Of a stretch of DNA of 5,534 nucleotides, positions 1 through 5,534 are shown piece by piece (positions within the stretch are counted from its first letter, which is position 1; each line of letters opens with the position of its first letter). Below the pieces are notes generated by a model. It did not search any database and had not been told where the DNA came from. It was given only the letters and a program-made list of their open reading frames with translations. The stretch is from the sequence record OR492646; one strand, given 5' to 3'. Source of the stretch: Escherichia phage G4. The translations under genes were made by a program, and so were the position numbers.

Positions 1-3
1 TGC

Positions 4-33
4 TTGACTAATACTCAAACACTACTCTAATAT
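4..33 (+). promoter_or_regulatory. Candidate sigma70 promoter for gene A (pA-like): -35 TTGACT at 4-9, 18-nt spacer, -10 TAATAT at 28-33
   Basis: Seen in sequence: TTGACT is 5/6 to the -35 consensus, and TAATAT keeps the key -12T, -11A and -7T positions. The predicted transcript start near 40 sits upstream of the GGAGG at 48-52 and the ATG at 59. In phiX174-type phages a promoter for A lies in the H-A intergenic region. Not verifiable without transcript mapping. Confidence 0.4.
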
Positions 34-58
34 GCCTCCCATCAAACGGAGGCTTTTC

Positions 59-1723
59 ATGTTTAAAACTCATTCTGATTACTTCAACAAACCAAACATC
101 GACGCAATCAAACCGCTCGTCGAAACTGCTGGTATGTCTATTCTTGCTCAATCTCCGGGTCTCCGTATCTGGAAACAGTGCAATACTCGCATCAAACTAC
201 TGGAAGAAATCCTCGCCCACTACACTAACGGCATCCGCCGTGATGATAATGGTGACTTCTGGATGAATCCAAACTCTCAACTCGCAACCACTATTGCCTA
301 TCGTGCTCACCACAAAGGCCACAACCCTAAATTCAAACAATACCCAGAGTCATTTACCCTGGACGATATTATTACTGGCAAGCCAATACCTCAAACTGCC
401 CTTGGTGAATTACAACTCTCCGATGAAATCGGTGAAGATTACCGTCTCACAGTCCTCTCCATAATCGAAGAATTGCAAGAATGCTACGACGTGCTCGGAC
501 AACTTGATATTAATAACACTATAGACCACAAACCCCTCGGTAATGACCACTGGAACCTCCTCTATGAAAAACCCGTATACAAACATTGGTATCAACTCGT
601 TTCAAAACGACCCCTTAAAGATATCCGCGCCGATTACAACTATGCAAAAGCGAAGGGTATTAAAGATGAATGCTCAAAAATCTTGGAGGAGTCAACTATG
701 AAGTCTCGACGTGGCTTTACCGTTCAAAGATTAATGAATGCTATGCGTACTGCCCACACTCAGGGCTGGTATGTTGTATTCGATACTCTTACTCTAGCCG
801 ATGACCGCTTAAAGGATTTCTATGATAACCCCAATGCTCTTCGTGACTACTTCCGTGATATTGGTCGTATGGTGCTTACTGCCGAAGGTCGCTCGGTGCA
901 TGACTCATCTGCCGACTGCTATCAGTATTTTTGTGTGCCAGAGTATGGTACACAGCACGGTCGTCTACATTTCCACGCAGTGCATCTTATGCGCACACTT
1001 CCTTTGGGTTCTCTGGACCCTAACTTCGGTAAGCTGGTACGCACTAATCGGCAAATAAATAGCTTGCAAAACACGTGGCCTTATGGTTACTCTATGCCCA
1101 TCGCAGTCCGGTACTCCCAAGACGCATTCTCCCGCGCTGGCTGGCTCTGGCCTGTTGACACAAAGGGTGAACCCCTTAAAGCTACCTCGTATATGGCCGT
1201 AGGCTTCTACGTTGCTAAATACGTTAACAAAAAATCAGATATTGACATGGCCGCAAAAGGCCTAGGGAATAAACAATGGAACAATTCGCTCAAAACCAAG
1301 ATCAACTTCATACCCAAGAAAGTGTTCAGAATCCGAATGTCCCGCAATTTCGGAATGAAACTACTATCAATGGCTCACCTGTCAGCGGAAACCCTGATGG
1401 AACTAACCCAAGTGGGTTACGACGTGACCCCGTTCAACAACATCTTGAAGCAGAACGCCAAGAAAGAGCTCAAATCGAGGCTGGCAAAGAAATCTGTCGC
1501 CGACGTTTTGGAGGCGCAACCTGTGACGACCAATCTGCTAAAATTCATGCGCAATTTGACCCGAACAATCGGAGAGTCCAACCTACAGAGTTTTATCGCT
1601 TCAATGACTACGAAATTAACAAGTACGGATATTTCTGATGAAACCAAAAACTACGTTGCTGCTGAAGGAATTGCTGTTGCTAACCTACGAATTAAATCGA
1701 AGTGGACTGCTGGTGGAAAATGA
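59..1723 (+). CDS. A: Replication initiation protein A (HUH rolling-circle endonuclease), 554 aa
   Basis: The ORF track gives 32..1723. The in-frame ATG at 59 is preceded by a strong Shine-Dalgarno GGAGG (48-52) at 6-nt spacing, whereas the ATG at 32 has no RBS and overlaps the putative -10. The translation contains the HUH motif (GRLHFHAVH) and a long C-terminal region nearly identical to phiX174 A as I recall it (e.g. [43 protein letters not shown]). It stops with TGA at 1721-1723, overlapping the C start ATG (ATGA). Confidence 0.93.
500..529 (+). other. Origin of viral (+) strand rolling-circle replication; 30-nt A-protein recognition and nick site CAACTTG|ATATTAATAACACTATAGACCAC
   Basis: This is an exact match to the conserved 30-nt phiX174-type origin as I recall it, embedded in gene A (it encodes [10 protein letters not shown]). 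Protein A nicks between G506 and A507. Confidence 0.85.
698..1723 (+). CDS. A*: A* protein: in-frame internal restart within gene A (C-terminal 341 aa of A)
   Basis: The internal ATG at 698 is in the A frame and preceded by a strong SD GGAGGA (685-690) at 7-nt spacing. It begins MKSRRGF, the same position as the phiX174 A* start. Whether this phage expresses A* cannot be determined from sequence. Confidence 0.5.
1276..1638 (+). CDS. B: Internal scaffolding protein B, 120 aa, encoded in an alternate frame entirely within gene A
   Basis: The ORF track entry 1276..1638 starts with ATG. Its acidic, Q/E-rich protein ends ...[17 protein letters not shown]...[16 protein letters not shown], closely matching phiX174 B (...[10 protein letters not shown]...EFYRF...GYF) at the same length. 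Confidence 0.9.
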
Positions 1724-1808
1724 GGAAATTCAATCTCAACTTAAAAAACTCGAGGTCGTCTTACTTCGCAACCTTTCGCCATTATCTCAACGTTCTGGCA
1801 AAGACTGA
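1638..1808 (+). CDS. K: Protein K, 56 aa (small leucine-rich protein), overlapping the 3' end of A and the 5' end of C
   Basis: Not in the ORF track (below its length cutoff). Manual translation from the ATG at 1638-1640, which overlaps the B stop as TGATG, gives [56 protein letters not shown], then TGA at 1806-1808. This matches phiX174 K (...[21 protein letters not shown]...LSPS...) in sequence, length and position. Confidence 0.85.
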
Positions 1809-1974
1809 CGCCCTTGACGAGGAAAAATACCTAAACATGCTAGGTGCTCTCCTCAAAGACTGGTTCCGGTACGAAGAACATTTCGTACATGGTAAACAAT
1901 CAATGCTTGACATACTGAAAGAACGTGGCCTATTATCCACAACGTCAACTGACACAAACCGCAAAGGAAACTGA
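1720..1974 (+). CDS. C: Protein C (DNA maturation; switches replication to single-strand synthesis and packaging), 84 aa
   Basis: The ATG at 1720-1722 overlaps the A stop. The ORF track extends it to a GTG at 1702, which I judge an artefact. The translation [21 protein letters not shown]...[13 protein letters not shown]...[13 protein letters not shown]...[10 protein letters not shown] closely matches phiX174 C. Confidence 0.9.
1907..1936 (+). promoter_or_regulatory. Candidate sigma70 promoter for the late genes (pD-like): -35 TTGACA at 1907-1912, 18-nt spacer, -10 TATTAT at 1931-1936
   Basis: Seen in sequence: a perfect -35 hexamer and a 5/6 -10 hexamer. It lies near the 3' end of gene C, about 40 nt upstream of the D start, where the phiX174 D promoter is located. 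Confidence 0.5.
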
Positions 1975-1975
1975 A

Positions 1976-2434
1976 ATGTCTAAATCAAACGAATCTGCTG
2001 TAGCCTTTCAAACTGCTATTGCCTCTATCAAACTCATTCAAGCCTCTTCTGTTCTCGACTTGACAGAGGACGACTTTGACTTCTTAACTCGCGACCGTGT
2101 CTGGATTGCTACCGACCGCTCACGCGCTCGCCGTGCTATCGAGGCCTGCGTATATGGAACACTGGACTTTGTCGGGTATCCTCGCTTTCCTGCTCCTGTT
2201 GAGTTTATTGCTGCCGTCATTGCTTATTATGTTCATCCCGTTAACATCCAAACCGCCTGCCTCATCATGGAAGGTGCTGAGTTTACCGAAAACATCGTCA
2301 ATGGTGTTGAACGCCCAGTTAAAGCCTCTGAACTGTTCGCCTTCACTCTTCTCGTTCGCGCCGGCAACAAAGACCTTATCGGTCATGCCGAAACAAACAT
2401 CCGTGAACAATTACGTGCTCAAGGAGTTATGTAA
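1976..2434 (+). CDS. D: External scaffolding protein D, 152 aa
   Basis: ATG at 1976 with an AGGA SD about 9 nt upstream. The ORF track's upstream extension to 1925 lies inside C. From IASIKLIQAS onward the protein is nearly identical to phiX174 D (FPAPVEFIAAVIAYYVHPVNIQTACLIMEGAEFTEN...) at the same length. The TAA stop at 2432-2434 overlaps the J start (TAATG). Confidence 0.95.
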   Translation: MSKSNESAVAFQTAIASIKLIQASSVLDLTEDDFDFLTRDRVWIATDRSRARRAIEACVYGTLDFVGYPRFPAPVEFIAAVIAYYVHPVNIQTACLIMEGAEFTENIVNGVERPVKASELFAFTLLVRAGNKDLIGHAETNIREQLRAQGVM

Positions 2435-2465
2435 TGAAAAAATCAATTCGCCGCTCTGGTGGTAA
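2154..2465 (+). CDS. E: Lysis protein E (MraY inhibitor type), 103 aa, overprinted in the +1 frame of D and running into J
   Basis: ATG at 2154 with a GAGG about 10 nt upstream. The ORF track's GTG at 2097 is probably too early. The N-terminal transmembrane segment WTL...LAFLLLLSLLLPSLLIMFIP matches the conserved phiX174 E TM domain, including the Pro in LLLPSLL. The stop is TAA at 2463-2465. Confidence 0.85.
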   Translation: MEHWTLSGILAFLLLLSLLLPSLLIMFIPLTSKPPASSWKVLSLPKTSSMVLNAQLKPLNCSPSLFSFAPATKTLSVMPKQTSVNNYVLKELCNEKINSPLWW

Positions 2466-2511
2466 ATCTAAAGGTGCTCGCCTCTGGTATGTAGGCGGAA
2501 CACAATACTAA
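2434..2511 (+). CDS. J: Small basic DNA-binding/packaging protein J, 25 aa (MKKSIRRSGGKSKGARLWYVGGTQY)
   Basis: ATG at 2434-2436 overlaps the D stop, with an AAGGAG SD at 2420-2425. The highly basic peptide ends ARLWYVGG, matching the conserved J C-terminus. Its 25-aa length is G4-like (phiX174 J is 38 aa). Stop is TAA at 2509-2511. Confidence 0.9.
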   Translation: MKKSIRRSGGKSKGARLWYVGGTQY

Positions 2512-2519
2512 ACTCTTAT

Positions 2520-2537
2520 GTGGGACCGCGGTCCCAC
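2520..2537 (+). terminator. J-F intergenic perfect palindrome GTGGGACCGCGGTCCCAC (hairpin; weak intrinsic terminator or mRNA-stabilising element)
   Basis: Seen in sequence: an 18-nt perfect inverted repeat followed by the T-rich run TCTATTT. Microviruses carry a hairpin between J and F that acts as a leaky terminator and transcript stabiliser. Confidence 0.55.
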
Positions 2538-2556
2538 TCTATTTAAGGATACAAAA

Positions 2557-3840
2557 ATGTCTAACGTTCAAACTTCTGCGGACCGTGTACCTCATGACTT
2601 ATCTCACCTTGTCTTTGAGGCTGGTAAAATCGGTCGCCTCAAAACTATCTCTTGGACGCCTGTTGTTGCTGGTGACTCTTTCGAGTGTGATATGGTTGGC
2701 GCTATTCGCCTTTCCCCTCTTCGTCGCGGCCTCGCTGTTGACTCACGTGTTGATATCTTTTCTTTCTACATTCCACACCGTCATATCTACGGTCAGCAAT
2801 GGATTAATTTTATGAAGGATGGCGTTAATGCCTCTCCTCTTCTTCCTGTTACATGTTCCTCTGGTTGGGGCTCTGCTGCTTATCTTGGTACCATTCCGTC
2901 CTCTAACCTTAAGGTGCCTAAATTCTTACATCAGGGCTATCTGAATATTTATAACAACTACTTCAAACCGCCTTGGTCTGATGACTTAACTTACGCCAAC
3001 CCATCCAATATGCCTGCTGAGGATTATAAATGGGGCGTACGTGTCGCTAACCTGAAATCTATCTGGACCGCGCCACTTCCACCGGATACCCGTACATCTG
3101 AAAACATGACTACTGGTACATCCACTATTGACATTATGGGCCTCCAAGCCGCATATGCTAAATTACATACGGAACAGGAACGTGATTACTTCATGACCCG
3201 TTACCGTGACATTATGAAAGAGTTCGGCGGTTATACATCCTATGATGGTGATAATCGTCCTCTTCTGCTCATGCGCTCTGAGTTTTGGGCCTCTGGCTAT
3301 GACGTAGACGGTACCGACCAATCTTCTCTCGGTCAATTCTCTGGACGCGTCCAGCAAACCTTTAATCATAAAGTGCCACGCTTTTATGTTCCTGAACATG
3401 GCGTAATTATGACTCTGGCGGTTACTCGCTTCCCGCCGACTCATGAAATGGAAATGCACTATTTTGTAGGCAAAGAAAACTTAACCTATACCGATATTGC
3501 TTGTGACCCTGCACTGATGGCTAACCTGCCACCGCGTGAAGTGTCCTTAAAAGAATTCTTCCACTCCTCACCTGATTCTGCTAAATTCAAAATCGCTGAG
3601 GGCCAATGGTATCGCACACAGCCTGACCGTGTCGCTTTCCCATATAATGCTCTGGATGGATTCCCGTTCTACTCTGCTCTCCCGTCCACGGAACTAAAAG
3701 ACCGTGTACTGGTTAACACTGATAACTACGATGAAATCTTCCAGTCTATGCAGCTTGCACACTGGAATATGCAAACTAAATTTAATATTAACGTTTATCG
3801 TCACATGCCTACGACTCGTGACTCAATCATGACCTCGTAA
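2557..3840 (+). CDS. F: Major capsid protein F, 427 aa
   Basis: ATG at 2557 with an AAGGA SD 9 nt upstream. The ORF track's start at 2518 lies inside the palindrome. The translation MSNVQTSADRVPHDLSHL...RLSPLRRGLA...QGYLNIYNNYF...IDIMGLQAAYA...GQFSGRVQQT...KFKIAEGQWYR...PTTRDSIMTS is strongly similar over its full length to phiX174 F at the same 427-aa length. Confidence 0.97.
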   Translation: MSNVQTSADRVPHDLSHLVFEAGKIGRLKTISWTPVVAGDSFECDMVGAIRLSPLRRGLAVDSRVDIFSFYIPHRHIYGQQWINFMKDGVNASPLLPVTCSSGWGSAAYLGTIPSSNLKVPKFLHQGYLNIYNNYFKPPWSDDLTYANPSNMPAEDYKWGVRVANLKSIWTAPLPPDTRTSENMTTGTSTIDIMGLQAAYAKLHTEQERDYFMTRYRDIMKEFGGYTSYDGDNRPLLLMRSEFWASGYDVDGTDQSSLGQFSGRVQQTFNHKVPRFYVPEHGVIMTLAVTRFPPTHEMEMHYFVGKENLTYTDIACDPALMANLPPREVSLKEFFHSSPDSAKFKIAEGQWYRTQPDRVAFPYNALDGFPFYSALPSTELKDRVLVNTDNYDEIFQSMQLAHWNMQTKFNINVYRHMPTTRDSIMTS

Positions 3841-3849
3841 CGCAACAAA

Positions 3850-3955
3850 GGCCGCCCCTCTACTGGTCAGATACCTGCCCAATGTGGGGCGGACCGTGCC
3901 TACGGAGATACTTGAGTCTCCGATACATGGACGGCGAAAGCCGCCGTCCCTACTG
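3850..3955 (+). other. F-G intergenic structured region: candidate G4-type complementary (-) strand origin with three stem-loops and a CTG primase start site
   Basis: Seen in sequence: hairpin 3852-3858/3886-3892 (CCGCCCC/GGGGCGG); hairpin 3903-3908/3917-3922 (CGGAGA/TCTCCG, 8-nt loop); hairpin 3929-3936/3942-3949 (GGACGGCG/CGCCGTCC, 5-nt loop); then CTG at 3953-3955. The reverse complement of 3929-3954 reads AGTAGGGACGGCGGCTTTCGCCGTCC, which matches my recollection of the 5' end of the G4 primer RNA made by DnaG primase. Confidence 0.6.
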
Positions 3956-3976
3956 CAAAGCCAAAAGGACTAACAT

Positions 3977-4510
3977 ATGTTCCAGAAATTCATTTCTAAG
4001 CACAATGCTCCAATTAACTCTACTCAGCTTGCTGCCACTAAAACTCCGGCTGTCACGGCACCTGTTTTATCTGTGCCTGACTTAAGCCGCTCTACTATTA
4101 AAATCAATGCAACAACCACAGCCGTTACAACTCATTCAGGCTTGTGCCATGTTGTTCGCATTGATGAAACAAGCCCAACAAATCATCACGCTCTATCTAT
4201 TGCAGGTTCGTTATCAAACGTTCCTGCTGATATGATTGCTTTTGCCATTCGTTTTGAGGTCGCTGATGGCGTCGTTCCTACTGCCGTCCCGGCCTTATAC
4301 GACGTCTATCCAATCGAAACCTTCAATAACGGCAAAGCAATCTCATTTAAAGATGCTGTTACTATCGATTCACATCCCCGCACCGTCGGTAACGACGTTT
4401 ATGCGGGAATCATGCTCTGGTCTAACGCTTGGATCGCCTCTACTATCTCTGGCGTCCTCTCTGTTAATCAGGTAAACCGTGAAGCAACTGTTCTTCAACC
4501 TCTGAAATAA
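3977..4510 (+). CDS. G: Major spike protein G, 177 aa
   Basis: ATG at 3977 with an AAGGA SD 7 nt upstream. The translation starts [10 protein letters not shown] and ends [14 protein letters not shown], with an internal YDVYP...[26 protein letters not shown], matching phiX174 G (MFQTFISRHN...YDVYP...[26 protein letters not shown]...LQPLK). Confidence 0.95.
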
Positions 4511-4520
4511 GGATTATCCT

Positions 4521-5534
4521 ATGTTTGACGCTATTGCTGGCGGTATCGCCTCCGCACTTGCTGGAGGCCTTACAGGTAAATTATTTGGCGGCGGTCAGTC
4601 CGCCAACTCTACTGGAATTCAAGGCAACGTCCTTGCTTCCGATAACAATGTTGTAGGTGCTAATGATGCCGGTATTAAATCTGCTATTCAGGGCTCTACT
4701 GTTCCTAACTCTCAGGAAGCTGCCCCCTCCGCTATCTCTGGCATCCTTGCCGACTCTGGCAAGCATGCGCTCTCGTCTCTTACCGATGCTGGTGCAAATA
4801 AACTCATGGAGGCTGTCGGCCTTTCTAAGTCTGCCTCTGACAAGGGCAAGGACACAAAAGACTACCTCGCCGCCGCATTCCCCGATCTCAACCCATGGGA
4901 ACGTGCCGGCGCTGGCGCTTCTGGTGCAGGCATGCAAGACGCTGGCTTCCAAAATCAGAAAGAGCTAACCAAAATGCAGCTTGACAACCAAAAGGAAATC
5001 GTTAAGATGCAAAACGAAACCCAGAAGGAAATCGCTGGGCTTCAATCTGTTACATCACGCGAAAATACCAAGGATACTGTATATGCTCAAAATGAAATGC
5101 TCGCGTATAACCAAAAAGAGTCTATGTCACGCGTTGGCGCTATTCTCGAAAACACAAGCCTCACCAAACAACAACAAACTTCTGAAATTATGCGGCAAAT
5201 GCTTACTCAAGCTCAAACCGCAGGTCAATATTTTACGAATGAGCAAATCCAAGCGCTTACAAGAAAAGTTGGTGCTGATATTGATGCTGTTCGCGCTAAC
5301 ACTGCACGCACCCATGTAGAAATCGACCGCTCAAAACAGGAGGTTCAAAACTCCCGTTACGCTTCATCACAGGTAGGCAAAACCGCTAAGGACGTGTCCA
5401 ATGCAATTACTGATACAGCTGGTTCTATTGTTGATTATTTTCGTGGTGTTGATCAAAAAGTGGCAGACGTTTACAACAACTATTTCAAAGATGGTAAATC
5501 GAAAGGAATAGAATCCAATCACCGCTCCAAATAA
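4521..5534 (+). CDS. H: DNA pilot / minor spike protein H, 337 aa
   Basis: ATG at 4521 with an AAGGA SD 7 nt upstream. It has a Gly-rich N-terminus ([16 protein letters not shown]...KLFGGGQ) and a conserved central region (KDYLAAAFP...[27 protein letters not shown]...[14 protein letters not shown]...[20 protein letters not shown]) closely matching phiX174 H. The TAA stop is the last codon of the window. Confidence 0.95.

Follow-up and report, generated by a model that had tools for sequence, protein, structure and literature searches.

A 5,534-nt genome of the Gequatrovirus G4 type with overlapping D and J genes and shifting affinities to known isolates

The window, meaning here the whole analysed stretch of 5,534 nt, carries eleven open reading frames on the + strand, all intact and each with an ATG start and a single terminal stop. 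They follow one another in the order A, A*, B, K, C, D, E, J, F, G, and H, at the coordinates given in GenBank for ID11, G4, and WA6. All ten distinct products scored above the curated Pfam cut-offs (families Phage_GPA, Phage_B, Protein_K, Phage_C, gpD, Microvir_lysis, Microvir_J, Phage_F, Phage_G, and Microvir_H), and protein identity to ID11, G4, and WA6 was about 91–100% for every gene except E. Overlapping coding is extensive, with 839 nt serving two reading frames and 6 nt serving three, and 250 nt (4.52%) are non-coding. An earlier note on this DNA had described eleven canonical genes in canonical order on one strand, less than 5% non-coding sequence, a window opening in the H-A spacer and closing at the H stop, a J protein of 25 aa and an A protein of 554 aa. 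This description was borne out throughout: a 58-nt spacer stands first and the TAA of gene H (5532–5534) last, and both protein lengths were found.

Gene A (59..1723) encodes a 554-aa rolling-circle replication initiator (Phage_GPA, 204 bits, cut-off 31.4; 539/554 residues shared with ID11) with an HUH-type motif, HFHAVH, at residues 304–309 and a double-tyrosine motif, YVAKYVNK, at residues 384–391. Gene A* (698..1723; 341 aa, 334/341 with ID11) is an in-frame restart inside A, preceded by GGAGG, and its coordinates are those annotated in ID11, G4, and WA6. The 120-aa internal scaffolding protein B (1276..1638; Phage_B, 166.9 bits; 111/120 with ID11) is encoded in another frame within A. Gene K (1638..1808; 56 aa; Protein_K, 53.5 bits) spans the A/C junction and its start overlaps the stop of B in TGATG, and the start of gene C (1720..1974; 84 aa; Phage_C, 129.9 bits; 81/84 with ID11) overlaps the stop of A in ATGA. 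The product of C would act in the switch to ssDNA synthesis and in packaging. Gene D (1976..2434) encodes the 152-aa external scaffolding protein (gpD, 276.7 bits; 152/152 with ID11 and WA6). Nested in D and reaching 31 nt into J, gene E (2154..2465; Microvir_lysis, 74 bits) encodes a 103-aa lysis protein that has kept the N-terminal membrane helix and Pro21. The basic DNA-packaging protein J (2434..2511; 25 aa; Microvir_J, 60.8 bits) is identical to that of G4, ID11, and WA6 (25/25). Gene F (2557..3840) encodes the 427-aa major capsid protein (Phage_F, 555 bits; 416/427 with G4), which matched the solved G4 capsid (PDB 1GFF) with E = 4e-297. The spike genes are G (3977..4510; 177-aa major spike protein; Phage_G, 120.4 bits; 174/177 with ID11) and H (4521..5534; 337-aa minor spike/DNA pilot protein; Microvir_H, 451 bits; 323/337 with ID11). 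The ORF finder also offered a 563-aa form of A from an in-frame ATG at 32 and a 440-aa form of F from an ATG at 2518. Both were rejected, because these ATGs overlap the 5' edge of a conserved hairpin stem and lack a Shine-Dalgarno sequence, which is present at 59 and 2557; moreover, annotated relatives all start A at 59 and leave the upstream start of F unused.

The few spacers contain promoter-like and terminator-like elements. In the H-A intergenic spacer (1..58, + strand), a consensus scan found a sigma-70-like match, TTGACT-18-TAATAT, at 4–33, which is a candidate for P_A. It is followed by a GC-rich hairpin (34–53) and TTTT directly 5' of the A start. RNA folding of positions 1–58 gave z = −3.77, and none of 200 shuffles folded as well. 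Across nine G4-like genomes the hairpin and the promoter-like hexamers were invariant, and positions 19, 21, and 23 between the hexamers varied. The roles of these elements would be those expected from knowledge of phiX174 and G4. The best sigma-70 match in the window (TTGACA-18-TATTAT, 11/12) lies at 1907..1936 on the + strand, 40 nt upstream of D. Since the total of promoter-like sites in the window did not exceed the shuffled expectation, this match is proposed as a candidate P_D by position and prior knowledge only. In the J-F spacer, the terminator scan found a hairpin at 2520..2537 (+ strand; GTGGGACCGCGGTCCCAC, then TCTATTT; −13.1 kcal/mol, z = −2.29). It looks like an intrinsic terminator and we take it to be the post-J terminator of the family. 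The hairpin is of the G4/ID11-type allele, and WA6-type genomes have another one. Rfam and tRNA scans of the window yielded nothing.

Two origins of replication were recognized. The viral (+) strand origin, the 30-nt CAACTTGATATTAATAACACTATAGACCAC, is present as an exact match within gene A at 500..529 (+ strand) and was found at position 500 in each of the nine G4-like genomes of the comparison; from established phiX174/G4 knowledge, it is presumably the nick site of protein A. The F-G spacer (3841..3976, + strand) corresponds to the G4-type complementary-strand origin (oric). It matches G4 at 135 of 136 positions, the sole difference lying in the loop of the middle hairpin. Its three hairpins occupy 3850–3895, 3903–3922, and 3929–3949; the DNA fold (−29.1 kcal/mol, z = −4.81) was not equalled by any of 200 shuffles. 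Transfer of the G4 GenBank annotation (primer 3970–3997, origin 3998) placed the primer template at 3927–3954 and the origin at 3955 of the window. The template is identical in all 28 positions to the feature annotated as "RNA primer of replication" in G4 (V00657), and the CTG start signal lies at 3953–3955.

The window aligned end to end with the circular genomes of ID11 (5,577 nt; 96.2% nucleotide identity) and G4 (5,577 nt; 95.6%). From ID11 it is separated by 212 substitutions, densest in 1–500, and a single 43-nt indel. In megablast, G4, ID11, NC13, and WA5, all of them Gequatrovirus G4, covered 100% of the window at 95.6–96.2% identity, whereas phiX174-type genomes matched 18–34% of it (76–79% identity) and alpha3-type genomes about 31% (75–76%). 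The closest match in the searched phage collection was at 96.2% (ID11). Whole-genome identity was 95.8% to NC2 and WA3, 95.6% to G4, 95.3% to NC10, and 95.1% to WA6; ID52, a separate species, reached 92.4%. Demarcation of the species Gequatrovirus G4, in the manner of the ICTV, requires about 95% or more whole-genome nucleotide identity. The window attains this level, with the values for WA6 and NC10 lying close to the threshold. It also has the layout of the Bullavirinae (a genome of about 5.3–6.1 kb, eleven genes in order on one strand, extensive overlaps), and each product falls into its corresponding microvirus family. The 30-nt origin in gene A is accompanied by the HUH and double-tyrosine motifs of protein A, and the features of Gequatrovirus are present as well, both in the F-G origin (three hairpins and CTG start, in sequence and fold) and in the lengths of J (25 aa) and A (554 aa). 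Six products (A, B, E, F, G, and H) were looked up for exact protein identity, and letter-identical NCBI entries exist for all of them under "Escherichia phage G4" (WMU34121, 34123, 34127, 34129, 34130, and 34131, respectively), on a contig of 5,534 nt.

The earlier note had read the window as a whole G4-like microvirus genome of the G4 lineage rather than of phiX174 or alpha3, with a primer-like sequence in the F-G spacer and with nothing undescribed in it. The full-length colinear matches, the coverage values, the annotated G4 primer, and the identical proteins already in NCBI uphold this reading. The similarity search against Microviridae that it had called for returned strong matches to the G4 species, not the lack of Bullavirinae similarity that would have spoken against it. 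We therefore regard the window as almost certainly one complete, conventionally linearised genome of a lytic ssDNA coliphage of the species Gequatrovirus G4 (Microviridae, Bullavirinae), an identification that no observation contradicted. The genome is ordinary, its species is well studied, and with its exact proteins already deposited it holds no novelty. From its end-to-end colinearity with circular reference records, this phage would be expected to have circular single-stranded DNA in a T=1 capsid and a lytic cycle on Enterobacteriaceae.

In the alignment with the circular reference records, the first base of the window (1) falls on their position 1 and its last (5534) on their position 5577; no bases are missing at the ends, none are duplicated, and there is no terminal redundancy. 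We infer circularity from this full colinearity with neither missing nor duplicated ends. That the sequence might instead be part of a larger replicon, as an integrated microvirus, one carried on a plasmid, or a contig that is incomplete, found no support. The coincidence of both ends with those of the circular references argues against it. The embedding in a larger non-phage replicon that the earlier note had named as contrary evidence was not encountered: 5,426 complete E. coli genomes contained no match to the window, the sole matches among plasmid records were phiX174-like (5,386 nt), and no cellular or plasmid context was found. Moreover, a degenerate pattern of the G4-type origin had no match among the contigs of GTDB genomes and JGI metagenomes and only two in IMG/VR (5,538 and 5,577 nt), and neither an integrase nor a tRNA was present in the window according to the ORF list and the tRNA scan. 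This explanation can be regarded as practically negligible.

The earlier reading requires refinement at one place, since collinearity with G4 proper breaks down at the D-J junction. The layout of G4 sensu stricto (5,577 nt, a 43-nt D-J spacer, and a 96-aa E ending in the spacer) was not found; the 43-nt spacer of G4 and ID11 is absent, and the arrangement is of the spacer-less WA6 type. As a consequence, the stop codon of D and the ATG of J share bases (TAATG), and E has 103 rather than 96 aa. The tail of E reads ...KELCNEKINSPLWW, whereas the 96-aa E of ID11 and G4 ends in ...KVLCKDL, and with this difference in the tail E shares 100/103 residues with WA6, 86/103 with ID11, and 80/103 with G4. 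The spacer-less overlap together with the 103-aa E is annotated in WA6 and NC10 of the G4 species and also in ID52, which forms its own species. The sequence of Shigella phage vB_1081 has the same junction, and its record annotates neither E nor J. Full-text literature searches returned nothing on the D-J spacer. The missing 43 nt could in principle reflect a fresh microhomology deletion, natural or made in the laboratory, in a genome of the G4/ID11 type, rather than inheritance from the WA6 lineage. The spacer is flanked by a 14-nt near-repeat, AAGGTGTTATGTAA / AAGGAGTTATGTAA, and slippage between its two copies would offer a route; in ID11, G4, and NC2 the copies lie exactly 43 nt apart, exactly one of them is kept in the window, and the hairpin downstream of J is of the G4/ID11 type. 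However, the copy left in the window resembles WA6, as do the sequences on either side of it. In 2330–2511 the window differs from WA6 at 2 positions and from ID11, G4, and NC2 at about 5–10, among them positions shortly before the junction (about 2365, 2374, 2386, and 2389), and the same junction occurs in at least four independent isolates. A fresh deletion is thus very improbable. An independent deletion or an assembly error as the source of the gap was likewise rejected, given that its flanks resemble WA6 and that the junction recurs in four other genomes.

The WA6-like stretch is one element of a wider pattern, by which the genome is, as read from its sequence, a mosaic of G4-species lineages. 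WA6 and the window disagree at 5 of 420 positions in 2092–2511, compared with 268 of 5,109 elsewhere (Fisher p = 3e-5), and from 2512 onward the J-F hairpin allele is that of G4/ID11. The segments for these Fisher tests were picked after inspection; the strongest value, 3.8e-6, would remain significant after correction for about 150 comparisons of a segment with a relative. The nearest relative is WA3 in 601–1200 and 1801–2091, WA6 in 2092–2511 and 3549–3848, and ID11/G4 elsewhere. Such a shift of the nearest relative along the genome would also result if two or more G4-like strains occurring together had been assembled into a chimera. Against this origin stand the integrity of all eleven genes and every overlap, a comparable patchwork among other isolates in the pairwise matrix, the deposition under a phage name with the 11 protein accessions WMU34121–WMU34131 in unbroken sequence, and 58 private substitutions of the window which are dispersed over the genome. 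A chimera is accordingly considered improbable. A natural recombinant within the G4 species is the somewhat favoured explanation, with a combination of alleles not present among the isolates of the searched phage collection: a WA6-type D/J junction and long E joined at about 2512 to the G4/ID11 J-F terminator, with WA3-like blocks in A and C-D. The spacer-less state would then have been acquired with the WA6-like D-E-J segment. Without the spacer, translation of J starts at the stop codon of D, and E is longer by seven residues.

By analogy with the established biology of G4 and phiX174, the life cycle may be outlined as follows. The packaged strand would be the + strand as shown. After entry, host DnaG primase would bind the three-hairpin F-G origin directly, and an RNA primer of about 28 nt, begun opposite the T of the CTG (3953–3955), would start complementary-strand synthesis. 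Protein A, as an HUH/Tyr nuclease, would nick the origin at 500–529 and thereby initiate rolling-circle replication. Procapsids of F, G, and H may be scaffolded by B and D and the single strand loaded by C and J; finally, E would cause lysis by blocking MraY.

The significance of the window is mainly one of bookkeeping: its proper label is that of a complete Gequatrovirus G4 genome, and a search for unknown cellular systems in it is not warranted. Polymorphism of the D-J spacer, the two alternative J-F hairpins, and the WA3/WA6/ID11 patchwork exemplify how recombination and the turnover of indels act on the few sites left non-coding in an extremely compact genome; both processes are already documented for this phage group. 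If the genome is indeed a natural recombinant, it would provide a ready comparison for whether the 43-nt spacer influences the function of E or the translation of J, which might be coupled to termination of D or proceed independently.

Compared with known phages, ID11 (AY751298) and G4 (V00657/NC_001420) have the same 11 genes, with the coordinates of the window up to 2434, and share with it the ori(+) 30-mer, the oric hairpins, the primer template, and the allele of the J-F terminator hairpin. The D and J proteins of ID11 are identical to those of the window; in G4, J is identical and D matches in 151/152 residues. Both differ from it by the 43-nt D-J spacer and the 96-aa E in place of the D/J overlap and the 103-aa E. 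WA6 (DQ079904) and NC10 (DQ079906), Gequatrovirus G4 genomes of 5,529 nt, have the TAATG junction and the 103-aa E of the window; however, their J-F hairpin is of the GGGGCTACGGCCCC type, 5 nt shorter than that of the window, overall identity is lower, at 95.1–95.3%, and their G and H differ far more from those of the window. Finally, phiX174 (Sinsheimervirus) and the alpha3-like phages (Alphatrevirus) have the same gene order, 30-nt viral-strand origin, and protein families, but only 18–34% of the window aligns with them, at 75–79% identity. The TAATG overlap of D and J is found in phiX174 as well; its J has 38 aa and its A 513 aa, and its F-G spacer contains a PriA-dependent primosome site, not the primase-only origin of G4.

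A megablast search of the window against 50,697 phage records yielded 373 records with at least 80% of the window covered. The best match was coliphage ID11 (96.2%, coverage 100%, record 1-5577), followed by NC13 and WA5 at 96.1% and G4 at 95.6%, whereas phiX174-type records aligned over 18-34% of the window at 76-79% identity and alpha3-type records over approximately 31% at 75-76% identity. All ten distinct proteins exceeded the curated Pfam cut-offs of microvirus families, and F matched the solved G4 capsid structure (1GFF) with E = 4e-297. An exact-sequence look-up revealed that A, B, E, F, G, and H are already in NCBI (WMU34121, WMU34123, WMU34127, WMU34129, WMU34130, and WMU34131), named gpA to gpH of "Escherichia phage G4"; the WMU numbering is consistent with eleven consecutive accessions for eleven genes. 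Because of these exact proteins, the window is a genome already deposited. Together, these matches support the whole-genome, G4-like microvirus reading of the earlier note: the window is the complete genome of a G4-species microvirus and is in GenBank already. It is an ordinary genome and offers little as a discovery.

Within the window, 76 mechanical ORFs of at least 20 aa were found, and the long + strand ORFs reproduced the phiX174-family gene set. With start codons assigned as in annotated relatives, the + strand encodes A (59-1723, 554 aa), A* (698-1723, 341 aa), B (1276-1638, 120 aa), K (1638-1808, 56 aa), C (1720-1974, 84 aa), D (1976-2434, 152 aa), E (2154-2465, 103 aa), J (2434-2511, 25 aa), F (2557-3840, 427 aa), G (3977-4510, 177 aa), and H (4521-5534, 337 aa). 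All eleven genes have an ATG start and a single terminal stop. Non-coding sequence amounts to 250 nt (4.52%) in five runs (1-58, 1975, 2512-2556, 3841-3976, and 4511-4520), two frames are read over 839 nt and three over six nt (1638, 1720-1723, and 2434), and the final base of the H stop is the final base of the window. The eleven genes, the non-coding share below 5%, and the end at the H stop had all been read correctly from the sequence, and the lengths claimed for J and A were recovered with the start codons of the relatives. Two longer versions were rejected: A as 563 aa from an in-frame upstream ATG at 32 and F as 440 aa from one at 2518, starts that are unused in annotated relatives and overlap hairpin stems (34-53 and 2520-2537, respectively). 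Each of these ATGs lies at the 5' edge of its stem; the ATG at 32 is kept in all nine genomes, and that at 2518 is present only with the G4-type hairpin. Open frames also occur on the complementary strand at 4581-4952 (123 aa), 3163-3459 (98 aa), and 2120-2410 (96 aa). Minus-strand expression is not known for these phages, and skewed composition together with the constraint of overlapping genes probably gives rise to these frames as a by-product.

The H-A spacer contains a promoter-like TTGACT-18-TAATAT at 4-33, followed by a GC hairpin (34-53), TTTT, and the A start; the two hexamers and the hairpin do not vary across the nine genomes. The best promoter match of the window (11/12) lies at 1907-1936, 40 nt upstream of D. 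Since the total of promoter-like sites was not above that of shuffled sequence, these candidate promoters are positional assignments only.

The 30-nt viral-strand origin, CAACTTGATATTAATAACACTATAGACCAC, was found exactly at 500-529 within gene A, a position identical in the nine G4-like genomes compared. Two motifs known from the phiX174-type initiator are present in protein A, the metal-binding HFHAVH (aa 304-309) and the twin-tyrosine YVAKYVNK (aa 384-391). The F-G spacer (3841-3976) is identical to that of G4 at 135 of 136 positions, the sole difference falling within the middle-hairpin loop. Folded as single-stranded DNA, it forms three hairpins (3850-3895, 3903-3922, and 3929-3949; -29.1 kcal/mol) with a z-score of -4.81, and none of 200 shuffles folded as well. 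The GenBank annotation of G4 places the "RNA primer of replication" at 3970-3997 and the "origin of compl. strand synthesis" at 3998, corresponding, after subtraction of the 43-nt offset, to window positions 3927-3954 and 3955. These 28 nt (complement AGTAGGGACGGCGGCTTTCGCCGTCCAT) are identical to the G4 primer stretch; hence the primer-like F-G sequence noticed earlier is the G4 primase origin. The nine genomes show no variation in the stem of the first hairpin, the third hairpin, or the primer template; the middle stem is the same in the seven G4-species genomes, with ID52 and vB_1081 differing at two stem positions. The middle loop (3909-3916) differs by isolate, reading ATACTTGA in the window, ATACTCGA in G4, and ACACCCGA in ID11, WA6, and NC2. 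In G4, DnaG recognises the origin directly, without the PriA primosome, and by analogy we infer that it would do so in the phage studied here.

The gene set, two origins, motifs, and relationships were shown computationally, and the life cycle is proposed from established G4/phiX174 biology. The + strand would be packaged, and its complement would be made from a primase primer at the F-G origin. A would nick the DNA for rolling-circle replication, procapsids would be built on B and D scaffolds, packaging of ssDNA would depend on C and J, and E would lyse the host by MraY inhibition.

The earlier note had named a larger non-phage replicon as one of two findings that would speak against its reading. 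No match to the window was found among 5,426 complete E. coli genomes, and plasmid matches were limited to phiX174-like records of 5386 nt assigned to Escherichia, Vibrio, Cellulomonas, and Edwardsiella. These six "plasmids" have the size of the phiX174 genome and match at the coordinates and identity seen for phiX174 records; they probably reflect contamination of public plasmid data by sequencing spike-ins. A degenerate pattern of the G4-type primase origin (35-36 nt) was absent from 185,579 GTDB species genomes and from JGI metagenome contigs and occurred in two IMG/VR contigs only (5538 and 5577 nt); from these scans, G4-like phages appear very rare beyond culture-based isolations. tRNA and Rfam scans of the window found neither. 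The window ends coincide with those of circular reference records, and terminal redundancy is absent.

In a nine-genome alignment the window was 95.1-96.2% identical to G4-species members versus 92.3-92.4% to ID52 and vB_1081, and carried 58 private substitutions. The nearest isolate varied by segment against a genome-wide background divergence of about 4-5%. Mismatches to the closest isolate, compared with the rest of the genome by Fisher tests whose p-values are optimistic because the segments were picked after inspection, were 6/600 versus 225/4925 for 601-1200 (WA3, p = 3.8e-6), 2/291 versus 229/5234 for 1801-2091 (WA3, p = 7e-4), 5/420 versus 268/5109 for 2092-2511 (WA6, p = 3e-5), and 2/300 versus 271/5229 for 3549-3848 (WA6, p = 5e-5); the strongest would survive correction. 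Outside these blocks ID11, G4, or NC2 was closest. This alignment indicates a mosaic of G4-species lineages. The most divergent region is 1-500 (about 9% from every relative), where 46 of the 212 ID11 differences and 17 of the private substitutions lie; NC2 is nearest for 1-300, and any donor lineage lies outside the sampled isolates. In the part of A overlapping no other gene (59-697), 42 synonymous and 8 non-synonymous codons separate the window from ID11, a mostly synonymous change that fits weaker constraint under single-frame reading.

Besides the 212 substitutions, the alignment with ID11 contains one 43-nt gap. ID11, G4, and NC2 carry an imperfect second copy of the end of D, AAGGTGTTATGTAA, 43 nt downstream, and this copy supplies J with its ribosome-binding site and start, AAGGAGTTATGTAATG; the 14-nt near-direct repeat, AAGGTGTTATGTAA / AAGGAGTTATGTAA, brackets the spacer (junction region 2421-2477 in the comparison genome L001 and 2420-2465 in the window), and the E stop is a TGA within the spacer. 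The window has a single repeat copy and lacks the spacer, so the D stop and J start overlap in TAATG, and E, without its stop, runs 31 nt into J, ending in …KELCNEKINSPLWW with 103 aa instead of 96. Nucleotide 2434 is thereby shared by three genes. The D C-terminus (…QGVM) is that of spacer-bearing genomes, and E keeps its N-terminal membrane helix with Pro21. An origin of this junction by new deletion within a G4 background is less likely; against it stands the almost base-for-base match to WA6 around the junction, through the end of J. From 2512 the window carries the J-F spacer hairpin of G4, ID11, and WA3, GTGGGACCGCGGTCCCAC, not the shorter WA6 allele, GGGGCTACGGCCCC. These two alternative hairpins of the G4 group both fold stably and have a T-rich tail downstream; 5 nt of indels and several substitutions separate them (window 2512-2556 versus 2512-2551 in the comparison genome L002). 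Since a G4-type hairpin is thus paired with a WA6-type D-E-J segment, the spacer-less junction was most likely acquired with a WA6-like segment whose recombination breakpoint lies near 2500-2517. Other records already show the spacer-less layout: WA6 and NC10 (5529 nt each) and ID52 (5538 nt) are annotated with it, and Shigella phage vB_1081 has the same junction in a record annotating neither E nor J, whereas WA3 (5540 nt) shows a third, intermediate state with a 5-nt gap. The D-J layout of the window is a known variant, and its relation to other isolates is that of a mosaic.

Follow-up and report, generated by a model that had tools for sequence, protein, structure and literature searches.

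The window, by which is meant the whole stretch of DNA analysed here, is by its sequence a complete 5534-nt genome of a G4-group microvirus (Microviridae, Bullavirinae, Gequatrovirus). When searched against the phage collection by megablast, it was covered to 100% at 96.2% identity by coliphage ID11 (AY751298) and by NC13. Whole-genome global alignment gave identities of 96.17% to ID11, 95.63% to G4, 95.06% to WA6, and 92.4% to ID52. The G4 record and the window share their point of linearisation, and none of the phage records searched is identical to the window. The region considered here is the A/C boundary, which a further small gene, K, spans. The genes and features of this region are the following:

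59..1723, plus strand: gene A (Pfam Phage_GPA, E=3.5e-60; coordinates as in the ID11 and G4 annotation)
1276..1638, plus strand: gene B, internal scaffolding protein, nested in A (Pfam Phage_B, E=3.1e-49; 1276..1638 also in the annotation of relatives)
1627..1629, plus strand: weak Shine-Dalgarno-like GGA, ending 8 nt before the ATG of K (anti-SD pairing)
1636..1640, plus strand: TGATG, formed by the B stop (1636-1638) and the K start (1638-1640), with base 1638 in both
1638..1808, plus strand: gene K, 56 codons and a TGA stop (ORF listing and translation, Pfam, PHROG, annotation of relatives)
1720..1723, plus strand: ATGA, formed by the C start (1720-1722) and the TGA stop of A and A* (1721-1723) (frame audit)
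1720..1974, plus strand: gene C, DNA maturation (Pfam Phage_C, E=3.2e-38; annotated at 1720..1974 in ID11, G4, and WA6)

Gene K starts with the ATG at 1638-1640, ends with the TGA at 1806-1808, and has no internal stop codon, as is found alike in the sequence, the ORF list, the translation, and a per-base frame audit. The same four sources bear out, base for base, an earlier note on this DNA that had placed a leucine-rich ORF of 56 codons in the third frame at 1638-1808. Leucine accounts for 16 of the 56 residues (29%) of the product. The first 82 nt of K are shared with the 3' end of gene A, where they overlap its C-terminal 27 codons, and the last 89 nt are shared with the 5' end of gene C, where they overlap its first 29 codons. 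When the frames are expressed as start position modulo 3, A lies in frame 2, B and C in frame 1, and K in frame 0. As A, K, and C thus occupy three different forward frames, bases 1720-1723 are read in all three, the ATGA sitting within the K codons AAT (1719-1721) and GAG (1722-1724). Base 1638 is triply covered as well, belonging to the stop of B, the start of K, and, as the middle base, the A codon GAT (1637-1639). Both junctions had been described beforehand, the first as a K ATG overlapping the B stop in the TGATG at 1636-1640 and the second as a crossing of the A stop and C start by K in which 1720-1723 are used in three forward frames, and both are seen in the per-base frame audit. The audit additionally shows a triply covered base at 2434, which belongs to the stop of D, the start of J, and a codon of E. 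Gene A has a further in-frame ATG upstream, at 32, which is also open, and the start of A* is placed at 698 by homology.

The identity of the product is established by several kinds of comparison. Residues 2-55 match positions 2-55 of the 56 in the Pfam model Protein_K (PF12283) at 53.5 bits (E=2.7e-14), the gathering score of this family being 25 bits, and a full-length match is found to PHROG 1713 (E=3.2e-29). Moreover, K is annotated at exactly 1638..1808 in five G4-group genomes, namely ID11, G4 (V00657), ID52, ID2, and WA6. In BLASTP, the identity of the product is 91% with G4 K and, over an ungapped alignment, 55% with phiX174 K (E=2e-16). Similarity to microvirus K proteins, which had been proposed as the test of the gene, is therefore found both with the Pfam model and with the K proteins of phiX174 and G4. 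The original match to phiX174 K stands, with the refinement that the precise orthologue is G4 K. A search of a large protein database returned six clusters, all of them G4-group K proteins carrying PF12283, of which the named ones are called gpK or protein K; this search gave no evidence of K outside Bullavirinae. NCBIfam, when searched with K, returned no family. The product thus belongs to microvirus protein K by a score above the gathering level, by the position of its gene on the B stop and in the third frame across A and C, and by its presence in a Bullavirinae genome. With a probability of about 97%, the segment 1638-1808 is read here as encoding protein K of a G4-group microvirus, a leucine-rich accessory protein of 56 residues whose gene is overprinted on the terminal part of A and the initial part of C, with low, B-coupled translation and a helical hairpin fold as its predicted properties.

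The length of the open frame is in itself a poor guide to such a gene. To recode the region, A (1640-1717) and C (1723-1811) were refilled with synonymous codons sampled at the frequencies of this genome, with the shared junction bases fixed, in 20,000 trials. Of these recodings, 5.0% preserved a K frame free of stops over 56 codons or more; taken by half, the part overlapping A was open in 55% and the part overlapping C in 9%. Furthermore, the window contains other unannotated ATG-initiated ORFs of at least 50 aa, seven on the plus strand and six on the minus strand. Length was consequently set aside as insufficient evidence for K, since one recoding in twenty stays open and seven comparable unannotated ORFs exist on the plus strand, and the case for K rests on homology and conservation. 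The same figures, including the 55% for the half overlapping A, are points in favour of a rival explanation, according to which the K frame is an untranslated accidental ORF, open because the amino acids of A and C together with T-rich codon usage avoid third-frame stops, and not a functional gene here.

Conservation of the frame speaks against such an accident. An intact frame of 53-56 codons, starting at TGATG on the B stop, is present in 14 of 14 relatives, which is unexpected at 5% per independent lineage. These relatives comprise nine GenBank genomes (ID11, G4, ID52, ID2, phiX174, WA6, Lilleput, phiK, and PJNS002) and five IMG/VR loci recovered through the K alignment; they span three genera, with nucleotide identity in the K region going down to about 74% for the phiX174-group records. 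A stop codon in the K frame of close relatives, which the earlier note had named as evidence that would count against the gene, occurs in none of the 14. The motif GGATAYTTCTGATG at the B/K junction is kept in the window and in all nine GenBank relatives, including phiX174 and phiK. Two of the IMG/VR loci (L013 and L014) have the same TGATG start context and intact frames, with YDLNR in place of YELNR. The ATGA is found at offset 82 of K in ID11, G4, ID52, ID2, WA6, phiX174, Lilleput, and PJNS002, as well as in the other three IMG/VR loci (L010-L012), and among the nine GenBank relatives it is absent from phiK. Judged from these genomes, the triple-frame stretch is a trait of the phiX174 and G4 groups and not of all Bullavirinae. 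In addition, the product passes a curated Pfam model at twice its cut-off, which is likewise not what an accidental frame would lead one to expect. Homology and the 14 intact frames together place K well beyond chance. The analysis shows that K exists, is orthologous with the annotated K of G4 and of phiX174, and has had its frame kept open across the subfamily.

The two halves of K differ in how they evolve, as is evident when nine colinear genomes, namely the window with eight relatives, are compared in all 36 pairs. Over the bases shared by A and K, the mean identity across these pairs is 0.89 for the N-terminal half of K versus 0.83 for the C-terminus of A. For the same bases, the comparison of the window with ID2 gives 0.92 for the N-terminal half of K and 0.74 for the C-terminus of A. 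Nine differences from ID2 are located in this overlap (1659-1685); five of the nine are silent in K whereas eight change A, and most of the nine lie at third positions of K codons, corresponding to first positions in A. Against phiX174 the order is reversed, with 0.70 for the C-terminus of A and 0.65 for the N-terminal half of K. In the K/C overlap, variable columns fall on K codon positions 1, 2, and 3 in a ratio of 17/10/5, position 1 of K being position 3 of C. Here C is the better conserved of the two in 33 of the 36 pairs, and K in none. In comparisons inside the G4 group, the N-terminal half of K equals or exceeds in conservation the A C-terminus that shares its bases. On these substitution patterns, the leucine-rich N-terminal helix behaves as a constrained coding sequence, and the C-terminal half looks largely unconstrained, following what C permits. 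For an accidental ORF, the faster evolution of the C-terminal half relative to the C frame in those 33 pairs is a point in favour, whereas the preference of G4-group substitutions in the A/K overlap for K-silent positions is a point against. In a published codon-usage analysis (PMC8227390), K is classed among the genes made de novo by overprinting, and the extension at the C-terminus of A is given the same origin; the combination of a constrained N-terminal half with a loose C-terminal half agrees with this view.

Experimental evidence on K comes from phiX174. The K peptide LLLCDLSPSTNDSVKN of this phage has been found by mass spectrometry after cell-free expression (PMC6883844), and all 11 phiX174 phage proteins have been quantified in infected cells (PMC8125068). 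According to one preprint (bioRxiv 10.1101/2020.03.05.979765, citing Tessman 1980 and Gillam 1985), it was comparative genomics that brought phiX174 K to light, and the protein modulates burst size. In a complete deep mutagenesis of phiX174, nonsense and missense changes in K left fitness undiminished in the assay used (bioRxiv 10.64898/2026.07.25.740675). By its orthology with phiX174 K, the gene is probably expressed in the present phage as well. K is reported in the phiX174 literature as non-essential with an effect on burst size, and this may hold for the present K too. An accidental, untranslated frame gains from the nonsense mutants that show no fitness defect in phiX174 (bioRxiv 10.64898/2026.07.25.740675), but loses from the observation of the phiX174 K peptide by mass spectrometry (PMC6883844; PMC8125068). 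When this is added to the kept frames, the Pfam score, and the K-silent substitutions, such an accident is very improbable.

Still less credible is the proposal that conservation stems mainly from nucleic-acid signals, such as the B/K and A/C junctions or a transcription attenuator of the kind of the Rho-dependent site near the B end in phiX174, with the K polypeptide as a functionless by-product: the reported lowering of transcript levels over K by the phiX174 Rho-dependent terminator (T_C / RUT-3; bioRxiv 10.1101/2020.03.05.979765), the invariance of TGATG and, except in phiK, of ATGA, and the dispensability of K in laboratory assays (bioRxiv 10.64898/2026.07.25.740675) would all suit it, but signals of this type would require neither a frame that stays open at constant length nor a conserved N-terminal sequence rich in leucine, a stretch of 14 residues is kept at the protein level between the G4-type and phiX174 K, and mutation of K is reported to affect burst size (Gillam 1985, as cited in bioRxiv 10.1101/2020.03.05.979765 and 10.64898/2026.07.25.740675). 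The preferred reading accordingly remains that of a genuine protein K gene, for which a route of translation and a structure can be proposed.

The predicted anti-SD pairing of the K start, at -3.3 kcal/mol, is the weakest among the 11 gene starts of the genome, the others ranging from -4.9 to -9.5 kcal/mol. Because of this weakest pairing, and because the K ATG shares a base with the B stop, translation of K coupled to that of B is proposed. Ribosomes terminating on B at TGATG would reinitiate at the K ATG, and this would be the main source of K, whose translation from the pA and pB transcripts would stay low. TGATG is thus the likely, predicted site of termination-reinitiation coupling between B and K. 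The motif is also constrained by the protein sequences of B and A, and its conservation does not prove a translational role. A promoter and terminator scan of 1000-2200 revealed nothing specific to K. One strong promoter-like site appeared in the scanned interval at 1907-1936, downstream of K.

An AlphaFold2 model of K, built on a shallow alignment of seven closely related sequences, comprises a helix at residues 3-22, a loop SGLLVE, a second helix at 29-46, and a disordered tail, with a mean pLDDT of 85.6. The product may accordingly be pictured as a two-helix hairpin, in which the conserved N-terminal leucine-rich helix would be the functional part. A fold search of the model against BFVD gave no match at E <= 0.001 and is uninformative for a two-helix hairpin, and a profile search of solved structures with K gave a chance-level match only (E=0.38). 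The hypothesis that K is an integral membrane protein is sometimes raised. A classical transmembrane segment was taken as one of about 19 residues with a mean Kyte-Doolittle hydropathy of at least about 1.6. The highest 19-residue mean in K is 0.86, and the protein was rejected as a classical transmembrane protein. Over 11 residues the hydropathy mean reaches 1.62, at residues 5-15, and the leucine-rich helix is broken by K and E residues. The protein probably acts via protein-protein or peripheral membrane contacts, and not as a classical transmembrane protein.

The K allele of this isolate has some features of its own. It differs from the K of ID11 and WA6 by three residues, Q10K, S49L, and A53S. 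There are three nucleotide differences from WA6 within the gene, all of which change K. Residue Q10 is invariant in every other K examined, including those of phiX174 and phiK. The exact DNA allele was found in no phage record searched (best 98.2%), and the best cluster in the protein database is 93% identical. Two of the three K changes also alter the overlapping protein, giving A536E in A and H22Y in C. That one of these changes is adaptive, be it in K itself or in the C-terminus of A (A536E) and in C (H22Y) that overlap it, is unlikely; an adaptive K allele, if true, could give a handle on the function of K. Neutral or hitch-hiking substitutions are probably the better account of Q10K, S49L, and A53S, since a change that is silent in C will in most cases be bound to alter K, and the C-terminal half looks nearly unconstrained.

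Small overlapping genes such as K are easily lost in annotation. The earlier note had predicted that a length-filtered ORF caller would miss K, and this is what happens: an ORF lister run at its default 60-aa threshold omits K, and the recent GenBank records of Lilleput (MK629525) and PJNS002 (PQ479935) annotate six genes, leaving out K, with an intact 54-codon K ORF in each. The lesson is one of quality control, as ORF callers with a length threshold or a ban on overlaps drop K and also B, E, J, and A*. The finding of K matters only in this respect, and the window adds no new leverage on the function of K. Gene K and the triple-frame bases at A/K/C have been textbook features of phiX174 and G4 since these were first sequenced. 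The gene and its triple-frame bases are therefore already known, are annotated in the closest relatives, and represent no new biology.

The present K is best compared with the known systems at increasing distance. In the G4 group, the K of G4 (V00657.1, CDS 1638..1808, CAA24014.1) and those of ID11, WA6, NC19, and ID52 have the same coordinates and 56 aa, with the same TGATG start on the B stop and the same ATGA at the A/C junction at offset 82. In phiX174, K (NC_001422.1, CDS 51..221, NP_040706.1) has the same length and the same three-gene overlap with TGATG and ATGA, and it shares a conserved core of 17 residues with the K of the window in the ungapped alignment at 55% identity. However, phiX174 is placed in another genus, Sinsheimervirus, identity falls to only about 40% in the C-terminal half of K, and the expression and burst-size data belong to phiX174 K and not to a G4-type phage. 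In phiK, of the alpha3 group, K (NC_001730.1, CDS 2157..2318) lies directly after B with the same GGATATTTCTGATG start context, has 53 aa, and possesses a leucine-rich N-terminus (TLLMQEL.LL). BLASTP between phiK K and the K of the window gave no detectable similarity, and homology here rests on position and the short N-terminal motif only. As annotated, A of phiK ends at 2242 and C starts at 2269, hence there is no ATGA junction and no triple-frame stretch.

Within the same genomes, the other overprinted gene of Bullavirinae is E. Lysis depends on this gene, whose product carries a clear transmembrane helix and acts on a known target; its frame lies entirely inside D. In the window it lies at 2154..2465 and gives rise to the three-frame point at base 2434. 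Like K, E is a short accessory gene that originated de novo from a different reading frame within older genes (PMC8227390). Unlike E, K is non-essential and spans two genes.

A per-base audit of reading frames across the window revealed a second position that is covered by three frames. Base 1638, at the junction between the stop of gene B and the start of gene K, is missing from the list of the earlier note, which had named nucleotides 1720-1723 at the A/C junction as the triple-frame bases. The three codons sharing this base are as follows.

1636-1638, +, stop codon TGA of B, with 1638 as its last base
1637-1639, +, codon GAT of A, with 1638 as its middle base
1638-1640, +, start codon ATG of K, with 1638 as its first base

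A further base of this kind is found at the D/E/J junction, 2432-2465, where the stop of D and the start of J are fused as TAATG and base 2434 is covered by the frames of D, E, and J.

2154..2465, +, gene E (103 aa), extending beyond the D stop and 32 nt inside J
2434..2511, +, gene J, with its start overlapping the D stop

The same extension of E into J is annotated in WA6 and ID52, whereas it is absent from the annotation of G4 and ID11, in which E stops upstream of J and 43 additional bases are present near 2420 relative to the window.

Regarding the signals around these genes, the frame of A is already open from an ATG at 32, nine codons 5' of the ATG at 59, which is the annotated A start in ID11, G4, and WA6; a strong Shine-Dalgarno pairing (-9.5 kcal/mol) is located ahead of position 59. 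Additionally, a near-consensus sigma-70 promoter-like site lies within gene C, with the start of D 40 nt downstream.

1907-1936, +, promoter-like site: TTGACA, 18-nt spacer, TATTAT (11/12 matches)

In phiX174 and G4, the promoter for D occupies this location. As this site is downstream of K, expression of K has to rely on transcripts that begin upstream.

The + strand of the window also carries seven ATG-initiated ORFs without annotation (52-101 aa), all in alternative frames of known genes, which served in the analysis solely as a chance baseline.

543-701, +, unannotated ORF
822-1058, +, unannotated ORF
2594-2815, +, unannotated ORF
3882-4085, +, unannotated ORF
4266-4475, +, unannotated ORF
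4663-4968, +, unannotated ORF
5083-5319, +, unannotated ORF

For conserved cryptic ORFs of comparable kind in phiX174, function was not detectable (PMC6883844).

None of the phage records is identical to the window genome. Its closest relative across the whole length is ID11 (96.17%), but the nearest reference varies along the sequence, being WA6 for 1276-1974 and the D/E-J junction, with the blocks 2949-3248 and 4448-4747 closer to ID11 and G4; the first ~600 nt diverge by about 8-9% from each of the four references. The genome thus appears mosaic, a pattern that is consistent with recombination between G4-group phages.

Intact but unannotated 54-codon K ORFs with a TGATG start are present in Lilleput (MK629525, 1550-1714) and PJNS002 (PQ479935, 2649-2813), whose GenBank records hold six annotated CDS each, with B, E, J, and A* likewise missing. 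In phiK (NC_001730.1, alpha3 group), A is annotated as ending at 2242 and C as starting at 2269, without overlap, so that the triple-frame junction would be absent from the alpha3 group. Similarity between the K proteins of phiK and G4-type phages was not detectable by BLASTP, whereas the phiK gene, at 2157-2318, shares the position and start context of G4-type K.

Follow-up and report, generated by a model that had tools for sequence, protein, structure and literature searches.

Does the in-frame ATG that lies well inside the replication gene of a G4-like microvirus, with a purine-rich motif just ahead of it, mark the start of a second protein, the A* of phiX174, or does it merely reflect the peptide encoded there? 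The stretch of DNA in which this question arises, hereafter the window, was analyzed over its whole length of 5534 nt and is, on alignment and gene layout, the complete genome of a G4-type microvirus (Microviridae, Bullavirinae, Gequatrovirus G4). A megablast search against a phage collection covered 100% of the window, its matches to ID11 and NC13 having 96.2% identity, while global alignment gave identities of 96.2% to ID11, 95.8% to WA2 and 95.3% to NC10. The gene order of the ID11/WA2/NC10-type genomes, namely A, A*, B, K, C, D, E, J, F, G and H, maps straight onto it.

Several structural features of this genome are worth recording in their own right. The stop codon of D overlaps the start codon of J in the TAATG at 2432-2436, and the window has no counterpart of the 43-nt spacer that separates D from J in G4 and ID11; as a consequence of this missing spacer gene E, for lysis (2154..2465, 103 aa), extends 31 nt into J. 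NC10 shares the spacer-less D-J layout and WA2 has a spacer of 5 nt. An 18-nt perfect palindrome in the J-F spacer, GTGGGACCGCGGTCCCAC at 2520-2537, is probably the T_J terminator. The F-G intergenic region (3841-3976), the location of the complementary-strand origin in G4, contains three perfect hairpins at 3852-3892, 3903-3922 and 3929-3949.

The frame within which the internal start has to be judged is that of gene A, the gene for the 554-aa rolling-circle replication initiator (59..1723, plus strand), which is annotated in this way in ID11, G4, WA2, NC2 and NC10. The 554-aa protein read from ATG 59 is an exact match to WMU34121.1, gpA, and the gene product hits the Pfam family PF05840 with E = 3e-60. 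The gene most likely starts at ATG 59 and not at the ATG 32 selected by the ORF-caller, ATG 59 being the start in the annotations of all the G4-species relatives examined; from this placement it follows that the internal methionine is codon 214 of A and that A* is 341 aa long. A Shine-Dalgarno (SD) motif for gene A, GGAGG, was found by pattern matching at 48-52 (plus strand), where it doubles as part of the 3' arm of a hairpin at 34-53. This hairpin (GCCTCC...GGAGGC), together with a T-run, follows a pA-like promoter at 4-33 (TTGACT, 18 nt, TAATAT), and the ORF-caller's ATG 32 sits directly 5' of the stem that begins at 34. The layout of the window at 4-61 matches the overlap of the T_H terminator with a ribosome-binding site in phiX174, as given in a recent mutagenesis preprint (bioRxiv 10.64898/2026.07.25.740675).

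The part of the gene that belongs to A but not to A* also carries the 30-nt viral-strand origin, CAACTTGATATTAATAACACTATAGACCAC, at 500..529 (plus strand), 169 nt to the 5' side of the A* start. It has exact matches in the G4 and phiX lineages, in the lineage we term talmos (ID2, FL68, MG1 and Lilledu), and in L023, a single intermediate genome from IMG/VR. Positions 1-500, which comprise the H-A intergenic region and the A-only N-terminal part, show 90-92% identity to ID11, WA2 and NC10 as against 92-100% elsewhere, and positions 501-1000 reach 99% identity to WA2; this pattern suggests either faster evolution or mosaicism of the segment 1-500.

Around the internal methionine the sequence reads atc TTG GAG GAG TCA ACT ATG AAG. 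The SD motif GGAGGAG (685..691, plus strand) falls on the codons for Leu209-Glu210-Glu211 of gene A (TTG GAG GAG), and the ATG (698..700, plus strand), coding for Met214 of protein A, is in frame with the ORF ending at 1723. A preliminary description made from the letters of the sequence had reported GGAGGA 7 nt before an in-frame ATG at 698, and a reading of the sequence and of the ORF frame agrees with it (GGAGGA at 685-690, spacer at 691-697). The same description had called the motif unusually strong for an intragenic position. This judgment is correct, for its predicted pairing with the anti-SD ranks second among the 120 plus-strand ATGs and above nine other gene starts: the duplex with the 3' tail of 16S rRNA has an energy of -9.3 kcal/mol, within 0.2 kcal/mol of the top-ranking site, gene A's own start (-9.5 kcal/mol); the starts of B, K, C, D, E, J, F, G and H all pair more weakly (-3.3 to -8.0 kcal/mol). 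The pattern GGAGG-N4-9-ATG has three matches on both strands taken together against 0.77 expected, a number reached in 9 of 200 shuffles, and its two plus-strand occurrences are the gene A start (48-61) and the A* site.

The same energies bear on the choice of the initiation codon. Gene A has 17 in-frame ATGs, and of the internal ones none but that at 698 does better than -3.5 kcal/mol. One might still consider a truncated A made from another internal methionine, at codon 226 or 229: the GenBank record of St-1 puts A* at a methionine 15 codons downstream of the homologous position, codon 229 of the window is the counterpart of that methionine, and the window does have in-frame ATGs at 734 and 743. 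Yet these two are essentially devoid of an SD (-0.9 kcal/mol), and 698 or its homologue is the start used in all annotations of the G4 and phiX clades. We accordingly regard a start at either of these codons as exceedingly improbable.

The CDS beginning at 698 (698..1723, plus strand) would specify a protein of 341 aa, with a mass of 38.8 kDa and a pI of 9.9, read in the frame of gene A and equal to the C-terminal 62% of its product; the computed mass is in line with the C-terminal fragment of about 38 kDa foreseen in the preliminary description. This product is an exact match to WMU34122.1, "gpA* [Escherichia phage G4]", whose 90% protein cluster holds solely proteins named A*. With respect to domains, residues 133-395 of A match positions 31-320 of the Pfam Phage_GPA profile (PF05840) with 204 bits, and A* matches positions 161-320 only, with 155 bits (gathering cut-off 31.4). 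A* is without the N-terminal 213 residues of A, including profile positions 31-160, and has the complete REP_ORF2-G2P core domain, which begins at residue 240 of A. A motif search on the translation located the HUH motif HFHAVH at 968..985 (plus strand; residues 304-309 of A, 91-96 of A*), and the tyrosine pair YVAKY lies at 1208..1222 (plus strand; residues 384 and 388 of A, 171 and 175 of A*). Both the HUH histidines and Y384 and Y388 are invariant in a 7-sequence alignment, and the phiX174 counterparts of the two tyrosines, Tyr343 and Tyr347, are described as catalytic in the mutagenesis preprint (bioRxiv 10.64898/2026.07.25.740675). On its translation, neither of these elements of the nuclease/ligase core, HUH motif or tyrosine pair, is lost from A*.

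The position of this start is also that of the recognized A* in related phages. An A* CDS is given at exactly 698..1723 in the GenBank records of G4, ID11, WA2, NC2, NC10, ID2 and FL68. In the protein alignment Met214 of the window falls in the same column as Met173 of the phiX174 A protein (codon nt 4497), which is the annotated A* start there; the earlier statement that the equivalent methionine starts A* in phiX174 is thereby upheld, and the phiX-like record ID1 likewise annotates A* from 4497. At the protein level A* is 97-98% identical to its counterparts in G4, ID11 and NC2, and 79% identical to that of phiX174.

Two of these comparisons deserve to be spelled out. First, the A* of G4 (CAA24012.1 / YP_009497837.1) comes from the same species-level genome and has the same coordinates, 698..1723, with an identical SD and spacer (TTG GAG GAG TCA ACT ATG); the protein is 97.4% identical, with point differences only, and belongs to the same 90% protein cluster as the A* of the window, being called A* in every source. 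The G4 genome is 43 nt longer by virtue of the D-J spacer that the window lacks, a difference unrelated to A*. Second, the A* of phiX174 (nt 4497-136) has the same length of 341 aa, the homologous methionine and a similar 13-residue peptide context. The two differ in that GGAGG precedes the ATG by 8 nt in phiX174 whereas 7 nt follow GGAGGA in the window, in the SD codons (CTG GAG GCC as opposed to TTG GAG GAG), and in the length of the A-only N-terminal part (172 aa as opposed to 213 aa). What is established about the A* protein, including its activities and the fact that it can be dispensed with, comes from phiX174. Farther afield, the A proteins of the alpha3/St-1/WA13 group (Alphatrevirus) have the same catalytic core at 46-52% identity. 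In-frame internal starts in replication genes are also known from gene X inside gene II of f1/M13 and gene 4B inside 4A of T7; these too give a C-terminal fragment that modulates replication, but the likeness is one of analogy only, the proteins and phage families being unrelated and their sequences not homologous. The A* start is a long-known feature of phiX174 and G4, already annotated for this very genome.

To see how far the start extends across the microviruses, gene A regions were gathered from GenBank phages, IMG/VR and metagenomes, yielding 114 loci, many of which are phiX174 spike-in copies; the metagenome scan in particular returned mostly such copies and added few new lineages. One of the contigs, FUFK010037421.1 (328 kb), is built of phiX174 units in tandem, placed at multiples of 5386 nt, a spacing that would fit about 60 units, and is almost certainly a sequencing spike-in or an assembly artefact. 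Among the distinct variants drawn from the G4 species, the talmos lineage, the phiX-like phages and L023, all 16 have the ATG together with at least GAGG at the same spacing. The conservation of methionine and SD asserted in the preliminary description is thus confirmed for these lineages, and the loss of ATG or SD in close relatives, which it had named as evidence against a functional start, is seen in none of them. The strength of the SD is another matter. In the G4-species, phiX-type and L023 genomes it is GGAGG(A/C), at -9.3 kcal/mol, and in the talmos-type genomes it is only GAGGA, at -6.2 kcal/mol; the A* SD is therefore not uniformly strong but weakened in the talmos lineage.

Outside these lineages the start is lost from view. 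In the alpha3-like phages the A* methionine position is taken by a glutamate (GAA); two methionines lie upstream of it, at -2 and -5 codons, and both are preceded by a weaker SD (about -6.3 kcal/mol), which for at least the one at -2 is not conserved. The records of alpha3, WA13 and NC29 carry no A* annotation. Together with the downstream placement in the St-1 record mentioned above, the A* start of the alpha3 clade (alpha3, WA13, NC29 and St-1) looks unsettled from sequence alone. Pectobacterium phage Mimer has a tyrosine (TAT) and no SD at this position; its record (ON872163.1) annotates gene A at 944-2577 as two CDSs and labels a 231-nt ORF gpA*, a label that is probably a mis-annotation or the reflection of a frameshift. 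Neither methionine nor SD is present there in Vibrio phage PG19 or in more distant contigs. The residues found at this position in the more distant A proteins include glutamate, tyrosine, alanine and arginine, and since these are tolerated, a methionine at this position is not generally required for the function of A. A start at this position appears, from these alignments, to be specific to the phiX/G4 branch.

How much weight such conservation can bear depends on the coding constraints at the site. The SD core is partly dictated by a conserved Leu-Glu-Glu/Ala peptide, and the neighboring residues are conserved too, so that conservation of the methionine within the clade is by itself weak evidence. 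This raises the alternative that the SD-like motif and the methionine are by-products of the peptide Leu-Glu-Glu-Ser-Thr-Met, with no significant initiation at 698. Two consecutive glutamates force GAG-GAx once the first of them is encoded by GAG, and the whole 17-residue peptide around the site is conserved in the clade; a low predicted accessibility of the site in the RNA and the dispensability of A* in phiX174 (PMC2935103) would also sit well with it. Synonymous codon choice can be set against this. All 10 compared genomes use GAG for Glu210, whose codon lies inside the SD, whereas the other six conserved glutamate columns are mixed for GAA and GAG. GAA is the commoner glutamate codon in 8 of these 10 genomes, accounting for about 70% in the G4-species ones; the exceptions are phiX174, which prefers GAG, and one IMG/VR genome with an even split. 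The invariant use at the SD of what is in most of these genomes the rarer codon speaks against a coding by-product, and the third base of the leucine codon, too, is kept as G in most lineages, thereby extending the SD to GGAGG. The signal is suggestive and not decisive, because 23% of the conserved degenerate codon columns are invariant regardless, a figure that counts in favor of the by-product reading. Against that alternative there is further the strength of the SD, which matches that of gene A itself and exceeds those of nine real genes, and the fact that the homologous phiX174 site is the accepted A* start, with A* having been detected apart from A by mass spectrometry in which an A-only peptide tells the two proteins of phiX174 apart (bioRxiv 10.1101/2020.06.10.143693). 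In light of this homology to an established start, the SD strength and the synonymous GAG invariance, we consider the derivation of the motif from coding constraint alone to be unlikely, and distinctly so.

A second role that could be envisaged for the motif requires initiation only in a secondary capacity: the internal SD might mainly pause ribosomes elongating along gene A, to the benefit of N-terminal folding or of A output. SD-induced pausing is a proposed phenomenon whose generality is disputed. The motif does lie near the onset of the catalytic core, the REP_ORF2-G2P domain beginning at residue 240 of A. However, a pause would not depend on an ideally spaced in-frame ATG, and here ATG and SD are conserved together; other intragenic GGAGG motifs (at about 1510, 4563, 4808 and 5340) carry no such reading, and nothing in the analysis supports a pause. 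We hold a primary role in pausing to be highly improbable. On the combined strength of its anatomy and its homology to the phiX174 site, then, the segment 685-700 is very probably the translation initiation region of gene A* in this G4-species microvirus.

It remains to consider which RNA carries this initiation region and how it would be read. In a promoter scan, whose counts were no higher than those of shuffled sequences, the interval from 59 to 698 yielded no promoter specific to A*, and the only plus-strand pA-like site was the one at 4-33. With no internal promoter-like site in this interval, A* would therefore be read from the gene A mRNA. The RNA structure predicted at the A* start is not significant (MFE -17.6 kcal/mol, z = 0.31 against shuffles). 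The site has a low predicted accessibility, with a mean unpaired probability of 0.29, and 86% of the plus-strand AUGs are more open; this low value arises because in the MFE fold GAGG of the SD (686-689) is paired with UCUC (704-707), while UCA (692-694) takes up part of the AUG. A hairpin masking the SD was considered as a conserved element and rejected, the talmos and phiX sequences disallowing the same pairing. Ribosomes translating A would melt the fold at the A* site.

The preliminary description had spoken of a restart. This term is a misnomer, as the FL68 record describes internal translation initiation in the same frame. By its sequence anatomy and by analogy to phiX174, A* is best understood as the product of internal initiation that takes place independently on the mRNA of gene A. 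In this scheme 30S subunits would bind the SD GGAGGAG (685-691) on that mRNA and initiate at AUG 698, and would do so independently of the ribosomes that began at AUG 59, as we infer from the anatomy of the site and the phiX174 homology; the product would be the C-terminal 341 aa of protein A, with the mass of 38.8 kDa given above. A more elaborate possibility is that the strength of the A* SD represents a tuned, lineage-specific control of the A*/A ratio, the SD being stronger in G4-species and phiX174-type genomes than in the talmos lineage and the start displaced or missing in the alpha3-like, Mimer and Vibrio microviruses, with the weak hairpin 686-689/704-707 coupling A* output to the translation of A. 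We consider this improbable and mention it as speculation.

As for what A* does, the preliminary description had it shut down host DNA replication and block superinfection. This is indeed the textbook attribution, and to that extent the statement stands, but its certainty does not, the literature hedging these roles with 'thought to' and 'may be' (PMC2935103). A* is counted as not essential in the same source. Newer phiX174 studies describe it as a protein that binds target sites in dsDNA and hinders the rep helicase (PMC13386984; bioRxiv 10.1101/2020.06.10.143693), and it appears to hold packaging in time with DNA synthesis, elevated A* rescuing some packaging mutants (PMC13386984). All 11 phiX174 proteins have been quantified by proteomics (PMC8125068). 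In the main text of the report on the saturation mutagenesis of phiX174, the codons of the A* SD are not listed among the detrimental synonymous sites at known regulatory elements (bioRxiv 10.64898/2026.07.25.740675), which fits a product that is dispensable in the laboratory. Our literature search found no paper showing the A* polypeptide from G4 itself. By analogy to phiX174, the A* of the present phage may be expected to bind DNA, to hinder unwinding by the rep helicase and so to act as a brake on replication; such braking would hold genome synthesis to the pace of packaging. On the same analogy the phage would be expected to form plaques under standard conditions even when A* is missing.

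Finally, with regard to its broader meaning, the A* start of this genome carries little weight as a discovery and serves rather as a positive control, in that a real internal start could be recognized from raw sequence. The comparative picture that emerges alongside, with the start seemingly confined to the phiX/G4 branch and its SD weakened in one lineage of that branch, is a modest by-product for the study of how this dispensable isoform has evolved.

Follow-up and report, generated by a model that had tools for sequence, protein, structure and literature searches.

The viral-strand origin, ori(+), of the phiX174 type was among the first replication origins to be characterised. The phiX174 origin is taken here to consist of a 5′ recognition and cleavage part, an A+T-rich spacer, and a distal part that is bound by the A protein. 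Roughly the first 27-28 nt of this origin are sufficient, and cleavage of the duplex phiX174 origin depends on the negative supercoiling of RF I DNA. The 30-nt ori(+) of phiX174 is cleaved and religated at G4305 and A4306, and the successive attacks are performed by Tyr343 and Tyr347 (preprint 10.64898/2026.07.25.740675). Protein C of phiX174, which is needed for the change to single-strand synthesis and packaging, requires an intact origin to inhibit the initiation of replication (preprint 10.64898/2026.07.25.740675).

The HUH scheme comprises separate sites for binding and nicking, a 5′-phosphotyrosine link, and re-initiation by two tyrosines (review PMC5714925). The sequence-specific nick by an HUH tyrosine, the 5′-phosphotyrosine, and the separate binding and nicking sites are shared with the nonanucleotide stem-loops of CRESS-DNA viruses and the dso of pT181- and pC194-type plasmids, whereas the two-tyrosine flip-flop of the phiX174 type allows continuous re-initiation, unlike the other HUH replicons (PMC5714925).

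The stretch of DNA analysed here (the window, 5534 bases) was found to comprise a complete microvirus genome of circular type that is G4-like (Microviridae, Bullavirinae, Gequatrovirus), and its genes run in the order A, A*, B, K, C, D, E, J, F, G, H. Every gene lies on the + strand, so that this strand corresponds to the viral one, which is packaged and has the sense of the mRNA. ID11 matched 100% of the window in megablast with 96.2% identity, and the global alignments gave 96.2% for ID11, 95.6% for G4, and 95.4% for ID12, which places the window in one species with them under the usual 95% criterion. The gene coordinates of the window match the annotated G4-like records as far as the D/J junction.

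A phiX174-type 30-mer in gene A

The 30-mer CAACTTGATATTAATAACACTATAGACCAC had a single exact match in the window, at 500-529 on the + strand, with no other site in the window at three mismatches or fewer and none in 200 dinucleotide-preserving shuffles of the window. It lies in frame with gene A (59-1723) and encodes the decapeptide Q148-H157, numbered from the ATG at 59. All 30 bases are identical to phiX174 4299-4328, which is inside the protein A gene and in the same frame, and the phiX174 origin given in the initial annotation was correct in its sequence, coordinates, and translation. G4, ID11, and ID12, the deposited members of the species Gequatrovirus G4 used for comparison, carry the 30-mer without any difference and at the same coordinates 500-529, as seen for G4 by direct scan of the record. 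A BLAST search against 50,697 phage records found 565 records with at least 99% identity to the 30-mer.

The likeness to phiX174 ori(+) included the strand, the reading frame, and the decapeptide (Q107-H116 of phiX174, corresponding to Q148-H157 of the window), as well as the place upstream of the A* start, 169 nt before it in the window. The HUH motif and the two tyrosines are likewise shared by the cognate A proteins. In contrast, the codons on either side of the 30-mer have diverged from phiX174, as has the remaining N-terminal region of A (59% nucleotide identity), and the N-terminus of the window A protein is 41 residues longer. The features of gene A and of the origin are listed in Table 1.

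Table 1. Coordinates of the origin, its parts, and the features of gene A in the window
Feature	Position	Strand	Basis or remark
Viral-strand origin of rolling-circle replication, ori(+), 30 nt	500..529	+	Exact match to phiX174 4299-4328 and G4 500-529
Cleavage/recognition part CAACTTG^ATA, predicted nick G506/A507	500..509	+	Mapping from the phiX174 nick; positions 3-10 invariant
A+T-only spacer TTAATAA, variable part	510..516	+	Most natural substitutions fall here
Distal conserved part CACTATAGACCAC, presumed A-protein binding part	517..529	+	Positions 18-27 invariant; 28 and 30 vary in Mimer, 30 in L034/L035
Gene A, HUH rolling-circle initiator containing and acting on the origin	59..1723	+	Pfam Phage_GPA PF05840, E = 3.5e-60; ID11/G4/ID12 annotation
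A*, in-frame internal start downstream of the origin	698..1723	+	Annotated in ID11, G4, ID12; ATG at 698 in the window
HUH metal-binding motif H304-F305-H306	968..976	+	Aligned to phiX174 H263-F264-H265; role per preprint 10.64898/2026.07.25.740675
Catalytic tyrosines Y384, Y388 (YVAKY, spacing YxxxY)	1208..1222	+	Aligned to phiX174 Y343, Y347

The A protein of the window has 97% amino-acid identity to that of ID11 and 69% to that of phiX174. Both Y384 and Y388 are invariant in all 12 A proteins compared, and further residues highlighted for phiX174 also align in the window protein (T243, T245, E295, and R302). The reading frame of gene A already has an ATG at 32 and is open from there; the start annotated in G4, ID11, and ID12 is the ATG at 59, nine codons further on.

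By comparison with these sequences, the 30-mer is almost certainly the viral-strand origin ori(+) of a G4-like bullavirus, which A would nick between G506 and A507, and no result of the analysis spoke against this reading. This was the nick proposed in the initial annotation, and the one-to-one mapping of phiX174 G4305/A4306 onto the window (4299 corresponding to 500) predicted the same position. The element is already known, being the textbook rolling-circle origin of the phiX174-like phages, and nothing is added here to the understanding of phiX174-type replication. The value of the result is for annotation, in that the origin of the + strand is now placed in a G4-like genome, together with its probable nick site (G506/A507), and the replication module is seen to be intact.

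For the window phage, the place of cleavage, the covalent link to the DNA, and the functions of the sub-parts are assigned by homology. Protein A, produced from the same gene, would bind the origin on the supercoiled replicative-form DNA, and the A+T spacer would melt. Either Y384 or Y388 would cut the + strand between G506 and A507 and stay covalently on the 5′ phosphate of A507, while the free 3′-OH of G506 would prime rolling-circle synthesis, for which the Rep helicase and DNA polymerase III would be supplied by the host. The regenerated origin would be cut by the second tyrosine and the first bond resolved, so that the displaced strand would be circularised and replication re-initiated.

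Selection on the DNA and on the encoded peptide

Gene A of the window is 71% identical to that of phiX174 at the nucleotide level overall and 59% identical in the N-terminal part, and the N-terminal part around the origin is 42% identical to alpha3. The 30-mer is the sole stretch of gene A with 30 of 30 bases identical between the window and phiX174. Genome-wide it is the second-longest exact run shared with phiX174, the longest being 56 nt in the D/E overlap. On both sides the identity is lost directly at the edge of the 30-mer, with GGA against CCC upstream and AAA against CGC downstream.

Since phiX174 is a common contaminant and the G4-like phages are mosaic elsewhere, the identity could in principle be an artefact of chimeric assembly with a sequencing spike-in, or the result of a recent transfer as a small recombination patch. 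This explanation is vanishingly improbable, because the identity is limited to 30 nt with G4-type sequence on both flanks, and because none of the G4-like, ID2-like, and phiX-like genomes examined lacked the 30-mer, which was also present in a metagenomic relative (L019) whose A protein is only 51% identical. In L019 the perfect 30-mer lies between diverged flanks of its own. A contamination or chimera thus fails to account for the data, as only the 30 nt are common and each lineage has its own flanks.

Constraint on the DNA was examined at the codons of conserved degenerate amino acids, using one representative per clade from four clades (window, Lilleto, phiX174, and alpha3). All eight such codons of the origin, which are only eight in number, were identical, versus 28 of 119 elsewhere in A (one-sided Fisher p = 2.3e-5), the comparison set being the remaining A codons outside of the B/K overlap. 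The third codon positions are thus frozen at the origin, which implied that the constraint acts on the DNA and not only on the protein. The initial annotation had described the element as doubly constrained by its DNA and coding functions; the double constraint is real, but it is uneven, as the synonymous sites are frozen while the peptide changes where the spacer DNA changes.

The segment is coding and in frame, and eight of the ten residues of the decapeptide are invariant across the four clades, as would be expected if the 30 bases were kept only for an essential peptide of A and the DNA had no cis-acting role in the window phage. However, selection at the protein level would leave the third positions free, yet all of them are frozen. 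The DNA changes at positions 11 and 14-17 alter amino acids and are tolerated (I>N and N>S in one group, INN>NTC in another), and synonymous changes at the same codons are detrimental in phiX174 (preprint 10.64898/2026.07.25.740675). In the saturation mutagenesis of phiX174, nine detrimental synonymous mutations at codons Q107-D115 coincided with ori(+) (preprint 10.64898/2026.07.25.740675). Conservation for the peptide only is therefore very improbable. The A residues neighbouring the decapeptide are poorly conserved, and this, together with the frozen synonymous sites and a peptide that changes with the spacer, argues that the extreme conservation is driven by the cis-acting function of the DNA rather than by its coding role. 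The segment at 500-529 thus illustrates cleanly how a cis-acting element can sit inside a coding sequence, with selection on the DNA overriding codon degeneracy. That the decapeptide encoded by the origin itself contacts the origin DNA is purely speculative.

Natural variants and sub-parts of the origin

Aligned with the origins of phiX174, G4, and alpha3, as the initial annotation had suggested, the 30-mer was identical at 30/30, 30/30, and 28/30 positions, respectively. The element had been called perfectly conserved, which holds for the phiX174-like and G4-like groups but not for the alpha3 group, where two of the 30 positions differ. The origin of alpha3, St-1, phiK, and WA13 (Alphatrevirus) lies in frame at the aligned place and has cores 1-10 and 15-30 identical to the window; it differs by T11A and A14G in the spacer, and its A protein is only 44% identical to that of the window. 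This form, CAACTTGATAATAGTAACACTATAGACCAC, is carried by the alpha3 group as a whole (alpha3, St-1, phiK, WA13, ID21, and about a dozen IMG/VR contigs). Both substitutions fall at second codon positions and produce I>N and N>S, giving the decapeptide QLDNSNTIDH.

In Pectobacterium phage Mimer (L036, ON872163.1), the origin at 2131-2160 is conserved to position 27 and ends with ...GACAAG (C28A, C30G). The deposited Mimer record gives gpA as two separate pieces, which points to a frameshift or a faulty annotation. Two IMG/VR contigs of about 5.48 kb, L034 (212-241) and L035 (646-675), carry the variant CGACTTGATAATACATGCACTATAGACCAT in frame at the homologous place. Their changes include T11A, ATAA>CATG at 14-17, and one at position 30, and the peptide reads RLDNTCTIDH (INN>NTC). 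Their A protein shares 33-35% identity with the window protein and reaches no more than about 40% with that of any deposited phage, and the contigs represent a deep-branching, undescribed phiX-like lineage from metagenomes. If CGACTTGATAATACATGCACTATAGACCAT is used as the origin by L034 and L035, it is conceivable, though doubtful, that recognition has been frozen for far longer than the A protein and that very distant A proteins might cross-act.

Over all natural variants examined, the variable positions were 2, 11, 14-17, 28, and 30, while positions 3-10, 12-13, and 18-27 were invariant even at 33-35% identity of A. Relatives with 33-51% identity of A have kept the origin in frame and at the same residue of the alignment. 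This pattern of variation fits the classical three-part picture of the phiX174 origin. The exact decamer of the cleavage and recognition part occurs once in the window. A search of the window for a second origin at one or two mismatches of the decamer returned five further sites, that is, six including the origin versus 5.8 expected; such partial copies occur at chance frequency and thus do not indicate a second origin.

The lowest GC content in the scanned region 300-750 was at 495-524 (30%), and the hexamer-like words TTGATA and TATAGA are present there, so that the A+T-rich element might be mainly a transcription signal, such as an internal promoter driving A* or B, or a structured single-strand signal, instead of an origin. 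The two words are only about 10 nt apart, versus the 16-18 nt of a promoter, and no sigma-70-like promoter was found in 300-800. The folding of 470-560 was no better than that of shuffles (z = -0.46), giving no hairpin at the nick site. An explanation by transcription or structure is accordingly most unlikely. The sole terminator-like match lies at 364-342 on the minus strand and is unrelated to the origin. As an origin, the element differs from those of the CRESS viruses and many plasmids, in which a hairpin presents the nick site, since the origin of the window has no hairpin; also unlike the CRESS-DNA, pT181, and pC194 origins, it lies inside the coding sequence of its own initiator.

Other segments of the genome

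The longest run common to other genera was observed at 2177-2241 of the window, where 65 nt are identical to alpha3 and St-1; within it, the 56 nt at 2186-2241 are identical to phiX174 and form a longer run than the origin. The segment falls in the D/E overlap, with the E part reading LAFLLLLSLLLPSLLIMFIPL, presumably the transmembrane segment of E, and the two reading frames together may freeze the DNA here.

At the D/J junction (2420-2465), the window lacks 43 nt that are present between D and J in G4 and ID11, and ID12 lacks them likewise. In G4 the missing stretch is flanked by the direct repeat AAGG(T/A)GTTATGTAA, so that the deletion looks like a recombination between the repeats. With the deletion, the stop of D overlaps the start of J (TAATG, as in phiX174), and E extends to 2465 and overlaps J. 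The J-F intergenic region (2512-2545) contains a terminator-like hairpin, GTGGGACCGCGGTCCCAC, of the G4/ID11 type, while in ID12 the stem is another one, GGGGCTACGGCCCC, whose two arms carry matched indels. In the window, the D/J junction is thus of the ID12 type and the J-F hairpin of the G4/ID11 type, which suggests mosaicism among the G4-like phages.

The F-G intergenic region of the window (3841-3976) is identical at 141 of 142 positions to the region of G4 with the complementary-strand origin. The counterpart of the G4 RNA primer (3970-3997) is at 3927-3954 and includes the GGACGGCGAAAGCCGCCGTCC hairpin, and the mini-hairpin GCGAAAGC is located in the same intergenic region at 3934-3941. 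This F-G intergenic origin is a separate, primase-dependent ori(-), distinct from the ori(+) at 500-529.

Follow-up and report, generated by a model that had tools for sequence, protein, structure and literature searches.

In phage phiX174, the lysis protein E acts by an established route in which its helix, placed in the inner membrane, blocks MraY, cell-wall synthesis halts and the cell lyses at septation; the inhibition of MraY classically occurs with SlyD as a stabilising chaperone. The 91-aa protein is encoded in the +1 frame of gene D, at 568-843 within D at 390-848, with its TGA located 5 nt before the end of D, and the D/J junction that follows reads TAATG. A 103-aa orthologue, ID52-E (YP_512455.1), is in use as a bacterial-ghost tool. 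When produced from a plasmid, it lyses E. coli Nissle and Salmonella, its lytic activity is lost upon MraY overexpression, which implicates MraY as the target, and the C93S substitution has little effect (PMC9311611; PMC11126076); P21A abolishes lysis (PMC11126076). ID52-E lyses more strongly than phiX174-E, which has been speculatively credited to its C-terminus (PMC9311611), and it was reported to lyse slyD and dnaJ knockouts (PMC9311611; PMC11126076). The SlyD requirement in the G4/ID52 clade is uncertain.

The DNA analysed here (the window, 5534 nt in full) is the complete genome of a G4-like Gequatrovirus, a bullavirus, and its list of open reading frames (ORFs) shows the canonical arrangement A/A*, B, K, C, D(E), J, F, G, H. 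Its E, unlike that of phiX174, is not confined to D and passes across the D stop into J. Both the length of this E and its overlap with J are already known, being annotated in the window's own record and in at least 10 relatives, and the layout has been present in the GenBank annotation of sister phages since about 2006 (Rokyta-era deposits); a literature search for an explicit published remark on the E/J overlap found none. What we add is an explanation of the overlap by a single switch base, the tail length to be expected from it, the lack of detectable constraint on this tail, and the likely derived character of the G4 layout.

Gene E and its neighbours

The features of the locus, in window coordinates, are as follows.

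1907..1936, plus strand: PD-like sigma-70 promoter upstream of D, E and J (TTGACA, 18 nt, TATTAT; 11/12 consensus matches), predicted from its position
1976..2434, plus strand: gene D, external scaffolding protein and host frame for E (ATG 1976, TAA 2432-2434, 152 aa; relatives annotate the same coordinates)
2141..2144, plus strand: GAGG, putative Shine-Dalgarno-like motif 9 nt upstream of the E start codon, read from the sequence
2154..2465, plus strand: gene E, lysis protein (ATG 2154, TAA 2463-2465; 103 aa plus stop; frame D+1)
2181..2240, plus strand: E residues 10-29, the conserved transmembrane core LAFLLLLSLLLPSLLIMFIP with Pro21; the alignment shows no difference from phiX174 E here
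2421..2426, plus strand: AAGGAG, Shine-Dalgarno element of J, located within the 3' ends of D and E, read from the sequence
2434..2511, plus strand: gene J, DNA-binding core protein (ATG 2434; 25 aa)
2434..2465, plus strand: E/J dual-coding stretch of 32 nt (E residues 94-103 and the E stop; J codons 1-10 and two bases of codon 11)
2520..2537, plus strand: hairpin GTGGGACCGCGGTCCCAC followed by a T-rich run, resembling a terminator after J, from a sequence scan

The promoter, whose position presumably corresponds to the known D promoter of microviruses, and the terminator-like hairpin flank D, E and J on either side. E begins 178 nt downstream of the D start (1976/2154), the same offset as in phiX174 (390/568). 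D and J have no spacer between them and share TAATG as stop and start, while E terminates 31 nt 3' of the end of the D stop. Three frames share base 2434, as part of the D stop TAA, the J ATG and the E codon AAT. An earlier note on this DNA had described E as overprinted on D in the +1 frame and extending 31 nt beyond the D stop, such that 2434-2465 encodes both the C-terminus of E and the N-terminus of J. The overprint is borne out by the sequence and the ORF list, and the overlap with J by the frames themselves; the phiX174 coordinates given above agree with its statement that E ends there before the D stop.

All three genes match their protein families. E matches Pfam PF04517 (Microvirus lysis protein E) over residues 35-74 with E = 8.9e-21 and 74 bits, the curated cut-off being 25 bits; D matches PF02925 (E = 4.3e-83) and J matches PF04726 (E = 1.9e-16). 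In the PDB, E matches the E chains of 8g01 and 8g02, the chain deposited as 'GPE' in 8g01 comprising only 82 residues. The exact protein is deposited in NCBI as gpE (WMU34127.1, 103 aa), as are the exact F and H proteins; a search for contigs encoding the exact E protein found no record. The reading frame of E is a gene far beyond chance. The identity of this gene follows from the PF04517 match, the transmembrane core identical to that of phiX174, the matches to 8g01 and 8g02 and the exact protein deposited as gpE. Taken jointly with the account of its 3' end given below, it is very probable that 2154-2465 is a genuine E, the lysis gene of this G4-like bullavirus.

E combines the PF04517 match with the +1 overprint on D and an N-terminal helix with Pro21, the helix being assigned by sequence likeness; the conserved transmembrane domain announced by the earlier note is found here, in residues 10-29. 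The E stop located 31 nt beyond the D stop departs from the phiX174-type layout, in which E is wholly nested in D. Such nesting marks the phiX174 layout and is not a defining feature of the E family. By analogy, the product would be a single-pass membrane protein whose N-terminal helix (Pro21) and juxtamembrane segment block MraY and cause lysis, and homology makes MraY its probable target in this phage as well. That the window's E is lytic is likewise to be expected from the 81%-identical, 103-aa ID52-E, for which lysis has been shown.

The minus strand carries, across from D and E (2120-2410), a 96-codon ORF that starts with TTG. We presume that it is there by chance and do not take it for a gene, since microviruses are, to our knowledge, transcribed from one strand only.

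The wobble base at the end of gene D

The 3' end of E is described by two further features.

2428, plus strand: switch base, third (wobble) base of the D codon Val151 (GTT) and second base of E codon 92 (TTA), where a G would create TGA and an A would create TAA, shortening E to 91 aa
2427..2465, plus strand: E read-through tail, codons 92-103 (LCNEKINSPLWW), and its TAA stop, from the sequence, the genome survey and the alignment

In the alignment, the window's E corresponds to a phiX174-length E of 91 aa followed by the 12 residues LCNEKINSPLWW, and it is 57-59% identical to phiX174 E. The unusual 3' end of the gene would be the result of the loss of a stop codon and not of the gain of a new domain. 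The T at 2428 turns E codon 92 into TTA, which would allow E ribosomes to cross the D stop and the J start. Since D and J directly adjoin in TAATG, the extended frame passes into J, in the order TGT AAT GAA AAA ATC AAT TCG CCG CTC TGG TGG, then TAA. Translation of E would end at this first in-frame stop, which is made from the J codons Gly10 (GGT) and Lys11 (AAA). In phiX174, E is fully nested because the penultimate codon of D is GTG.

The D/E/J junction was surveyed in 20 fetched bullavirus genomes and the window. The penultimate D codon is GTG in phiX174 and ID18, where the E stop is TGA, and GTA in FL68 and PJNS002, where it is TAA. It is GTT in the window, ID12 and ID52, with TTA (Leu) as E codon 92; GTC in G4 and ID8 and ATC in the Lilledu group both give the E codon TCA. 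In every surveyed genome in which E reaches this site, G or A at the wobble position coincides with an E stop and T or C with read-through; the E of ID62 ends about 50 nt earlier and hence is uninformative on the switch base. On this pattern, a single D-synonymous wobble base (2428) decides between a nested 91-aa E and one that reads on.

The annotated coordinates of E and J in the relatives fall into four sets.

ID12, NC6, WA6, NC10: E 2154-2465, J 2434-2511, the window coordinates
ID52 (RefSeq): E 2163-2474, J 2443-2520, layout as in the window
ID8, WA2, WA3: E 2154-2471 (105 aa), J 2440-2517
G4, ID11: E 2154-2444 (96 aa), J 2477-2554, with a 42-43-nt D-J spacer

The window has the junction of the ID12/ID52 type, with TAATG, T or C at the wobble position and an E stop made from J codons 10 and 11 (GGT AAA), and it shares its exact junction sequence with ID12, WA6 and NC10. 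The gpE of these three phages (e.g. AAZ49341.1, Gequatrovirus G4 species) has the same coordinates, the same tail and 97% protein identity, differing from the window's E by a few substitutions such as A36V, K57R and V88A. The gpE of ID52, also found in NC6 and vB_1081, likewise has 103 aa, overlaps J by the same 32 nt and stops at the same place, but it is 81% identical over the whole alignment and its tail ends in RR instead of WW. The 96-aa E of G4 and ID11, from the same clade, has the same start and has likewise lost the phiX174-type stop; unlike the window's E, it passes the D stop by only 10 nt, meets an earlier TGA in the D-J spacer, ends in ...CKDL and does not overlap J.

The E-frame ORFs of Lilledu, Lilleto, SECphi17 and Lilleen, which are distantly related and in which E is unannotated, have lost the stop at the same D wobble position (ATC) and read into J as in the window. 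Their overlap with J is only 8 nt, however, with tails SCNG or SCKYYG, because the J sequence there (ATG GCT AAA) stops E. Since these phages share the stop loss, the spill-over of E into J is recurrent, or at least widespread. The records of Lilledu, Lilleto, PJNS002, Lilleen and vB_1081 annotate about six genes and omit intact ORFs for E (91-103 aa) and J.

These comparisons bear on two suggestions of the earlier note. The length of E is indeed lineage-specific in that it characterises an entire clade, with at least 13 phages sequenced, but it is not peculiar to this genome. The C-terminus that the note called divergent is not a diverged domain but a 91-aa E with a 12-residue read-through from stop loss. 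A stop placed earlier in the E frame of relatives, which the note had put forward as a possible sign of error, occurs in none of the close relatives (92-99% identical), and the distant phages with an earlier E stop (phiX174, FL68, PJNS002, ID18) are distinguished by the very base that creates it.

Which junction came first

The compact TAATG junction is present in phiX174, FL68, PJNS002, the Lilledu group, ID52, NC6, ID12 and WA6. In a neighbour-joining tree of gene D, which covers 456 nt in a group known for recombination, the window itself being mosaic, the spacer-bearing G4 and ID11 are nested as a subclade, flanked on either side by 103-aa forms, and the window groups with ID12. The spacer of ID11 is bounded by a 17-nt direct repeat, AAGGTGTTATGTAAAGA / AAGGAGTTATGTAATGA, with 88% identity and a spacing of 43, and the right copy carries the Shine-Dalgarno element and the start of J; the AAGGAG motif is part of the right-hand copy upstream of J in both G4 and ID11. 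The spacer of G4 and ID11 has a 29-nt core (AGACCTCTGATCTTATCGTCTTCACTTTT; 2435-2463 in both), for which a search of the window with up to 3 mismatches found nothing, and the window thus has no internal donor for the spacer. Based on these data, the 103-aa, J-overlapping E appears to be ancestral for the G4/ID52 clade, and the 96-aa E of G4 would be derived from it by a 43-nt insertion that duplicated the junction; we infer this direction of the indel from the sequences compared.

Genome-wide, the nearest sequenced relatives of the window are the Gequatrovirus G4 members ID11 (96.2%) and ID12 (95.3%), and the affinity changes along the genome. The C-D-E-J segment (1800-2500) is closest to ID12 and ID8 (98-99%), whereas 3550-4900, from the end of F through G to the start of H, is 96-99% identical to G4/ID11 versus 90-96% to ID12/ID8. 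Judged by these affinities, the genome is mosaic, which fits the recombination known in the group.

In a rival account, the compact junction of the window would be secondary, a 5577-nt G4/ID11-like ancestor having lost 43 nt between copies of AAGGNGTTATGTAA and thereby fused E to the J-overlapping frame. Several observations agree with such a deletion: ID11 is the closest genome overall, 5577 minus 43 is exactly the length of the window, ID11 has the direct repeat that would be needed, and a crossover within the first 4 nt of this repeat would yield the same sequence. The junction region itself, however, is nearest to ID12 and ID8 and not to ID11 or G4. The end of D reads GGAGTT, as in ID12, NC6 and ID52, whereas the left repeat copy of ID11 and G4 is GGTGTT or GGTGTC, and the D-gene tree places the window with ID12. 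An ID12-type D-E-J module, inherited or acquired by recombination, fits the data with no new deletion. We regard a secondary origin as unlikely, and in view of the local match to ID12 we rejected an independent new deletion as the favoured origin.

The affinity switches near the J stop (2511-2540), where the coding SNPs of J match ID12 and NC6; the J-F hairpin GTGGGACCGCGGTCCCAC is of the G4/ID11/ID8 type, ID12, NC6 and ID52 having the shorter GGGGCTACGGCCCC. At positions 1-450, which span the intergenic region between H and A and the beginning of gene A, identity to any sequenced relative is only 88-92%, compared with 95-99% for most of the genome, which suggests that this segment comes from an unsampled lineage. 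The frame of gene A is open from an ATG at 32, and relatives annotate its start at 59.

In ID8 (2435-2440), WA2, WA3 and Lilleen (about 548-553), the D stop and the J start are separated by the same 6-nt insertion, ATATTA (giving TAAATATTATG). E gains KYY from it in both lineages, Lilleen being only distantly related to the other three, and the insertion is either recurrent or horizontally transferred.

The read-through tail of E

The tail length expected from stop loss was calculated with the J protein fixed and synonymous codons drawn from the phage's own F, G and H usage. Of all outcomes, a read-through of 12 codons is the likeliest (36%); 14 codons come next (31%), then 39 codons (25%). 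The 12-codon extension is not beyond chance.

The J protein is identical across 13 genomes of the G4/ID52 clade (12 fetched relatives and the window; an IMG/VR copy was checked), and all 10 variable J sites among these genomes are J-synonymous. In genomes whose E overlaps J, two of them lie in the overlap, at 2457 and 2460; both are T to C, J-synonymous, and turn the terminal WW of E into RR, which accounts for the RR end of the ID52 tail. In genomes without an E/J overlap, the equivalent positions drift too, including a T-to-C in G4 that would destroy the TAA. Variable third positions number 2/10 in the overlap versus 6/15 in the rest of J, a difference that is not significant, as would also be seen if statistical power were low. 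The same pattern is seen where E overlaps D: 34/36 variable sites are D-synonymous, 33 of these 34 change E, and the density of variable sites is about twofold higher in E codons 36-93 than in the transmembrane third. Natural E proteins in the survey and alignment have 76, 91, 95, 96, 97, 103 and 105 aa. The compact junction pattern GCNCARGGNGTNATGTAATGAARAARTC has 1 match in IMG/VR, a 5538-nt ID52-like contig, and 0 in JGI metagenome contigs, so these scans provide no larger natural sample in which to test constraint on the tail.

We propose that the 12 added residues would be a near-neutral passenger whose sequence is set by J and by the synonymous drift of J. With two substituted sites in a small sample to infer it from, it is most likely that the tail is carried along by J rather than maintained as a selected module.

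Alternatively, the J-overlapping tail could be adaptive, its hydrophobic WW or basic RR end stabilising E, tuning the timing of lysis or lowering SlyD dependence, and be kept by selection. The tail and its TAA are retained in 13/13 overlapping genomes examined, the window included, and the tail-bearing ID52-E outlyses phiX174-E and has been reported to lyse the slyD and dnaJ knockouts (PMC9311611; PMC11126076). The retention, however, is accounted for by J, whose protein is invariant in the clade, and the sole substitutions in the overlap are silent in J yet radical in E. G4 and ID11 have KDL in place of the tail, the ID62-type E has only 76 aa, and the length of the tail is that expected by chance. 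With about 40% of all positions differing between ID52-E and phiX174-E, the difference in potency is not assignable to the tail, and plasmid overexpression may by itself bypass SlyD dependence. An adaptive tail is in our view decidedly improbable, and we give slightly less credence still to the idea that the tail alters the biology of E, for example its stability or SlyD dependence, and so adds to the strength of ID52-type lysis. If the tail were functional, synonymous sites of J would be co-selected by a third gene.

In phiX174, D is made in vast excess over E. This matters for the proposal that translation of E across the ribosome-binding site and start of J is regulatory, damping or coupling late J synthesis, and that the overlap was selected for this purpose. 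Ribosomes on E would indeed cross the Shine-Dalgarno element of J (2421-2426) and its ATG at 2434 and terminate 31 nt inside J, in a geometry that is conserved in the clade. D ribosomes already cross the same element, however, and stop at TAATG; given the excess of D, the E traffic over the J start would be negligible, and J is made in G4, ID11 and phiX174 with no E/J overlap at all. Such a role is very improbable. An artefact, in which a sequencing or assembly error removed the E stop or the end was mis-called, has nothing in its favour beyond the departure from the phiX174 textbook layout and a negligible probability: 12 independently sequenced relatives, from different laboratories and years, agree on frame, switch base and stop, E has 103 aa in the source record's own annotation, and we reject sequencing error on this concordance.

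The result is explanatory rather than surprising and carries little weight as a discovery. It can serve in teaching to show how the C-termini of overprinted genes lengthen and shorten, and as a caution for annotators, as several recent bullavirus records are without E or J annotation. The reference phage G4 appears to represent a derived state and not the norm, and the de novo gene E evolves almost wholly at the silent sites of D and J.

Follow-up and report, generated by a model that had tools for sequence, protein, structure and literature searches.

A near-identical counterpart of the G4 complementary-strand origin in the F-G spacer of phage genome OR492646

The complementary-strand origin of bacteriophage G4, oric, has served as the standard model template for the biochemistry of DnaG, SSB and polymerase III since 1978. 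The contrast in mechanism between phiX174, which primes its minus strand through a PriA primosome, and G4, which does so through DnaG and SSB, is well established; the phiX174 primosome site also lies in the F-G spacer. The origins of the two strands are known to be separate in G4. Priming at the G4 site requires only primase and SSB, and this has been established for G4 itself; it starts at the T of a CTG located 3' of three stem-loops and produces a primer of up to 28 nt (PMC6783573). For work on G4 oric, that paper cites Fiddes, Barrell and Godson 1978, Bouche, Rowen and Kornberg 1978, and Sun and Godson 1993 and 1998. In a review of mini-hairpin DNA, the motif GCGAAAGC is assigned to 'Hairpin I' of the G4 priming site (PMC13037366). 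St-1, phiK and alpha3 also have dnaG-dependent minus-strand origins (Sims, Capon and Dressler 1979, as cited in PMC13037366).

The whole stretch of DNA analysed here, the window, is sequence record OR492646 (5,534 nt), a complete G4-like microvirus genome that is circularly permuted as in G4. Judged by its sequence, it is a member of the genus Gequatrovirus in the Bullavirinae. A megablast search of 50,697 phage records returned ID11 and NC13 as full-length matches at 96.1-96.2%, and whole-genome alignment gave identities of 95.6% to G4 (V00657.1), 96.2% to ID11, 95.4% to ID12, 92.4% to ID52 and 80.4% to ID2. Since no record in the phage collection exceeds 96.2% overall, OR492646 would be a recombinant or belong to a lineage not yet sampled. 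At G4-type coordinates the genome carries intact genes A, D, E, J, F, G and H, in the G4 order. Every gene is on the + strand, which is therefore taken as the packaged viral strand. OR492646 differs from G4 by 242 substitutions and one 43-nt deletion (G4 2421-2463); its coordinates 3' of 2420 equal the G4 coordinates minus 43. The viral-strand origin is present as an exact conserved 30-mer, the gene A protein nick site CAACTTGATATTAATAACACTATAGACCAC, at 500-529 (+) inside gene A. Because this 30-nt nick site sits at 500-529, the viral-strand and complementary-strand origins are separate, as in G4.

Several features outside the complementary-strand origin can be recorded. The 43-nt G4 segment that is missing at 2420/2421 covers the 3' ends of D and E together with the D-J spacer (D-E-J junction, 2400-2470). 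In OR492646 the stop codon of D and the start codon of J overlap in TAATG (2432-2436), and E, which ends at 2465, encodes 103 aa. The same D-J junction is common to WA6, ID12, NC10, NC6 and ID52 (96-98% identity), and the annotation of ID12 matches it. The G4 segment itself looks like a local duplication (AAGGTGTCATGTAA ... AAGGAGTTATGTAATG). When differences are counted in 300-nt bins, the genome has a mosaic look within the G4 species: 1801-2400 is nearer ID12 (8 differences) than G4 (26), and the bins of 3601-4800 are nearer G4 and ID11 (33-36 differences) than ID12 (76). Just past gene J, the J-F spacer (2519-2545) carries a hairpin, GTGGGACCGCGGTCCCAC, followed by TCTATTT. This hairpin is conserved with G4 and, from a reading of the letters alone, resembles a post-J terminator.

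The spacer between genes F and G runs from the stop codon of F (3838-3840) to the start of G (3977). At 136 nt it is the longest in the genome, compared with 58 nt for H-A, 45 nt for J-F and 10 nt for G-H. These lengths, taken between verified intact ORFs, bear out the preliminary description, which had called it the longest non-coding stretch. Its features, and that of the adjoining gene, are as follows.

3841..3976, + strand: F-G spacer with the G4-type oric, read as single-stranded viral DNA; 135/136 identical to G4 3884-4019; fold z = -4.81
3850..3895, + strand: stem-loop III; outer stem 3852-3858/3886-3892, extended by 3850-3851/3894-3895
3903..3922, + strand: stem-loop II; CGGAGA / TCTCCG with an 8-nt loop, which holds T3913
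3929..3949, + strand: stem-loop I; GGACGGCG AAAGC CGCCGTCC; template for most of the primer
3927..3954, - strand: template region of the predicted 28-nt primer RNA, pppAGUAGGGACGGCGGCUUUCGCCGUCCAU; made from 3954 towards 3927
3953..3955, + strand: primase initiation triplet 5'-CTG-3'; aligns to G4 3996-3998
3965..3969, + strand: Shine-Dalgarno-like AAGGA, 7 nt 5' of the gene G ATG; a gene G signal and not part of the origin

The hairpins had been placed at 3852-3892, 3903-3922 and 3929-3949 in the preliminary description, and both the perfect inverted repeats and the minimum-free-energy fold recover them at exactly those coordinates. The repeats pair 3852-3858 with 3886-3892 (7 bp), 3903-3908 with 3917-3922 (6 bp) and 3929-3936 with 3942-3949 (8 bp). 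In its minimum-free-energy fold as DNA, 3841-3976 forms these three hairpins and no others, at -29.1 kcal/mol, compared with -16.3 +/- 2.7 kcal/mol for dinucleotide shuffles of the same region (z = -4.81; 0/200 as good). When the hairpins are folded singly, hairpin I is the strongest (z = -6.0, 86% of the ensemble), followed by II (z = -3.2) and III (z = -3.0). Stem-loop III also has an inner helix at 3864-3881, which is imperfect. The mini-hairpin motif GCGAAAGC is found in hairpin I at 3934-3941, its sole occurrence in the window on either strand. A 67-aa ORF (3882-4085) that starts within the spacer was dismissed; its ATG is not kept in the alpha3 clade (CAGTGT), and it overlaps gene G out of frame.

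Alignment of the spacer with G4 oric, the check suggested in the preliminary description, gives 135/136 identity, with no change in hairpin I, the CTG or hairpin III. The blastn match to V00657.1 extends over 261 nt at 98.5% (E = 1e-125). The one difference from the G4 spacer is T3913 in the loop of the middle hairpin, which is C in G4 and ID11. None of the other records compared shows T at this position, and loop II is already variable among the G4-lineage phages.

The annotation of V00657.1 lists an 'RNA primer of replication' at 3970-3997 and an 'origin of compl. strand synthesis' (rep_origin) at 3998. With the 43-nt offset, these features map to 3927-3954 and 3955 of OR492646. By this transfer of annotation, the primer start falls at 3954/3955, inside the range of 3950-3956 that had been predicted. 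The CTG that had been noted at 3953-3955, 3' of the last hairpin, is present, 4 nt past the stem end at 3949. CTG by itself is uninformative, as it has 132 occurrences on the + strand; it gains meaning because it is aligned to the annotated G4 start site. On the sequence, primer synthesis is predicted to begin opposite the central CTG base, T3954, and G3955 would not be copied. The primer computed from the window alone is AGUAGGGACGGCGGCUUUCGCCGUCCAU, 28 nt long, with the first C at position 9 and an A-free run at 9-26 (18 nt). It agrees with every published descriptor: the CTG-T start 3' of three stem-loops, the length, C9 and the A-free run (PMC6783573). The complement of 3929-3954 reads as RNA AGUAGGGACGGCGGCUUUCGCCGUCC, just as first written, and the G4 primer beginning that had been given was correct; the annotated 28-nt primer has two more bases (..AU).

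Near-identity to G4 oric, together with the mapped primer and origin annotation, thus supports the initial reading, and 3841-3976 is almost certainly a G4-type complementary-strand (minus-strand) origin, the classical G4 oric. As such the element is already known: OR492646 is a new G4-lineage genome that carries the textbook G4 oric. The near-identity to G4 also implies that DnaG and SSB should be sufficient on the OR492646 template. Likewise, the protein requirements and the start site on the exact OR492646 template would be those known from G4 biochemistry, T3913 notwithstanding.

The spacer is 136 nt in all of G4, ID11, ID12 and ID52. These four phages do not differ in hairpin I, the CTG or hairpin III except in one loop. 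The hairpin-I loop of ID52 is one base shorter (GCGTAGC), and an extra A in the downstream CCAAAAAGG tract keeps the spacer at 136 nt. Differences within the G4 lineage cluster in hairpin II and its loop, with one stem mismatch in ID12 and ID52. When conservation of the spacer was compared with that of the whole genome, it was higher against G4 alone (Poisson P = 0.016) and not against ID11, ID12 or ID52 (P 0.19-0.55). The conservation rate was dropped as evidence because the excess is seen against G4 only.

A homologous 135-nt cassette is located in the G-H spacer of the alpha3 clade (alpha3, NC_001330.1, 4960-5094; also L012, L014, L016 and L018-L027). An IMG/VR scan with the conserved core returned 16 genomes, of which 14 contained true homologues. 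Two matches, L015 414-436 (-) and L021 4851-4873 (+), were excluded; both have the 23-nt motif GGCGTAGCCGCCGTCCCTGCTGC, made up of the hairpin-I core and the CTG, but are otherwise unrelated in sequence. Given the pattern length and the size of the database, the motif in these microvirus-sized IMG/VR contigs of 5.4-5.6 kb is probably a chance match.

The origin cassettes were compared in an alignment of 17 closely related sequences, with the structure taken from one member. Hairpin I is paired in 17/17 homologues, with one clade-level compensatory swap from C-G to A-T. Two compensatory pairs occur within the alpha3 clade in the outer stem of hairpin III: four sequences have T-A in place of C-G, and one has A-T in place of G-C. 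Changes on both sides are thus seen in 3 pairs overall, which among such close relatives amount to few independent events. In the alpha3 clade the G4-type hairpin II does not form (cells paired, 51%). Over the whole structure, 82% of cells pair, compared with 30-47% when the partners are slid by 1-3 columns. RNAalifold offers an alternative, a local hairpin inside stem-loop III (CTGCCC/GGGCGG) combined with a long-range closing helix; with its two double substitutions, the alignment speaks rather for the long outer stem of hairpin III than for this arrangement. All 17 homologues keep the CTG and the TCCCT that precedes it unchanged. The hairpin-I loops GCGAAAGC, GCGTAGC, GCGTTAGC, GCGCAAGC and GCGTAAGC all fit the mini-hairpin consensus GCGN(N)AGC given in PMC13037366, in 17/17 genomes (alignment columns 100-107, corresponding to 3934-3941). 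In every homologue an AAGGA(G) block lies ahead of the downstream gene. The pattern of change suggests constraint on hairpin I, the CTG and the outer stem of hairpin III, whereas hairpin II would be either dispensable or specific to one lineage. This view of which hairpins matter comes from sequence comparison.

Folding cannot assign the strand or the molecule, because RNA and the minus strand fold equally well: the fold is also strong as RNA (z = -5.1, the same three hairpins) and as minus strand (z = -4.7). The grounds for assigning the element to + strand DNA are microvirus biology and the way the CTG is oriented. The Rfam covariance models gave no match at E <= 1 over the whole window on both strands, as expected for a DNA element. 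The hairpins might act mainly as RNA, either as a post-F terminator or as an mRNA-stabilizing or processing structure in the polycistronic late transcript; in a weaker form, an RNA role would be added to the origin function. The spacer is expected to be transcribed, because all genes are on the + strand, and its RNA would form the three hairpins, but no hairpin in 3841-3976 precedes a T-run. The sequences that follow them are ACCGTGCC, ATACATGG and CTACTGCA, and a promoter/terminator scan of 3600-4200 found nothing inside the spacer on either strand. An intrinsic (rho-independent) terminator was rejected on these two grounds, the missing T/U run after the hairpins and the empty scan. The F-G spacer of the alpha3 clade, just 33-36 nt, is itself terminator-like, with a short GC hairpin and TTT ahead of a ribosome-binding site, and some structure after F may therefore be generally useful. 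The origin cassette of that clade, however, follows G and not F and so is not tied to F expression, and the G4 element is experimentally established as a priming site (V00657.1; PMC6783573). It is very unlikely that the hairpins serve mainly at the RNA level; they may have an additional role in the mRNA, since the RNA folds just as well.

That the spacer is instead a phiX174-type site, at which PriA recognizes a hairpin and PriB, DnaT, DnaB, DnaC and DnaG then assemble, has a negligible chance of being correct: the phiX174 site occupies the identical genomic slot and is likewise hairpin-rich, and origin type does vary among close relatives, ID2 of the same genus having a phiX-like F-G spacer, but the phiX174 F-G spacer finds only chance 8-9-mers in the whole window (best 9 nt, E = 1.7), blastn matches to phiX-like phages end with gene F, and the OR492646 spacer, 135/136 identical to that of G4, has in alignment no blocks in common with the phiX174 spacer, unlike that of ID2. 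A phiX174-type primosome assembly site is thus ruled out at the sequence level by absent similarity. The contrast with phiX174 that had been claimed from the start holds at the same level, the phiX174 spacer being unmatched beyond chance. The similarity test is meaningful because ID2, in the same genus, carries a phiX-like spacer.

The F-G spacer of ID2 (Gequatrovirus talmos, DQ079869.1) is 99 nt long (3830-3928) and aligns with phiX174 861-970, not with the spacer of G4. The ID2 and phiX174 spacers share AAAAATTTTAATTTTT and GGTTGA.CAAGCG.AAGCGCG.TAG; their stem arms differ yet stay complementary. The OR492646 origin has no significant match anywhere in ID2. The type of minus-strand origin appears to have been swapped within one genus.

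With 3841-3976 read as a G4-type origin, a sequence of events can be proposed in which SSB phasing, DnaG binding, the CTG start and Pol III extension are taken from G4 biochemistry (PMC6783573). After infection, the circular viral (+) strand would be coated by host SSB. The three hairpins would resist and phase this coating, leaving exposed DNA beside them, and E. coli DnaG primase would then bind the SSB-origin complex without PriA, DnaB or DnaC. RNA synthesis would begin opposite T3954 and run leftwards through hairpin I, generating the predicted primer of up to 28 nt. DNA polymerase III holoenzyme would extend this primer round the circle to produce the replicative form.

A further step has been put forward as a proposal, not yet demonstrated (PMC13037366). 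SSB might induce hairpin I to change from its 8-bp form to a register-shifted mini-hairpin, which would exclude SSB and be recognized by primase. We consider this switch possible though somewhat doubtful. It fits the data in that the loop variation tolerated in hairpin I in both clades keeps GCGN(N)AGC.

For annotation, the value of the analysis is that OR492646 can be labelled with a minus-strand origin of the G4, primase-only type, whose start is predicted at T3954. The label does not follow automatically from taxonomy, because ID2, of the same genus, has a phiX-like spacer. Across the phages compared, the origin behaves as an exchangeable cassette: the G4 lineage carries it between F and G, the alpha3 clade carries it between G and H, and ID2 has a phiX-like spacer in its place. 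The cross-clade alignment also provides a compact natural mutagenesis map of the origin.

Compared with known systems, the element is closest to G4 oric. The F-G slot, the 136-nt length, stem-loops I and III, the CTG, the primer template and GCGAAAGC are the same in both. The differences are the C-to-T change at 3913 and the surrounding genome, which is ~4.4% diverged and is without the 43-nt D-J spacer segment of G4. The alpha3-type origins are homologous cassettes of similar length (135 nt) and share with it the 8-bp stem of hairpin I, the ...TCCCTNCTGC start region, the outer stem of hairpin III and the GCGN(N)AGC loop. They differ in their G-H slot, in the hairpin-I loop GCGTTAGC and in a stem pair that is A-T in place of C-G, and they are without the G4-type stem-loop II. 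The phiX174 primosome assembly site (n'/PriA) has in common with the OR492646 element the priming of the minus strand on the viral strand and the F-G slot; its sequence is unrelated, and it directs a PriA-dependent primosome as opposed to direct priming by DnaG and SSB.
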